DNA of 64,000 nucleotides from positions 1 through 64,000 of the IMG/VR virus record IMGVR_UViG_3300028490_000007; one strand, given 5' to 3'. Positions 1 to 64,000 of this stretch are shown here, one piece after another. Position numbers and translations under genes: made by a program. The stretch is from a virus. Within the stretch, counting starts at the first letter, position 1. The number at the start of each line of letters is the position of its first letter. The notes below the pieces were generated by a model that saw only the letters and a list, made by a program, of their open reading frames with translations, was not told the DNA's origin and made no database searches.

Positions 1-75
1 ACCATCTGATAATTCTTTGTCTAAGATTAGTGCGTTTGGAACTTGAGTAAAGTTACCATGCAATCTTGTTTTCAT
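1..75 (-). CDS. N-terminus of a probable HTH replication-initiator-like protein (truncated by window edge)
   Basis: AAGGAG RBS then MKTRLHGNFTQVPNALILDKELSDG; the NFTxVPN..I.D..LS start is typical of phage HTH replication initiators. Confidence 0.45.
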   Translation of the reverse strand, partial: MKTRLHGNFTQVPNALILDKELSDG

Positions 76-85
76 TTATCTCTCC

Positions 86-1240
86 TTAGTCTTTCACCTC
101 CGTAATCATTACTGATAACGCAGTCATTTTTGTTGTCATGTGCTTCTCATCAACAATCCAAGCATCCTTCTCATCCGGGTCACTCATAAATCTAGCTAAG
201 TTCTTCACACTTACATCAACGAAGTTACCATCTCTTTTTGCTAGAGTAAGTTTCTCTGCATCAGTAAAGGCTGTTGGGTCAATGATATCTTTCTTATTAC
301 CACCTTTTAAAGTGATAGCATAACCAGGTGCTTTAGCTTTTTTCGCCCCTAAGTTTAGCATAAGCTTCTTAACGTCATCTTTCATAGCTTTCATGTTCTT
401 CTCTTGTATTGCCCACTTCTTTACGGTGTCAACGTCTCTCGCCATATCAGGTGACAATTCAATAGTTTCGCCTGAACCAAGACAGTTATGTGCAAACTTA
501 CATATTGAACATAAGTTACCGACACGACGGTTCACGTCATTAATTGAAAACTCCATCATGTCTTTTTCTTTGTTTACAAACTGAATGTAGTCTTCAATAA
601 CACTGACGAAACTGAGTGCATCATCTTGAGCAATAAGGACTTCTTCTATCTCGAAAGGGATATGGTACTCCTGCTCTCTACCGTCATTGATTTCTATTGC
701 ATACACATAGATATCAATCTCTTCTGGCTTAATACCTTTCTTTTCTGCAATGTATTGTGCTTGCATGTTCGTCTGTCTCACCCAATAGTCATGTGGCTCA
801 GTAGGTATCGCATTTGATGTTTTCAATTCATACAGTATGTACTTTGCACCTTTTCTCTTTGACCTGTTTATGAAAGCCTTCGCTTCTTTTGACTTAATAG
901 TACCTGGGTTTGCCAAGTCTATCAATAGGTCTGGGTGAACTTGAATGAAACTAAACTCTTCTGTTCCGTGGTACTCTCCCTGCTTCTCGTAGAGTACCCC
1001 AAGTTCATCTAGGTTAGCTTCTATAACTCCTTCTGCAATATTACCTTTACGCATACGTATAAACTCTGATAATGTAGGTGGCTGTTCTCCAAAAAGAATT
1101 GGGAATGCAGCTTTCCTTGCACACCCAGATACTGTAGAAGCACCAACCTTTACATCGTGACCATCATACGTCAAACGCTCATGACTTGTTCTTGCCTGCT
1201 CTTGCAGAAAGGCGGTGAGCATTAATTCGCTGAAATTCAT
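86..1240 (-). CDS. Cas4-like PD-(D/E)xK exonuclease with Fe-S cluster cysteines
   Basis: ASTVSGCARK, HPDLLID, YELKTS, Q..MQ and C-terminal CSICKFAHNC motifs. Confidence 0.8.
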   Translation of the reverse strand: MNFSELMLTAFLQEQARTSHERLTYDGHDVKVGASTVSGCARKAAFPILFGEQPPTLSEFIRMRKGNIAEGVIEANLDELGVLYEKQGEYHGTEEFSFIQVHPDLLIDLANPGTIKSKEAKAFINRSKRKGAKYILYELKTSNAIPTEPHDYWVRQTNMQAQYIAEKKGIKPEEIDIYVYAIEINDGREQEYHIPFEIEEVLIAQDDALSFVSVIEDYIQFVNKEKDMMEFSINDVNRRVGNLCSICKFAHNCLGSGETIELSPDMARDVDTVKKWAIQEKNMKAMKDDVKKLMLNLGAKKAKAPGYAITLKGGNKKDIIDPTAFTDAEKLTLAKRDGNFVDVSVKNLARFMSDPDEKDAWIVDEKHMTTKMTALSVMITEVKD

Positions 1241-1821
1241 ACGTCATCCCTTTCGCAAATATACTTGTCTTGCAAAAGCTTAAAACCATAACGCTTAAGT
1301 ACCGTCGCAGACTTTGGCTTAACATCAGACTTTTTAATAATAAAAGTTTTATCTGTTGTTTCAAAGTCAAGTTTCATTCTTCCAAGATTTTGGACTATGG
1401 ATGGCACACGAACCTTACTCGGTGCAGGTACATTTTCTACTACTTGTGGACCTCTGTAGTCTATACCACACTCAAGATCATCCCTGCTAGACATTCCAGC
1501 ATCAAGACCTATACCAAGTGCACCAAGTGCACGTCCTCGGCTTGATGTCTCGCAAAACCTAAACGCATCAATAACTCTATCTTTATTTCCAGACATGTTT
1601 TCTGCTGCTGTTCCGTTCACCATAAAAAACTCTTCACCTTTACTGTTTCTTCCAAGTACCTGTACTTCAAAAACAATATATGAACCATCCTTTGTATGCT
1701 CCCAATAGTGTGATGATTTCATAAACATACCCTTTGGCTGATATTCTTCAACAAAGATTTTGTTTTTCTCTGCCACAGTCATATATTGCTGTAGCTCTTC
1801 AACCGACATTGTGTTACTCAT
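1237..1821 (-). CDS. putative single-strand annealing protein (Sak/Rad52-like)
   Basis: ETSSRGRALGALGIG motif; 4-nt overlap with the exonuclease gene, as in phage recombination modules. Confidence 0.55.
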   Translation of the reverse strand: MSNTMSVEELQQYMTVAEKNKIFVEEYQPKGMFMKSSHYWEHTKDGSYIVFEVQVLGRNSKGEEFFMVNGTAAENMSGNKDRVIDAFRFCETSSRGRALGALGIGLDAGMSSRDDLECGIDYRGPQVVENVPAPSKVRVPSIVQNLGRMKLDFETTDKTFIIKKSDVKPKSATVLKRYGFKLLQDKYICERDDV

Positions 1822-1910
1822 ACCTTCTCCTTATAAGAAAATTTCGTGTAATAGCCTCCACACGAAGAGGAAAAATTGTGCTATTCTTGTTACTATCCAA
1901 CTAAGGAAGT

Positions 1911-2390
1911 TCAATTATAGACGACCCATTCAAATGCAGCTTGCTCTGCATTAACTATTAAGCAGGGGTTATCTTCATCATCTAAGTCATAATCATATAC
2001 GATATCAGATGCATCACACCCAATAATCTTCTTAAACTCTTCATCTGAAATGTCAATATCACATCCAATCGAGTCATCATATTCACTGAGTGCAAACATG
2101 CCATCAAGACACACTGTTCTATACTCAGTTTCTTCTTTGTTTATTTTAAAATCAGATAGTACATGTCTTAGTGCAACACCTACATTTCTCATTACTCCTC
2201 CATTAAACTCAAGCAAGAGCCCACCTCTATCCACAGGATATCCGACATCCTCACCATCAGACTGCCACATGCTTGTATTTTCTGCATCTGTTACGATCCA
2301 TTCATTACTCACAAGCCAATCAAATGCCTTCTTCTTTTCTTCTACGGTAACAAATTTTATATTACCATAGACCTCTACATATGTACTCAT
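1911..2390 (-). CDS. hypothetical acidic protein
   Basis: 159 aa ORF, GGGAGA RBS, co-oriented gene cluster. Confidence 0.7.
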   Translation of the reverse strand: MSTYVEVYGNIKFVTVEEKKKAFDWLVSNEWIVTDAENTSMWQSDGEDVGYPVDRGGLLLEFNGGVMRNVGVALRHVLSDFKINKEETEYRTVCLDGMFALSEYDDSIGCDIDISDEEFKKIIGCDASDIVYDYDLDDEDNPCLIVNAEQAAFEWVVYN

Positions 2391-2391
2391 T

Positions 2392-2846
2392 TTATCTCCC
2401 TAGATATTTTTTGCTATCAACCATGTTTACGATAGGTGACAACTTGAATAGTTCGTCAGCTCTAATAAATAAACTCTCAGAAGGACCGTCTAAACTCAGC
2501 TCTTTTTCAAGAAGAGCAAATCGCTTAAGGTACTCTGGTATTGACAGCTTTTTTAGTTTCCCGATTTACCCACAAAGGTAACTCGAATTTTAGCTTTACT
2601 TTTTAGATATTTATGTACCCATTGAGTAATACTCATATCAATTAGGTCCTCTTCTGGTATTGTGAATTCAAAAACCTCACCTGCACTATATACTGCTTTT
2701 TTACCGTCAAATGAAATGATACTACTTTGTTCTACTGTAGTTCCAACTTTGTCTGACAATACCTCCGCTAGAGTACCATTCATAAGTAGCTCAGGCTTGA
2801 TTGTAGCTGTCTTATTTTTCCCTTTTTCTACTTTAACTTTCATCAT
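2392..2846 (-). CDS. hypothetical protein (97 aa, 2553-2846) with probable -1 frameshift extension to 2392 (~151 aa)
   Basis: G GGA AAC heptamer directly before the stop; the -1 frame is open for 54 codons and ends next to the following start codon. Confidence 0.6.
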
Positions 2847-3295
2847 TTTGCTCTCCTTGGAAATTCAAATCCTCTACATCCTTTGATGCGTTGCTGTCGT
2901 GTTGTCATAGGCTCACCCTTGCTATCAGTAACAACTTTATCATACCCATCACGCAACGTCTTTGTTACATGTTCATGTTGAATGTTGATAGGGTAGACAA
3001 AATCTGACCTGTGCTTGTAATCTTTGTCTAAAGCTAATGCCTCTGCAACCTTTTGACTTACGATATAAATCTTACTGTCATCGTGTTCTGGTATCTCTCC
3101 GTATACTTCCTCCTTTATTGCAAATATATTACAGTCCATTACAGACCCCTGTAGTAGTGATGATTTCTGAACCCTAAGTAGATCCTTCCCTCTTGCCGGA
3201 CCTGCACTAAAACCAGATGCCAAGTCCTCCATGTTGTGAGGAGTGAGGTTTATAAGCTCCACTGCTCCACTCACTATGTCTTTTAAATTTAACAA
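2843..3295 (-). CDS. conserved phage hypothetical protein
   Basis: LINLTPH N-terminal motif and YIVS..VA motif, seen in a common phage protein family. Confidence 0.7.
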   Translation of the reverse strand: MLNLKDIVSGAVELINLTPHNMEDLASGFSAGPARGKDLLRVQKSSLLQGSVMDCNIFAIKEEVYGEIPEHDDSKIYIVSQKVAEALALDKDYKHRSDFVYPINIQHEHVTKTLRDGYDKVVTDSKGEPMTTRQQRIKGCRGFEFPRRAK

Positions 3296-3296
3296 A

Positions 3297-3833
3297 TCAT
3301 TTCCTTTTTGCTTCTAGGTTAACAGTGTCTATAGCACTGAGTATATGTTTCGTCTCAAAGGTACGCCATAGGCTAATACAGAATACACGCCACTTACCTT
3401 TGCCCCATTCGTATTCACGGCTCTTTCCGTATTTCTCACCCTCTTCTCTTGATAGGAATACAGAGTCTGTATGCCAGTAGGTAAATGTGTTACCGTCATT
3501 TTCTGCAAGCTCAAACATTTCCTCTGTGACTTCATCTTCATCGATGTTGTTTTCACAGTAGTCACGGATCACTTCTGGATACCATGTTCTCTCTATTTGA
3601 AATAGCCAAATAGGTTCAGACGTACCTTCTGCTCCACGAGGGCCATTCCCTTTACCTATGTGTGCTAGGCACTTCATATCAGGAACATCTACTGGATGAA
3701 CACGTTCTAGTCTGTCAAGCAAGGAACACACATCATTATTGTTTCTTGAGTCATCAGTCTCACTAAACATATGGTTTTCAAGAACTGATTTAATTTCAAG
3801 AAAAAATTCTCCCGGTATAATTACGCTTCTCAT
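3297..3833 (-). CDS. hypothetical protein
   Basis: 178 aa ORF with AAGGA RBS, tight packing. Confidence 0.7.
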   Translation of the reverse strand: MRSVIIPGEFFLEIKSVLENHMFSETDDSRNNNDVCSLLDRLERVHPVDVPDMKCLAHIGKGNGPRGAEGTSEPIWLFQIERTWYPEVIRDYCENNIDEDEVTEEMFELAENDGNTFTYWHTDSVFLSREEGEKYGKSREYEWGKGKWRVFCISLWRTFETKHILSAIDTVNLEAKRK

Positions 3834-3842
3834 TTTTATCCT

Positions 3843-4766
3843 TTATATTTTAACTACAGTTAATTTTGTATCTGTTGAAGAGAAATCAAACCCGTATTTT
3901 GTAGGGGCTTTTCCTTCTGCTATGTCTTTATATGTAACAATGTAATCTTTATTGTCTTGACTGTATACAGTTAACACCACTGCATCACCAGTTGCTTTAA
4001 ACGCCTTCATGATTGAATACGGACGTGTTAGTGTGAAATTGAAGTCAAGACGTCTCTTTCTTGTTTCATTTAAAATATCTTCCCACTCCTCAAAGAACTG
4101 TCTAACTTTTGCATCTATAGTTTTAGGGAATGTAGCCCTAGATATAGGTGCAAGTCTTGGGTCTATATATGTTTCGCCTATATCTTCCAAAGACATATTA
4201 AGCATGGTTTCACGCTTCTTTTCATACTCATACTTATCCGTAATTGATGACCATAAACCTTTCGCTTCACGAGATATCCTATTGACAAGTTCTTCTTTTG
4301 TCATTCCATATATCTCACGGTCAGTAAACTCAAGTCTGATGTTTTCAAAAGTGGTCTCTCTCATTTCTTTTGACCACGCTCCTGTATCATTTGCATATAT
4401 ATTTATGTATATTGTCTCGTACGGCATTCTAATTATAGCCCTACTAGCATCTATATATGCAGAGATTTCGGGTGTATGATATCTCCGCAACGACAACTGT
4501 CTATGCCCTGAGCCATTAGATTTCACATCACTCTCGTAGAACAGCTCCATGCATTTAGGCAGGAGCTTCTCTAGCTCACTAGCCATAACATCTGAGTAAG
4601 AGTAAGAACTTGTACCAAACCGAAGCTTGTTGTGCTCTCTACCACATCCACCACAGAATTTAAACACCTCTCCACTCTTAAAAGATACCGTCTCTCCACA
4701 CCCACACTTCTCACTACATTCACTGTCTACCGTATATTTACCTGGTTCTTTTTTTGGAAATTTCAT
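3843..4766 (-). CDS. hypothetical protein with N-terminal Zn-ribbon
   Basis: CSEKCGC...CGGCG cysteine cluster; 307 aa. Confidence 0.7.
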   Translation of the reverse strand: MKFPKKEPGKYTVDSECSEKCGCGETVSFKSGEVFKFCGGCGREHNKLRFGTSSYSYSDVMASELEKLLPKCMELFYESDVKSNGSGHRQLSLRRYHTPEISAYIDASRAIIRMPYETIYINIYANDTGAWSKEMRETTFENIRLEFTDREIYGMTKEELVNRISREAKGLWSSITDKYEYEKKRETMLNMSLEDIGETYIDPRLAPISRATFPKTIDAKVRQFFEEWEDILNETRKRRLDFNFTLTRPYSIMKAFKATGDAVVLTVYSQDNKDYIVTYKDIAEGKAPTKYGFDFSSTDTKLTVVKI

Positions 4767-4769
4767 TTA

Positions 4770-5270
4770 CTATCCTATCCCAAGATTTTTCTTGGCTTCA
4801 TCTTCCGTCCATCCTAAAAACTTCCACACACCATTATACATGGCATACATCTTATCGCTTCCAAGACACACAACTCTCTTTTCGTGTTTGTTTATAGATA
4901 GCCTATTTAGTATCTCATCAATACTATTTGTAACAGAAGGCTTATCTTCATCGTCATCTAAATCTGTAATAAGCAGTGTTCTTTCATCCCATGAGTCGAG
5001 AACAAAGCTTGCTATTTTTCTCTTGAATTTTTCGTCTAGCATAAATAGATCACCTACGTAATCTTCTTGTCCGGTAGCATAGTGATTGTGCATACACACA
5101 GGCCCGTATCCTGCATCAACAGACCTTGGGTCACTCAGACCTTTTCCACACACACTACACTTTGCTACTGCTGCTTTTCTTTTCTTTTTTATTTTAGGCT
5201 CAGGGACATCAGGTAGTTCCACTTCAAACAATACTCCCTGCCTAGTATCTTCTTCATTATCTTTTTTCAT
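4770..5270 (-). CDS. DUF6011-like Zn-finger protein
   Basis: CSVCGKGLSDPRSVDAGYGPVC matches the C..CG..L.D..S...G.GP.C pattern. Confidence 0.7.
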   Translation of the reverse strand: MKKDNEEDTRQGVLFEVELPDVPEPKIKKKRKAAVAKCSVCGKGLSDPRSVDAGYGPVCMHNHYATGQEDYVGDLFMLDEKFKRKIASFVLDSWDERTLLITDLDDDEDKPSVTNSIDEILNRLSINKHEKRVVCLGSDKMYAMYNGVWKFLGWTEDEAKKNLGIG

Positions 5271-5406
5271 TAGGAACACACTTTGCTATTGTGTTGTTGT
5301 TCTCAAAAGTTACCTCATAGTGCTCACCATTTGCACATATTGTCTGCACATAATGGTATTGTCCATACACTGAAACTGCTATCAACGCTATTAAAAAAAT
5401 CTTCAT
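5257..5406 (-). CDS. small secreted/membrane-anchored peptide (49 aa; missing from ORF track)
   Basis: MKIFLIALIAVSVYGQYHYVQTICANGEHYEVTFENNNTIAKCVPNEKR; fills the gap between neighbours, signal-peptide-like start, two Cys. Confidence 0.6.
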   Translation of the reverse strand: MKIFLIALIAVSVYGQYHYVQTICANGEHYEVTFENNNTIAKCVPNEKR

Positions 5407-5859
5407 CTATTCCTCCGGTTCTCTTTCATATACTAACTTCATGGAGTCGTCTTGCTGTAGACTCCAAAACTCATTGTCTGCCTCAACACCACCTGTGTCA
5501 AAGTTAATTATCCCTACGTCTGCTTCAAACTCACCTACTTTATATTGACTGGCAAATACATACTTTGGCGTTCCCTTCTCTATAATAATAGCAATGCGTG
5601 GCTTACTGTCATCAAACTCACGTGCAACCCATTCTGGGGACTGTCCTTCTTCCCACTCAACAGTTTCACTATAAGCATCAATCTTTTCCGTATCGATAAC
5701 TCTTGTCTGGATACACTCATATTTATTGAAAGCAGAACCATCTTCACTGATAGCTGCAATAACCTTTTTGATAGCATCCTCTTTTGACTCAGCCTCAACT
5801 TTAGCTGTATATTGAATTGTCGCCTCTTCTACTGTGTCTACATCTACTTCATATTTCAT
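5407..5859 (-). CDS. hypothetical acidic protein
   Basis: AAGGAG RBS; ATGA overlap with upstream gene. Confidence 0.7.
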   Translation of the reverse strand: MKYEVDVDTVEEATIQYTAKVEAESKEDAIKKVIAAISEDGSAFNKYECIQTRVIDTEKIDAYSETVEWEEGQSPEWVAREFDDSKPRIAIIIEKGTPKYVFASQYKVGEFEADVGIINFDTGGVEADNEFWSLQQDDSMKLVYEREPEE

Positions 5860-6182
5860 GAACATTCTCCTTTTACTACGCAAATTGACGCATCTAAACA
5901 CGCACCTAATGTTTCACCCAGCGATCTATTTGACTCCTCTACTCTGGCACTAAGATCCTCAGATGCAATTCTTCCACTAGCCTTAGATGCATTAAGCATC
6001 ACCCCTGAAGAACTAGATATGTTATCAGCCAGTTCAAAATTACCAACCATGTTTAGTGCTCTAGCTAAGTCTCTTAGATATGCAGCTTCAACCCTTAGTA
6101 TTTGCTCCATCTCAACTCTTTGAGTATGTAGATCTTTACTTGTGTCCAAAAAATCTCTATCTTCTTCTAATGTGCTTCTCAT
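5856..6182 (-). CDS. hypothetical protein
   Basis: 108 aa ORF in co-oriented cluster. Confidence 0.6.
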   Translation of the reverse strand: MRSTLEEDRDFLDTSKDLHTQRVEMEQILRVEAAYLRDLARALNMVGNFELADNISSSSGVMLNASKASGRIASEDLSARVEESNRSLGETLGACLDASICVVKGECS

Positions 6183-6345
6183 TTGTTTCCCCTTTAATTA
6201 ATACTTCAAGTGTATCTATCTTGCATGAGGTGTCACTCATAGCAAATACAACCTCTGTTTTGGTTCGCTCTTTAGGTACAGTCTTGACCATGTCCAATAA
6301 CTCACCTATAGTCTTTTCTGTGTTTTTAATGTCTTTAACTTTCAT
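6157..6345 (-). CDS. hypothetical protein
   Basis: 62 aa ORF overlapping neighbours at both ends. Confidence 0.55.
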   Translation of the reverse strand: MKVKDIKNTEKTIGELLDMVKTVPKERTKTEVVFAMSDTSCKIDTLEVLIKGETNEKHIRRR

Positions 6346-6646
6346 CTTTTTTCTTTGGTTCAGCCATTATATAATCCAAGCGTATCTTCATTGTTCTGTT
6401 CAGATCATCAGTTAATGCAGCTATGGTATCATCAGATAGTCCATCTTGAATTAACACAGGCTCGACCAATTCTTTTCCTGTCAAGTTAGTAATTTGGACA
6501 ATGACTCCACTCGCCATATATCTATCTTGAGTAAGCTTTTTTACATCACGAATGGCACTATAAATAGACATCACATCTTGTGCTTTGAACATTCTAACCT
6601 CTGCTCTTAACGCTTTAATCTCTTCTATCATTTCTCTCTCATCCAT
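6335..6646 (-). CDS. hypothetical protein
   Basis: 103 aa ORF, AGGAG RBS. Confidence 0.65.
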   Translation of the reverse strand: MDEREMIEEIKALRAEVRMFKAQDVMSIYSAIRDVKKLTQDRYMASGVIVQITNLTGKELVEPVLIQDGLSDDTIAALTDDLNRTMKIRLDYIMAEPKKKDES

Positions 6647-6655
6647 AATTGACTC

Positions 6656-6853
6656 CTACTTTCTTATTTTAAAATTATCTGGGCCATTTCCAAAATGGTC
6701 ATTGATGTTGTCCAGCTTCTCTTGTATATCTCCCACATGACAAGACATGCCAATAAGGTTTATCAAAGCCGAGGTTTCACTCTTTTTGAAGTAACCTCTT
6801 TCTACTGCATTAAATATTTTAAGCTTGTCTTTCATTGAAATCGAACCTGCCAT
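6656..6853 (-). CDS. hypothetical protein
   Basis: 65 aa, TAATG coupling to upstream gene. Confidence 0.6.
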   Translation of the reverse strand: MAGSISMKDKLKIFNAVERGYFKKSETSALINLIGMSCHVGDIQEKLDNINDHFGNGPDNFKIRK

Positions 6854-7122
6854 TACAGCTCCTTTAGTATCGTATTACAGAACAATTCAAGTTCTTTCTT
6901 TATGTATTTGATAGCCGTGTCTGTCTTCTTGAACCCCATTATTCTTGAGTCCAAAGGAAGAACATCAACATCTTCAAAGAATGATGAGATGTATATCATC
7001 TTGCCATTACCTATATCTTCAGCGGTAAATTGAAAAGCAACACCTCCAATATGTAACACCGGAGCACAGCATCTTCCGCTGTTCTGTATTGCCTCAACTT
7101 CTAATATTGTCATGTTCTCCAT
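6853..7122 (-). CDS. hypothetical protein
   Basis: 89 aa, TAATG coupling. Confidence 0.65.
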   Translation of the reverse strand: MENMTILEVEAIQNSGRCCAPVLHIGGVAFQFTAEDIGNGKMIYISSFFEDVDVLPLDSRIMGFKKTDTAIKYIKKELELFCNTILKEL

Positions 7123-7691
7123 TACAGTCCTTTTTCTGCTTCTCTAGCAGTATTGTCAAACTTCTCCCATCTCGAAGATGGAAGATTGTCCCATGACTTA
7201 TCAAGAGCCATGCGACGGTCAACAACAAGTCTAGCTCTCCACAGAAGCCTACGTGCTAGTCCAATATCATCTAGTGCTAGACTTAGGATTTTTAGACATA
7301 GACTTGCTGCTTCATCAACAGCCGTAATAAATACGTCCAGTCCTTTTTCTCCATCATAGTAATACTCCATATCCAAAACACCGTCAGCAACACCCAGCAT
7401 CTTGTCTACAGAACTCATCAGCTCCAGGTGCATGTCAATTATTGACTTGTGTGGAACGATTAAAAATCCTGCTTCTGCAAGAACAATACTTGCTGTCTCA
7501 GAAAACTTATCTACGTTTGTAGTATCTCTGCACATAACTCTTGCTGCTTGTATGTGCTCCCTTGCATGTCTTACACTAAATGAAGACTCTGCTACTGTTT
7601 GTCCTTTAGCGATTTCCTCAACATGCATATTCATTGCTGACGACGCACTTATTAGCTCACTACCTATGCTATAATTCATTGGCTCTGACAT
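7122..7691 (-). CDS. hypothetical protein
   Basis: 189 aa ORF, tight packing. Confidence 0.65.
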   Translation of the reverse strand: MSEPMNYSIGSELISASSAMNMHVEEIAKGQTVAESSFSVRHAREHIQAARVMCRDTTNVDKFSETASIVLAEAGFLIVPHKSIIDMHLELMSSVDKMLGVADGVLDMEYYYDGEKGLDVFITAVDEAASLCLKILSLALDDIGLARRLLWRARLVVDRRMALDKSWDNLPSSRWEKFDNTAREAEKGL

Positions 7692-7692
7692 T

Positions 7693-8094
7693 TTATCCCC
7701 TTTGAGATTTTTTGTATTCTTTGGTTAGCTTACTCAAAAGCTTATCGACTGCTTTTCCACCATCCATTGTAGCTGATGGTATAGTGTGCGGTATACCAAG
7801 TATTTTATGCTGTATGTTATTTACTGACGCACCATATGTTTGTTCATTAGGATAGTTCCATTGACCATCCTCCCAAATACGAACACTCTCTCTGTCATAA
7901 CATGCTATGATCCATGGGTCTTCTGTTACAATAGATTTCACATACTGTCTATAGTTTATGCGTTCAAACATAGACATAGCCTGCTCTGGATACCATACTA
8001 GGTCATGTCTTGACTCAGCTATCTTGTGCCATGTTCCTGCTTGTGGGAGAACGTAACATACGCCTTCCAATTCGAGTTCTTGTTTCTTTTCCAT
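7693..8094 (-). CDS. hypothetical protein resembling the C-terminal part of ABC/AAA_21-type ATPases
   Basis: AGGAG RBS before MEKKQ; IVTEDPWII..YDRESVRI...TYGASVNNIQHKILG. Confidence 0.6.
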   Translation of the reverse strand: MEKKQELELEGVCYVLPQAGTWHKIAESRHDLVWYPEQAMSMFERINYRQYVKSIVTEDPWIIACYDRESVRIWEDGQWNYPNEQTYGASVNNIQHKILGIPHTIPSATMDGGKAVDKLLSKLTKEYKKSQRG

Positions 8095-8172
8095 TTTTTC
8101 TCCTAATATATATTGTCTCCGCTTCATGTAATACTTAACTATGAAACGCAATCTAAAAAAAATACAACCACC

Positions 8173-8216
8173 TGCCCAGTACAGACAAGACGGTTAAGTC
8201 TCATCTGCACTGGGCA
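8173..8216 (-). terminator. long stem-loop followed by a U-rich tract (terminator/attenuator-like)
   Basis: Minus strand TGCCCAGTGCAGATGAGAC..GTCTTGTCTGTACTGGGCA, fully paired only with G-U on the minus strand, then GGTGGTTGTATTTTTTTT. Confidence 0.55.
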
Positions 8217-8397
8217 ATAATGGATGCTGGTTTAATGCCCTTAGCTGGGCTGTACACTTCGTCCACGTCACAGTATGGCTCGCCGCATGTGTACCCGTCT
8301 GATCACTGATTACAGTTAGTGAACCCACTTACCTAAGTCTTCCGACAGGATTTAGTTTTTGTTACCATGATGGTATTTTGTTTTTGATAGCCGGCTA

Positions 8398-8475
8398 TTA
8401 TATAGCTCTATCTTTTATTAAGGTTTGGTGGGTTGCCCACAAGTTTCGTATATGGATCTTTTCACGGACCTGCAT
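8398..8475 (-). CDS. small peptide (25 aa)
   Basis: AAGGAGGT RBS then MQVREKIHIRNLWATHQTLIKDRAI. Confidence 0.5.
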   Translation of the reverse strand: MQVREKIHIRNLWATHQTLIKDRAI

Positions 8476-8490
8476 ATTACCTCCTTTTAT

Positions 8491-8667
8491 TTAGTTGAGT
8501 TCCCAGAACTCTTGTTTTGCTACCTCAAGGGCAGCATTGTTTTGGAGAGTTACACTGTGGTTATCCCACTTGACTCTTCCTTTTTTGTCCTGTATCTTTC
8601 TGATTAGAAATCCTGCATCAGGTGCAGAAATTTCCAATAAGACTTGCTTCTTGTATCTAAGTTCCAT
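8491..8667 (-). CDS. small hypothetical protein (58 aa)
   Basis: MELRYKKQVLLEISAP..., AAGGG upstream. Confidence 0.55.
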   Translation of the reverse strand: MELRYKKQVLLEISAPDAGFLIRKIQDKKGRVKWDNHSVTLQNNAALEVAKQEFWELN

Positions 8668-8669
8668 TG

Positions 8670-8759
8670 CTACCCTTTCAGATAAGTGACTGTATGCCAA
8701 TCACGAGTTGACCAAGAACAACAAGTGCTCCTGATACCTTTATGCCTACAATAAGACAT
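8670..8759 (-). CDS. possible small Cys-containing peptide (29 aa)
   Basis: MSYCRHKGIRSTCCSWSTRDWHTVTYLKG; GGAGG lies very close to the ATG, so weak. Confidence 0.3.
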   Translation of the reverse strand: MSYCRHKGIRSTCCSWSTRDWHTVTYLKG

Positions 8760-8789
8760 GCCTCCATCTTGTCCATTACTTTGTCAGGA

Positions 8790-8936
8790 TTAAATACTTG
8801 CAAAATTCCAGCCTCCGAATAATGATGACATGACGTCTTCAGTATTAACGTGTCTAATAACGCCATCTTCATCCGACATTAACACTCTGCCCCAAATATC
8901 TAAACCACCGTAAAGGTTATTATCTTTCTCAAACAT
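8790..8936 (-). CDS. small hypothetical protein (48 aa; missing from ORF track)
   Basis: GGAGGT RBS then MFEKDNNLYGGLDIWGRVLMSDEDGVIRHVNTEDVMSSLFGGWNFASI. Confidence 0.6.
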   Translation of the reverse strand: MFEKDNNLYGGLDIWGRVLMSDEDGVIRHVNTEDVMSSLFGGWNFASI

Positions 8937-8949
8937 TTTGTACCTCCGT

Positions 8950-10465
8950 ACTGTAGCCCAACGCTTAGGTGCTACGTGATCAAAATTTTCGTACTAGACA
9001 GTCGATCAGTTCTGTCCGCCTTTTCTTTTTCGCTTTAAGGTAGCTATTCTTTTCAAGTTTCAATGCCTATACAAAAATTGCAATAGACTCGCTTCTGCGT
9101 GAAAGACAACCGCCAGTTATAAGGCTCAGGGTGAGCACAAACGCCTCCTGCAAGCAGGTTTGACTTCCGGGGACTTCCGGCTATTACGAGCCTTCTCTAT
9201 CGGCAGACTATGTATAAGCCACTAAGAGAACACTTCCTACAATCTGTAGGCTACCTCACTCATAGACAGTGGGGTTATGTATAAAACACAACAATCAATA
9301 TTCCGTGGAATACTCATTGTTACGATTTACATTTATTATGTAATCGCAACTGAAACCTTAATCGCTACCCCGTAGTAAGGGTCATTGCGATCTCGGTCCT
9401 CGTTGCTTCCCGGTTTTTAAAACCGAGTACAAAAATTGTACCCGGTTCGTTTCCGGGACAACGGTCATACAGAAATCATTGCATGTGAAAGGTATGACAA
9501 CCTCACATGCTCTACCCTACTACGTTCACCGATTGAGTGAAACAGGGTTGGCAAGCCTAAGCTCACCGGTTAGCTTTCTTTGTCAATAGTAGCTATACTA
9601 TTAAGAAGCCGGGAAATGACCCAGCCTCAAAACTTGTTTTTTTACAACCCACAAGTAACGTGATGGCGGTTTTTTAACGTGGTTTCTCACGCTGATTTTT
9701 ACGTCTTATCTGACGGGACGGTTCTCTTCTTACCGACAACGGGGTCTCACCCAGTCCTTCGTTTTCACACCAAACAGGTAACGGCTACGTTTAACGCCCA
9801 GCTAGGCAACGAAATCATCAAAGCTCCAATAAGCTCTCATGGTCTCGCCCTCCGTAGAGGACCGGTTTGATTACCGAGTTAATGACCACAATCTTATGCG
9901 TCAAGACCTTCTCGGTTGCAGAGCACAGAATTCACTGTGTTGACTTCGCATGCGTCTTGCACATGCTTCCCAAGACTTTGCTCTTCAGCTTGGGGTTCTG
10001 GTTCGTCTGGTAGCTACCCAGACTCTGATCTTCACCTCTCGTGCTAACGATAGGCTATCTTCCACGACATTGCTGTCTGAAGCCCTTACACACCGACATG
10101 TGTAAGCATATTAAATCGGCTATTGTTCAGCGTTGCTAATCCCTGCCGGAGAAGTAGCTGCTTTATCCAGGTTCACTGGTTCTGGCGTGTATATATTCCT
10201 ACTGTACACCAGAAGTGTGGAGTTGACATAACCCACAATAGCTCGTTTTCCCGTAACCGGATTGGTGGTAGCACACCGTGTTGTACCCTTTATGGAATAC
10301 ATGTTCATTCAAGAGACTATGCCGCCTCACTCGAACCAGGTCTCAACCTGTAGTGTTGTTCTGTTTCAACACATCTAGCCATCACAGGCAATACAGTGTA
10401 AATCATCCAACGATGACTTAGTGCTGTATTCAATGGACTTGTATACCGCCCATTGAGAGCGGTTT
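8950..10465 (-). ncRNA. candidate large structured non-coding RNA / structured leader (~1.5 kb)
   Basis: No credible ORF; dozens of adjacent inverted repeats; most plus-strand A-C mismatches become G-U pairs on the minus strand; UACG and GCAA tetraloops on the minus strand. Confidence 0.65.
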
Positions 10466-10470
10466 TATGA

Positions 10471-10608
10471 CTATCCTAGCTCACAAGCTACTCCGGGGTT
10501 GGAGTCAAGCATTCGATTAAATCTTTCGATCCAATTCTTCTGCTCAAGAGTAAGCTGCTTAGCTGGTATGGCCATCATTTTTTTAAAGTTTTGTAACGTA
10601 TATTTCAT
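10471..10608 (-). CDS. small hypothetical protein (45 aa; missing from ORF track)
   Basis: GGAGGT RBS then MKYTLQNFKKMMAIPAKQLTLEQKNWIERFNRMLDSNPGVACELG. Confidence 0.6.
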   Translation of the reverse strand: MKYTLQNFKKMMAIPAKQLTLEQKNWIERFNRMLDSNPGVACELG

Positions 10609-10702
10609 AACACACCTCCATTATTTTGTGTGGCGATACTTGTTTCCAGAGTATCTGAACCCATATAAATGCAATACTTAGCTATCTACTTAGGGAAATT
10701 GT

Positions 10703-10752
10703 AAGATATATTCTCCTACATAGTATATACCCGAAAAACGGCCATTTTTACA
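10703..10752 (-). promoter_or_regulatory. conserved promoter-like motif, copy 1
   Basis: TGTAAAAA-N11-CGGGTATATACTATGTAGGAGAATATATCTT; 30/31 nt identical to copy 2. Confidence 0.7.
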
Positions 10753-10757
10753 CCTTT

Positions 10758-10785
10758 TTAGGGCTATTTAGGGCTATTTTAGGGG
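10758..10785. repeat. short tandem repeat TTAGGGCTAT (x2 plus a partial copy)
   Basis: ttagggctat ttagggctat tttagggg. Confidence 0.5.
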
Positions 10786-10801
10786 CAATATACAGAAGCA
10801 A

Positions 10802-11095
10802 CTACGGCTTATTAAGCTGTACTGTGCCTCTTTCTATGCTGTATAGGAGCCATTTCTCGTATTTAACGTCACGAGAATTGAACTCCTTACGGTTTGGGAA
10901 GTCAGTTTTGATGTCCAATCGTCTACAAAAGTAAACTGTATCAAGCATCTCACGCTGTATGGCGTCAGCATTAGACTCTCCTGTCTCAGGATTTCTATCC
11001 TCAAGACCATGCTGAATAGCCTTGCCTATCGCCTGCTGAACTTCAGCTAGTTCAGCGGCTAGACGAGATAAGTCGTGCTGTGTAATGTCCATCAT
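10802..11095 (-). CDS. MazG-like nucleotide pyrophosphohydrolase
   Basis: LAAELAEVQQAIGKAIQHG...IQREMLD; ExxE...ExxD pattern. Confidence 0.55.
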   Translation of the reverse strand: MMDITQHDLSRLAAELAEVQQAIGKAIQHGLEDRNPETGESNADAIQREMLDTVYFCRRLDIKTDFPNRKEFNSRDVKYEKWLLYSIERGTVQLNKP

Positions 11096-11439
11096 ACGAA
11101 CATCCTTCTGCAGTAGCTTCTTACCTCACGGTTTATGACGTAGCTTCTATATGAAGCGTTTATCATTGAACCGAGATATGCAGACATGATATATGTTGCA
11201 CCGAAGTACGACAACATATCTGTCATATTCTCAGGAGTTAACAGTATTAACGTCCCAAGAAATACAAGTTCAGCACCTATACGAGCTATACTCATACGGG
11301 TAACTATCCTACTTGCAAACCCAATAAGGGCAAACGTAGCTATTGCTACATACCCTGCGTTTGCAACAGGGAAGATATAGTATCCCAATGCCATAATAAG
11401 GGCTACGGCTGAGCCACCCAAATACATTCTATTATTCAT
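11092..11439 (-). CDS. small multi-pass membrane protein
   Basis: about four hydrophobic segments; AAGGAGGT RBS. Confidence 0.7.
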   Translation of the reverse strand: MNNRMYLGGSAVALIMALGYYIFPVANAGYVAIATFALIGFASRIVTRMSIARIGAELVFLGTLILLTPENMTDMLSYFGATYIMSAYLGSMINASYRSYVINREVRSYCRRMFV

Positions 11440-11546
11440 AATAACCTCCTTGGTTATATAGTCATCAAACGATGTCTCTATGTGCTATAGTCTAATCCCT
11501 ATACTATTTTTTTCTTAGATATAGTATGAGTGATTGACACAAAGAG

Positions 11547-11596
11547 AAGATATAATCTCCTACATAGTATATACCCGTTTTCTGTCGGTTTTTACA
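11547..11596 (-). promoter_or_regulatory. conserved promoter-like motif, copy 2
   Basis: TGTAAAAA-N11-CGGGTATATACTATGTAGGAGATTATATCTT. Confidence 0.7.
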
Positions 11597-11659
11597 GTTG
11601 TTTGGAATGGTGTTTCTGGGGGATAAGACAGAGCTGAGAAGCTCTATCTGGAAGGTGGG

Positions 11660-12211
11660 TTACGCTACTTTTTTGAAAAACTCTATAAAGGAATTGGTCA
11701 ACTCTTCACGTCCTCTTTGTCCGTGCATATACTCACTCTGATGTGATGCAAAGAATGGCTCTATGAGAATACAATAAGATCTACCTCTACACAGGAAGCC
11801 ACCACCTCTGTTTTTCTTTGTCTTAGGTTTGACGCCTCTATCTCTATTGTTTAAGTGTTTAGTAAAGATGGTATTCATCATTCCTGCATACCTAGCACTT
11901 GTCGTACTTCTTGAGCAATGTAGAACCTCATGACCATTTGCACTAGCATGAGAAGAAGCATTGAAGTGTAGGGAAATAGATATGCTTGCACCCCATGCAT
12001 CAATCTCTTTGTGTAGCATCTTCATTCTCTGAGTGTATCCATGCCCTGACTCTTTTCTATGGAATATTTTAAGTTCAACACCGGTTCCTTTGGCTTCCTC
12101 TACTATCTCTTTGGCTAGGTCATTATAAAATGCCCATTCAGACACCCCACTATTACCATACGCTCCACGACTTCTACTTCTATGTCCTATGACAAGTGCT
12201 ATCTTTTTCAT
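11660..12211 (-). CDS. N-acetylmuramoyl-L-alanine amidase (Amidase_3), probable endolysin
   Basis: IALVIGH...GA...E, SISLHFNA and LIEPFF Zn/catalytic motifs; start MKKIAL overlaps HNH stop (ATGA). Confidence 0.88.
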   Translation of the reverse strand: MKKIALVIGHRSRSRGAYGNSGVSEWAFYNDLAKEIVEEAKGTGVELKIFHRKESGHGYTQRMKMLHKEIDAWGASISISLHFNASSHASANGHEVLHCSRSTTSARYAGMMNTIFTKHLNNRDRGVKPKTKKNRGGGFLCRGRSYCILIEPFFASHQSEYMHGQRGREELTNSFIEFFKKVA

Positions 12212-12519
12212 TTTTGTTCTCCTGTTAATATTGATTTTAAGTACGTACACAGTACCATAAAGTTTGCGAAGTCGTACTTTGTACACTTCTCTCTATACGA
12301 GCGTTTAAAGTTGGTATGGAAGTTCATGTGACATTTTCCACACAGTGTTATCCCATTGTCAACATCATGCCTCTCTTCCGGGAAGTAAGAGCCACTGTTT
12401 AGATGATGAGCTGATCTTCCCTGTATGCTACCACATCCGGGAACTTGGCAGACCTTATCTCGCAATATGACTCTTACCCTCCATATCCTATAATCTCTAG
12501 TGTGATGCCATTTTGCCAT
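12208..12519 (-). CDS. HNH endonuclease
   Basis: RD..CQ..GC, AHHL, NGITLCGKCHMNFH. Confidence 0.88.
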   Translation of the reverse strand: MAKWHHTRDYRIWRVRVILRDKVCQVPGCGSIQGRSAHHLNSGSYFPEERHDVDNGITLCGKCHMNFHTNFKRSYREKCTKYDFANFMVLCTYLKSILTGEQK

Positions 12520-12599
12520 AGTAATACCTTTTTGATATTATACTGTCTAATTAAGCAAATGTTAATACCTGCACTACTATAATGCTTTTCTACAACGAA

Positions 12600-12725
12600 A
12601 TAGTCTAGGTCCGTAGGGCTATTAGAGTATGCGAGGAAAGTGACTACGGGACAAACAAAACTGTATGAAACATAGCAGATGTCCTTCGCATTTTAATTGG
12701 CAGTGAAACATATGTCAGCTCTAGT
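12600..12725 (+). ncRNA. possible structured RNA element directly upstream of the tRNA
   Basis: nested helices TAGAG/CTCTA, TGCGAGGA/TCCTTCGCA, CTGTATG/CATAGCAG, TGGCA/TGTCA. Confidence 0.35.
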
Positions 12726-12741
12726 TATACTGTAGAACCGT

Positions 12742-12830
12742 AGATGGTTGTCTGAGCGGTTTAAAGAGCTTCCCTGCTAAGGAAGTGTGGGCCTGTCTCA
12801 CCGAAGGTTCAAATCCTTCACCATCTGCCA
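12742..12830 (+). tRNA. tRNA-Ser(GCT) with encoded CCA
   Basis: acceptor AGATGGT/ACCATCT, anticodon arm CTTCC-CTGCTAA-GGAAG, long variable arm, T arm GAAGG-TTCAAAT-CCTTC, G discriminator + CCA. Confidence 0.95.
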
Positions 12831-12990
12831 CAACTCCCTATCTCCAACAATAACTTCTTAAACGCCAAACTTTCTCAACTATAGTAAAATAGCTTTTATT
12901 ATGGTAAAATTTTCAAGACACAAAACTAGAGTCTTGTGGGTTGTGGTATAAAAATGCTACAATACAGAAAATAAAATAAGAGGAATTAGT

Positions 12991-15186
12991 ATGGCTAGTT
13001 ACAACGTAAATAGTGGAGACACAGTTACTATTGACGAAACACTTGCTGAAACTATTGACTATCTGAATATAAACGGTGTTTGTAATATCGTGAACACATC
13101 AAACACAGGCTTAGTGCTTGCATTTGAGAGTTCTGGTTATATATCAGTTAAGTCTTTTGGACAGTTGAATGTCCGTGGTTCTATGATAGAACTAGGTTCA
13201 GCAGATGGGTCAAGAGGTTACAGTGTAGCACACTGGCAATCAGCTCACCCTATAAATGTTATATGGGTAGAAACTGCTTCTGGCTCAGACGAGTATGAAC
13301 CTTGGTATGCAATAAACACACCAGGCTCAACACTATTGTCTTTTTCAGATTTTGCAAACAGCAAAGAGACGGGAAGAATGTTCGAGTGGAATGCTGGAAC
13401 AATCGAGTTCTCATCTACACTTGGTGAAGGAGCTGTACCTGATAGTGGATGTAAGATAAAAGTTCCAAACATAATCTTCTCAACAGTATCACCTTTCGGA
13501 AGCACAACTACTGCAAAGATACAGTATGACGAAGGCGGTTTCATTTCAATGAAAGACGTGTCGTTCTCTGACTTTAGTGGAACACTTAAGGGTATCGGTC
13601 ACTTGGACCTTGAAAGAGTTGGTTTTTATGGATCTGCGTATATCCAATATTGTAACGACTTCGATATTAAAGATACTCATGCAGGCATCAAAGACAACTA
13701 CTCTACAGGCTTAAGTTTCAGCTACTCTTCAAATGGAGTAATGGAAAATATCTCAGGTGCCTCTACCAAAACAAAAGGTGTTACATTTAACTACCTTAAG
13801 AATGTTACAGTAGATGGTATTACAGGTATTGTTGCTAAAAGAGATAGTGCTTCTGACTTCCCTGTGTTCTTGTCTACTGTTCAAGGCTCTGAGTTTAAAA
13901 ACCTTACTGCTCTAGGGGGTGCTTTGAAGGCATCAAATGTTAGTGCAAGTAGAGTTGTCGGTATTAAAACAATCGACAGTATCAAGCTGATTGAGAATAG
14001 CTACAAGGCTACTGCCAACATAGACATTGAGAGTTCTTCTTCTACTGTCTTTAGAGATTGGGAAGTTCCTGTTAATGGTGGAGCTAAGATAGCATACGCC
14101 AAAATCAAAAACTCACCAAATATTGATATCCTTAAAGCAGACATCCATAGTACATACGCTACAAACGTAGTCTCTGGTGATGTTTCTTTTGGTACTCGTA
14201 TCTCAGAGATGCATTATGAAGGCTTCACCGGTGCAGATGCATTTAACATGCCACTGAAAAACAACGGTGTTCTTCTTCAGCACATCACGAGTCCTGTAAG
14301 AGGGGAGCTTTCAATAGAAGCTTCAAATGCTATCATTAAGGGTGCAGATGCTTCTTCCATCAAGACTGACAACCCAGGTGCTTCTGGCTCAAACTTTGCA
14401 CAACTATATACAAGTGCTACCGATGGAAGCCTAGTTTTCATTATGGCAAAAGACTCAACAGAAACACACTTCTTCAATAACCTTATTGGTGATGTAAAGC
14501 TATCTAACAATGGACGTGCATATTTCAGTAATGTTGGAGACAGTGTAGAAGTCAGAACTCCTTATCGTGTGAAGGGTGTCACTTTCCAGAATGTAGCCCC
14601 TGTGATAAATGGATACGGAACAGCAGTTCTAGCTCTTGACTACTCTATAGACTTAGGTGAAGGCTTCGGGTCATACAAGGCTCTGAATGCCACTAATCTA
14701 TCAGCAGAGCCTATTGACCCTAATGATGGGTTCCTCCTAAAAATAAGAATGGTTGCAGGTACTATATCTGGAACTACTTACATCTCATCAATAGATATGC
14801 CTACTTTAGATAGTAGATATGTATATCCACTTGACTTTGAGAAGGGTAAGATTATCTTTGACGAGAATGCTTCTATTGATGTTAACGCTAAGTATTTCGC
14901 ATATTACTCAGATGGATACGGAACTGTTGATGCAGAACTTGTAAAAGATGCTGATGGTCAACCTATCACCGGACTTATTGACAATAGAGAATTCGTTGAC
15001 TTTACGTACGACTTTATCGGAGATGAGTCTAATGGACGAGTTGCTGATGAGCCGTTCAATATTACAATCGTGTTCGCAGGTAGCGACATGGGTAAAAACG
15101 TGGTTATTTCTCAAGAGTTTGACAAAGGGCAAGTAAACGTGTTCTCACTCAGACCTGACAAAGACTACGGTTATGTGGGAGAATAG
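12991..15186 (+). CDS. virion structural protein with probable beta-helix (tail spike/fibre-like)
   Basis: 731 aa, S/G/N/T-rich beta-strand repeats. Confidence 0.6.
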   Translation: MASYNVNSGDTVTIDETLAETIDYLNINGVCNIVNTSNTGLVLAFESSGYISVKSFGQLNVRGSMIELGSADGSRGYSVAHWQSAHPINVIWVETASGSDEYEPWYAINTPGSTLLSFSDFANSKETGRMFEWNAGTIEFSSTLGEGAVPDSGCKIKVPNIIFSTVSPFGSTTTAKIQYDEGGFISMKDVSFSDFSGTLKGIGHLDLERVGFYGSAYIQYCNDFDIKDTHAGIKDNYSTGLSFSYSSNGVMENISGASTKTKGVTFNYLKNVTVDGITGIVAKRDSASDFPVFLSTVQGSEFKNLTALGGALKASNVSASRVVGIKTIDSIKLIENSYKATANIDIESSSSTVFRDWEVPVNGGAKIAYAKIKNSPNIDILKADIHSTYATNVVSGDVSFGTRISEMHYEGFTGADAFNMPLKNNGVLLQHITSPVRGELSIEASNAIIKGADASSIKTDNPGASGSNFAQLYTSATDGSLVFIMAKDSTETHFFNNLIGDVKLSNNGRAYFSNVGDSVEVRTPYRVKGVTFQNVAPVINGYGTAVLALDYSIDLGEGFGSYKALNATNLSAEPIDPNDGFLLKIRMVAGTISGTTYISSIDMPTLDSRYVYPLDFEKGKIIFDENASIDVNAKYFAYYSDGYGTVDAELVKDADGQPITGLIDNREFVDFTYDFIGDESNGRVADEPFNITIVFAGSDMGKNVVISQEFDKGQVNVFSLRPDKDYGYVGE

Positions 15187-15187
15187 A

Positions 15188-15766
15188 ATGAAAATTATTA
15201 CATTTAAAATACCGGCAACGTCATCTTCTACAATACTCGCAAACGCTGTGAATATGCTTGAGTCTATACCTTCTATACCTCTTGATGTAACCAAGTCTTC
15301 TTATGTTGGCTCTGGAATATCAGGAGAGAGGGATGTGTTTGTTATTCTTCCAAGTGAAATACTAGATAGAGACGGGTTCTCTATCTGGTCTATGGAACTA
15401 ACTATAGGTGGTGATCTAAAAGACACTACCGTATTTGAGATAGACAATACAGTGACTCCAATAGTTATTGATCCGGCACCAATTAGAGCAAGAGTTGAGG
15501 CTGATATTTCTATGTCGCTAGTCAGGGCTCTGATTGATGGTCGAACGGAAGCAAAATCTGGAACAGAAACCCTTGTGTTCAACAATGATGATGTCGTTAT
15601 CCAAAAGATATCAATCGTAGGTGGAGCCAGAGGTAGTGAGTTTAAAGGGCATATCTTGTCTTGGACTGGGAACAGTGCAACACTGGACACTACCGCCGTA
15701 ATGTCACACGACAACGAAGGCAACCAAGTTTGGGTTCGTGAATTAACACAAGAAGGAGTCCTATAA
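15188..15766 (+). CDS. hypothetical (probable structural) protein
   Basis: start MKIITF after upstream stop; TAATG coupling downstream. Confidence 0.6.
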   Translation: MKIITFKIPATSSSTILANAVNMLESIPSIPLDVTKSSYVGSGISGERDVFVILPSEILDRDGFSIWSMELTIGGDLKDTTVFEIDNTVTPIVIDPAPIRARVEADISMSLVRALIDGRTEAKSGTETLVFNNDDVVIQKISIVGGARGSEFKGHILSWTGNSATLDTTAVMSHDNEGNQVWVRELTQEGVL

Positions 15767-16233
15767 TGGCAAAGGTAACATTTGATGGAGAACGTGAGTT
15801 AATTATCGTTGACCCAGGTATCACCTCACTAGACGTAAGAGAGGACATTTATTCTGCATGGAAAAGATGGTTCTTGCAATCAGATAACTCAAAGTTCTTT
15901 AAAGCTCTGGACATAGTAGGTGGAAACCCACTTCCAGAAGATCAACTCGGTCTTACTTACTTCCTTTTATCAGGATGGAAGATTAGACCATTTGAAGGAG
16001 ATCACAGACTTAGAATAAAAGGTAACTTATATAGACAAGACGGTTCAGACCCAATCGCAGACACTGTAGGCGATTTCAAAGTAACTGTCTCTATGAGAGT
16101 TTCCAACCTGATTGATATGGTTGGCGTAAATGGTTCCACTGGTACAGGTGGCGGAAGCACTGAAGTCATACTCGACCCTGAGTTACTAGATAGTATTTCT
16201 AGTCAGGAAGAGTGGACTATCACAGCTAGTTAA
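15766..16233 (+). CDS. conserved phage structural protein
   Basis: VTFDG...DIYSAWKRW...YFLLSGWKIRP...GNLY motif family common in large phages. Confidence 0.65.
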   Translation: MAKVTFDGERELIIVDPGITSLDVREDIYSAWKRWFLQSDNSKFFKALDIVGGNPLPEDQLGLTYFLLSGWKIRPFEGDHRLRIKGNLYRQDGSDPIADTVGDFKVTVSMRVSNLIDMVGVNGSTGTGGGSTEVILDPELLDSISSQEEWTITAS

Positions 16234-16251
16234 AAATAAAAGGAAAATCAA

Positions 16252-16860
16252 ATGATTAAAAAAGTTGGAACCCCGTTCTATTTAGAACTTAACAGTCACC
16301 AAAAGTTTTTCGGTGCATCAGGCTTTGTTACTAAAGTAGTAGACCTTGCAGACGGATCAATCACAACAGCAGCTAACGACGGAGTAGAGATTACTGAAAC
16401 AATCGCAACACCAGGTACAGCTACAGTTGATGCAGCGGCAGCAGCCGGAACAAAACAAATCACTGTTCAATCAGGTGGTGGTATCGAAGATGGTATGGTA
16501 TTTGCAGACGGTAACGGAAACAAGTATTATGTTGACAAAGTTGTAGGCGATGTGCTTACTCTTAAGTTTGGACTACTTGATGGTATTGCATACGGAGACA
16601 CTCTTACTCAAGTTGGTAACACAGGTATCTATAAAATAGAACTTACAATCAACTCTGCAGGAAACTTCGGTATCTATATTGCAAATCCTTCAATCAACTT
16701 GCGTTCTAAAGGAATTCAATACACGATGAAAGATGTTGTGCTTGAAGATGTAGATGCAAAGCTTGATACAGAATTCGCTGCGATTAACGCAAAACTTGAC
16801 AGCATTGAAGCTGGAATTACTAACAGTGATACTGAAGACTTCACTGTATTCTCAGGGTAA
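16252..16860 (+). CDS. virion structural protein
   Basis: beta-rich with C-terminal coiled coil; AAGGA RBS. Confidence 0.6.
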   Translation: MIKKVGTPFYLELNSHQKFFGASGFVTKVVDLADGSITTAANDGVEITETIATPGTATVDAAAAAGTKQITVQSGGGIEDGMVFADGNGNKYYVDKVVGDVLTLKFGLLDGIAYGDTLTQVGNTGIYKIELTINSAGNFGIYIANPSINLRSKGIQYTMKDVVLEDVDAKLDTEFAAINAKLDSIEAGITNSDTEDFTVFSG

Positions 16861-16870
16861 AGGAACACTT

Positions 16871-17203
16871 ATGACTAACTATATAATCCCAACAATCACT
16901 CCTTCTGGAGAAGCTCTTGACCTGTCTGGTCTTAAATTTCCATGTCGTATTACAGACCTTAGAACGGGTACTGAATATGTACTTGAGTCTGCAGAAGGAA
17001 ATCCTGTCAAGATGGGACTTCAGGCATCAGACGTTACTGTTGAAGCATTTACTCCAATGCCTTCTTCTGCAATCATGTCTTTAGATGGAACTGAAACACC
17101 TACAGCCTTTGATACTGATGCATATAAACCTGTATGGTTTGTCGGTGGAGAATGGTATTATGCTTCTGGCGATATTATGACACAGACTGGCGGCGGAGAA
17201 TAA
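16871..17203 (+). CDS. hypothetical protein (110 aa)
   Basis: AAAGGAA RBS before MTNYII; followed by a hairpin at ~17209-17231. Confidence 0.65.
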   Translation: MTNYIIPTITPSGEALDLSGLKFPCRITDLRTGTEYVLESAEGNPVKMGLQASDVTVEAFTPMPSSAIMSLDGTETPTAFDTDAYKPVWFVGGEWYYASGDIMTQTGGGE

Positions 17204-17290
17204 TATGAGAGGGTGCTGTATAGCATCTTCCATAAGCGAGCTATTTATGATAGAATATGCTCATAAACAACAAAAACAAAAGGAACACAC

Positions 17291-19198
17291 ATGCCTAACT
17301 TTACTACTCAAATAACAGACGCAAATGTTATTGCTGAACTACCTGACGTAAGTGTACTTGCCGGTCTCTATGCAGATGACTTAACGCAAGCTAATCTTAT
17401 TTCTTCAATGAACTCTGTATCTTTCAGAAAAAAGTTTCAAGCCTTGCTTAACTTTAAACTGTCTGATACTTCAAAGACATCAATGAACGATGCACTAAAA
17501 GCAGGATACATCCAATTTGAAACAGACAACGGACGAACTGTCACTGAGTCAAACGGAAACGTATTTGTAGATGACAGACTTGTCGCTTTTACTGTTGACG
17601 GTTTTGCAGATGGACTATTTGAAGATGCAACTTTTGCTGCATTATTCTTCACTCCTGAAGTTATCGATGCATTATTCGGTTCAGGAGATGAGTCATTCAT
17701 TGCTTCATTAACATCAGTATCTAACTTTTGGGACAAGCTTCTAACAGACGCTACTCTTGCTGCTCACTTTGAGTCTACTTATACTGACATGCTTACATCA
17801 TTAACTAAAAAAGTTGAAGTTGCATATGTTAAATATGTTGCATTCAAAGCAGGACTTGATGTACAAAAGTACAAAACAATAGAGTATTTAGCAGAAGACT
17901 CACCGGCAATGGATGCCATCTTCCTTACTCCTGAAGCTAAAGCTATCGAGGGTGACTCTACTTTTGGTGTTAGATCAAGACTTATGTACGTATTCAACAC
18001 TACTGACCTAGATGCTATTGCAGATAGTGACGATAACATTGCTAGACTTGTGTCTGACACAGCTCTTCGTAACATTGTTGTAGATATTGATACTGTACTA
18101 GCACTTCCTGTTGGAAGCAAGATGAGAAACTTTGTTGTTAATAACGATGGGTATTTTGGAGCTATTGCTGCAGAGCGTCTATCTATTGAGACTACAATCT
18201 CTTTATCAAACATCTTCTACGATGAGACATTTGCCTCTGAAAGAACAGCGTTTGTTCAAGACCAAGAACTTGTAGGTCTATTGTTCGAGAGTGCATTGTA
18301 TGCTAACTTTGAACAGCAATTCTATACGGCGTTTACAGCACTTAATGTATCTGCTCAGAAGTTCTCGTTCAAAGTAAATGAAGTAGGAAATACTCTTGCT
18401 GCACACTATACGAACTCTTCTTTTGAAGCTAAGAAATTAGCATTATCTTTGGACTCGTTCACAGAAACTAAAGCAGGAGCTATTTCTACAATCGTAACTG
18501 ACGAGCGTATCTTCTTTGCTCCTTATACTTTCATTGACGAAAGTCTTATTGGTGTACAAATCGACCATGGTATTGAGTTTACTAACTCAGACAACTATAA
18601 CCTATACAATGAGCTTCTTGATGACTCATTCAATACTGTTATTGGTGGCTCAGGACATATCCTTGCTATCGCTACAGACGGACGTGTTGTTTCTTCTAAA
18701 TTCGCAGTTGACTTAAACTTGTCTACTGAGACTATTGAGAACATTACTGTTTCAGCTAATAATGCATTCATTAAGACAGCAGAGTCTTTCCATGCTATCG
18801 GAAACCTTGGTGCAGACAGAGCTGATATTATCAACACTTTAATCACGAACAAAGACACTCTTTCAAAAGCTGTGTACTTCAACGGTAATGTTCTTGGTCT
18901 AGGAACAGATAACAAAATCAAGATCGTAGATGCCGCAGGTGTTAGTGACTTGTCTGTAACAGCAGGACTTGACATTGAAGACATTATGGTTATCGCAGGG
19001 AAGCTTCTTATTCTTGCTACTGATGCAGAGCTTAGTGAAGTGAAAGCAGACAATACTATTGTTGCTATTGCAAGCACTGTCGGAAGCGTTGTATATTCTC
19101 AAGATGCTATTGTATGTACTGTAGCCGGTGCAGAAAGAGCAATCTTCTCAAACTCTGGTACTTGGTTGACTTACGACTTCAACGTAAATACACTTTAA
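17291..19198 (+). CDS. probable tail fibre/structural protein
   Basis: 635 aa acidic, helical middle, beta-propeller-like C-terminus. Confidence 0.5.
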   Translation: MPNFTTQITDANVIAELPDVSVLAGLYADDLTQANLISSMNSVSFRKKFQALLNFKLSDTSKTSMNDALKAGYIQFETDNGRTVTESNGNVFVDDRLVAFTVDGFADGLFEDATFAALFFTPEVIDALFGSGDESFIASLTSVSNFWDKLLTDATLAAHFESTYTDMLTSLTKKVEVAYVKYVAFKAGLDVQKYKTIEYLAEDSPAMDAIFLTPEAKAIEGDSTFGVRSRLMYVFNTTDLDAIADSDDNIARLVSDTALRNIVVDIDTVLALPVGSKMRNFVVNNDGYFGAIAAERLSIETTISLSNIFYDETFASERTAFVQDQELVGLLFESALYANFEQQFYTAFTALNVSAQKFSFKVNEVGNTLAAHYTNSSFEAKKLALSLDSFTETKAGAISTIVTDERIFFAPYTFIDESLIGVQIDHGIEFTNSDNYNLYNELLDDSFNTVIGGSGHILAIATDGRVVSSKFAVDLNLSTETIENITVSANNAFIKTAESFHAIGNLGADRADIINTLITNKDTLSKAVYFNGNVLGLGTDNKIKIVDAAGVSDLSVTAGLDIEDIMVIAGKLLILATDAELSEVKADNTIVAIASTVGSVVYSQDAIVCTVAGAERAIFSNSGTWLTYDFNVNTL

Positions 19199-19207
19199 TA
19201 GGAGGAC

Positions 19208-20470
19208 ATGATGGACGTTAATCTACCTTATCTCGGATCAAGTGAGGCTTCTGGCCCATCTGTCGAGAATATCAGCATCTCAGGAAACGTAGGCATTTTG
19301 GCTGCGGTGGTTCCTGTTAACGCATCAGTAAGACCTATTGAGGCGATAGCCACAGCAGACTTTATTGTAGGAGCGGACACCACTGAATTTCATGTTGATA
19401 TAGACATGAAACAAACAGGGAACATCCTGCAGAAGTCTGGTACTATCAATATGTCTGGGGATGTTATCCAAGACAGCTCAACGGGAGCAATCCTAACCGG
19501 AGAAGCTACTGAGCTTGTCGAAGAGCCAACTAATGCTCCTGTATTGTCAACGACCATACATGAAGTATCTGTTGATGTTAATGTTGCTCTTCATGGTGAA
19601 GCAAAAGAACAAGTAGCTGGGTCAGTTATTGATGTCAGCTTGGTAAACAAGACTGAAGTCCACTACTATGATATTTCATACAACCTACTAAACCTATTTG
19701 CAATTTCTCAGAGAATTCCATTCTTTGCAGGTAAAATTGTAGCCAGATCAAGTCACTTTGATGATTTCAATATGACTGCAGAAACAACAGAAACAGGTGA
19801 CGTAATTCTGAATGGCTCTGTCATAGAGAGTAATGAACACGAGAGTGTTGAGATTAATGTTCCTGTAACAAGTATCGCCCATGGGTTACTAGACAACTTT
19901 ACTATGTCTGGCTCAAGTACGATCCTAGACTATGTTGCTATCTCCCCTGTCTCTGCATTTGCGGTATCACTATCTATCCCTATAAGCATGAGTGGAAAAG
20001 CAGAGAGTGGTTCACAACCACAGTTCTCTGTGGATGCAGCCATCAACAGTGTGGATGTTCGTCTTACAGCAGAAGTGTATGACCAGGATGCAGTAAGATA
20101 TGAGATTGCAGATATAGACCAAGGTGTTGCAGACGGAAAGATTAAGATCTTCCCTAATGAATGGACTTTGTGTTTTGCAAACAAACCTGTTAATGAGGAT
20201 GGTACTCTGGCAACAGCAACATCGTTCCTTATTAATGAGCTTGTTGCAAAGTATGGTTCTGACCTTCATACTAAAATTTCAATGATCGTTGCGAAGCATC
20301 CAGAAACCGGTGCCGAGTATAACTTTGTTGTTCAAGATGGGTACATTACCCCTGAAGGTTCAATGAACGACTTCCCTATGTGCTATCTTAGAGATGGTGC
20401 TTACTACCCTGTGCCTTTTATGGTACAATCTGTTTCAGATGAAACACTAGAACTAGACTGGGCTGTATAA
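19208..20470 (+). CDS. hypothetical structural protein
   Basis: 420 aa acidic, beta-rich; AGGAGG RBS. Confidence 0.55.
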   Translation: MMDVNLPYLGSSEASGPSVENISISGNVGILAAVVPVNASVRPIEAIATADFIVGADTTEFHVDIDMKQTGNILQKSGTINMSGDVIQDSSTGAILTGEATELVEEPTNAPVLSTTIHEVSVDVNVALHGEAKEQVAGSVIDVSLVNKTEVHYYDISYNLLNLFAISQRIPFFAGKIVARSSHFDDFNMTAETTETGDVILNGSVIESNEHESVEINVPVTSIAHGLLDNFTMSGSSTILDYVAISPVSAFAVSLSIPISMSGKAESGSQPQFSVDAAINSVDVRLTAEVYDQDAVRYEIADIDQGVADGKIKIFPNEWTLCFANKPVNEDGTLATATSFLINELVAKYGSDLHTKISMIVAKHPETGAEYNFVVQDGYITPEGSMNDFPMCYLRDGAYYPVPFMVQSVSDETLELDWAV

Positions 20471-20496
20471 GCTCGGTCTACTCCCGGAGAAAAACA

Positions 20497-20730
20497 ATGA
20501 CTATAAATATACTTTTTAAATTTGACACAGACATGGATACTTTCTTTAGCCAATTCTCAAACAACTTACCAGAAATTGTAAGAACTGCAGAAGTACAGGT
20601 TAAGCACAAAAGTGTAGTTCTAAGCATTGACCCATTCCACGAAGACTCTCTGGACGTAGAGAAAGTCTTGGTGAACGACATAAAACAATACATGAGAGAT
20701 AATGAAATCGATCATGAGATAACAGTATAA
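20497..20730 (+). CDS. hypothetical protein
   Basis: 77 aa, GGAG RBS. Confidence 0.6.
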   Translation: MTINILFKFDTDMDTFFSQFSNNLPEIVRTAEVQVKHKSVVLSIDPFHEDSLDVEKVLVNDIKQYMRDNEIDHEITV

Positions 20731-20739
20731 GAGGCAACT

Positions 20740-22047
20740 ATGTTAACAAAGATAATAGACTTTCAGGTAGGACAAATGGAGATTGAGCACAGTTCTTGTT
20801 TTGGTGGCGTTTGCCCAATGACCAAGACTGCATCAGAGAACCCTCTTGAGAAGATCAACCAAAAGAAAAACCATGCATACCTACATGTTATTGCTATGGG
20901 TGCAGGTGACTTCTATGGAGAGAACAACAATGGTGACTTCTTCTACGAGAAAGACCTTAGAGAATATTACAAGACATTTGAGACAGCAGGTATTTTTGTA
21001 CAGCATTTCAACAAAGACCCTTCTAAGTCAATAGGTAATATTGTAAAGGCTATATATAATGAGGACATGCATCGTGTTGAGCTTCTTCTTGAGATAAAAA
21101 AGAGTAAAGCAAAAGATATCTATGATGATATCGAAGCAGGAAGAAGAATTAAAGTGTCAATGGGTGTTAAGGTTCCTCAAGAGATGTGTTCATATTGTGG
21201 CTCAATCACAAAAGGGTCTCTTGCCAATAGATGTAACCACTTGAAGTTCGAGATGCATGAACAGAAAGAGAATGGCCAAATTGTATATGCTATAAATATA
21301 CCTCCTATGAATTTCTTTGACATATCTGTAGTGCGTAAGCCTGCGGACACTCAAGGGCATGCTTTGTTTCAAAAGGTTGCATCAGAAGAGGAAGAATTTT
21401 CTATGCAGGACAAGGTAGCAGAACTTGTAAAAAGGATAGAGGCTATAGACGCTCTTCCTAATGCTGTAAGTGTAGACGAGATGGATAAATTCAGAAAAGG
21501 GTTCAGTCCAGAAGCTATAGTTAGAATAGTTAACTCAAAGCATATGATGTTCAAGCCATCAGAAGCACTGTTTATTGGGTCCAAGATGCCCAAGGAGGAG
21601 TTTTCTTCATGTCAGGCTACTTGTGATACTCCGGGCTTCATTAAGATCCTCATGGACAAGCTACATTCACAGCCACCATGTGCAATGATGAAACATGCTT
21701 CCGACACAGACTTGGACTACTCTAATGATTTTATAGCCAAGATAGAAGCTCGTACATTTTTAATCAAAGAAGCCATGAATGCAGTAAACAGCACAGACTT
21801 CTTTGGAAACCAGAAGAAGGCACGTCCTGCTTCTGTGGCAAGAAGGGCTTTTAATAGACATAAGTTTTCTCAATACAAAGTAAACTTTACTGATGGGAAA
21901 AGTGTAACTCTTTCAAGACAGGGGTTTGGTGTAACATCAGATATCCCTGCATACTATGTAGACCTTGTTGATGATGGGTTTGCTCACAATATCACTGGTG
22001 TACGTGCAAATGGAGATGAAGCAATCTTATATGCAGGAGAGAAGTAA
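20740..22047 (+). CDS. putative prohead (capsid maturation) protease
   Basis: HVIAMGAGDFYGENNNGDFF, FVQHFNKD, VSMG, CSYCG..C.H, FFDISVVRKPAD; resembles HK97/assemblin-type proteases; flanked by KTAS/KVAS motifs. Confidence 0.65.
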   Translation: MLTKIIDFQVGQMEIEHSSCFGGVCPMTKTASENPLEKINQKKNHAYLHVIAMGAGDFYGENNNGDFFYEKDLREYYKTFETAGIFVQHFNKDPSKSIGNIVKAIYNEDMHRVELLLEIKKSKAKDIYDDIEAGRRIKVSMGVKVPQEMCSYCGSITKGSLANRCNHLKFEMHEQKENGQIVYAINIPPMNFFDISVVRKPADTQGHALFQKVASEEEEFSMQDKVAELVKRIEAIDALPNAVSVDEMDKFRKGFSPEAIVRIVNSKHMMFKPSEALFIGSKMPKEEFSSCQATCDTPGFIKILMDKLHSQPPCAMMKHASDTDLDYSNDFIAKIEARTFLIKEAMNAVNSTDFFGNQKKARPASVARRAFNRHKFSQYKVNFTDGKSVTLSRQGFGVTSDIPAYYVDLVDDGFAHNITGVRANGDEAILYAGEK

Positions 22048-23450
22048 TGAGTGGTCACGTTGGAGTTAAGTCTGGACGTGTAAAATCTGTCACAGAAGGC
22101 GAGACAGTAATTGAACTAGACAACGGTCATGAATTAACACTCCCTAGATATCTAGGAGAAAGTCCAAGAAGAGGAGCTGCTGTAGTAGTAGACTTCTCTT
22201 CTGGTGATGCACAAATATTCCCTGCTCCCCCACTAATGAAAGTATCTAAGCAAAAAAGATACATGAACTTCAATGCTGTTGAGAAAGACGGAACGAAGCC
22301 CACAGTAGAGCCTGAGCAGAAGCCTATGAAGAGAGGCGAGGGAAAGAAGGACGTTCAAGAGATTGCACAATATAGCCTGTTTGGTTTTGCGGATACTCCC
22401 TATGGAGCCAGAACCCTTACTGCAGGAAATGGTAACTTATGCTTTGCAAGTCCAACGGCTGTAGGTATGGCTACCTCTTGTAGTGCAAAATTTATTATAC
22501 GTGATGATGGAACATCAGAGTTTGTTACTCCACACTATATGGCACTGGAAGGAAGAACAATAGTAATTAGTTCATTCCATGATAATCTAAAAATAGAAAT
22601 AGATATATCTTCTTCAAAGCTTGGAAAGTCCCCTATTGATTTTACGGACTTAAAAGAAAAGCTTGCCAACTTCATGGTAGGAAAAGATATTGTAGAGCCA
22701 ATGACATATGAAGAGGCTTTCTTGGCAGTTTCTGGGTCTGCACCAGAAGCAGCATTTCTACAAATGTTCGGGCTTCATTTAGCTGAACTACTTGTGACTT
22801 TTAAGTGGGAAAGATTATTGTTCCGAGGAAATGAACAAACTTTTCACGAGGTATTTGGCTCCGTATCGTCACTGGATGCGATGTACCAATTCTGTCAAGA
22901 CTGCTACAATACAGACTCTGTGGCTGAACTGGAAGTATTTCTAATTGACGGACTTCCTGATGATCCAACAGAAGAAGTAAATGTTCCTTCTTGTGAAGAT
23001 AAGACATATGGAACTATTGGTTCAATGGGAGCTGTTGTAGGGCAAGACTTCTTTGAGATATTCGCTTTAAACATGACGCTTAAAGATGGTACAGTTATAG
23101 AATACAACAGGGCTAAAAGAGTGTATTCTCTATCCCATGGAATTATGGCTAGTCACCAATGGACATCTTCAAATAAGGGAGCTATCTATTGTGACAACTA
23201 TACTGTAAATATAGACTCGCTTGCGTTCCCTGATTTGACGGTGTCCCCATCGGCAGAGGGTTTTTGTGGTGGCACTATTGCTATCCCAACAATTACCTGG
23301 GGTGGAGACTTCAACTTAAACGTGCTTGGTGATGCATCTATTACAGCCGCAGGAGACACTCTCTTGTATGGTGGTGGTAGAGCAATTATCGGAGGTGGAT
23401 CAAAAGGTATTCTTATTGACTCCTCTGGTTCGGCAGCAATCACCCTATAG
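22047..23450 (+). CDS. putative baseplate spike (gpV/gp5-like)
   Basis: N-terminal OB-like GRVKSV...P..GAAVVV and C-terminal beta repeats GDFNLNVLGDASITAAGD. Confidence 0.45.
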   Translation: MSGHVGVKSGRVKSVTEGETVIELDNGHELTLPRYLGESPRRGAAVVVDFSSGDAQIFPAPPLMKVSKQKRYMNFNAVEKDGTKPTVEPEQKPMKRGEGKKDVQEIAQYSLFGFADTPYGARTLTAGNGNLCFASPTAVGMATSCSAKFIIRDDGTSEFVTPHYMALEGRTIVISSFHDNLKIEIDISSSKLGKSPIDFTDLKEKLANFMVGKDIVEPMTYEEAFLAVSGSAPEAAFLQMFGLHLAELLVTFKWERLLFRGNEQTFHEVFGSVSSLDAMYQFCQDCYNTDSVAELEVFLIDGLPDDPTEEVNVPSCEDKTYGTIGSMGAVVGQDFFEIFALNMTLKDGTVIEYNRAKRVYSLSHGIMASHQWTSSNKGAIYCDNYTVNIDSLAFPDLTVSPSAEGFCGGTIAIPTITWGGDFNLNVLGDASITAAGDTLLYGGGRAIIGGGSKGILIDSSGSAAITL

Positions 23451-23504
23451 AAAAACACATTTTTTGTGTATAATAACAGTAACTAAAAAAACAGGAGTAT
23501 CAAA

Positions 23505-24047
23505 ATGGCTACTAACTACGAACAAATTCAAGCTGACTTAGCTTTATGTAATATCACAATGTGGGAACCGGACTCACTAGCAACAGTACAACTTAGCGTG
23601 TGCAGATTAACATGTATGGAGGGTGAAATTGACAGCGTTGTGACCAAGGTTACTGCGGCAGCAAATGCACTTACAGACATTGAAGATGTTGCGACAACAG
23701 ACAGTGGGATTAGCGATGTCAAGTTTCTAATCAACAGTGTTAGAGGTGCTTTCGCATGGGCGATGACTCCAACTATTAGTGGTGTTATTGACTTTTCATA
23801 CAACCCGAATTCTGAGTTTTACAATGACTACATTATTCCAAATGTATCTACTCTTCTTGTGCCTATCGAAGAAGATGATGGTCAAGGTGGAACACAAGCT
23901 AGAACCGATGCTGCTATCCTACGTGATAGACAGAATAAGCTACAGGCAAGCCCTGCAGATGTTGTAGAAACTACCGTAACTGCACTAAATGCGTTCAAGG
24001 CTATTGTTTCAGCTAAGAGAGCACAACTAGAAGCAACTTACGCTTAA
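23505..24047 (+). CDS. hypothetical protein
   Basis: 180 aa, AGGAG RBS, TATAAT upstream. Confidence 0.65.
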   Translation: MATNYEQIQADLALCNITMWEPDSLATVQLSVCRLTCMEGEIDSVVTKVTAAANALTDIEDVATTDSGISDVKFLINSVRGAFAWAMTPTISGVIDFSYNPNSEFYNDYIIPNVSTLLVPIEEDDGQGGTQARTDAAILRDRQNKLQASPADVVETTVTALNAFKAIVSAKRAQLEATYA

Positions 24048-24056
24048 GGTTAACCC

Positions 24057-25799
24057 ATGGATGCACTAAGAGAACTCAACAAGCTTATGCCAAGCGACGT
24101 ACAGTTTACTGGTGCAGACATGCCTTTAACTAAGGCATCTATAATGCCGAAGTTAACACAATTCGCTTCCAAACACCCTTCCCTCTACGCACAAAAGATA
24201 CACAAAATACGTGAACTCGGAGAAGAGCTTGCCTACTTAAATGGTCACAACATGGGACCAAAAGATTTAACATATTCAAACCAAAAAGATATTGATAAGC
24301 TTCTGTCCACCGAAGATGCTAAGGTTCGTAAGATGAGCCCAGAAAAAGCAAAGACGCATCTTATCAATGTATTTAATCAAGTCCAGAACATAGTTATGAA
24401 AAACAAGGATAACAACCTAGTGTCTCAGGCTGCTTCTAAGGGAAGAGGTAATCCTGCCACAGCTTCAAGGATTGGAGCAGGAGTTGTATATGCAGTAGAT
24501 ATGAATTCAGAGCCCTACCCCTTTATGATAAAGAACAGTTTATCTACAGGACTAAATGCTCATGAGCAATATGTATCTGGAGGACAAGCAAGATATGCTG
24601 CCGTTCAAGCAGCCGTATCTACTTCTGAACCAGGAGCAATGGGCAAGGTTCTTATTGCAAATACCGAAGACCTAAAGATCGCAGAAAAAGATTGTGGGAC
24701 AAGAAACGGTATCATGGTTCCGGTTATGGGGAATGATGCTATATCAAGATATGAAGCAGGAACGAACAAACTTGTAGATGAGCAATATCTAAAATCCTTG
24801 AGAGCAAGAGGCAAGCGTAAGATTAAAGTCCGATCACCAATAACTTGCAAGTCAAGACATGGCGTGTGCTCAATGTGTATGGGAAAAAATTCTAACGGCA
24901 ATCTTCCAACAGTAGGTCACAATGTTGGGATAGAGGCTGCTCAATCTATGTCTGAAAAAGCAATACAGCTCATTCTTAGTGCAAAGCATAATGTCGCAGG
25001 TAAGACAGCTTCTCATATTCCTACAGGATTTCAGGCAGCCAAGATACTGCTAAACTCGACAGAGAAATTCAAAGGGAAGGCGGCTGTATCCTCTATTGGT
25101 GGAAATGTCAAGTCTATACACAAGCTTACTACTGGTGGGTACAATATCAACATATCGGGAGTAGACCACTTTACTTCACAGCATGTTTCCCCGAAGGTTA
25201 CAGTTGGGTCAGTGGTAGACAAGGGAGATATCTTAACTAATGGTATCGCCTCTACAAAAGATATTCTATCCCACAGAGGCGTATTAGAAGCCAGAAAGTA
25301 TTTGTCTGACGAGTTGGACAAAGTGCATGGTGGCTCCATAGACAAGAGAAACTTTGAAGTTGTAAGTAGAGGGTATCTAAACCTCGTTAAACCGATGAGC
25401 GATAAGTCTCATGGCAATATGAAAACATTTGACGAATTTGTTCCAACTATAAATGGAACACATATGAAAATGATGAACACATCAGACAAGCAAATAACTA
25501 AAAAATTCTTAGCTGAACCGGCTCTGCATTTTAGCCCAGGTAAACAAATTACAAAAACAGTGGCTGGCTATTTAAAGAAAAATGGGGTAAAATCCGTTAA
25601 GGTTTCTCATACTCCTCTTGATTACACACCTGTATTCAAGACGTATGAGCAGAGACCTCTATTCAATAAGTCTATGTGGCAACAGATAAACTATAGAGGC
25701 ATCAAGAAGGGACTCACTGATGGACTACTGTCCGGAGGTGAAGAGGATCTTAATCATATAAAGTCTGATAGAGCCCGTTTCGCTCTAGGCATACTATAA
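24057..25799 (+). CDS. DNA-directed RNA polymerase beta' subunit, C-terminal (RpoC2-like) half
   Basis: bridge helix GLNAHEQYVSGGQARYAAVQAAVSTSEPG, Zn site DCGT...VRSPITC....GVCSMC, trigger loop AAQSMSEKAIQLILSAKH, IDKRNFEVV; no NADFDGD. Confidence 0.9.
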   Translation: MDALRELNKLMPSDVQFTGADMPLTKASIMPKLTQFASKHPSLYAQKIHKIRELGEELAYLNGHNMGPKDLTYSNQKDIDKLLSTEDAKVRKMSPEKAKTHLINVFNQVQNIVMKNKDNNLVSQAASKGRGNPATASRIGAGVVYAVDMNSEPYPFMIKNSLSTGLNAHEQYVSGGQARYAAVQAAVSTSEPGAMGKVLIANTEDLKIAEKDCGTRNGIMVPVMGNDAISRYEAGTNKLVDEQYLKSLRARGKRKIKVRSPITCKSRHGVCSMCMGKNSNGNLPTVGHNVGIEAAQSMSEKAIQLILSAKHNVAGKTASHIPTGFQAAKILLNSTEKFKGKAAVSSIGGNVKSIHKLTTGGYNINISGVDHFTSQHVSPKVTVGSVVDKGDILTNGIASTKDILSHRGVLEARKYLSDELDKVHGGSIDKRNFEVVSRGYLNLVKPMSDKSHGNMKTFDEFVPTINGTHMKMMNTSDKQITKKFLAEPALHFSPGKQITKTVAGYLKKNGVKSVKVSHTPLDYTPVFKTYEQRPLFNKSMWQQINYRGIKKGLTDGLLSGGEEDLNHIKSDRARFALGIL

Positions 25800-25815
25800 A
25801 AACAAGGAGAAACAA

Positions 25816-26067
25816 ATGATAGTAGAATACGTAATTAACCCAGTCAAGATTTCATGGGAATACTTAAAATCGAGCAAGACTCTTATCTTCAACTTCGTCT
25901 TAGGTCTCGCAGGAGCAATCGAGGCATATTCAGGTTTTCTTGGTGGGTTATTCCCAACACAAGAAATATTCGGTATGTTCATGGTGTCAATCGCAACAGT
26001 CGGAGCTATGCTTAGATTTGTAACGAGTAGACCTCTTTCTGAAAAAGTAGCAGAGGGAGACCTGTAA
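25816..26067 (+). CDS. putative holin
   Basis: 83 aa, two TM segments, charged C-terminus, heads a spanin-like pair. Confidence 0.55.
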   Translation: MIVEYVINPVKISWEYLKSSKTLIFNFVLGLAGAIEAYSGFLGGLFPTQEIFGMFMVSIATVGAMLRFVTSRPLSEKVAEGDL

Positions 26068-26372
26068 TGTTTGCTCCAGATATAATGACATATGTACTTG
26101 GAGCACTTGTAGCAATACTTGGTGCTCTCGGCTTATACACTAGAGGACAACACTACAAGATAAAGAGTCTTGACAGTGAAGTTAAAACAGCAGAAGGCAA
26201 AGTCGTTGCGGCAAACAAAGTCGCTAAGATAAGCAAGGCAAAAGCAGATCTTCACAAAGATGTCGCAAAGACTGTAGTGAAGAATACAAATATCTCGAAA
26301 GAGAAAGTAAAACAAATTCAGGAGAAAATCGATGAAATTAAAGATGGCGAAGATTTCACTGTGGTTATCTAG
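26067..26372 (+). CDS. putative i-spanin (Rz-like)
   Basis: single N-terminal TM followed by a coiled-coil domain. Confidence 0.6.
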   Translation: MFAPDIMTYVLGALVAILGALGLYTRGQHYKIKSLDSEVKTAEGKVVAANKVAKISKAKADLHKDVAKTVVKNTNISKEKVKQIQEKIDEIKDGEDFTVVI

Positions 26373-26682
26373 TGTTGCAATCGCTTTCGGGTTGACTGGA
26401 TGCTTCGGCACCTGTCCTGCTCCTGTAGTGATTGTTCCAAACCCAGAACTGGTTTACCCAAGCTTTGACACAAATAAGAGCTTGGTTATAAATGGTAGAA
26501 AAGAGAACGGGAACATAATCCTGTCACCTAAAGTGTTCAAGGCTATGACTACCGAACTCGTCGAGCGTAAGTATCAGGTCAAGACTCTTACTCAAATTAT
26601 GAAGACTTACAACAAGTGGGACCCCACTGCAGTACAAGTAAAACAAAAAGAAGAGCCTAGCAAGAATTGGTTCGGCTTCTAA
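26332..26682 (+). CDS. putative o-spanin lipoprotein (Rz1-like)
   Basis: signal with lipobox LTGC, Pro-rich CPAPVVIVPNP, overlaps the i-spanin 3' end. Confidence 0.65.
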   Translation: MKLKMAKISLWLSSVAIAFGLTGCFGTCPAPVVIVPNPELVYPSFDTNKSLVINGRKENGNIILSPKVFKAMTTELVERKYQVKTLTQIMKTYNKWDPTAVQVKQKEEPSKNWFGF

Positions 26683-26817
26683 AACACCTCCAAATTGGGT
26701 GCGACTATATCTGTCGTACCTACATTCCACAACAAAGCCTATTGTTATCAAAGAACTTTTGCTATAATATTGAGAACGTAACTGTATTTTATACAAAACC
26801 AATCGGAGTATTGACCA

Positions 26818-27417
26818 ATGATTACATGTAAAGAACTAGAAAAGACCGCTGCCTCCGTGGAAGCAGACGGCTTTGAAGATGAAAACCAAGAGAGACTTGA
26901 GAAAACAGCACAGGCATTATACTTGCTTGACCACCTAGAGAAAGAGATAGCTTCTGACTTTAAGGGTGTTGATTTCGAGAAGACAGCCGGGTTCGGCAAA
27001 AAAATGACACGTGGATTAGCTCAGACAGCAGTTGTTGGTTTGGGCGTAGCTATGGCAGGTAAGCTTGCCGAGCATGCCGAAAAGTCATACGATAAGCATA
27101 TGTTCAATAAACACCAGAACGGTCTCATCGCTTTTGCAAGAAGAGAAAACCCTAGCCTTCAAGGTGTAAGCAATGGGAAAATGAAGATGTGGCTACGTAG
27201 TGCATATTCTGTTTCTCCCAAAGTAGCAAACGATCCAATGCTTGCCTCAACCTTTCTAAACACAGCTCATGCCGTAGGTGGTGTTGATTTAAACACTGCC
27301 AAGACAGTCAGCGATATAAATGCAAAAGGGGGAGGAGATTACTCAAAAGTATATGATGCAATTCGTGGATCATCTTCAAATCTCCCCTCTTATGCTATGT
27401 CTTCTTCAGGAGCGTAA
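26818..27417 (+). CDS. putative internal head protein with K-x-A processing sites
   Basis: three EKTA motifs in an acidic N-terminus, then a basic/hydrophobic domain. Confidence 0.55.
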   Translation: MITCKELEKTAASVEADGFEDENQERLEKTAQALYLLDHLEKEIASDFKGVDFEKTAGFGKKMTRGLAQTAVVGLGVAMAGKLAEHAEKSYDKHMFNKHQNGLIAFARRENPSLQGVSNGKMKMWLRSAYSVSPKVANDPMLASTFLNTAHAVGGVDLNTAKTVSDINAKGGGDYSKVYDAIRGSSSNLPSYAMSSSGA

Positions 27418-27418
27418 C

Positions 27419-27907
27419 ATGGGACCACTTGACCAAAAAAATGAAAAAAAGAAACCACAGAAGCCTATCCTCAAGAAAAACAAACCTGTATTTAGTGGCA
27501 ACTTTGCAGACTTCAATCCTGAGACAGGAGAAAAAGTAGCAGATGCTCAACAGCAAGGTGCTCTAGCAAAAATGGAAGCTCTTGGTGAGGCGAAGAAAAC
27601 TAGACGTTCTGCGTCAAACAAAGAAGAGACACTAAAGGATGCAGCAACCGGTGGTTCTCTATCTTTTCTTGTATCAAATTCAGCGGTAGCAAAAGACAGT
27701 ACAAGATTTAAGGCTTTAACGGCACTTCGTAAAAAAGGTCTTATTGGTGTTGGTGGAGCTATTGGGGCAGGTGTACTATCTCAAAGAAAGCAGAAAAGCG
27801 AATACAACCGGCAACAAGCTTCGAGAGAGCTGTTCGCAGGCAAAAAGACTGGTCGTTCAGAAGCGTACAAGAGCTATCTGAATGGTAAGTACAATAAGGA
27901 CAAATAG
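27419..27907 (+). CDS. basic hypothetical virion protein
   Basis: AGGAG RBS before MGPLDQ; Lys-rich with GLIGVGGAIGAGVL segment. Confidence 0.55.
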   Translation: MGPLDQKNEKKKPQKPILKKNKPVFSGNFADFNPETGEKVADAQQQGALAKMEALGEAKKTRRSASNKEETLKDAATGGSLSFLVSNSAVAKDSTRFKALTALRKKGLIGVGGAIGAGVLSQRKQKSEYNRQQASRELFAGKKTGRSEAYKSYLNGKYNKDK

Positions 27908-28440
27908 TGTTTGTAAGAGCAACTACGGACGATACTAGACTTAAACTCTACAGGGATGTCCTTGCTGTGTTTAAGTCTATTCTTTCTTCTGGTCTTGAAG
28001 CATATGGTATAGATACCGAAGCAGTGATAATAAAAAACACTGTTGACAAGAATGTGAACAGAGCACCTCTTATAGTTTTAGAAAGAGGGGACATGCAGCA
28101 CGTTCCAAGATCGTTAATGTTCGGTGAAAAAATCACTGCAGACCTTGTCGCAGGAACTATGAATTCTCATACGGCACACATGATAGAATATCCTATCGAA
28201 ATAACGTGCTACGGAAACTCTTATCTTGAGAGTGAAAAGCTAGGTGGTCTTGCAATGGAAGCTATTCTGACAACAGGTTTAGCTATAATAAAGCAAATGC
28301 ACCCAAATATAATCGGCTCTGAGTTTATAGGTTGGGGTAAGTCCGGTCTAGTAGAGGGAAAAGACTCATCTCTTGTCTCTTGTACAGTGCTAGGTAAAGT
28401 ATTTCTCAAAATTGAGGGATACTATTCAATTCAAAATTAA
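27907..28440 (+). CDS. putative tail completion/terminator-like protein
   Basis: GTG start; PLIVLERG...IEITCYG...ESEKLG pattern. Confidence 0.4.
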   Translation: MFVRATTDDTRLKLYRDVLAVFKSILSSGLEAYGIDTEAVIIKNTVDKNVNRAPLIVLERGDMQHVPRSLMFGEKITADLVAGTMNSHTAHMIEYPIEITCYGNSYLESEKLGGLAMEAILTTGLAIIKQMHPNIIGSEFIGWGKSGLVEGKDSSLVSCTVLGKVFLKIEGYYSIQN

Positions 28441-28451
28441 AGGAACACGAA

Positions 28452-28823
28452 ATGAAAAAAGATATAAATGTAGCAGACTTGGTAGCTTCAGTTACTGACG
28501 AGCAAAATGAGAAAAAAGCACTTAACAAAACTGCTGGACTAGCTTCACTAAAAGAGCGTATGTCTGGAGGAACACTTTCTAAACATGCAGAAGATGCAAA
28601 AGTTGTAGCTGATGCGGTAGCTGATGAGATAGGTGTAAATTCACTTTCTTTGTCTCAACAACTCGAAAAAGTAGCCTCTGAAATGGAAGGTGCAAACTCA
28701 GTAGAGGACATTATCAAAATTGCATCGTCTTTAGACAACTCAGACTTGGCTCATATCTCAACTATCTCAGCAAAAATGGCTGACGTTGTATTTGCTGACC
28801 TTCAAAATAAACTAGAAGCATAA
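28452..28823 (+). CDS. putative scaffold/internal head protein with K-x-A motifs
   Basis: KTAG, KHAE, KVAS, KIAS, KMAD in 123 aa. Confidence 0.55.
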   Translation: MKKDINVADLVASVTDEQNEKKALNKTAGLASLKERMSGGTLSKHAEDAKVVADAVADEIGVNSLSLSQQLEKVASEMEGANSVEDIIKIASSLDNSDLAHISTISAKMADVVFADLQNKLEA

Positions 28824-28834
28824 GGAGATCCATC

Positions 28835-30661
28835 ATGGCATCAACTATATTAACAGGTAATGATTTCCTTACTAATAGTAACTTGGCTCTAGTTGGCCAA
28901 GATGGAAATGTGTCCATTAACAGAGTGCGTTCAAATGATTATGACGTTGCTCTTGTTTCAAGAGATGCATTCGACTTCACTACGGGTAATAAATCTGTCC
29001 GTTTTGTATTCAGCGTGGCTCCATATACAACTGCTGCAAGACCGGGTGTTTTCGGTGCCGGTGCAGTAGGTAGATTTGCAAGCCTTGTTGATGACGGAAC
29101 TTCTATTGAGTGGAAAGGTGATACTTTCAGTTCTCCTTGCCCAGGAACTCCAGATTGTCAAACTATGACAAAATACCAGTGTAATAAATACTACTCTGCA
29201 GATGCTTCAAGTTCACACTCTATCGTTAAGACAGGTCAGTGCTTTGGAACATCTGGCGACAATACTCATGGGCAACTAGATTTGACTACCGTTGAGACAA
29301 TAGAAGGTATCGCTTGTGGTAATGGGTTTACTGTAATCATGCGTAATACTGGAGTTGTTGAGGTTATCGGAAATGACCAAGGTGGGGACATTGTTGTTCC
29401 TGCATCATGTGTCACTTTTGATGAGAACGATAGACCCGTCTCTATTGTGGCAGGAGAAGACTTCTTTGTTGTGCTTAAGCGTGACGGTACAGTTGTGTCT
29501 GTTGGTTCTATTCTGACAACAGCATTCTCTACAATCGAAGAAACTATTGTTGAAATGTCAGCAGGTTCAAACTTTGTAGTTCTTCTGTCTTTATCTGGAC
29601 AGATCTTCAGTATCGGAGGAGCAGGAGCAAACGGTGAGTTAACTCCACCATCTATAAAGGCATTAAAGGTGTCTGCCAGTGCCAACAGAGCTGTTATTCT
29701 TGCAGAGAATGGTAATGTGTATGAATGGGGAGAAGGTCTTGCTGATGTCCAGCAGGTTCAATCTATTCCATCTGGCTCACAAGTTATAGATGTTATTGCA
29801 GGGGAAAGCTTTTCCATGGCAGTCCTTAAAGATAGATCTGTTGTTATCTCAGGTTCTGTGCCTGCATATCTTTCTGACATTACAGGAGAGAAGAGTGGTA
29901 ATGCTGAGAGTATTTCTGAAATGGATGATGCCTACGACATGTTCCCTATGCTTAGAAATATAACGGGCGTGAACATCATGGCAGGAGTTCAAGAAGATAA
30001 TCTTGATAGCACTTATCACAAATATGTAGCACCAGATAATACGGTTAAACCTATCGTTGTAGGAAGAGACGGATTTAGTTCTGTATTTACAGGTATACGT
30101 GGTGGCTTCAAAGGTGCTATTATTGCTAAGACAGACAATGGTGGAGATATGTGTTTTGACCTTAGAGGTTCAGAATACGACCCTTACACAGCAACAGGTC
30201 ACTTACCAATTTCAACTGACTTTATCACATCAAATGCGGCAGAGAAATATGAGGTTATAATCTCATTCAGTCCATTTGGTAAGATGATTAAGTTCAGAAA
30301 AGTAAGTGGTGAATATGCTCAAGATATGCCGTTCAAACATTTATCTGTTGAAGAGACAGGATATTCTGCAGGTCGTGTAGCCTTATACGTTAGAAATGCA
30401 AAGGACTTCGTTCTTGATTTTGCAGAAGTTACAGATGAGATAAATGCATCTATTCTTCCTGCTGACATACTGTATAGGGATATGGATACTGCGGTATTAC
30501 ACACTCAGGCTGCAGAGCTAGTAGTTGACTTGGCTGATGCTGTGGAAACTATTGGTGACGCTGTTACTAAGTCATCTGAGACTGTACGTTCTCTTAATGC
30601 GAACTACAAACAAAACTTGGCTGATATTTTCTCAAGACTTGAGACACTAGAGGCAAACTAA
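28835..30661 (+). CDS. RCC1/BLIP-II repeat (beta-propeller) virion protein
   Basis: GDNTHGQL, IACGNGFTV, IVAGEDFFVVLKRDGTV, MSAGSNFVV, VSASANRAV, VIAGESFSMAV repeats; C-terminal coiled coil. Confidence 0.75.
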   Translation: MASTILTGNDFLTNSNLALVGQDGNVSINRVRSNDYDVALVSRDAFDFTTGNKSVRFVFSVAPYTTAARPGVFGAGAVGRFASLVDDGTSIEWKGDTFSSPCPGTPDCQTMTKYQCNKYYSADASSSHSIVKTGQCFGTSGDNTHGQLDLTTVETIEGIACGNGFTVIMRNTGVVEVIGNDQGGDIVVPASCVTFDENDRPVSIVAGEDFFVVLKRDGTVVSVGSILTTAFSTIEETIVEMSAGSNFVVLLSLSGQIFSIGGAGANGELTPPSIKALKVSASANRAVILAENGNVYEWGEGLADVQQVQSIPSGSQVIDVIAGESFSMAVLKDRSVVISGSVPAYLSDITGEKSGNAESISEMDDAYDMFPMLRNITGVNIMAGVQEDNLDSTYHKYVAPDNTVKPIVVGRDGFSSVFTGIRGGFKGAIIAKTDNGGDMCFDLRGSEYDPYTATGHLPISTDFITSNAAEKYEVIISFSPFGKMIKFRKVSGEYAQDMPFKHLSVEETGYSAGRVALYVRNAKDFVLDFAEVTDEINASILPADILYRDMDTAVLHTQAAELVVDLADAVETIGDAVTKSSETVRSLNANYKQNLADIFSRLETLEAN

Positions 30662-33600
30662 TGGGTATCGATAACGACTGGTTACTAGAAAACTTATCTG
30701 GAAGCTACTCTCTCGGTGCAGTAGATGATGCTGTTGACTCGCTTATTGGCGAGTACGACACGCTCATCGACAAAATAACTGATGATAAAAGAAACTATAT
30801 GCTGGAGGCTGTAAGCACTATGAAAGAAAAGATAATTACTTCGAGGGTCGAAAATGTACTTGAATTGATCGACTCGACACAATTTACGGATGGCGATGAA
30901 TTCAGGGTCATAGGAACGGGTATTACCGTTACGGCACGAAAGTATATCGATGGAGAGACAGGAAGCCCTGCATGGACCATAGAAAAGATAGAGCAAGCAA
31001 TGAGTGGTTCTTTCGAGGAAGTTTCAAAAATAGAGACTGCTGCAGTACCAGGTGGGTATTCTAGTGTCTCTAACTCTATGACCAAGAAAGACTTGGCGGA
31101 GACTAGGAATGCTATTGCATCAAACACGGATACAATTACTGTTCCTTTTGCAGAACTTGAGACAGTCGCTACTTCTGACGGGTATTCCATACTTGACATA
31201 TCTACTTTCATTACGAGGTATATCCCGGCACTCACAGAAGGTCAGATAGATCTCGTAAAGCTTAATATAGCATCAGAGCTGAAAAGTGTAAAAGTGTCTG
31301 TGTCTAATGTATCCTTTATTGAACACAATATGACAGATGGTGAGCTTAAGGGGTCTGGGTCTAAGATTACAGACTATACAGAGACAACAGCAGCCTCGTC
31401 AGCATCTCCGTATAGTGATACTCTACATGTTGTGCTTAACTATGCAGATGACTATGTAGTTAATGTAGGTGGAGTTGACTACACATATTCTGCATCAGAC
31501 TTTGAAACAGCAGAAGATGTTGCAGCAGGCATAGAAGGTGAGCTTGGAAACGATACTTCTCTAAACGTATCTACAGATACAGGATATTGGTCTAAAGTGT
31601 TTCAGAACGGAAACGGAGATAGAGTCTTTGGTTGGTATGCTGAAAATACAGATGATGGTGTTTCTTATGAAGTTCAAATGATAGTCCCTACTGGTGTAGC
31701 TGACTTTGGCATAGAGCAAGATGGTGTAAATCCAGAAAAAATAATAATCACTTTCGAGCATGATGGTTTTGATCCTGTGTATCCACCTATTGCAGATATC
31801 AGGGATGCCGTAAATGCTTTTGCCGATGTGGATATTAGAGTCGTAGTTATGCCAGGGTTCTCTGATGGCGACGAGTATAATACTGCAGACAATGTAACTC
31901 TTGAGCAAGGTGCTTCCAAGATAGTTATAGAGTCAGCTCAACAGCAAACCATAACTGTATCTACAGCCAAAGCCCACAAGACAAAATTAGTTCACAATAC
32001 GGACTTCTCTGCAGCTACAGCACAGATAGGGGTGTTCGAGGTCGTAAAGTTCAACCCTACAAACACATACTCTGTAACTATTGGTGGACAGCAATTAGAT
32101 TTAGACCCGTCAGCAAATGGCAATGAGTCAGTTGTAGATGAGACGTCTCTTGCTCAAAAAATTGCGTCTATGGTTAATGCTGCGGCACTAGGTGTAGTTG
32201 CATCATCTACTGGAACAATAGTTACTATAGTGGTATCATCTGCAGGCTCTACTATTACAGTGTCTAACTCAGGAGAATTCAATTATGTGCAGCCTATAAG
32301 TAGAGACACATTGCTTAGATATGACATCAGAAACATTCCTAATGTTAATGCATCTACAATATCTCAATTAAGAAAATCAGGTAATGTGGTAACATCAAAA
32401 GGAGAGCCTTTAAATAAAACTGATGTGAGCAAATTATCAACTTCAGGGATCGTGTACAGTGACTCATTTATTATGTTTCCACAAGTTCCTACTCTTGTAG
32501 ACGAGACAGAGAATTTCGTGCAGAAGATTGGAAGATCAGCAGTTGCACTTGAGCAGACAGTCAAGATAGAGAAAGAGAAAATAGCTACTGCAGGAGATCT
32601 TGTTTCTCCGATAGTTAGAAGTATGGCTAAGCCATTATTTCCACTTTACTCAACAGATCAAGCAAAGTCTAGTAGATGGTTCTTTGTTGAAGCAGGGGCA
32701 AACAGTTTGGCGGCAAGGTCAACGATAGGTATCGCATTGTCTACGATAGCTCCAAAAGATTACGAGAAGCTTGTGTTGAAAGATGATAACGCTACATTCT
32801 CGTCAGTAAGAGAAAAAAGACTTCCTAGTGTAGGGCAGAACTATGAGTCTATCATCAGTCTACTTTCCGAGAAGACACAATCATATAATGCAAGTGGGCA
32901 GAAAGCAATTATTCCTATCCCCTCAGATATCGTTTCGTCGAACATGATTGACATAATAGAGGCATACCTAACTAAAGTACAACTTGATGGCTTTATTAAG
33001 TTTGCCTTGCTTCCTCAAATAGTTTCCGGTGACGAGTTTATGAAGATGGACAAACTGAAGGCTGAAGTAGCCAGTATCTTTTCAACACTAGATCTTGTTG
33101 GCACGATTGTCTCAGTGAGCGATAAATATAGAGTGGTTGTTGACTTTGAAGATTTGGAGCCAGATGTGTGGGCTATTAGAGATGCTTTCACCGGCACAAC
33201 TTTTGAAGTTGAGCATGTTGTTCCTGACTTTACATGGGAGACAAAAGCTCCATTCCCTTCAACGGACATAATAGAGCACACAGGTACAAGATATGTAATC
33301 AAGCCTGAGATAATGAATAGCTTTATTATACTAAAAGACCCAGACTCATTATACAAGGCTCTTCTTGAGCTTACCATACAGATAGACGACTCTCTTATGG
33401 AGCAAAGGTTTATAGCACTAGCAGGGTCGTACGTCATTGATGCCTCTAAGGTATTAGAACTGTATGCAGATGAACTGTTCGCATCGTATGTGTTTGGTGT
33501 AAACGAGGCCGAGACTCCTCCTGAAAACAACTACGGGCTTGGGGGCATCCCAATAGATGCTACTGTGACAATGAGTAAGCTTTACTTTAGAAACATGCGT

Positions 33601-34833
33601 AACCAGGCATTGCCAAAGCCTGAGAAAAGATATGCAATGTCAACAGAGCTTACTCTACAGAACTATACCAAGCACCTGTATAGAAAAGTGCATATTGGTG
33701 ATGTTGACTCAAGAGTTGATATTCCATGGAGAGCTGTACTTACAAGAAGAGTATATTCCGGCAGAAAGTGGGTAAATGTTACAACTCTTGGGAACAAGAC
33801 TGAAGAGACCATAAACAGTTTTCACATAGAGATAAATAGTGACAGCCCAGTCGAAGATAGAGTATATAGAGAAATAGCTAGAACCGGATATTTCTCATCA
33901 AATATAGACCTTGGACTAAACCACTTGTCAACTGGAATTTCAACAGAATTTAAAGACTCTGTTTGGAATATACTTATTGATGCTATAGAGATAGCAGACG
34001 ATGGATCTATTGTGTCCATTAACAGTGCTAAGTCATACCTTCAAGCATTGTATCAAGGGTTTGAGCGAATGACGCAGGAGCAGTTTGGTACACTTCTCCT
34101 TGGTAGGAGTGCGTATTTTGAGTTGGAAGACGAGGAGCAAGACGACATATATAGTCCAATCACGACTTTATTCCTAAAGATCCTCTTATACTTCAAAGAT
34201 AAAAAAGCAACCATAGCATACGCTAACTGGAATGCTGAGTTTGATAAGATACTAGGTCTACTGTTTATGGATGATGAGTTTGAAGAAGAAATTCTTTCAT
34301 ATGAGGCATTCCTTCTTTGGGTTGGAGCCATGGGTGCAATGTCTGCATTCTCATGGGAAAGCTCATTGAGTACAGATATCCTAGCTATTGCTGGGTCGGT
34401 AGATATGGACGGATATAAAGAAGCGATACTGAGAGTGGAGACGGCTATGGCTCCAGACTTTGAAAGTGTCAATGAAAATAGTTATAGTACGACAATATCT
34501 ATGTCCAATGTTGATGGGTTCATAATTCCGACCATAAACATAGTAGCAATAAATGTTGCTCCTGTGGCAGATGCTGGACCTGACAAAACAGGTACAACAA
34601 GTGTAACTTTTGAGTTGAATGGATCTGCAAGTACAGATGCTAACACACTAGACACTTTAACCTACATATGGACTATAGAAACAGACCCTTCGTCTGGAAC
34701 TGACAGTATTGTCAATTCCGGAGAAAAGATAGCGAGCTTCACTCCTAGTACAGCAGGGACTTACACAATTAAACTTGTTGTTAGCGACGGAACTCTAAGC
34801 AGTGAAGATACTGCAACATATACAATCTCATAA
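30661..34833 (+). CDS. large structural protein with C-terminal PKD/Ig-like domain
   Basis: NVAPVADAGPD...LNGSASTD...TYIW...FTPSTAGTYTIKLVVSDG; 1390 aa. Confidence 0.7.
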   Translation: MGIDNDWLLENLSGSYSLGAVDDAVDSLIGEYDTLIDKITDDKRNYMLEAVSTMKEKIITSRVENVLELIDSTQFTDGDEFRVIGTGITVTARKYIDGETGSPAWTIEKIEQAMSGSFEEVSKIETAAVPGGYSSVSNSMTKKDLAETRNAIASNTDTITVPFAELETVATSDGYSILDISTFITRYIPALTEGQIDLVKLNIASELKSVKVSVSNVSFIEHNMTDGELKGSGSKITDYTETTAASSASPYSDTLHVVLNYADDYVVNVGGVDYTYSASDFETAEDVAAGIEGELGNDTSLNVSTDTGYWSKVFQNGNGDRVFGWYAENTDDGVSYEVQMIVPTGVADFGIEQDGVNPEKIIITFEHDGFDPVYPPIADIRDAVNAFADVDIRVVVMPGFSDGDEYNTADNVTLEQGASKIVIESAQQQTITVSTAKAHKTKLVHNTDFSAATAQIGVFEVVKFNPTNTYSVTIGGQQLDLDPSANGNESVVDETSLAQKIASMVNAAALGVVASSTGTIVTIVVSSAGSTITVSNSGEFNYVQPISRDTLLRYDIRNIPNVNASTISQLRKSGNVVTSKGEPLNKTDVSKLSTSGIVYSDSFIMFPQVPTLVDETENFVQKIGRSAVALEQTVKIEKEKIATAGDLVSPIVRSMAKPLFPLYSTDQAKSSRWFFVEAGANSLAARSTIGIALSTIAPKDYEKLVLKDDNATFSSVREKRLPSVGQNYESIISLLSEKTQSYNASGQKAIIPIPSDIVSSNMIDIIEAYLTKVQLDGFIKFALLPQIVSGDEFMKMDKLKAEVASIFSTLDLVGTIVSVSDKYRVVVDFEDLEPDVWAIRDAFTGTTFEVEHVVPDFTWETKAPFPSTDIIEHTGTRYVIKPEIMNSFIILKDPDSLYKALLELTIQIDDSLMEQRFIALAGSYVIDASKVLELYADELFASYVFGVNEAETPPENNYGLGGIPIDATVTMSKLYFRNMRNQALPKPEKRYAMSTELTLQNYTKHLYRKVHIGDVDSRVDIPWRAVLTRRVYSGRKWVNVTTLGNKTEETINSFHIEINSDSPVEDRVYREIARTGYFSSNIDLGLNHLSTGISTEFKDSVWNILIDAIEIADDGSIVSINSAKSYLQALYQGFERMTQEQFGTLLLGRSAYFELEDEEQDDIYSPITTLFLKILLYFKDKKATIAYANWNAEFDKILGLLFMDDEFEEEILSYEAFLLWVGAMGAMSAFSWESSLSTDILAIAGSVDMDGYKEAILRVETAMAPDFESVNENSYSTTISMSNVDGFIIPTINIVAINVAPVADAGPDKTGTTSVTFELNGSASTDANTLDTLTYIWTIETDPSSGTDSIVNSGEKIASFTPSTAGTYTIKLVVSDGTLSSEDTATYTIS

Positions 34834-34843
34834 GGAGTAAGTA

Positions 34844-35068
34844 GTGAAATATAAAAAACAGGTGGGGCTAGTAACTCACCCGGAACTCAGAGATTTATCC
34901 AAGACAAAAACCTTATTCGTTGATGGAGTTTCTGCTGCACGTATGGCTCTTGACTCAAAGGATGCCCTTGTCCACGGAGACGTTACAGGAATGTGCGACT
35001 TTCTCCTAGCAAAGGGACACACCAAGCGACTTTATGATATGATTGCAGACGTAACTATATCACATTAA
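34844..35068 (+). CDS. hypothetical protein
   Basis: AAGGAG RBS, GTG start. Confidence 0.6.
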   Translation: MKYKKQVGLVTHPELRDLSKTKTLFVDGVSAARMALDSKDALVHGDVTGMCDFLLAKGHTKRLYDMIADVTISH

Positions 35069-35077
35069 GGAGAAAAA

Positions 35078-35278
35078 ATGGATTTCCACACTATGTCATG
35101 CACGAAGCTGAGAGGCTTTTTGGAAGGCAAGCGAACCGAATGGTTTACTGACAATATCACACTTACTGATCTTCAACTTATAAAGAGAAGAATGTATCAG
35201 TGTAGCCCACAAGTGTATGCAAAGATGAGTAGATTTTTTGGCTTTGTTGAACACAATATAGCGAGAAAGAGAAAATGA
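35078..35278 (+). CDS. hypothetical protein
   Basis: AAGGAG RBS. Confidence 0.6.
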   Translation: MDFHTMSCTKLRGFLEGKRTEWFTDNITLTDLQLIKRRMYQCSPQVYAKMSRFFGFVEHNIARKRK

Positions 35279-35490
35279 GATGGCTTCGTGAGAAATTAAA
35301 TCCTGTATCTAAAACAACATCTATACATTCTCAAATGTATGTATTTGATGAGCACACGGAGGCAACTGTATATGCAGACCTTATGACGCAAATAGAGCAG
35401 AGTCCAAATCTGGAACTTGTAAAAGAAGAAGAGAATTGGGATCAAACAGGTATTCTTACGAAGATTGTAACATATAGAAGAAGGAGCTGA
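35275..35490 (+). CDS. hypothetical protein
   Basis: ATGA overlap. Confidence 0.6.
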   Translation: MRWLREKLNPVSKTTSIHSQMYVFDEHTEATVYADLMTQIEQSPNLELVKEEENWDQTGILTKIVTYRRRS

Positions 35491-35491
35491 C

Positions 35492-35821
35492 ATGGCCAAG
35501 AGTGACTTAACTAAACTTGAGATTTCTGGAGTGCTGAGAAAAATGCATATCTTTAATTCATTAGACATAGAGACTGGTTTAATAGAGGGCAAGACAGATA
35601 GTATCAGGAAGTCACACAGGGTAGGGCTCAACACCTTTGCAAGCGGTGGATACAATGAGAAATTCGGTATCGACATGATGAATAAGATTGTTGGAGGGAA
35701 TGGCATCATAGCTGTATCTGCAACAAGAGGTCTCGACTTCGCTATATTCACAATAGACATAAAGTCTGTCTTTGATGACAGAACACTACAAATTAAATAC
35801 CCACACGGAGGATATAAATAA
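35492..35821 (+). CDS. hypothetical protein
   Basis: AAGGAG RBS, tight packing. Confidence 0.6.
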   Translation: MAKSDLTKLEISGVLRKMHIFNSLDIETGLIEGKTDSIRKSHRVGLNTFASGGYNEKFGIDMMNKIVGGNGIIAVSATRGLDFAIFTIDIKSVFDDRTLQIKYPHGGYK

Positions 35822-36501
35822 TGGCAAATATTGTTATAAATGCAGGTGTTTCTAAGATATACAAGAATAAAGCTTCTGGTATAGCTTCAGCACTTAAAGG
35901 GAAAAGTATTATTGGGTTCATGGATGTGAGACCAGTAAAATACAAAAACAAGACAAAGCACATAGCCGGTCTAAGATATGATAAAAATGAGAGAACATTT
36001 TTCCTCACCTCCCCAAAGAGAGCTGACGCTGTAAATATTGGTGTCTTTATTTCTACATATGACCTTGAACTTGTTCACGGTAAGATTATGGCAAAAGAGG
36101 AGCTTCGTGATGTGTACGAGCTTCCGTCTGTGTCGGCCAAGTTTGAAAGAGGTGGATATGATAAAGAAATGGAAGCTGCACCCGGAGAGCGAACAGTAAA
36201 CGTGCAGCCAAAAAAAGTAAACCTTAAGATCATAGTTGCAACTGCAACAGACAGGCTTATCTTGAGAAACTCCAAGGGGTTTATTTTCACTTGTGACTTC
36301 AAAGATGGAAAATGGTATACATTGCGACCTGGGACAAAAAAAGCTACAATATACAATATGAAAACAGACGACTTAGAAAGTGCCAGTGTATTTAGAGACT
36401 CTCTACCTTTCCCTGCACTTGACAGAAAGCTGTTCGACAACTCATCTATGCTTGAATTTGAAGATTTCGACATGGATAAGCACATCAAAGAAAACGTGTA
36501 A
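35821..36501 (+). CDS. hypothetical basic protein
   Basis: 226 aa, TAATG coupling. Confidence 0.65.
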   Translation: MANIVINAGVSKIYKNKASGIASALKGKSIIGFMDVRPVKYKNKTKHIAGLRYDKNERTFFLTSPKRADAVNIGVFISTYDLELVHGKIMAKEELRDVYELPSVSAKFERGGYDKEMEAAPGERTVNVQPKKVNLKIIVATATDRLILRNSKGFIFTCDFKDGKWYTLRPGTKKATIYNMKTDDLESASVFRDSLPFPALDRKLFDNSSMLEFEDFDMDKHIKENV

Positions 36502-36513
36502 CAGGAGACAATT

Positions 36514-37905
36514 ATGGCAAGGAATTTCGACTTTAAAAAGTATAAAGCTATCGTAGATTATATTCAGGGGTCAACTGGTGGAATAACCACATCAATAGAC
36601 AACCTCCTTAAGGGGAGCATTGAACTAAGAAGAAATTCCGTAGCTTCTATTGTTAAGTACAGTACGTCAATCAAAGAGGTTGTTATCGGGAGACTGACAT
36701 CAACCATCAGGACTGACATATGGGCTTCCTCTGGTGATATAAAGCTTGCAGTTATCGCAGGTACTACAGTATCATTTGAGGAAGACTATAAATATGAGCC
36801 TGACTCTATGTTGCCATCATCCATAAACCCAAGCATACTTAATGCTATTGGTGAGAAGTTTGTAAGGAAGAGTAGTGGAGAAATTGTCCTTCAGAGAGAA
36901 TATTCTCCATCAGTAACAACTTTTGCAGACGGTGATATTCCAAGCATTCTCTTCCTAAAGGAAAATTATGTAACGAAACAAGATGGAACTTTCTATGGAA
37001 AGGTGATCTTAGCCTCTGACTCTAAGAGTAACCGGAAGTCTGCAGTAAATGGAATTATAGCCGAGAAACTATCTGGGACCTCAAAAGAAAAAAAAGAAAT
37101 GCGTACCTATTCAAAAAAGGTGTTGTCCAACTTTTTTGATGTTGCAGATAACGGAAAGATATCAATGTCGTCAAATCCAACAGCTCTCGTTGTTGGACCA
37201 GGTGTTGTGCTATCAGATGCACCTACAGAGAAGTCATTAATCACGTCTAGTAACATTTACAGTGCAGCAGTGAGAAAAGACCTCTCAAACATGACTCCTT
37301 GTGTCATGGAAACAAGTGGAGTAGGGATAGATAAAGTATTAACAGAAGACGATGCTATGGTTGATATATTATCAATAGGTACAATTACAGAAGATGTTCA
37401 TACTCTTCCTAAAGACTGTCAGCCGGGGTACACGACTTCTATAATTCACGCCTCGATTGAAGATATGTCAAACAACTCTGTTCTTGATAAGTATGGTGTG
37501 ATTGAAATGGAAGGAATACTAAACTTAGATAAAGAGCAGTTTAGACCTACTGAAGCTGTCTCTATGTTTACTAGGCTATTTGCCTTGACGCCTCTAGGAC
37601 ACACTCCTGCCCAAGAAGATGTTGTTAAAGCTCGTGGAAAAACAGCATCTACAATAAAGCTCGTTTATGAAATGGTTGCATCTAGGCTACTTATAGAAAA
37701 CAGAGGCTTGTTTATTGACAATAGAGAATACTTAAATCAAGTAGCCATATCATCACTGTTGTTAAAGCCTACATCGTCCCCGGAATTCAATAGACGACCA
37801 GTATTGCAGTCTCTAGTTAACGACATAGCAACTGTCAGAGATCTATCTGACATGCTGAATGGCATCACCTCTTCTACTTCCACTGGAAAAGTAAGGAGTT
37901 GGTAG
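36514..37905 (+). CDS. hypothetical protein
   Basis: 463 aa, AGGAG RBS. Confidence 0.7.
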   Translation: MARNFDFKKYKAIVDYIQGSTGGITTSIDNLLKGSIELRRNSVASIVKYSTSIKEVVIGRLTSTIRTDIWASSGDIKLAVIAGTTVSFEEDYKYEPDSMLPSSINPSILNAIGEKFVRKSSGEIVLQREYSPSVTTFADGDIPSILFLKENYVTKQDGTFYGKVILASDSKSNRKSAVNGIIAEKLSGTSKEKKEMRTYSKKVLSNFFDVADNGKISMSSNPTALVVGPGVVLSDAPTEKSLITSSNIYSAAVRKDLSNMTPCVMETSGVGIDKVLTEDDAMVDILSIGTITEDVHTLPKDCQPGYTTSIIHASIEDMSNNSVLDKYGVIEMEGILNLDKEQFRPTEAVSMFTRLFALTPLGHTPAQEDVVKARGKTASTIKLVYEMVASRLLIENRGLFIDNREYLNQVAISSLLLKPTSSPEFNRRPVLQSLVNDIATVRDLSDMLNGITSSTSTGKVRSW

Positions 37906-39282
37906 ATGGCTTTCTTGGAAGATGTGCTCACCCCCATGCTGGGAATATATACAATTACTGCAAGGTCTGAGTTTAATGGATTTGCCCAATGGTATACTAT
38001 TAACGTAGAGCGTTCTCCAAGTTCAGAGTTTGCGGCACCAGAGGGATATATTATGACATCCTCAAACGAAGTAATCAGTACGGCAGGAGTAGCGTTAATA
38101 GAGACTTATGTACCAAAAATGATACTAGATATACAGAAGCTAATTCTTGTACTTCCCAGTCAAGATGCAAAGCCTGACAGCGGACCGACATCAAAGGTTC
38201 CAGTGTTCTCATATGTAGACGCTGCTGATATTGCAGACCATGCTTTAAATATCCCTTATGTTCTTAATGCCCTACTTACTAAAGTCGGGTCTGAGGCAGG
38301 AGTTACAATGTCTTCTTCTCTCCAACAGACATATATATTGTTTGGTCAATACTTTGTAGTCCCACCGTATACGATAACATATATGCTACAAGTAAGCAGG
38401 CTTACTCCTATGAGTGCTATGGGGACAATATATCAAGGGCTAGGACTTGTCCTTAAGCAACAGACTGGAGGGGAATTCGTTCTTACTGACTTGACAACAC
38501 TAATGGGTGGTCCAGCCACTTCTGTGAGTAGTGGTAATATCGTGTCGGTTACTTCTGGGTACGACTTTACGAGAATACCAAAGACGCAATCTATTCACTT
38601 TGATGCCGGTGGAGACATAACAGATACCGACTTAACAAAGAGACAAGATGCCGAAGCTATTGGAAACGCAGACTTGGAGAGCCACAGTAATTATGCCAAC
38701 AACCATTTGCTTACCAGAGGTACAGCAGGAGCTGCCGTTTCGGTAGCTGTAGGATCTGATGCTCATATGGTTCAAGAACCAGTGCCTCTTCTTATGACCG
38801 CAGGGCTAAAAGATATTATCCCAGACGGTGATGGTAAAGCTACTATATCACTAGGTGATGTAGAAAAGGTAGTACAGCTTGAGCGTATAAAGAAGGTCAA
38901 TGACCAACTGTTTGCTAAGGTTGACATGAATGCTACAGAAGAAGAATGGAACTATGCTGCGGCTAAAGTTGTACTTGTTGCCTTGTTTATGGAGAAACTA
39001 CAAGCTATAATGAGTCTAAAGATATTAATGGCATCATCGTCCAAAACAGCAGTTGTAGATGATACTCTTGTTGAAGCATATGGAAATATTGAGTTCTCTG
39101 ATGGAGAAGTATCCCTTCAGAAGGCTGTAATAAGCAATACGGGGGTGGAACAAGTTACTGAAGAGGGGAATTTGGCAGACCACGGATTTGTCATCGGAGT
39201 AACTCTGGTACTACAAGCAGGACTTCAGACATCAACAGTATCCTATGTAAACTTATCAGAAGCATATGAAGGAATTTTTTAA
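37906..39282 (+). CDS. hypothetical protein, possibly tail/baseplate hub-like
   Basis: 458 aa; function inferred only from context. Confidence 0.5.
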   Translation: MAFLEDVLTPMLGIYTITARSEFNGFAQWYTINVERSPSSEFAAPEGYIMTSSNEVISTAGVALIETYVPKMILDIQKLILVLPSQDAKPDSGPTSKVPVFSYVDAADIADHALNIPYVLNALLTKVGSEAGVTMSSSLQQTYILFGQYFVVPPYTITYMLQVSRLTPMSAMGTIYQGLGLVLKQQTGGEFVLTDLTTLMGGPATSVSSGNIVSVTSGYDFTRIPKTQSIHFDAGGDITDTDLTKRQDAEAIGNADLESHSNYANNHLLTRGTAGAAVSVAVGSDAHMVQEPVPLLMTAGLKDIIPDGDGKATISLGDVEKVVQLERIKKVNDQLFAKVDMNATEEEWNYAAAKVVLVALFMEKLQAIMSLKILMASSSKTAVVDDTLVEAYGNIEFSDGEVSLQKAVISNTGVEQVTEEGNLADHGFVIGVTLVLQAGLQTSTVSYVNLSEAYEGIF

Positions 39283-39578
39283 TGGAAACACTAGACGTAG
39301 TAGTAGGTAACACGGTTGACTTTTTTGTGGACGTAGAGGGTATGACAGACTCCCCTACTGAGGCAAAGATTGAGATTTACAAAAACAAAGTATATGGTAT
39401 TGGACTAGAAGAAATAGTTGATACTTTCTTGCCATCTCTCATATCGGGGCAGACTATTCAGTTCTCCTTTGATACCGATGTGATGGCACCTATCCCCTCT
39501 GTGCTGTATGGGCGTTTTTTTGTTAACGATAATGGCAAGAAGATAAACGCCTATTTCAAGCTAAAATTTATATACTGA
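39282..39578 (+). CDS. hypothetical Ig/BppU-like small protein
   Basis: 98 aa, beta-rich. Confidence 0.5.
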   Translation: METLDVVVGNTVDFFVDVEGMTDSPTEAKIEIYKNKVYGIGLEEIVDTFLPSLISGQTIQFSFDTDVMAPIPSVLYGRFFVNDNGKKINAYFKLKFIY

Positions 39579-39639
39579 CTTTTGCACAAAGTTAAGGTAT
39601 AATTACAGTGTTATTAAACACACATAAAAGGAATACCCT

Positions 39640-40482
39640 ATGGCATTAAGAAAAAGAAGAATTGGATCGATTGACGGTCTTACAAACCTACTAGCTAGTA
39701 AGGTTGGCGTAGCAGCTATTATGGCTGCAAAAGCTGACGTTGAAGCTTCAAACAGTGTTTCTACAGTTGCATCATCTGCAGCAGTGAACGAAATTGTATT
39801 AGGTTTAACTAACCAAATCAACAACTTGTCTACAGGAATGAATGGACTTATTGATGATGCGGCTGACACAGGTAACACTGTAACTTGGTCTGTTGATAAG
39901 ATCAAAGGATACGTTGCATCTGTTGATGACTCTATTGTTGTCTCTGACATCTCTGAGAGAGATAATGTTTCTGACGTATACGACTCATTGATTGCATATG
40001 TAATTGATACTACTGGAGATACTTCTCTTGGTAATGAAGAAGGTACTGCTGCGGCATATATCTACATTGACGGTTCAGGTTGGGCTCTTTTACAGATCCT
40101 TGCACAGAACATTGACGTAACTCCATTCGTTAAGTATTCTGACATCGTTAACGATCTTACTACTGGTGGTACAATGGTTCCATTGTCTGCTGAGCAAGGT
40201 AAAGAACTTAAAAGTCTTGTTGACGCTGCGGCTGACTCAACTGAGATTGCTGTTGATAACGGACTTGTTATTACTGGTGACGGATTTGACTCTACATACA
40301 CTCCTGTTGGAGCTGTTATCGGAGGAACTGCAGAAGTTGAAGTATCGTCTGGCGTTTGGGACGTTGTTGATATTGTTGCAGGTGCAAATGGTAAAGCATG
40401 GCTTTTACTTCCAACTACAGCTAACGAGTACGATGGTAAAACTTGTCGTATCTCATACCTTAAGTCTTCTACTGAAGCATAA
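39640..40482 (+). CDS. virion fibre/whisker-like protein
   Basis: TWSVDKI and VNDLTTGG...PLSAEQGKELK phage fibre repeat motifs. Confidence 0.6.
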   Translation: MALRKRRIGSIDGLTNLLASKVGVAAIMAAKADVEASNSVSTVASSAAVNEIVLGLTNQINNLSTGMNGLIDDAADTGNTVTWSVDKIKGYVASVDDSIVVSDISERDNVSDVYDSLIAYVIDTTGDTSLGNEEGTAAAYIYIDGSGWALLQILAQNIDVTPFVKYSDIVNDLTTGGTMVPLSAEQGKELKSLVDAAADSTEIAVDNGLVITGDGFDSTYTPVGAVIGGTAEVEVSSGVWDVVDIVAGANGKAWLLLPTTANEYDGKTCRISYLKSSTEA

Positions 40483-40487
40483 TCTAC

Positions 40488-40510
40488 CAGGCAGGGGGCT
40501 TCCCTTGCCT
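40488..40510 (+). terminator. stem-loop after fibre gene
   Basis: AGGCAGGGG-GCTT-CCCTTGCCT inverted repeat; no immediate U tract. Confidence 0.4.
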
Positions 40511-40615
40511 ACCCTCCACATAAAACCACCCTTTTTACATTGTTTGTTTTTATTAAACTTTACGCTATAATACTGTTGTGGGCAAAACCAAATCAAAACA
40601 GAAAGGAATAATGTC

Positions 40616-42061
40616 ATGACATTTTTTCAAAAAGTAGCAAGCTTCGGACAAGCAGTTCAAGCAAGCGAGGACGTAGAAAGCATCGTAAAAGTTGCAGCAG
40701 AGAGTGATGTATCACGTAACGATCTTATTGTATTACACAACCTAACAGTAGGTAATGTATACACAGGTGAAGATATTGTAAAAGTTGCAGAGGACGAAGC
40801 AGATAGTATTCTACTTGTAGCTGTATCAGCATACGAGAAAGTAGCATCTGGAGAAATCGACGAAGCACAAGCTATCTCAATGGTAGAAGAAGCTGGTCTT
40901 GTAGCAGACGATCTTTATGACGTTGCAGGTCTTATTGACAAGCAAGCATCAGAAGCTGGCGTTGTTGCAGATCAAGATGTATGGGAAAAAGTAGCTGAAG
41001 CTCATGAGTTCCTTGTAGAAGCAGGACTAGATCCAGTAGCTTCAATGGAATTTGCTGAAACTTATTCTGCTGCAGAAGATGGAGAAGCTCAAGATAAAGT
41101 AGCTTCAGAATTTGACGGGCTAGACGAAGAGTCTTTTGACAAAATCGCAGAAGCTCATGAATTCCTTTCAGACATTGAAGGTGTTTCGCTTACTGATCTT
41201 ATGGATGAGTATGACAAAGAAGCAGGTTCTAAAGTTGACGCTGCAAAAAAAGCACTTAACTCTGTGAAAGACGATCTTTCAGGAGAAAAGTCTAAGCGTG
41301 TAGCTAAGTCAATGAAATCTGGTCTTTGGAATAAAAAATCTAAAGAAGATGTTGGAATGAAGTCATTCGGTGTCTATTCGCAGAAGAACCTTAAAGGTAA
41401 GCAGAAAGCTGTAGAAAACCGTAAGCATTTAGCACGTGGTGGAGCAGCAGTAGCAGCACTTGGTGCAACTGGTGCAGCGGCAGGCTCAATGAGTAAAGAA
41501 GCATCAGAAGCATTCCAAGCAGAAGATGCAGTATGGGAAAAAGTAGCTGAAGCTCATGAGTTCCTTGTAGAAGCAGGACTTGATCCAGTAAATTCAATGG
41601 AATTCGCTGAGACTTTCTCTGCAGCAGAAGATGAAGAGGCTCAAGATAAAGTAGCTTCAGAGTTTGATGGTCTTGATGAAGAGTCAATCGATAAGATTGC
41701 TGAAGCACATGAGTTCCTTTCAGACATCGAAGGTATTTCGCTTACTGACCTTATGGGTGAGATTGAGAAAGAAGCCGGTTCTAAAGTAGACGCTGTTAAA
41801 AAAGGTCTAAAGAGAGCTAAAGATGACTTTACTGGTGCAAATGCTAAAGCAGTTGATAAGTCAATGAAATCTGGTCTTTGGAATAAAAAATCTAAAGAAG
41901 CTGCAGGCGTTAAATCGTTTAAAGGCTACAGCAACAAGACACTTAAGGGTAAGCAGAAAGCTGTTCATACTCGTAAGAACTTAACTCGTGCAGGTGTTGT
42001 TGCCGGTGGTACTGCTGTTGCAGCAACTGGTGCAGACGCTACATTTAACGGTAGAGGGTAA
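40616..42061 (+). CDS. putative internal head polyprotein with many K-x-A sites and a 184-aa tandem duplication
   Basis: more than ten KVA/KIA/KEA/KQA motifs; alternating acidic and basic modules. Confidence 0.65.
   Translation: MTFFQKVASFGQAVQASEDVESIVKVAAESDVSRNDLIVLHNLTVGNVYTGEDIVKVAEDEADSILLVAVSAYEKVASGEIDEAQAISMVEEAGLVADDLYDVAGLIDKQASEAGVVADQDVWEKVAEAHEFLVEAGLDPVASMEFAETYSAAEDGEAQDKVASEFDGLDEESFDKIAEAHEFLSDIEGVSLTDLMDEYDKEAGSKVDAAKKALNSVKDDLSGEKSKRVAKSMKSGLWNKKSKEDVGMKSFGVYSQKNLKGKQKAVENRKHLARGGAAVAALGATGAAAGSMSKEASEAFQAEDAVWEKVAEAHEFLVEAGLDPVNSMEFAETFSAAEDEEAQDKVASEFDGLDEESIDKIAEAHEFLSDIEGISLTDLMGEIEKEAGSKVDAVKKGLKRAKDDFTGANAKAVDKSMKSGLWNKKSKEAAGVKSFKGYSNKTLKGKQKAVHTRKNLTRAGVVAGGTAVAATGADATFNGRG
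40979..42040 (+). repeat. intragenic tandem duplication, period 552 nt
   Basis: GTATGGGAAAAAGTAGCTGAAGCTCATGAGTTCCTTGTAGAAGCAGGACT at 40979 and 41531. Confidence 0.9.
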
Positions 42062-42084
42062 AACCTCTACTTAAGGAGTAGACC

Positions 42085-42333
42085 ATGAGCACTTATTCTT
42101 TTGCAAGAGATGCGATGTCTGGCAAGTCTGTCAGACAAGCTAAGAAACTTAGAAAAAGTCTAAAAGCAAGTGGTGCTAACGATGCAACAATGAAAGCAGC
42201 TTCTAAAAGCGTAAGGAAATCCAAAGCGGAAAGTACATACGTTAGAGGAACTGCTGCCGCTGGTGCAGGTGGAGCATACATTGCTACAAAAGACAAGAAA
42301 GACGACGATAGCTTTATCCCAAAAGACTATTGA
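42085..42333 (+). CDS. small basic protein, stand-alone version of the basic module of 40616-42061
   Basis: RDAMSGKSV...RKSLKASG...VRGTAAAGAGG versus KDDFTGANA...KSMKSG...TRAGVVAGG. Confidence 0.6.
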   Translation: MSTYSFARDAMSGKSVRQAKKLRKSLKASGANDATMKAASKSVRKSKAESTYVRGTAAAGAGGAYIATKDKKDDDSFIPKDY

Positions 42334-42394
42334 CTTTCACCCTCCCATCCAAGGATGCGAGGACTGAGGGCCCATGAAAAGACAAGGACATAGA

Positions 42395-43450
42395 ATGGAC
42401 TATAAAACACTAGCCATATCAATAGCATCAGCAGAAGACCCTTACGGTGAATTTGCAAAAGAAGCGTCGGATTTAGACGAAGTGCATAAGACAACTCTAG
42501 CAAGAGAAGTTAATAAGCAAATGTTTATAAGCAGACTAGACGGACGAGAAGGTGATGGACATATCGACTTCGACGTTATAGAACCTGAGTTGAAAGATAC
42601 TCATGTGACAAAAAGTGTAGGAGATCCAACTGTGGAAAAAGTAGCATCAGAACAGCCTAGCAAATCTCCTCTTGAGAAGAGAGCTATGGTTGAAGACTCT
42701 ATGTTTGTCGTTGCACCAAGACAGACTATTAAAGCAAAATCAACAACAGGTGGAAGTGCTAAAACTTTCAGAAAAATAGCAGAGCATATTATAGACGATG
42801 ACTTAGATAGAATTTCAGACAAAGAGAAACAAGCTTTTGATGAAACTAAAGTCAGAGCTGTAGCTTTATTGAATGATATGTTTGGTGCAGAGCTAGAAGG
42901 CATCACTAAGATGGCTGACGATGCCTCTGAGCTTAGATCCGTGATAGGTGCAGCCATTGGTAAGGGATTGAGTAATGTAGTCCCTGAGATAGTAGCTATA
43001 TCAAATGACGCAGAGAGTACGCTTCTTAAGGTGGCATCAGTTGATTTAGATGACACTAGAGCTAAGGCTGTCGATGCTTCACTTGACTATATGGTTAATC
43101 TGAACGAAGCAAAAGCATTGGTGAAACAAGCTTCCACACAACAAGAACTTGATAAGCTTGCATTCATCGCCCCATTGCTAGGGGGAATAGCTCGCTTGGG
43201 TTTTAATGTAGCCAAGGGTGCAGCCAAAGGTGGCCGTGCTCTTGGCAAGGGTGCGTGGGGGACAATGAAGCTACCTGGTAGAGTTACCGGTGCGACTAAG
43301 AACCTGCTCACTTTGAAAAACCCAGCTAAGGGTTGGAAGGATGGAGGGGGCTTAATGACAACATTAGGAACCACTGCTGTTCTTGGAGGGGCTGCTCTTA
43401 CAGCAGGTCCAACTATGGATAAATATCAAGAAATGACACAACGCATATAG
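42395..43450 (+). CDS. putative internal head/ejection protein with K-x-A sites
   Basis: KEAS, KVAS, KIAE, KMAD, KQAS, KLAF followed by a cationic Gly/Ala-rich amphipathic C-terminus. Confidence 0.6.
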   Translation: MDYKTLAISIASAEDPYGEFAKEASDLDEVHKTTLAREVNKQMFISRLDGREGDGHIDFDVIEPELKDTHVTKSVGDPTVEKVASEQPSKSPLEKRAMVEDSMFVVAPRQTIKAKSTTGGSAKTFRKIAEHIIDDDLDRISDKEKQAFDETKVRAVALLNDMFGAELEGITKMADDASELRSVIGAAIGKGLSNVVPEIVAISNDAESTLLKVASVDLDDTRAKAVDASLDYMVNLNEAKALVKQASTQQELDKLAFIAPLLGGIARLGFNVAKGAAKGGRALGKGAWGTMKLPGRVTGATKNLLTLKNPAKGWKDGGGLMTTLGTTAVLGGAALTAGPTMDKYQEMTQRI

Positions 43451-43475
43451 TGTCGTTAATTAAAGGGAACGCACT

Positions 43476-44726
43476 ATGAACATTGAACTTATAAAGTCAC
43501 GCTTTACTCCAGAGATGCTTGGAGCTATAAAAAACGAAGTTGATACTTTTGTGCAGGAGCGTTTCACTCTTGATGACTACACGATAAACAAACACCTTAT
43601 TGACACATTCTTCATTCAGCCAATCTTCTATTCCACCTTACTGAACTACTACACGATGTATGAACAGCGTTCCACATTGTCTTTGTCTGACATATATAGT
43701 GACGATGCAATCTCTCCAACAAAAAAGGATGCGTACTTCGCTTCTTTTGCTGCGGACATAGGGATTAATACCACAAACATGTCATCAGAGGATATGGTCT
43801 CTGCCATAGAGAATAGACTTACTGTGTCAGATACAAGAATTCACTCTGACATGATGAGAATTGTTAAACAATACGACAAGGCGATAGATGGTGCAACTGG
43901 TGTATTTTGGACGATGTTCAGAAACTCACCAGACCACATGTATTTTAGTCACAATAAGTTTGGTGCCGCAATGATGTACGAAGATCTAGTATCTGAGGTT
44001 GAGATTGTAGATATCATGAACCAACCTATTACCATGGGAGATATTGAGAAATACAGAACAATGTCTAATTCCGGTAGAGTTACTAACTTTATAGATATCT
44101 ATGTGGACACTCATACCTTTAAGGAACAGCTCGTAATAACTCTCGCTGACGGGGAGACAGACACATATGTTCTCCCTGCTAAAAAATGGAAGAAAATTGA
44201 AGTAAGCGAAGCGGACAAAAACAATATTAAATGTACAAATATGGAAGGTGGGTATATAGGATTTGCCTCACGGTCTATAACATTTGAAGCAAAAGGTCCA
44301 CTAAACACAGTGATTAACCTAGAAAGCTATCTTGATGATGTCGTAGTTGAAGATCAAGTCAAGTCAGACAATCCAACATATGACATTGAGTTTTTCGGAC
44401 TACTCCCAGTATATGTAGATATTAAACTTCAAAATCAGAACTCGATAGCCAGAGTAGCTTCATATCTTGGTACACCTTTAGATGGTAGCAAATGGACAAT
44501 GAAAGTGTCAGAGCTTTCGAGAGTATTACAGAAGAGTGGAAACTCTATAGTGGGCATGGATGCTGTAATCTGGATAAATCCTCTTATTAGTAAAAAGATA
44601 TCCATCTACAACAACAACTTGGCACTAAGCCCAAAGTCTATATTCTCGTGGATAGATATTGACAATACATGTATCAAGGCTTCCACAATTACTGATTTGG
44701 AGACAGGCGATGTTACAAGCCTATAA
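43476..44726 (+). CDS. putative baseplate wedge protein
   Basis: 416 aa; upstream of the tape measure; function from context. Confidence 0.4.
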   Translation: MNIELIKSRFTPEMLGAIKNEVDTFVQERFTLDDYTINKHLIDTFFIQPIFYSTLLNYYTMYEQRSTLSLSDIYSDDAISPTKKDAYFASFAADIGINTTNMSSEDMVSAIENRLTVSDTRIHSDMMRIVKQYDKAIDGATGVFWTMFRNSPDHMYFSHNKFGAAMMYEDLVSEVEIVDIMNQPITMGDIEKYRTMSNSGRVTNFIDIYVDTHTFKEQLVITLADGETDTYVLPAKKWKKIEVSEADKNNIKCTNMEGGYIGFASRSITFEAKGPLNTVINLESYLDDVVVEDQVKSDNPTYDIEFFGLLPVYVDIKLQNQNSIARVASYLGTPLDGSKWTMKVSELSRVLQKSGNSIVGMDAVIWINPLISKKISIYNNNLALSPKSIFSWIDIDNTCIKASTITDLETGDVTSL

Positions 44727-45432
44727 TTCACTTTATCCATATCAGTTTGAAGCGTTGAAAGATGATGAGTATATAATAGCTGCCACAAGCAGATTAGACT
44801 CACACAACTCCATAATAAATGCTAACATATTGTCGTCAAAAACAGGTGTTCTTATACTCCCATCAACGATACATGATATCGATGCAACCACTTTTGAATT
44901 TAGAGACGGTAAAGGTGAGCCTATCACGACAGAGATAGTTAAAATAAACTCTGGTAACGGGTGGGTAAATGTTGGACTTAGTGGACCAATACAGAACACA
45001 AATGACTTATACTTGGAAAAAGGTAAAGTGGTTTTTGTTCAATTCTTAACACCTGCAATCCTCTACAATAAAACGCTTACTGGAGACATATCTACAGACG
45101 GAGTTATGTTTTCAAAGACATATTACTCTAGGCTAGAGATGTTATATAACTTTAGACTTGGATGTCACTATTGTAAGGTTCCAGAGACCATAACAAGCAT
45201 AGACCTACTGACTGGAGATATTGAAACCAATGAGGGTTCTTTCCATACAGACTATCCTTTGTCTATATCTTATTTGGTTGGGGACACTGTTCCCATTGGC
45301 GAGTTTGTAGATAAGGCAGTCACTCTCACTCTCGAACCTCCATACGTTAAAGTTTCCATAAAAAAAGAGTATCATTACATAAAAAGAATATTCTCGTTCG
45401 ACTCTAATAAGATTATCGAACTCCTAGACTAA
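44710..45432 (+). CDS. putative baseplate protein
   Basis: start MLQAYN after GGAG; context only. Confidence 0.4.
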   Translation: MLQAYNSLYPYQFEALKDDEYIIAATSRLDSHNSIINANILSSKTGVLILPSTIHDIDATTFEFRDGKGEPITTEIVKINSGNGWVNVGLSGPIQNTNDLYLEKGKVVFVQFLTPAILYNKTLTGDISTDGVMFSKTYYSRLEMLYNFRLGCHYCKVPETITSIDLLTGDIETNEGSFHTDYPLSISYLVGDTVPIGEFVDKAVTLTLEPPYVKVSIKKEYHYIKRIFSFDSNKIIELLD

Positions 45433-45444
45433 CAAGGACACACT

Positions 45445-48400
45445 ATGATCGATCCGTATATCCAACAATCACAAGCAAGTATGTATATGAGCCCTTGGCA
45501 GGGTTTCACGTCTAGTCCAGGAATGATGTCTGGTGGACCACAAGGATATATGGGTACAGGCAGTATGTCTAACATGCAGAACCAATTTGGTGGTGGAGGC
45601 TCAGGTGTAGGATCTTCTGCATATGGAGCTATGTACGACAATCCATTTACAACAGCTTTTGCTATGCAGAGGACAAATGTACTGGCTAGACCAAAAGGGG
45701 CTCATTTTGCAGGGTTTCAAGCTCATGCAGACAATATTGCAATGGGTACTGGTGCGGCAATGACTGCAACAGGAATGGAAATGGGAGGAAGCCTTGCCGG
45801 AGGTGTAGCAGGTGCAGCAATGGGTTCAGCTATACTTCCTGGTATCGGAACACTTATTGGTGGTATAGCAGGTTCTATGCTTGGTGGGTCTGCCGGAGAA
45901 ATGGCAGGAGGTGCTTTTGCAAATAGAGCAGGTGCTCAAACAGAAGTTCATAGATCCCTTATGGGGTTAGCAAATCCAAGTAGCCCGTATGGTGGCGGTT
46001 TTGGTATGGGTAAAAAAGATACCAAAGATATTTTCCGTGGAATGGAGAAAATGGCAGGAGACGATCCGTACTTTGGAATGGGCGACATTAGTAGAATACT
46101 CGATGAGGGTATTAAATCAGGAAACATAAAAGGTGGCTCTGGTTCAGGAGATATAAAATCCAAACTAAAAGGTCTGAAAGAAACAGCTAAAAGTCTAGTT
46201 GAGATATTCGGTGATAGTGATATATCTGAGATAATGGATACATTGAGACGATTAAACGGAACAGGAATGTCTAACTCTCAGGCAGTTCAAACATCAAGAA
46301 CAATCGGAATGGCTGCTCGTGCTATGGGAATGAAAGAAGGGGATATGTTCAACCGTGTGTCTCAGGACTCACAAGCAAAAGCAGATGCAGGAATTATGAC
46401 AGAGGGAGATGCCTTAATTAATGACTCTACAAATCTTCTTGCATTTAAGTACAGTGGTGACTTGAAAGATAGATTTACAGGCAATGATGACTTCATTAAA
46501 AAGGCAGGAGCATCAATGAGTAAGTACACTAAATTACTAAGTGGTAATTCAGGTGCACACATGCTCGCAACTAAGAATGAGGCCAGTGAAGCGGCATTAA
46601 TGGCGATTGCGGAAGCAACAGCAAAAACTAATGTCGGAGGCAAAGAAGCCTTTACTAATCTGTCGAGAGAAGACCAGGTAAAAGAGCGTCAGAAGGCAAT
46701 GACACAAGTTATAAACCAACAAAAGAATGGAGTGGCTCTAACAGGAATGGTCGCAAGTCTTTCTGCAAACGGAACACTTGAGGAAAAAGATCGCTCCGAT
46801 ATCCTTCATGGTAACACGGTGGCTCTCACTAAAAGAATGAGTCCTGTCTCTACAGACTATACAACAGGTGACGACTATGTTAAGAACCAAGGAGACAGAC
46901 AAGCTAGGGTGATAAAAAAGGCATACAATGACACCATAGCTCAATACTACTCTGGAACTTCTGTCACAGAACAGGACAAATACGTGGCTGATGTACTTGA
47001 CCAAAAAGGTGAGGCACAATACAAGAGTGCTATAAATAAAGAGGTCCAAGGGGAACAGGCAAGTGCTATGAGTAAGTCTGGGTCTTTTGACTCAAGATGG
47101 CAAGCTATGTTGACTCAGATGTCATCAGCATGGGGTCAGTTTACAGAAGACATTGTAGGCAAAACAAAGATGGCTCTCACTGGAATGCAGACAGGGCCTG
47201 CTGCTAGTGCGGCAAGTATGTCAGCTACGGTTAATGTGGCCAACTCTTCTTCTATCGCACAAATGTATGATGACAAAGCAAGTCCTACATTCGACTCTGC
47301 TGATATGGTAACAACTGGAGATAGAGGCACTAGCATCTCAAATTCTTGGAGTTGGAGAAGTAATGAAGTAAATACGATGGTCAGAGGCATGGCACATCAG
47401 GCAGGTCTTGACAAGGGTAGTCTAGGTACTATGAATGTAGAAGAATTGTCAGCAATGACAAAGAGTGGCTTTGCAAGTGAGGCATCAAGAATAGAAGGGT
47501 TAAACGAGACAGACCAAAGCTTCAAGCCTGTCATAGAGGGAAGCAAATCTATGGCAGAGCTATCATCAGAGATGACAGAAATAGGGGGAGATGGATACAC
47601 TAAAAAACTTGAAGCATTCGCTACAAAAGTGAAAACATCAAACCTTAAAGGTGCAGACGGAATGAACACTGCCGTGACTGACATAAATAATGATGGAGCT
47701 GACATATTCAATACTGGTTCGGCAACAAGATATGGGCTGTCTGTATTGTCTAACGAGAGTGAGCAGAGCTTATTCGGATTAGACCTTCTTGGTGGAGATG
47801 CCAAGGCGAGAGGAAAGCAAACACAAACAGTAGATGATATGGTTCTGCTTAATAAGACTGGTCAGAAGCACAACATGGCTGTAAAGAATGCAATGAGTGT
47901 TGCTTCTAGTGTTGACTTTGAACAATTAAAGGCAGACATTGGAGATCTTGGTTCAAGAGACGGTGTAGCACAATACCTAGAAGAGTCTGGTGTTGGCAAA
48001 GATTTAGACAAGCAGTCCAAGGCTGTATTGTCTCAAGCTTTGAGAGCAGGTCATGGAGACAAGACAAAGACAAAAGAGGCATTCAGATATCAAGCCGGCA
48101 CTGCTAAAGAAACCATACGCTCAGGAACAAACTTTCATTCAACAATGAGAACCCTTGGGTTTAAGGTTGAAGGAAGTGTCTCTAAACAACAAATAGACAG
48201 ACTGGGTAAAGAGTTGGAGTTTGCAGGGACAAGAGCTGTACTTGACAAGACTGAAGAGGACACAAGCCCTATGGCTAGACGACTAAAAGGGTATCAGTCA
48301 ATAATTAGGGAACAGCAAGGGTTCGCTGATGACAAAGAGGGTAATGCAAAAGCACTAGAAATTATGCATGCCCAAGGAAGACAACTTCAAAGAACTTCTG

Positions 48401-51036
48401 GTGAGCAAGCAATGGCTTCTCAGCAACCATTTAGCACAATGGGTAGACTATTCAAGCAGAAAGACACAGTTGAGGAGCAGGAGAGCTTTGGCTCAAACCT
48501 AGTTAAAGATGCAGTGGCACTAGATGCTTCTTCTCAAATGCTAGGAAAAACAGAGAGTGAGAAGAAGGCTATCTTTCAGGCAGCTCAAACATTTGGTTCT
48601 CTATCTGGAGGAGATGATGGTGCTCTGGTTATGCCTGCTAATGTTAAGAAATGGAAGAATGACCATTCAGACATGAGTAAGGAAGATATTCTTATTGCAC
48701 AAAAGTTATCTCGTGTAGATAAAATAAAAGGCATAAGTTTTAAAGAATTTAGTAGTGCTACCGGTGATGGTGCGATGCTGGACGCTGCAAAGAAAACTGC
48801 TGAGAATGTATTTGGTAAATCCTTGAATACAAAAAACGAAGTAGCTCAGAGTCTAGGGTTGCTGGGTACATTCAAACAAGGAGCCGATGGAAAGTTTGCT
48901 TCAATGACAGATACTGAACTTATGCAAAAAGAGAAGGTCGCTAGGTCCAAAGATTTCAAAGAAAGAGATTTTACAGAAAGAGCGTTGGTCAATGCTGCCG
49001 ACAACTACAAGAAGAGAACACACCATGATGCAGATGCAACACAACTATCTGCACAGATGTTTACTGACGCAGGGATTAGTGGTATGACAAGAGGTAGTGT
49101 TGCTGATAAAATGAATGGTTCGGCAAGAAGCCTTTCAGAGGATCTATTGAGTCAGATAAACCAAAACCTAGTACGCTTAGTACAGAAAGCTGAAAACCCA
49201 GCAGGTAAGTCCCAGAACAATAATGTTTATGGGGATGGTGGTGATGGCAACATGGGAGGAGCCAACAACCCTATCGTGACAGACATTTCTCTAAATCAAG
49301 ATACAGAAGCCAAGAAGATACCTGTATCCAAGTCCCCTGAAGACACAGTAAGACAAGATGCTCCGATAGAAGTCAGTGGTGGAAACAAGCAAGCCAAGCC
49401 AATTAAAGGAAATGAGCCTGCAACAACTGGGTCGGATAAGGCACCTCCTCCTGCACCTACTCCAGTAGCATATTCAGTCGAGGCTATAACAGAGAAGAAG
49501 AACAAGAGTGGGGATATGTATAATCCTACTGTTGGTGGATCTTCAAGAAGTACCGTAGTGTCAAAAAAGGGTGTAAGCTTTGATGGTCTACAGAAAGACA
49601 CAGCGAAACTAATGTTGGTAGCAAGTAGATCCATGGCCAGCGATGGTCATTCTATGATTGTAACTTCAGGGACGGACAGACCTGAAGGGTACGTTGGACC
49701 AAACGGGAAACCGGGTAAGTCGAAACATGAAGATGGAAAAGCCTTTGATATAGGAATAAAATCCTTCAAGAATAAAGATGAGGCAAGAGCTGCAGGTAAG
49801 AAAGCCTTGGCAAGAATGCAAAAAGGATATACAGGAGGGATTGAAGCCATTGAAGAAAAAGGTCATATCCATTTTGAGTTCAATGATGACAAAGAAAAGT
49901 CCGGATACATAGAAGACAATAAGGCTATGGATGCAACAAAATTTGGGCAAAAGAGAAAAGCCTCAAACCTACAGTCTGTACAGTTAGGCGTTGGTGGGTC
50001 AGCAAAATCCGATGCAGTTGACGCAATAGGAGCGAAAGCACCTCCTAAATTAAAAGCCACTAAAGAAGAGGCCGAAGCATCCAAAAAAACGATGAAGGAA
50101 CTGTACAAGAGAGCGACTGGTGGACTTCGTGACTTCATAGATAAGAGAACTACAGACCGTGCCAATGATGACAGAACTATGCACCATGGAGATAGCCTAG
50201 TTATAAAAGAGCAAATAAAGACAGATAGGGTAAAAGGCAAAACAGCAAAAACTACGGTCTTGAAAAAAGCAGGGTTTGATAAAGATGGCAAGGCATATGA
50301 ACATATAACAACCAAAGAGTTCAAGCAGAACATAAAAAAACCGGTATCTCGTCACAAAGAAGACAGCAAAGATAAAGTCCGTGAGTCAACTCAGTTTGGA
50401 AAAAACTCATTTGTTGTGTCGGACACAGAAACAGGTGAGTCATCTGAATACAAGAAGAACTCAAAAGTAAACAGTATGACCATGGTTGACAAAGATACAA
50501 AAAAGATGGAGGGAAGTATACCTCTTGCTTCTAAGTCTGGAGAAAAAGATGGTCCTCATGAGTCAACTCAGTTTGGGAAAAACTCATTTACTGTAACTGA
50601 CACTGAAACAGGAAAATCAGAAGAATACAGCAAGAGCCTAAAGACCAATAGTATTGCAGTTGTGGATAGCAAGAGTAAGAAAGTGGAGAGTGTGTCAGAT
50701 ATTAAGCCTATGTCTGAAAAACAAGTGTCCGCAGAACTTGAGAAAGTGTCCCCAGGGAAAGGATCGGGTGGTCCAAAGTCAGAGGCATTCTCAGCCAAAG
50801 TAAAAGGTGACATCAAGGCTCCTTCATATAAAGAATATCAAGACTCCATAACAGGAGGAGATGTTGCTATGCAGAAAACAATGTCCTCGAAAGAAGACAA
50901 GAAGACAAAAGGTGATACAAAGAGAGACATGGCTAGTCAGACCACTTCTCTTCTTGAGAGAATTGCTAAGGCTACAGAGGCTGTCTCAAGTGCAATGAGT
51001 GGGAGTGCACCTGTAGTTAAAAAGCAGAAGAGTTAA
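45445..51036 (+). CDS. tape measure protein with M15/LAS-type peptidase domain
   Basis: 1863 aa, G/A/M-rich with GAAMGSAILPGIGTLIGGIAG segment; IVTSG.DR...SKHEDGKAFDI...HIHFE. Confidence 0.75.
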   Translation: MIDPYIQQSQASMYMSPWQGFTSSPGMMSGGPQGYMGTGSMSNMQNQFGGGGSGVGSSAYGAMYDNPFTTAFAMQRTNVLARPKGAHFAGFQAHADNIAMGTGAAMTATGMEMGGSLAGGVAGAAMGSAILPGIGTLIGGIAGSMLGGSAGEMAGGAFANRAGAQTEVHRSLMGLANPSSPYGGGFGMGKKDTKDIFRGMEKMAGDDPYFGMGDISRILDEGIKSGNIKGGSGSGDIKSKLKGLKETAKSLVEIFGDSDISEIMDTLRRLNGTGMSNSQAVQTSRTIGMAARAMGMKEGDMFNRVSQDSQAKADAGIMTEGDALINDSTNLLAFKYSGDLKDRFTGNDDFIKKAGASMSKYTKLLSGNSGAHMLATKNEASEAALMAIAEATAKTNVGGKEAFTNLSREDQVKERQKAMTQVINQQKNGVALTGMVASLSANGTLEEKDRSDILHGNTVALTKRMSPVSTDYTTGDDYVKNQGDRQARVIKKAYNDTIAQYYSGTSVTEQDKYVADVLDQKGEAQYKSAINKEVQGEQASAMSKSGSFDSRWQAMLTQMSSAWGQFTEDIVGKTKMALTGMQTGPAASAASMSATVNVANSSSIAQMYDDKASPTFDSADMVTTGDRGTSISNSWSWRSNEVNTMVRGMAHQAGLDKGSLGTMNVEELSAMTKSGFASEASRIEGLNETDQSFKPVIEGSKSMAELSSEMTEIGGDGYTKKLEAFATKVKTSNLKGADGMNTAVTDINNDGADIFNTGSATRYGLSVLSNESEQSLFGLDLLGGDAKARGKQTQTVDDMVLLNKTGQKHNMAVKNAMSVASSVDFEQLKADIGDLGSRDGVAQYLEESGVGKDLDKQSKAVLSQALRAGHGDKTKTKEAFRYQAGTAKETIRSGTNFHSTMRTLGFKVEGSVSKQQIDRLGKELEFAGTRAVLDKTEEDTSPMARRLKGYQSIIREQQGFADDKEGNAKALEIMHAQGRQLQRTSGEQAMASQQPFSTMGRLFKQKDTVEEQESFGSNLVKDAVALDASSQMLGKTESEKKAIFQAAQTFGSLSGGDDGALVMPANVKKWKNDHSDMSKEDILIAQKLSRVDKIKGISFKEFSSATGDGAMLDAAKKTAENVFGKSLNTKNEVAQSLGLLGTFKQGADGKFASMTDTELMQKEKVARSKDFKERDFTERALVNAADNYKKRTHHDADATQLSAQMFTDAGISGMTRGSVADKMNGSARSLSEDLLSQINQNLVRLVQKAENPAGKSQNNNVYGDGGDGNMGGANNPIVTDISLNQDTEAKKIPVSKSPEDTVRQDAPIEVSGGNKQAKPIKGNEPATTGSDKAPPPAPTPVAYSVEAITEKKNKSGDMYNPTVGGSSRSTVVSKKGVSFDGLQKDTAKLMLVASRSMASDGHSMIVTSGTDRPEGYVGPNGKPGKSKHEDGKAFDIGIKSFKNKDEARAAGKKALARMQKGYTGGIEAIEEKGHIHFEFNDDKEKSGYIEDNKAMDATKFGQKRKASNLQSVQLGVGGSAKSDAVDAIGAKAPPKLKATKEEAEASKKTMKELYKRATGGLRDFIDKRTTDRANDDRTMHHGDSLVIKEQIKTDRVKGKTAKTTVLKKAGFDKDGKAYEHITTKEFKQNIKKPVSRHKEDSKDKVRESTQFGKNSFVVSDTETGESSEYKKNSKVNSMTMVDKDTKKMEGSIPLASKSGEKDGPHESTQFGKNSFTVTDTETGKSEEYSKSLKTNSIAVVDSKSKKVESVSDIKPMSEKQVSAELEKVSPGKGSGGPKSEAFSAKVKGDIKAPSYKEYQDSITGGDVAMQKTMSSKEDKKTKGDTKRDMASQTTSLLERIAKATEAVSSAMSGSAPVVKKQKS
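50383..50690 (+). repeat. 59-aa (177-nt) duplicated unit in the tape measure C-terminus
   Basis: ESTQFGKNSF.V.DTETG.S.EY at 50383 and 50560. Confidence 0.8.
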
Positions 51037-51119
51037 TAATATATGTGTCTAAGTTGACTTTTGTTCTAAATACGATATACTTCTATAGTTAAAAAACACT
51101 TAAATATAGAGGAGACAGT

Positions 51120-51374
51120 ATGATAAAAGCTTTTGAAGACAAAATATTAGCCAAACGTGTAGGTGAAGATAACCTTACATCAAAGGGCGTAGTTAAAACT
51201 TCTACCAATAAAGAGAAGCCGTTAAAGGTGGTTATTATTGACAGTGCAGTCAGTGAAGTGGTAAAAGGTGATACCTTTCTTATTGCGAGATTTTCAGGAA
51301 TGGAATTTGAGTTCGAGAATGAAGAATATCTGACTATTGGTATCGATGATATAATCGCAAGGATTACGTCATGA
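51120..51374 (+). CDS. groES: co-chaperonin GroES-like
   Basis: DKILAKR..E...T.KGVV....KEKP...VKGD......SG.E......EYL....DDIIA. Confidence 0.85.
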   Translation: MIKAFEDKILAKRVGEDNLTSKGVVKTSTNKEKPLKVVIIDSAVSEVVKGDTFLIARFSGMEFEFENEEYLTIGIDDIIARITS

Positions 51375-52807
51375 TAAAATCAACAGGTCCTAATTCTAAT
51401 GAGTTTGTCAAAAATGTGATGGAGCAAGTATCTTCTTTGGTTGAGGTAACATACGGTCCCAGTGGTGGATTTGTAGTCTTATCAAATGGAAATACCTCAC
51501 TAGCAACAAAAGATGGAGTTTCTGTTATTAGAGCACTCGTCTCCAATGATGATTTAGAACAAGCAGTCATTAGTGTGATACAAGAAGCAGCCTTGAATAC
51601 TCTTTCTAAAGCAGGTGATGGTACGACGACAACCATTGTTCTTGCAAACCAACTACTCAAATCATTCTCTACTTACGACTATATGAAAAAAGAAGAAATC
51701 ATCAAGTCTGTAAAAGAGGAAATCCGAAAAAAAAGCAAACCTGTAACTATTGGGTCAGATGCACTTACGTCTATCGCTATGACCTCAACATCTGGAGATA
51801 AGTCATTGGCGAAAACAGTATTGGAAGCTTTCACCATAGCAGAGAGCCACGGTATCTCTGGCGTTATTGCAGAGCCTCATTTAGGAAGATGTACTTCCGT
51901 GGATACTGTTGATGGAATAAGCTTTACCGGTAATATGATTGACACTATATTCTATGATAGCCAAGAGCTTAGAACAAAGAGTGCTATTGATCCACATATT
52001 ATATTTGCTATGGATGAGGTGTCTGGTGAAGATGATATAGTTGAACTCATAACTACCTGTGTAAACAAAGGGGTTGAAGATCTAATTATTATCGCTCCAT
52101 CTTTTGCAATGACCTCCTTATCTGCTCTGTCTATAAACCATAAGGTCTCAATGAACCTAATGCCTATTGCAGTAGATGGTGGTGATGCAGTCCGAACAAA
52201 AATGGCTATTCAGGCTATTGCCACTGCTTTAGGAGCAACTATTGTTGGTGAAGAAAGTGGAGTGTCTATCGGCGATGTCTCAGAGGATATGATTATCCCC
52301 GTAGGAAAGATCTCTATATCTGGTAAATCTGTTGTTGTCTCAGGATACGATAACAGTTCAAAGGAGAGCATCAACGAACTCGTCAATAGATATGAGTCAA
52401 AGCTTAGAGCCGTTGCTTCAGATGAAGAAAGAGACATGATTAAAACTCTCATCTCAATCCTCAAGAAAAAAATGGTAAAAGTCATAGTTGGAGGGCACAC
52501 TTTAAACTCAATCACTGAGAGAAAAGACCGTGCTGACGACTGTATAAACTCTGTAGAACTAGCACTAAAAGGCGGTGTCGTTCCAGGAGCAGGACGAGCA
52601 TATACCAACATGGGGATAGGCATCAATACTGGCACGAATATAGATAAGGCTGTAGAGGCTGTATCTAGGATAATCAACAAAGGGGAAGTGTCTCCTACAG
52701 CACTCCAAACCCTAGACCCGACAATAGTCGCAGAGATCGTCGCAGAGCAGGCTATAGAGCTTGCATTCATGCTAGGTATGACAAGAGCTGTCGTACTTAC
52801 ACAATAA
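51371..52807 (+). CDS. groEL: divergent chaperonin GroEL-like
   Basis: TYGPSG, TKDGVSV, AGDGTTT, ERKDRADD, GGVVPGAG, LDPT.V; 478 aa, no GGM tail. Confidence 0.9.
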   Translation: MIKSTGPNSNEFVKNVMEQVSSLVEVTYGPSGGFVVLSNGNTSLATKDGVSVIRALVSNDDLEQAVISVIQEAALNTLSKAGDGTTTTIVLANQLLKSFSTYDYMKKEEIIKSVKEEIRKKSKPVTIGSDALTSIAMTSTSGDKSLAKTVLEAFTIAESHGISGVIAEPHLGRCTSVDTVDGISFTGNMIDTIFYDSQELRTKSAIDPHIIFAMDEVSGEDDIVELITTCVNKGVEDLIIIAPSFAMTSLSALSINHKVSMNLMPIAVDGGDAVRTKMAIQAIATALGATIVGEESGVSIGDVSEDMIIPVGKISISGKSVVVSGYDNSSKESINELVNRYESKLRAVASDEERDMIKTLISILKKKMVKVIVGGHTLNSITERKDRADDCINSVELALKGGVVPGAGRAYTNMGIGINTGTNIDKAVEAVSRIINKGEVSPTALQTLDPTIVAEIVAEQAIELAFMLGMTRAVVLTQ

Positions 52808-52818
52808 AAGGAACCCAA

Positions 52819-53589
52819 ATGAAAAACAGTATCACCCCCCCATCAGACACAGAAGAGACAGCCAAGCAAACTGCAGAAGAGAAGTTTGAAGAGTTCAAGA
52901 AAGTAGAGTCAGCAAATGATAAGCTCACAGAGGACAACATTTCTACGGAGGCTATAGATTTTGAAGAAAGTTCTTTTCTTGAAAAAAATAAACATGCAGG
53001 TCAAAAAACAGAGGCTCCAAAAGAAGAAGACGAAGATAATGCTGAAGCATATGAACAAAGCTTCGTAGACAAAGAAATGAATAAGGCTGAAGAAGAAGAT
53101 CTTTCTCCTGAAGAAGCAATGGATAAGGTTATTCGAGAAATAGCAGACCAACCATTTGAAGTGGCTATGTCAAACCTTGAAGTGGAGAAGAACCAAGTAG
53201 TAGAAGCTGCCTCTGGTATATTCTCTTCTAAGGGGTACTTTGAGAAAGACTACTCACTTCCTTTTGGAGGAGAGGTAACAATGAGAAGCAAGACAGTAAA
53301 TGACTATGTTGACTACACAGAATACGTAAGACGTTTATTGTTAGATCCTATCTCTCAAAAAGAGTTTGATACCTTCACTCAAATGAGAAACTTGTCATAT
53401 GCTATTGTTGCTATTGACGGAGATGATATCTCGGAGTTGTCAATAGACGATAAATTTGCATTGCTGACGGGAATGAGCGAAATCAAGATTACTGCCATAA
53501 TCAACAATACGAAAGTTTTCTGGAGAATTACCCACCTTTTACTACACCCAGGTCTAGTCGATTTTTTAGCACAAACGCCAGAGGAGTAA
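52819..53589 (+). CDS. tail assembly chaperone (G-type)
   Basis: acidic N-terminus; ends ...GLVDFLAQTPEE with an in-frame T TTT TTA slippery site. Confidence 0.65.
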   Translation: MKNSITPPSDTEETAKQTAEEKFEEFKKVESANDKLTEDNISTEAIDFEESSFLEKNKHAGQKTEAPKEEDEDNAEAYEQSFVDKEMNKAEEEDLSPEEAMDKVIREIADQPFEVAMSNLEVEKNQVVEAASGIFSSKGYFEKDYSLPFGGEVTMRSKTVNDYVDYTEYVRRLLLDPISQKEFDTFTQMRNLSYAIVAIDGDDISELSIDDKFALLTGMSEIKITAIINNTKVFWRITHLLLHPGLVDFLAQTPEE

Positions 53590-53810
53590 TTCTCTGGGCC
53601 TTCAAGAGGCTTGATGCTATGGACTCACCTCCTGAGCATTCCCTTGAAAAGAGTGTTCTTGAAGGTTTGTTATCATATAGGGCTAGACGAAATAACATGA
53701 TGAGCATCAATAGTTCGCTGCTTGGAGTGTATGGTAGCCTGCTTGCTGCAGGAGGCGGAGACGCAACAGATATAGACGACTTGATAAGAGAAATGTCTAC
53801 TGGCCTTTAA
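53562..53810 (+). CDS. -1 frameshift extension (GT-type) of the tail assembly chaperone
   Basis: -1 frame from 53568 reads STNARGVILWAFKRLDAMDSPP... continuously into ORF 53619-53810. Confidence 0.7.
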   Translation, partial: FFSTNARGVILWAFKRLDAMDSPPEHSLEKSVLEGLLSYRARRNNMMSINSSLLGVYGSLLAAGGGDATDIDDLIREMSTGL

Positions 53811-53819
53811 GGAGGGTTT

Positions 53820-55646
53820 ATGAGTAACATATTTAAAAAATCTATTGAGTTAATAAACTCTTGCATGAGCACCAATATTACCATTACTGGAGACATGTAT
53901 ATCGTAGATGGTCTATACTTCAAGAACTTCAAGAGAATGATATCTCACCTTGGAATAGAAGATGATTTAATGGACAGTATGAGACAACATAGAGCGTTGT
54001 ATTCATTAGCTAGGCATTATAAGTCTTACCCTGAACCGGCATATGACAACTTTGCATGGCAGGGAGCTAAAGGCGAATACTTTACGAGGCAGAATGTGTA
54101 TAGAGACGGGGATGCATATGTTGCTAATGTGGACTTCCGTATCCGTATGCCTTGGGGAATGATTGACATAAAGAAAACAAACAGAATTCAGCCGGCATAC
54201 ACAATGGAGGGATTTGACACAGGCATCATACTTGTACGAAGCAGATCTGACGCAGAAGTATTTTGTCCAGACAAAAGTATGCTTAGGTTTATCAACCATG
54301 ATACAAATGCGATGAAGGCATCTATACTTAGTAGCTATATCACAAAGAGAGCAAGTAGCGAAGTGAAGAATATCGTAATATCTGATATGTTCCCATCTCT
54401 GCTTAATGCATGCAAGGCAGGGCTTGTTTCTGAAATATCTTGTGCCAAGTCAAAAGAAAGAGCATTCGCCAAAGTATTGCTTCTTGACAGGGATGCAATG
54501 GCTGTATCTCACCTCCGAATAAATGGCGTAACACCCGTATTGTTTATTGCTCAATACATCTCCGTTCTAACAAACAAAGAGGTTAGAATTGGCGTACAGA
54601 ATGGGATATTTGCATGCAGGGAAACAGGAGAGGCGATCCCAGACATTTTTGCATCCTTGCTTGCAATTAATGCAGAGATGCCTTCTCCTGTAGCTCCAGA
54701 GATAAAAGCTTTCATCTTCAAGACAGTTGATGCATTCTACTCAATAAGCTATGGGTACAGAACATCTGTGACTGAAAAGTTTGGAGGTACGGTTCATGTT
54801 TATACCGGAAAATCAGATAACAAGACCGCAAGAAAGGTAGCAAGTGCAATCACAAGCCTTCCTGTAATAAAAGATGAACTGAAAGATATCAAGATAAAAG
54901 ATGTAGTGTCTTTAGTCCATGAGTATTTAGGGGCAAAGAGGAAAACAAATGCCTCTGACAACTCAAGTATTGAATTCGGTGGAGTTGATATGGTGATGGA
55001 CTTTACAAATGGGGCACTTGTCTTTAATGATATCGGGAACAAGTCAGTCTCTGCAAGGTGGCTCTCGTCTCCAAATTTGGGCAGGAAGCCAACAGGACAT
55101 GCAAGTAGAGCAATGACCTTCAAGTATATCTTTTCGTCCACAGAGGATGCACAGAGAGCTTTAAGGGGGACATACTTGATGAGTCTATCTGTACTCTTTG
55201 ATGTTCCCTGCAGAATAGCAGTATCTGCTAATACAACTAAAGCAGCAAGGAATGTTGTTAGGTATTTTTCATCCACTGCCTTTAATACATTCAGTTCGTC
55301 TTTTAAGCATCCGGATATTATGTCTTTTTCTGGTAGGGAAGTTGCTGTGATTATGGAGAGGGAAGAGGCTGATTTTGGTGGACTAACGCACAAGATTGTG
55401 ATCTTAAGGGACGAAGAAGATGCTGAAATAGACTTCTATACGGGAGCACTTTCTCCTGCCAAAAGCACAAGCCTGTATAACTTACAGGTCACAAATCCTG
55501 ACAAATGGTATATCTACTATCTTGGTAAAATGCTGAAAGAGTTGGCTGAAGAGTATTCCGACATGGAGCAGTTAAAAGCACACATGTCTATAGGCGACAA
55601 TTTGAAGAGGTTTGTTGATGCAGCAGAGGTTGACTCAATCTATTAG
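53820..55646 (+). CDS. hypothetical protein (608 aa)
   Basis: AAGGAGG RBS; no recognisable motif. Confidence 0.7.
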   Translation: MSNIFKKSIELINSCMSTNITITGDMYIVDGLYFKNFKRMISHLGIEDDLMDSMRQHRALYSLARHYKSYPEPAYDNFAWQGAKGEYFTRQNVYRDGDAYVANVDFRIRMPWGMIDIKKTNRIQPAYTMEGFDTGIILVRSRSDAEVFCPDKSMLRFINHDTNAMKASILSSYITKRASSEVKNIVISDMFPSLLNACKAGLVSEISCAKSKERAFAKVLLLDRDAMAVSHLRINGVTPVLFIAQYISVLTNKEVRIGVQNGIFACRETGEAIPDIFASLLAINAEMPSPVAPEIKAFIFKTVDAFYSISYGYRTSVTEKFGGTVHVYTGKSDNKTARKVASAITSLPVIKDELKDIKIKDVVSLVHEYLGAKRKTNASDNSSIEFGGVDMVMDFTNGALVFNDIGNKSVSARWLSSPNLGRKPTGHASRAMTFKYIFSSTEDAQRALRGTYLMSLSVLFDVPCRIAVSANTTKAARNVVRYFSSTAFNTFSSSFKHPDIMSFSGREVAVIMEREEADFGGLTHKIVILRDEEDAEIDFYTGALSPAKSTSLYNLQVTNPDKWYIYYLGKMLKELAEEYSDMEQLKAHMSIGDNLKRFVDAAEVDSIY

Positions 55647-56417
55647 GTTGAGCATCTTTGATACCCTTGCATCATTAGGCTTGATAAGGATACCTATAAA
55701 CATAGTTGATGTTCTAACACTACCTATGTTTGCTATTGTCCTGTCTGAAACTTCGTAGAATTGCTTGTCTGACAAGTCCGCAAAGATTGTACCTTTAACA
55801 AAGTCTGTTCTAGCATATGTTTGAAACACTGCTTGTTCTCGTATTTTTGAACCACTATTGTTAAACTCTTGCTTGCTTTGAGTTTTGATCTTTTTACAGA
55901 GAATGTCTGTCTTGTTGAACTCTGCATCAGAACAAGTACAAGTAGATGATATCGGTTGCCCTAACTCTTCATCCCAACACTCTTCACACTTAGCTGCAGT
56001 AAGAGATTGCGTTAGTACCCTGACAGTTGTTCCGGAGAACCTTGCAAGTTGATTAAATTCAACTGTGAGCTTATTCACAATTCCATATAATGCTTCAATC
56101 CCCTTCGGCGAAATCTGGAAAGTATTTGTAGTGTCCACAAAAATATCATTGACGTCAAAAAATTGCATATTGAAGTTCTTGTAATAGATGGAGTCAAAAG
56201 GTAGTCTATTTAAGTCTACTGTTATTTGCCCTGTTCCTGTGTCTACACGCACAACAGAGTTCTCAGATACACCAGAGGTAGCATCAAAGACATCAATCTC
56301 TTGATCTTCTGACCCCGAAACACTGAGCAACAATTTGGCTTTAGCAAAAGTTATCTGTGTCCCTATCGTAAACTTAAAAGATGAGGCGGTATTGCTTACT
56401 ATTGATATATTAAGCAT
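55635..56417 (-). CDS. putative neck/head-closure protein
   Basis: C.ECWD......STC.C motif, in the head gene cluster. Confidence 0.45.
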   Translation of the reverse strand: MLNISIVSNTASSFKFTIGTQITFAKAKLLLSVSGSEDQEIDVFDATSGVSENSVVRVDTGTGQITVDLNRLPFDSIYYKNFNMQFFDVNDIFVDTTNTFQISPKGIEALYGIVNKLTVEFNQLARFSGTTVRVLTQSLTAAKCEECWDEELGQPISSTCTCSDAEFNKTDILCKKIKTQSKQEFNNSGSKIREQAVFQTYARTDFVKGTIFADLSDKQFYEVSDRTIANIGSVRTSTMFIGILIKPNDARVSKMLNLID

Positions 56418-56868
56418 GAGTGATTATCTGTTCGTCTGCACCCTTCACAGACTTAACTTCATTTGTATTCACTGAAACAACTTGTCCATTCCCTAGTTCA
56501 ACATCAACACGATCCCTATACACAACAACATTACTCATAGAGTCTTCATTGACGACTTCTATCTTCATGGTCTCAAGGATCTCTTTACTGAGCATGTACT
56601 GCTCAGAGAAAGTCTTATTCATTGCACTGAAGTATTCGTTTACTTTGTCGATGTTACGATTTAGTACATTTGTTACCTGGGTTATATTCCCAATACGCTC
56701 AAGCTCTATATCATTCATGTTATAACCCCTATCTCTTAGTTTGGCGACTATTTTATTGATAGCCTTTTCCATGCTCTCTGAAACAGCATTCATGCCTGTG
56801 ATATCAAATCCAACTTCAGGATAATTAACAAAATCAACCATTGCCATAGAAATAACTTTAGCTACCAT
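56410..56868 (-). CDS. hypothetical protein
   Basis: AGGAGGT RBS before MVAKVIS. Confidence 0.6.
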   Translation of the reverse strand: MVAKVISMAMVDFVNYPEVGFDITGMNAVSESMEKAINKIVAKLRDRGYNMNDIELERIGNITQVTNVLNRNIDKVNEYFSAMNKTFSEQYMLSKEILETMKIEVVNEDSMSNVVVYRDRVDVELGNGQVVSVNTNEVKSVKGADEQIITHA

Positions 56869-56869
56869 A

Positions 56870-57496
56870 TTATACCTCCTGCGTATTGTTTCGTATATAT
56901 GATTTACGCATTCTAGCACGAAGCTTATTAAGACCACTATAGTACGCACCATTTGACATACCAGTATGCTTCAGTGCCTTTGGCGTTGACATGCCTTTCT
57001 CTATAGTCTCTGATATCTTCTTTTCTTTACCAGACAGGTCAGGCAATAGTGACTGCATAGAGACATAATTTGTCCCTCCACCAAACTTGTCAGTTACGAC
57101 AGCTTTTATTTGACCCATCTTCTTATATTTGTTTACAAACTTTGACTTAAAGCCTGTGTGCTTAGCTAGTTCTGCATCTGTAGCATCTCTACCATGCATC
57201 ATGTAAAGCTCATCATTAGCTGTTCTCAACTTGTTTATTGCCATACCTACGTCTTCACTAACTTTTAAGTTAGAACTAGACTCGTGTACGTCTCTCTTCA
57301 GTTTGTTGAGGTGATTGCTTAGGTGAGTTTTAAATGAGGCATTCTTTGTTTTATCAAAAGTACGCTCTGCATTTTGCGAGTACGTATATAGCTTATAATC
57401 CAGTTCAGCAGGAGATAGCTCTGACGAGTATGTCCGTTTGAAGTGGTTTATTGTATCCATATGGCCTGAGACCATAGGACTATATACGTTGCTCAT
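56870..57496 (-). CDS. sigma-70-family (FliA/WhiG-like) RNA polymerase sigma factor, divergent
   Basis: region 2-like FDKTKNASFKTH, region 3-like GRDATDAELAKHTG, region 4-like LSGKEK...GMSNGAYYSGLNKLR. Confidence 0.7.
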   Translation of the reverse strand: MSNVYSPMVSGHMDTINHFKRTYSSELSPAELDYKLYTYSQNAERTFDKTKNASFKTHLSNHLNKLKRDVHESSSNLKVSEDVGMAINKLRTANDELYMMHGRDATDAELAKHTGFKSKFVNKYKKMGQIKAVVTDKFGGGTNYVSMQSLLPDLSGKEKKISETIEKGMSTPKALKHTGMSNGAYYSGLNKLRARMRKSYIRNNTQEV

Positions 57497-57811
57497 TTAC
57501 GGAGTGTAGCCAATTACATCTGTAGCCCATACGGACTCTGCGATGACAAAAGGCTTTCCTGAAGAGTAAGACTCCCCTTCAAATAGTGAAAGGCCACTTT
57601 GAGGAATTTGCCCATTACCATCTACAATACTTGCTTGGTGTTGCTCGTACATCTCTAGTGCGATATATCCCACAAGGGCCTCATTATTTACTGAGAACAA
57701 GGGTTCATTCTTGTTTACTGCAGAGACGGTTTCATTTAGTTTAATAACTGCATTTCCCTTAATGAGCCCTTCTGCGTCAGCGGTTGGTGCTGCTGTTGGT
57801 ATCATTGCCAT
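57497..57811 (-). CDS. hypothetical virion protein
   Basis: AAAGGA RBS, head operon. Confidence 0.6.
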   Translation of the reverse strand: MAMIPTAAPTADAEGLIKGNAVIKLNETVSAVNKNEPLFSVNNEALVGYIALEMYEQHQASIVDGNGQIPQSGLSLFEGESYSSGKPFVIAESVWATDVIGYTP

Positions 57812-57821
57812 TTTATATCCT

Positions 57822-58091
57822 TTACACCGGTACTTTGACCATTGTTACTTGGCCTTGGAATTTTGTGTATCCGGCTATCCCGGAAATCTGAGCACTGATA
57901 ACGGCTGTTTTAGTTGCTGTATCAGATGCGTTGTCTATACTTCCTGCACTACTCACGAGTCCTGCAGCAGTAATCTTCTCGCCTTCATTACGGTAAATCC
58001 AGTCTACAGGCTTAGCTGTTCCTGCACCGAAAAAAGGAGATAAACTCTTTTCTGTTCCTGCTCTATGGTCGAGCATGATATCGTCTGCCAT
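57822..58091 (-). CDS. hypothetical virion (decoration-like) protein
   Basis: AAAGGA RBS before MADDIM. Confidence 0.55.
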   Translation of the reverse strand: MADDIMLDHRAGTEKSLSPFFGAGTAKPVDWIYRNEGEKITAAGLVSSAGSIDNASDTATKTAVISAQISGIAGYTKFQGQVTMVKVPV

Positions 58092-58101
58092 GGTAGATCC
58101 T

Positions 58102-59076
58102 TTATTTTTGTTGCGTAGCCACAAACATAGCTATAGCTTCTTTCTCTTGTGGACTTGCAGCATCTGTAACATTCTTTAACATGTTTATGTCAAGTGTTCC
58201 TTCGCTAAACAATTCCGATACAAGAGGTCGAGGAAAGACGTCTGTCCAGTCCTCTGCATCTATTGATGCAATCTTTTCCGTTGGAACTTCTTCATCCCCT
58301 ATGCTATACACATCAGACACTTGACCTGGTATAACAAGTTCTAAGATAGCTTCTTCAGCAGTCTTCTCGAACCCGTTAACTTCATCAAGATCTAACATAT
58401 CAAACACAAGAGAGGCAACCTTCTCTACTGAGTAGAGATTGGTCCCACTTAATTCAGATGCTAACTTTTCATAGCTATCATCCCCCGTAAGTAGTTTTCT
58501 GTCATGTAGAATGCTTCGTGCCGTTGAGATGTCTATAGTACCATACAACCCAAGAGAAAGAGTAGTGTCAGATACAGGCTCGCCAAGCTCTTCAGCTTTC
58601 TTAACCAGTTGTCTGTTAGCAACTACTAAATCTTCCGAGGACAGCATACTAGCTACCTTCTCAAGTGCACTGCTTGACATCCTAAGAGTGTCAGCATCCA
58701 CAACAGGAAGTTTACGTTGAGCTGGAAGAAGGAAATCAGAAGCGTCTAATTGCTCAGGCTCTGATGCCACTTTTTCCAACGAACCGATTTGAACATCTAG
58801 TCCAAACAAAGCACATGCTTCTTCACACGCTTCCTTGACAAAGCCGGGAACGTCTTCGTTCCCTTCAAGGTAAACACTTGACACAAGAGCATGTGCAGGT
58901 GAGTATATTGGGAACAACTTTTCATCCGGCCAAGCGAAAGCCTCTTTTGTGAGATCATTTCGTTCGTCCATAGGCAACGCTGCAACTTTTTCAAGTCGGT
59001 GTGCTGCCCCATCAGTCTCGGCAATTTTTTCCTTAAGGATTATCATATCCACGTCATTGAGTGCATCAATTAGCAT
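58102..59076 (-). CDS. putative head scaffold/internal protein with two DUF6582-like motifs
   Basis: AFAWPDEKLFPI...HA and DFLLPAQRKLPV; repeated EKVAS/EKIAS/EKLAS/EKTA. Confidence 0.6.
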   Translation of the reverse strand: MLIDALNDVDMIILKEKIAETDGAAHRLEKVAALPMDERNDLTKEAFAWPDEKLFPIYSPAHALVSSVYLEGNEDVPGFVKEACEEACALFGLDVQIGSLEKVASEPEQLDASDFLLPAQRKLPVVDADTLRMSSSALEKVASMLSSEDLVVANRQLVKKAEELGEPVSDTTLSLGLYGTIDISTARSILHDRKLLTGDDSYEKLASELSGTNLYSVEKVASLVFDMLDLDEVNGFEKTAEEAILELVIPGQVSDVYSIGDEEVPTEKIASIDAEDWTDVFPRPLVSELFSEGTLDINMLKNVTDAASPQEKEAIAMFVATQQK

Positions 59077-59185
59077 GGTGTCCTCCTTCAGAAAGCATTT
59101 GCTTTAGGTACTTGATGATTAGATGAGCTAAAATCATTCTCTCTATCTTCTCTTTACATACTCCGTCAAGCATATTAGCCCCTTA

Positions 59186-59641
59186 CTATTTTGTACGCTT
59201 TGTGCGTTTAGGTGCTGCTACAGTTTCGATAACTTCAGGTTCTTCCTTTACAGGAGCCTCTTCAATTTTCTCTTCTGTTACAGCTTCTTTTTCTGTAGCG
59301 TCTGAAGCATCTGCTTCACTTGTTTGTGTTTCTGTTTTTTCAGTTTCGCTATCAGGGTCAGTTTTATCTTCTCCAGCATTTGCGTCTGGTGTTGTGTCAG
59401 TAGCTACAGGAGGATTTTTATCCTCCGTAGTTTCTACAACATCTTCACTATTATCTGCTGAAGTTGATTTACCGGCATTACCAAAAGACAATCTTCTCTC
59501 TTTAATCATACGATCAATGTAAGATGCTTTACGCTCAAAGTCTTTTTGTAAAATCTTCTCTGTCTTGCCGGGTTCGATTGTAGTCATTCCGACTGCAATG
59601 TTCCCCTTAGACAGATTTGTTAGGTAAATATCAACTCTCAT
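59186..59641 (-). CDS. hypothetical protein with acidic low-complexity C-terminus
   Basis: directly after the MCP; E/T/D-rich linker ending KRTKRTK. Confidence 0.65.
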   Translation of the reverse strand: MRVDIYLTNLSKGNIAVGMTTIEPGKTEKILQKDFERKASYIDRMIKERRLSFGNAGKSTSADNSEDVVETTEDKNPPVATDTTPDANAGEDKTDPDSETEKTETQTSEADASDATEKEAVTEEKIEEAPVKEEPEVIETVAAPKRTKRTK

Positions 59642-59650
59642 ATCAGATCC

Positions 59651-60628
59651 TTATGCTTCGATGTCGGTGAATACACCCTTGTAAACACCTTTAGTGTTAC
59701 CAATAGCGTGTGCGATATACGCTTCACTGTCCATAGTCATCATATCTCTATCAACTTCCATGTAAGAAGTGTGATCTTGAAGGATGAAGAAGTGTCCATA
59801 CATGTCTTGAGGAGCGAAAGTATAAATTTCGTTGTTCTTAACAATGTGTGACTTGATTGTTGTAACGATCTTCTTATTCCAGAAGTCAGAGATGTTATCC
59901 ACACCATCTTCCCAGAATTTAGAAACAACGCTATCACCAACTTCTTGCATAGTCATATGCATAAGCTCTTGGATAAGAGTCTCTGTCAATAGAACAGTTT
60001 TGTTTGCGATACGGTTACGTGTCGGCATTTGGAACAAGAACACCAAGTTTGACTTGTCTAATGTTTCACCATTATCGAAGTATACTGTTTGTCCTGAGAA
60101 ACGCTTGTTACCTTGAGTAGTAAGGTTTCCACCGTTTGCTGCTTTAAACGCTGTCTCTTCGTCACCAAGAACTTGGTTAACTCCACCCATAACTGTCAAG
60201 TCTTCAACTTCATACATTGCTTCCGAGATACGATCTCTAAACAATTTCTTGTAGTCAGTCTTAACTGTCATCATTTCCATTTTTGATTTACGGATCTTCT
60301 CAGATACAACTTTTTGGAAGTAAACTGTGTAACGATCTGTTTCATGGTAACGGAACTCACCACGACCACGTAAAGGAACTGTCATTGCACGTGCATCAAC
60401 ATCTCTCTCTACCATGATTGCTGGTTGGTCTGTATGCTCAGTAGGAACTAAGTCTTTTGGTGAAATATATGTAGGTTCAACGATCTTACGAGCGAAGCCT
60501 TTTTCACGAATTTTGTCTTGGATAAAAAGTGAGATACCCTCTGCTGCTTCTTTAACAAATTCAGGGTCACTGAATAGTCTTGAAACGAACTGGCTTGAAC
60601 TCACTGTAGTAGATACTGCTGGTTTCAT
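59651..60628 (-). CDS. major capsid protein (HK97-fold)
   Basis: 325 aa, IREKGFARKIVEP motif, position after terminase/scaffold/decoration genes, KEA site at about residue 26. Confidence 0.7.
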   Translation of the reverse strand: MKPAVSTTVSSSQFVSRLFSDPEFVKEAAEGISLFIQDKIREKGFARKIVEPTYISPKDLVPTEHTDQPAIMVERDVDARAMTVPLRGRGEFRYHETDRYTVYFQKVVSEKIRKSKMEMMTVKTDYKKLFRDRISEAMYEVEDLTVMGGVNQVLGDEETAFKAANGGNLTTQGNKRFSGQTVYFDNGETLDKSNLVFLFQMPTRNRIANKTVLLTETLIQELMHMTMQEVGDSVVSKFWEDGVDNISDFWNKKIVTTIKSHIVKNNEIYTFAPQDMYGHFFILQDHTSYMEVDRDMMTMDSEAYIAHAIGNTKGVYKGVFTDIEA

Positions 60629-60639
60629 GTGTTCTCCTT

Positions 60640-61071
60640 TTAACCAAGTACGATAGCGAGCCAGTCGGTTCCACGACCAACAACTGCACCAACTTCAATA
60701 GTATTTGTTCCGTCAACGTGAACAATAACACCATCTTTTAAAGATACATTGTCGCCTGCTGCAAACGCCGTACCATCCTCTTCATACATTTTAGTGTGAA
60801 TTAACATCTCACCAAAAAAACCTTCTACTACGCCGGCAGGTTTCATTCTGTCAAGCATATCATTGTAGTGGCTATCTTCTGTTACAAGAAAAAAAGCTTT
60901 CTTTGTATCAGTAAGTGTAATTTTTGCTCCGTCATAACCAACAAACTCACCAGACTTTACAGCCTCGCCATTCGCCAATTCGATTTCTAGTTTCGGTAAA
61001 GCAAGAAAATCTGGAGACACAATGTGTACCATTTCTCGTCTACCGAATACCTTATCTGTTTTATAACCCAT
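60640..61071 (-). CDS. putative head decoration/cement protein
   Basis: 143 aa beta-rich, immediately upstream of the MCP. Confidence 0.55.
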   Translation of the reverse strand: MGYKTDKVFGRREMVHIVSPDFLALPKLEIELANGEAVKSGEFVGYDGAKITLTDTKKAFFLVTEDSHYNDMLDRMKPAGVVEGFFGEMLIHTKMYEEDGTAFAAGDNVSLKDGVIVHVDGTNTIEVGAVVGRGTDWLAIVLG

Positions 61072-61094
61072 AGGAAATTCCTTCTGTTTTAATT

Positions 61095-61436
61095 TTATTC
61101 AAAGTCACTAGGTGACTCGCCTGAGAGGATCATGTCCAGTCTCGCTTCCGAAGATAAGTCTGAACTCATCGATGGAAGGTCGTCTGCCGATGACCCAAAT
61201 CCGTTTCCACTTCTAAATGAAAAACCTTCTTCCGCCTCTTTCTGCAGTGCGGTTTCATGTTTAACATCAGAAGGATCAGAAATCTGGTCCTTCTCTAGGC
61301 TTGCTACCTTCAATAACAATTCGTCTCTCTCAGATGTGATAATTGCTTTTGCGTCAGTAAGATTTTGTATCTCTGTTGCCGCAGCTCTCAACTGAGAAGC
61401 GACATGTTGTCTTGTGTGCATAGTAGTCCCTTGCAT
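61095..61436 (-). CDS. putative scaffold protein
   Basis: coiled-coil N-terminus, KVAS/KEA motifs, acidic C-terminal helix. Confidence 0.5.
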   Translation of the reverse strand: MQGTTMHTRQHVASQLRAAATEIQNLTDAKAIITSERDELLLKVASLEKDQISDPSDVKHETALQKEAEEGFSFRSGNGFGSSADDLPSMSSDLSSEARLDMILSGESPSDFE

Positions 61437-61491
61437 TAGTGTTTATAAAATAGTAGCACAATTTGGCGAAAAAACCAATAGGTGCTTCTTT

Positions 61492-63075
61492 TTAGTAGAA
61501 TGAAACCGCATTTTTATGATGCATATACGCATACATTCCAAATACAATGGCGTGTAGCGTGTCATCTGGCTTCATTGTACTGTGAGTCCACATCTTTCTT
61601 CCCTGTTTCGTCTCTTGCTCAAATTCGGCAAGGATATCAGCAACAAAGAAGCGTGAGTCATCATAGTCTGGAAAAATAAAGTTAAGAGTACGTCCACCTG
61701 AAAGTCTCTGTGGTTTAAATTTCTTTATCAACATCCCCATTATAGTATCAATACCTTGGGTTTTGTTTAGTTGGATCATGTTTCGGTCAGCATCATATGA
61801 AAAACTTCCATTCCCCATATACATAACTTGCCTAAACCTATTATATCCTAAAGCCTGCATCATGTCAGCATTCTGTATCATACCCATACCTGCATCGGCA
61901 CCTACAACATCACATTGAAATAGTCGAGCTGTCTTCACTAATTCGTCTGCCTGAGTATTCGTTCCTCCTGGAGGGAAAATCTTACCCCATACCATTTCCA
62001 TATTTCCATCTTTTCTGTGACCCATTACAACAGCGACAGTTCGTGACTTTATAAGTACACCATCTCCCGTCCAGTCAATACCCATAAAGAAGCCATGGTA
62101 TCCCTTCATCCACTCTTTGTTTGGAGTGTGTGTCATCTTTCCGCCAGTACACATTTCTTTCATCATGTCCAAGTTCAAGAAACGCTGTGCAGCACCATTT
62201 GGAATACCTAGAACTTCTTGGTTGAACTTCTCTGGTGTGTATGTCTGATACTTAGTCCATACCTCTGCCCACTTTGACTCTGAAGTATGAAAAGGCAGAC
62301 AGATCTGAGGAATTCTAAATGCAACATAGTTTGCATGCTTGTCCCCTGTTTCCATCCACTCACCATTGTGTACAGATATTGGCTTTCTACACTTCATGTT
62401 GTTACATATGAGACCCTCTTTTGATATGTTTCTCAAATCCAATATATTCCACTTGTGGCAATGCTTACAGTGTATCATTCTCTCCATCTTGTTAGAGAGT
62501 TCCCATATTACACCAGTTGTATTCTCTAAACTCTTTGCAGTACCGGCATAGGTGATGACAGGTTCTTTTGACGAGGTAGTTACTTCCTCAATAGCAGGAA
62601 GAATATCATAGTCTATGTCTTGGGCTTCGTCTATGTATAAATCATCGGCAGACTTACCACGCACACGTACGGGGTCCATTCCTGTGATAGATGCATAGGT
62701 AAGTTCGATATAGCTTCCGATTATGTTCTTCTTGAAGAATACGTCGTTCTGTGCGTCCTTTCCTGTGAAGGCTGCTTTCAGATGAGGTGTATCATCTATT
62801 ATCTTTTGCAGCTTAGTCTTGGAGAAGGTTTTTGTTTGTGACTCTAGTGGGGCTACATACAAGGCTCTGTTTGGGTGTCTAATAATAGATTTTGTCCCAA
62901 GCTTGGCTGCAAGATATACAGTCTTCCCGACCTGTCTACCTGCAGTAATCATCATCTTTCTCTCGTCAACATCGTACGGTAGCCTAAAAGCCTCGTACTG
63001 GTCAAAGTCTAGCTTCATCCCATCTATATGCACATACTTATCAATAAAATGCGATACTCTTTCATCTGTCTTCAT
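61492..63075 (-). CDS. terminase large subunit
   Basis: Walker A AGRQVGKT, RVRG.SAD, Walker B LYIDEAQD, CKHC Zn-knuckle, RNase H-like GIDW...PDD.LH. Confidence 0.92.
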   Translation of the reverse strand: MKTDERVSHFIDKYVHIDGMKLDFDQYEAFRLPYDVDERKMMITAGRQVGKTVYLAAKLGTKSIIRHPNRALYVAPLESQTKTFSKTKLQKIIDDTPHLKAAFTGKDAQNDVFFKKNIIGSYIELTYASITGMDPVRVRGKSADDLYIDEAQDIDYDILPAIEEVTTSSKEPVITYAGTAKSLENTTGVIWELSNKMERMIHCKHCHKWNILDLRNISKEGLICNNMKCRKPISVHNGEWMETGDKHANYVAFRIPQICLPFHTSESKWAEVWTKYQTYTPEKFNQEVLGIPNGAAQRFLNLDMMKEMCTGGKMTHTPNKEWMKGYHGFFMGIDWTGDGVLIKSRTVAVVMGHRKDGNMEMVWGKIFPPGGTNTQADELVKTARLFQCDVVGADAGMGMIQNADMMQALGYNRFRQVMYMGNGSFSYDADRNMIQLNKTQGIDTIMGMLIKKFKPQRLSGGRTLNFIFPDYDDSRFFVADILAEFEQETKQGRKMWTHSTMKPDDTLHAIVFGMYAYMHHKNAVSFY

Positions 63076-63789
63076 TTACTTCCCTTTTAAGTGCTTAATC
63101 TCTTTCTGTAACTCATTTAGTTTAGCATGCATGTACTGGAATATAGGCTTATGCATTTCCATGAAATTTGCCTGTGCAGAACTCATCTCCTTGTCCACAT
63201 TCGTACCACATACTGACAACAACTCGCCTTCATCGCAAATTATTGACTCGTAGTAGTCTTTATCGTAATACTCAAAAAAGTCACTGAACTTTTGAATATT
63301 CAATATGTATGGTGGCATAGTCCACCCATCTGATTTAAGACAAGCAACAACATATCGAAGTGCATCACCACGAAGAGGAACATTGTCCGCATTATAGATA
63401 GCCATCAATACGATGATTGTCCAGATAGCCTTGGCAGGCTCGACAAAATCTACAATAGCAGTTTCAACGTCATCGTCACAAAAAACATCAACTGCAATAT
63501 TGAAATATTCTGGCACAGTCAACACTCTATCTGGATCTGCAATCAAAGCTTTAGCCATTACAGCTTTCTGCACTACGTTGGGTGCAGTTCTGTCTTTTAA
63601 AAGTATATACTGTATAGTCTCGTTCTCATACTCAAGTATATCCTCTCCTATGACCTTAGCTGCTCCATAGAAGCAAAGTATCGCAGGTAAGTCAGAGTTT
63701 GTTGCCAACGCATATTTTGTTGCGTCCTCGTCAAGCTCATTCATTGCATCCGATATCTTCTTGCTAAAATCTAAAAGTATATTCTTCAT
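63076..63789 (-). CDS. hypothetical protein
   Basis: 237 aa, abuts the terminase gene. Confidence 0.7.
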   Translation of the reverse strand: MKNILLDFSKKISDAMNELDEDATKYALATNSDLPAILCFYGAAKVIGEDILEYENETIQYILLKDRTAPNVVQKAVMAKALIADPDRVLTVPEYFNIAVDVFCDDDVETAIVDFVEPAKAIWTIIVLMAIYNADNVPLRGDALRYVVACLKSDGWTMPPYILNIQKFSDFFEYYDKDYYESIICDEGELLSVCGTNVDKEMSSAQANFMEMHKPIFQYMHAKLNELQKEIKHLKGK

Positions 63790-64000
63790 CTAAACTCCTG
63801 TGAATTCCACAGTGATGTTTCCTGAGCTGTCTATCTGACCTTCTGATTTGACAACCTTATCTAATCCCCATTGCCATGTTCTAGCAATAAGATATTCATC
63901 GCCTATCATTTTATCGTCACGTCTTAGACCATAATTCAGACCACCTGCTGTAGTTGCAAATATTCCAATAAACTCATCGCATCCTGTTCCGTAGCCGTAT
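63790..64000 (-). CDS. C-terminus of a hypothetical protein (truncated by window edge)
   Basis: open frame ...RTWQWGLDKVVKSEGQIDSSGNITVEFTGV* ends next to the following ATG. Confidence 0.55.
   Translation of the reverse strand, partial: YGYGTGCDEFIGIFATTAGGLNYGLRRDDKMIGDEYLIARTWQWGLDKVVKSEGQIDSSGNITVEFTGV

Follow-up and report, generated by a model that had tools for sequence, protein, structure and literature searches.

A gene-free 1.5-kb tract in an uncultured jumbo phage as the probable source of a new modular structured RNA

Large phage RNAs of the GOLLD and ROOL type are among the least understood RNAs in biology. GOLLD, a large structured non-coding RNA, occurs in phages and prophages and has no known role; many of its members are longer than 800 nt and lie near tRNA islands, and the RNA is split into a conserved 3' and a variable 5' part. 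ROOL, also found in phages and prophages, is an ornate, many-helix RNA for which neither a protein partner nor a role is known; symmetric kissing loops with palindromic loop sequences serve its assembly. Here we describe a locus in an IMG/VR virus record (G000; 77 kb, estimated to be 41% complete), the first 64 kb of which form the window. A first-pass annotation of the window had singled out a hairpin-dense tract of approximately 1.5 kb as a candidate giant phage RNA or structured leader. We put a probability of roughly 60% on this tract (8937-10470) being the gene, or the non-coding body, of a new modular structured RNA made from the minus strand within a small operon.

To compare the locus with known RNA families, we scanned the whole window with Rfam cmscan at the gathering score, and the locus, both in G000 (8700-10900) and in G002, a related phage genome, at E values up to 10. 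Only noise was returned in either phage (SraC, SmY, SNORA70 and P1). The covariance model of GOLLD (RF01998) had no match up to E 10 in G000 and G002, nor did that of ROOL (RF03087) up to the same value. The group I intron model (Intron_gpI) was also without a match up to E 10, and the tract does not lie inside a gene; for group II introns, no Rfam intron model matched, and the tract is flanked by distinct ORFs that each have a stop, a ribosome-binding site and a start of their own. Hammerhead, twister, HDV-like and other small ribozymes gave no match up to E 10 in 8700-10900 and the G002 locus, and the riboswitch, T-box and leader models of Rfam gave none either. Since no Rfam model matched at any threshold tried, membership of GOLLD, ROOL, the introns or the ribozymes fails at this first test.

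Among the genes of the phage itself is one for the C-terminal half of RNA polymerase beta' as a stand-alone protein (24057-25799; Pfam RNA_pol_Rpb1_5). By this fragment, the closest cultured phages are 187-kb Vibrio phages and Salmonella phage Arash; as identity to them is only approximately 30%, G000 represents an uncultured jumbo-phage lineage. The relatives G002 and G003 were brought in through alignment of the beta' fragment with that of a first relative, G001. Public sequencing runs with pieces of the tract are labelled as hydrothermal-vent metagenomes and metatranscriptomes, each containing only 6-7% of the sampled words. Elsewhere in the window, a 384-aa protein (86-1240, minus strand) with homologues in G001 and G002 matches phrog_1706, annotated as "CRISPR/Cas system associated" (E 1.5e-5). 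A tRNA-Ser(GCU) with a long variable arm (12742-12830) is located where the early minus-strand gene block and the plus-strand block diverge, in the intergenic region that separates them; it is the only tRNA, 2.3 kb from the tract and on the opposite strand.

The tract contains no ORF longer than 63 aa (start to stop) on either strand, and none of TGA, TAG or TAA reassignment opens a frame across it. It lies in the sole ORF-free gap longer than 1 kb of the 77-kb record, in line with its first description as the only long gap in a gene-dense genome. Its raised GC content, previously judged from single lines of sequence, is borne out by 1.5-kb windows: at 0.454 versus 0.401 +/- 0.015, the tract tops all 756 windows and is 3.5 SD above the genome mean. 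Stop-to-stop pieces of the tract gave no signal against Pfam and PHROGs, and the sense and antisense ORFs of the corresponding G002 tract have no family match in either collection. A pseudogene was rejected for want of a protein-family trace in any frame in these two collections. Relative to G002, and likewise to a vent relative, indels in the tract are not multiples of three.

G002 is a complete genome of 187,664 bp with terminal repeats, its beta' is 76% identical to that of G000, and it is syntenic with the minus-strand block of the window. At the same place, between the homologues of the small genes ORF45 and ORF48, it has a tract of 1455 nt without a sense-strand ORF longer than 60 aa, so that absence of coding, position and length are all conserved. 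This tract is also the GC maximum of its genome in 1.5-kb windows (0.467 versus 0.402 +/- 0.017). Five collinear blocks, A to E, totalling approximately 620 nt, are common to both phages, all on the minus strand of G000: blocks A (10212-10105) and B (9985-9919) are 70-73% identical to G002, block C (9914-9893) 91%, block D (9871-9784) 80% and block E (9273-8937) 80% (G002 180520-180856). By comparison, four micro-genes of the unit and a MazG-like gene have nucleotide identities of 55-62%. Within the unit, the RNA blocks are hence better conserved than anything except the promoter region (10660-10785, minus strand; 90% identical to G002 178698-178825) and the terminator region (84% identical to G002 181336-181435). 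Outside the blocks the two tracts diverge. The variable 5' part (10213-10470, minus strand; 258 nt) cannot be aligned with its 377-nt counterpart, approximately 250 nt between blocks B and C of G002 are absent from G000, and the junction of blocks D and E holds 510 nt in G000, while in G002 block D abuts block E. Less than half of the tract is conserved between the two phages, and the initial picture of a "giant" RNA does not hold as first put, in that the 1.5 kb are not uniformly conserved: what is kept is approximately 620 nt in five blocks, and the rest is lineage-specific insertion or unalignable.

Antisense to the G002 tract, a 158-aa ORF with a GTG start (179719-180195, minus strand) has an odd composition and belongs to no family. 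Its tblastn match on G000 crosses three stops and is mere nucleotide similarity; it is likely a false gene call on an RNA locus. Between the common promoter and the ORF45 homologue, G002 additionally encodes a membrane protein of approximately 90 aa (178847-179149), the gene for which is absent from G000.

In the more distant relatives G001 (beta' 58% identical) and G003 (65%; only 52% complete), the tract is absent from the syntenic place and protein genes are found there instead; all that these phages retain of it is a short hairpin motif. The tract is therefore dispensable for this phage group. Searches for further carriers added none. A blastn search of the tract against GenBank phages gave no match, a search via the MazG-like protein found only distant loci, none with a similar tract, and searches via the 152-aa and 307-aa neighbour proteins found nothing. 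A scan for further tracts with a mixed R/Y DNA pattern was equally empty, and two further DNA patterns, run against viral contigs and genome contigs, returned G002 only or nothing. Besides G002, a 19-mer match pointed to another genome, G004, but lies inside a gene of an unrelated phage of 54% GC and was dismissed as chance. The tract is known from two genomes only, G000 and G002.

The surrounding block of approximately 8 kb (3297-11600), consisting of ORFan early genes, has no counterpart in G001, in which only approximately 1.8 kb separate the endolysin gene from the homologue of G000 2843-3295. The block is a hypervariable accessory region. Such a setting, with other genes at the same place in G001, raises the alternative that the tract is what remains of acquired genes or a mobile element in decay, without function and kept only by recent common descent; the large lineage-specific indels, the unalignable larger half and a raised GC content that could mean foreign origin are all compatible with this. 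However, decay does not explain why the blocks are more similar than neighbouring genes that are under selection, or why the compensatory changes described below exceed those in shuffled controls. In addition, there is no protein-family trace in any frame, stop codons in G000 interrupt the antisense ORF of G002, and 1.5 kb of junk is rarely kept by phage genomes, all of which makes a remnant improbable.

Every one of the inverted repeats that had been listed for the tract is present in the sequence, and the minimum free energy (MFE) fold of the minus strand has 46 hairpins. The tract folds better than shuffled controls: the whole minus strand reaches -532 kcal/mol compared to -439.6 +/- 11.1 for the shuffles (z -8.3), and the plus strand -451 kcal/mol (z -5.7). 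Three coding controls of equal length gave z-scores of -1.4, -4.2 and -4.7; given these and the plus-strand score, only the minus-strand value stands out. The same asymmetry is seen in 150-nt windows across the 64 kb, with a mean z-score on the minus strand of -1.98 in the tract versus -0.39 elsewhere (Mann-Whitney p 0.005) and no difference on the plus strand (p 0.17). The tract is the best-folding stretch on the minus strand of the window. Its strongest folding signal, at 9300-9620, falls inside a segment that is absent from G002; local z-scores in the G002 tract are ordinary, and the insert private to G002 has a z-score of -1.5. The "hairpin-dense" look of the tract in G000 thus owes much to its private 510-nt insert. 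The tetraloops reported for the minus strand are present in the MFE fold (C-UACG-G at 9862-9847 and a GCAA loop at 10077-10066), but the UACG tetraloop is not conserved and reads UCAU in G002. A suggested concatemer of repeated modules finds no counterpart in the sequence, as the tract has no internal repeat families beyond short chance matches. A CsrA-type sponge was ruled out, because GGA motifs are not enriched.

Evidence that structure has been maintained comes from comparison with G002. For blocks A and B, RNAalifold predicts 62 pairs, none of which is broken and 18 of which are changed on both sides between the two sequences. In column shuffles that keep the conservation pattern, double changes average 8.5 with a maximum of 15, none of 150 shuffles reaches 18, and the consensus fold has a z-score of -7.7 relative to such shuffles. 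The consensus fold and its compensatory pairs support a conserved structured core composed of blocks A and B and their spacer (9915-10212, minus strand). A fold computed from G000 alone is a less circular test than the consensus fold; here, G002 keeps 63 of 86 pairs, 16 of them by double changes, compared to 23-39 pairs when the partner is slid by 1-3 columns. In one hairpin (9966-9948), both partners have changed in 5 of 7 pairs, yet the CAAGA loop is unaltered. Blocks C and D (9784-9914) have three compensatory pairs and a consensus z-score of -6.0 on the minus strand versus -2.3 on the plus strand. Pairs kept by compensatory substitutions, the generic mark of a structured non-coding RNA, are hence present, on two sequences only; with two genomes, covariation has no proper statistic, and a pairwise alignment can flatter structure.

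In each of the three alignments, the minus strand has the lower consensus energy, and promoter, ribosome-binding sites and terminator are all on that strand as well, so that G-U pairs, consensus energies and expression signals agree. The earlier proposal of selection for RNA structure on the minus strand is accordingly upheld, within two genomes, by compensatory changes relative to the homologue and by the lower consensus energy there. This strand preference also bears on the idea that the tract works as DNA, i.e., as a replication origin, packaging site or protein-binding region, with its hairpins acting as cruciforms or operators. Perfect palindromes would suit such an element, for example the one of 18 nt at 9583-9600, as would the word GTAGCTA, 3 of whose 9 copies in the 77-kb genome fall in the tract (plus-strand starts 9040, 9589 and 10010). 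On the other hand, G-U pairs clearly favour folding of one strand, the tract lies inside a transcription unit, and we found neither iterons nor AT-rich unwinding elements in what is the most GC-rich stretch of the genome. We consider a DNA-level element very improbable. As to the GTAGCTA copies themselves, one lies in a 7-nt hairpin loop, one centres the 18-nt perfect palindrome, and one, also kept in G002, is unpaired in block E; it is possible that they are symmetric kissing sites.

The main reading, a structured RNA from the minus strand, places the tract in a compact transcription unit. A promoter-like core motif, TGTAAAAA-N11-CGGGTATATACTATGTAGGAGA (about 10760-10712, minus strand, with the duplicated motif placed at 10732-10712), occurs as two exact copies in the window, the second of which (11576-11556, minus strand) is ahead of the neighbouring upstream unit encoding a 115-aa hydrophobic protein and the MazG-like pyrophosphohydrolase; G000 and G002 have only two copies each. 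From promoter to terminator the order is ORF45, the tract, ORF48, a hydrophobic micro-ORF, ORF58/69 and approximately 270 nt more. ORF45 (10471-10608) has a GGAGGT ribosome-binding site and is 40% identical over 35 aa to its G002 homologue (179249-179401), ORF48 (8790-8936) has a weak homologue there (180857-181006; 26% over 42 aa), and the hydrophobic micro-gene of approximately 38 aa (8678-8794) is 53% identical to G002 181011-181127. ORF58 (8491-8667; 58 aa, ending ...EFWEL) is 48-49% identical to G002 181137-181322; it becomes 69 aa if a TTG start at 8700 is used, and a homologue is visible in G001. All four micro-genes are on the minus strand, and none has a Pfam or PHROG family. ORF48 and the hydrophobic peptide gene overlap out of frame, and the overlap is the same in G002. 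The unit ends at an intrinsic terminator (8155-8216, minus strand) with a hairpin of approximately 20 bp followed by a U run; the 150-nt window containing it (8101-8250) has the lowest minus-strand z-score of all such windows in the 64 kb (-7.7). Small flanking ORFs with GGAGGT ribosome-binding sites and a duplicated promoter motif, as first described, are therefore real features of the locus. Between ORF58 and the terminator, 38 different letters connect 8208 with 8496 in a vent relative (run X1), and in G002 only approximately 14 nt lead from the ORF58 homologue to the terminator region. G000 therefore has an extra segment of approximately 280 nt at 8209-8495, in which a 25-codon ORF has a strong AAGGAGGT ribosome-binding site (8474-8397).

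A short hairpin motif recurs in the operon and its relatives. In G000 it forms the last 23 nt of block D (9785-9807, minus strand), reading (U)GCC-UAGCUG-GGC(G), then UUAAACGUAGC; in general form, it consists of a GC stem with an AGCU-containing loop, followed by UWAAAC..AGC (UUAAAC..AGC in block D). A second copy (8226-8250, minus strand) is directly ahead of the terminator. Further copies are found on the sense strand of the operon in G002 (180495-180517 and 181328-181351), G001 (102577-102599 and 103497-103522) and G003 (530-508). By regular expression, the second copy has an equivalent place ahead of the final terminator in G000, G002 and G001, with 0 matches in control sequences, and the closing pair covaries among the four related phages (U-G, A-U and C-G). 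Stops of protein genes immediately precede the motif in G001 and G003. Its placement suggests that the motif marks the 3' ends of cistrons or RNAs in the operon, and it may signal an RNA 3' end, processing or protein binding. If it does mark 3' ends, blocks A-D would behave as an RNA cistron and block E as the leader of the next genes.

Block E differs from the core in several respects. Relative to G002, it has 18 gap columns, including indels of 4, 3, 2 and 1 nt, which identifies it as non-coding; its consensus fold has a z-score of only -2.0, and changed pairs are kept at approximately chance rate. Hairpins with covariation are present at 9250-9236, at 9088-9065 and at 8951-8940, the last of which presents the ribosome-binding site of ORF48: the GGAG sits in the loop of a 4-bp hairpin with two compensatory pairs (GUAC/GUAC in G000, ACAC/GUGU in G002). 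Block E (337 nt) is conserved right up to this ribosome-binding site and the start codon. We considered that the whole tract might be a cis-acting intercistronic leader that controls ORF48, the hydrophobic peptide and ORF58 at the level of translation, processing or stability, with no role as a free RNA. Conservation of block E to the start codon, the hairpin kept by two compensatory pairs and the co-orientation of the tract with the ORFs inside one promoter-terminator unit are what such a leader would look like. However, 1.5 kb is disproportionate for a 48-aa protein that is only 26% conserved, the start codon is 850-1270 nt downstream of the best covariation, and the gene-end hairpin motif separates blocks A-D from block E. 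A leader function for the entire tract is unlikely in our view, while block E would, at least in part, serve as a leader for the downstream micro-genes. The tract may or may not have the antitermination-leader role that was first suggested.

The insert specific to G000 (9274-9783, minus strand; 510 nt) is the most stably folded part of the tract, reaching -177.3 kcal/mol on its own (z -7.1), and no second copy exists in G000, G001 or G002. Could it be mobile? Of all the parts of the tract, the insert is the likeliest candidate for a self-splicing intron or another ORF-less mobile ribozyme, being discrete, very stable, present in one phage and absent from the other, and placed precisely behind the conserved hairpin motif; a gene for an HNH endonuclease is found at a distance of 2.4 kb. 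Yet no ribozyme or intron model matches up to E 10, the insert interrupts no gene, and a second copy is absent from three genomes, so that we give this explanation hardly any credit. Metatranscriptome contigs from two runs of two studies, near-identical and of approximately 150 nt, cover 9392-9545 and 9462-9613, both within the insert. The contigs are strandless; they fit transcription of the tract but may stem from DNA.

How could the modules of a structured RNA work together? The transcription unit would extend from its dedicated promoter (about 10760-10712) to the intrinsic terminator (8216-8155) and include the four conserved micro-genes. Within it, the RNA would begin with the variable 5' part, followed by a base-paired core of blocks A-D (10212-9784) that closes with the GC hairpin motif. 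In G000, a self-contained, hairpin-rich expansion of 510 nt (9783-9274) would come next, and the putative 3' module, block E (337 nt), conserved but weakly paired, would run into the hairpin-held ribosome-binding site. By analogy with what is supposed for GOLLD and ROOL, the core may act as an RNA itself, as a scaffold, decoy or sponge during infection, and it appears to occupy the slot that protein cistrons have in the more distant relatives. We tentatively extend this to a more specific and, as a whole, doubtful proposal, in which blocks A-D are a new phage-RNA family in a cistron slot, co-transcribed with the micro-genes, ended by the motif, released as a stable RNA, grown by insertion and acting in trans on the host. 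Such action might take the form of a decoy against an RNA-sensing defence or of a scaffold together with the neighbouring micro-proteins.

Compared to described systems, the tract resembles GOLLD in the split between a conserved 3' and a variable 5' part; it differs in being a locus of 1.45-1.53 kb within an operon of micro-genes. Like ROOL, it has palindromic UAGCUA/AGCU words that recur in loops and in a conserved unpaired stretch, but size and architecture are different, palindromes are only modestly enriched, and G002 keeps no more than one UAGCUA. With riboswitches, T-boxes and ribosomal-protein leaders it shares an end at a ribosome-binding site in a conserved hairpin, reminiscent of expression platforms, whereas it is several times longer than known mRNA leaders and the helices with the best support lie a long way from the start codon. 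Gene callers place false antisense ORFs on such loci, as exemplified by the 158-aa ORF of G002. Each new unrelated family offers another handle on the role of large phage RNAs, and in this case the conserved micro-proteins and the locus's own promoter, terminator and recurring gene-end hairpin provide concrete partners and boundaries to test. Set against the other large phage RNAs, the tract is longer, combines conserved blocks with swappable expansion domains, and resides in an operon with conserved micro-proteins.
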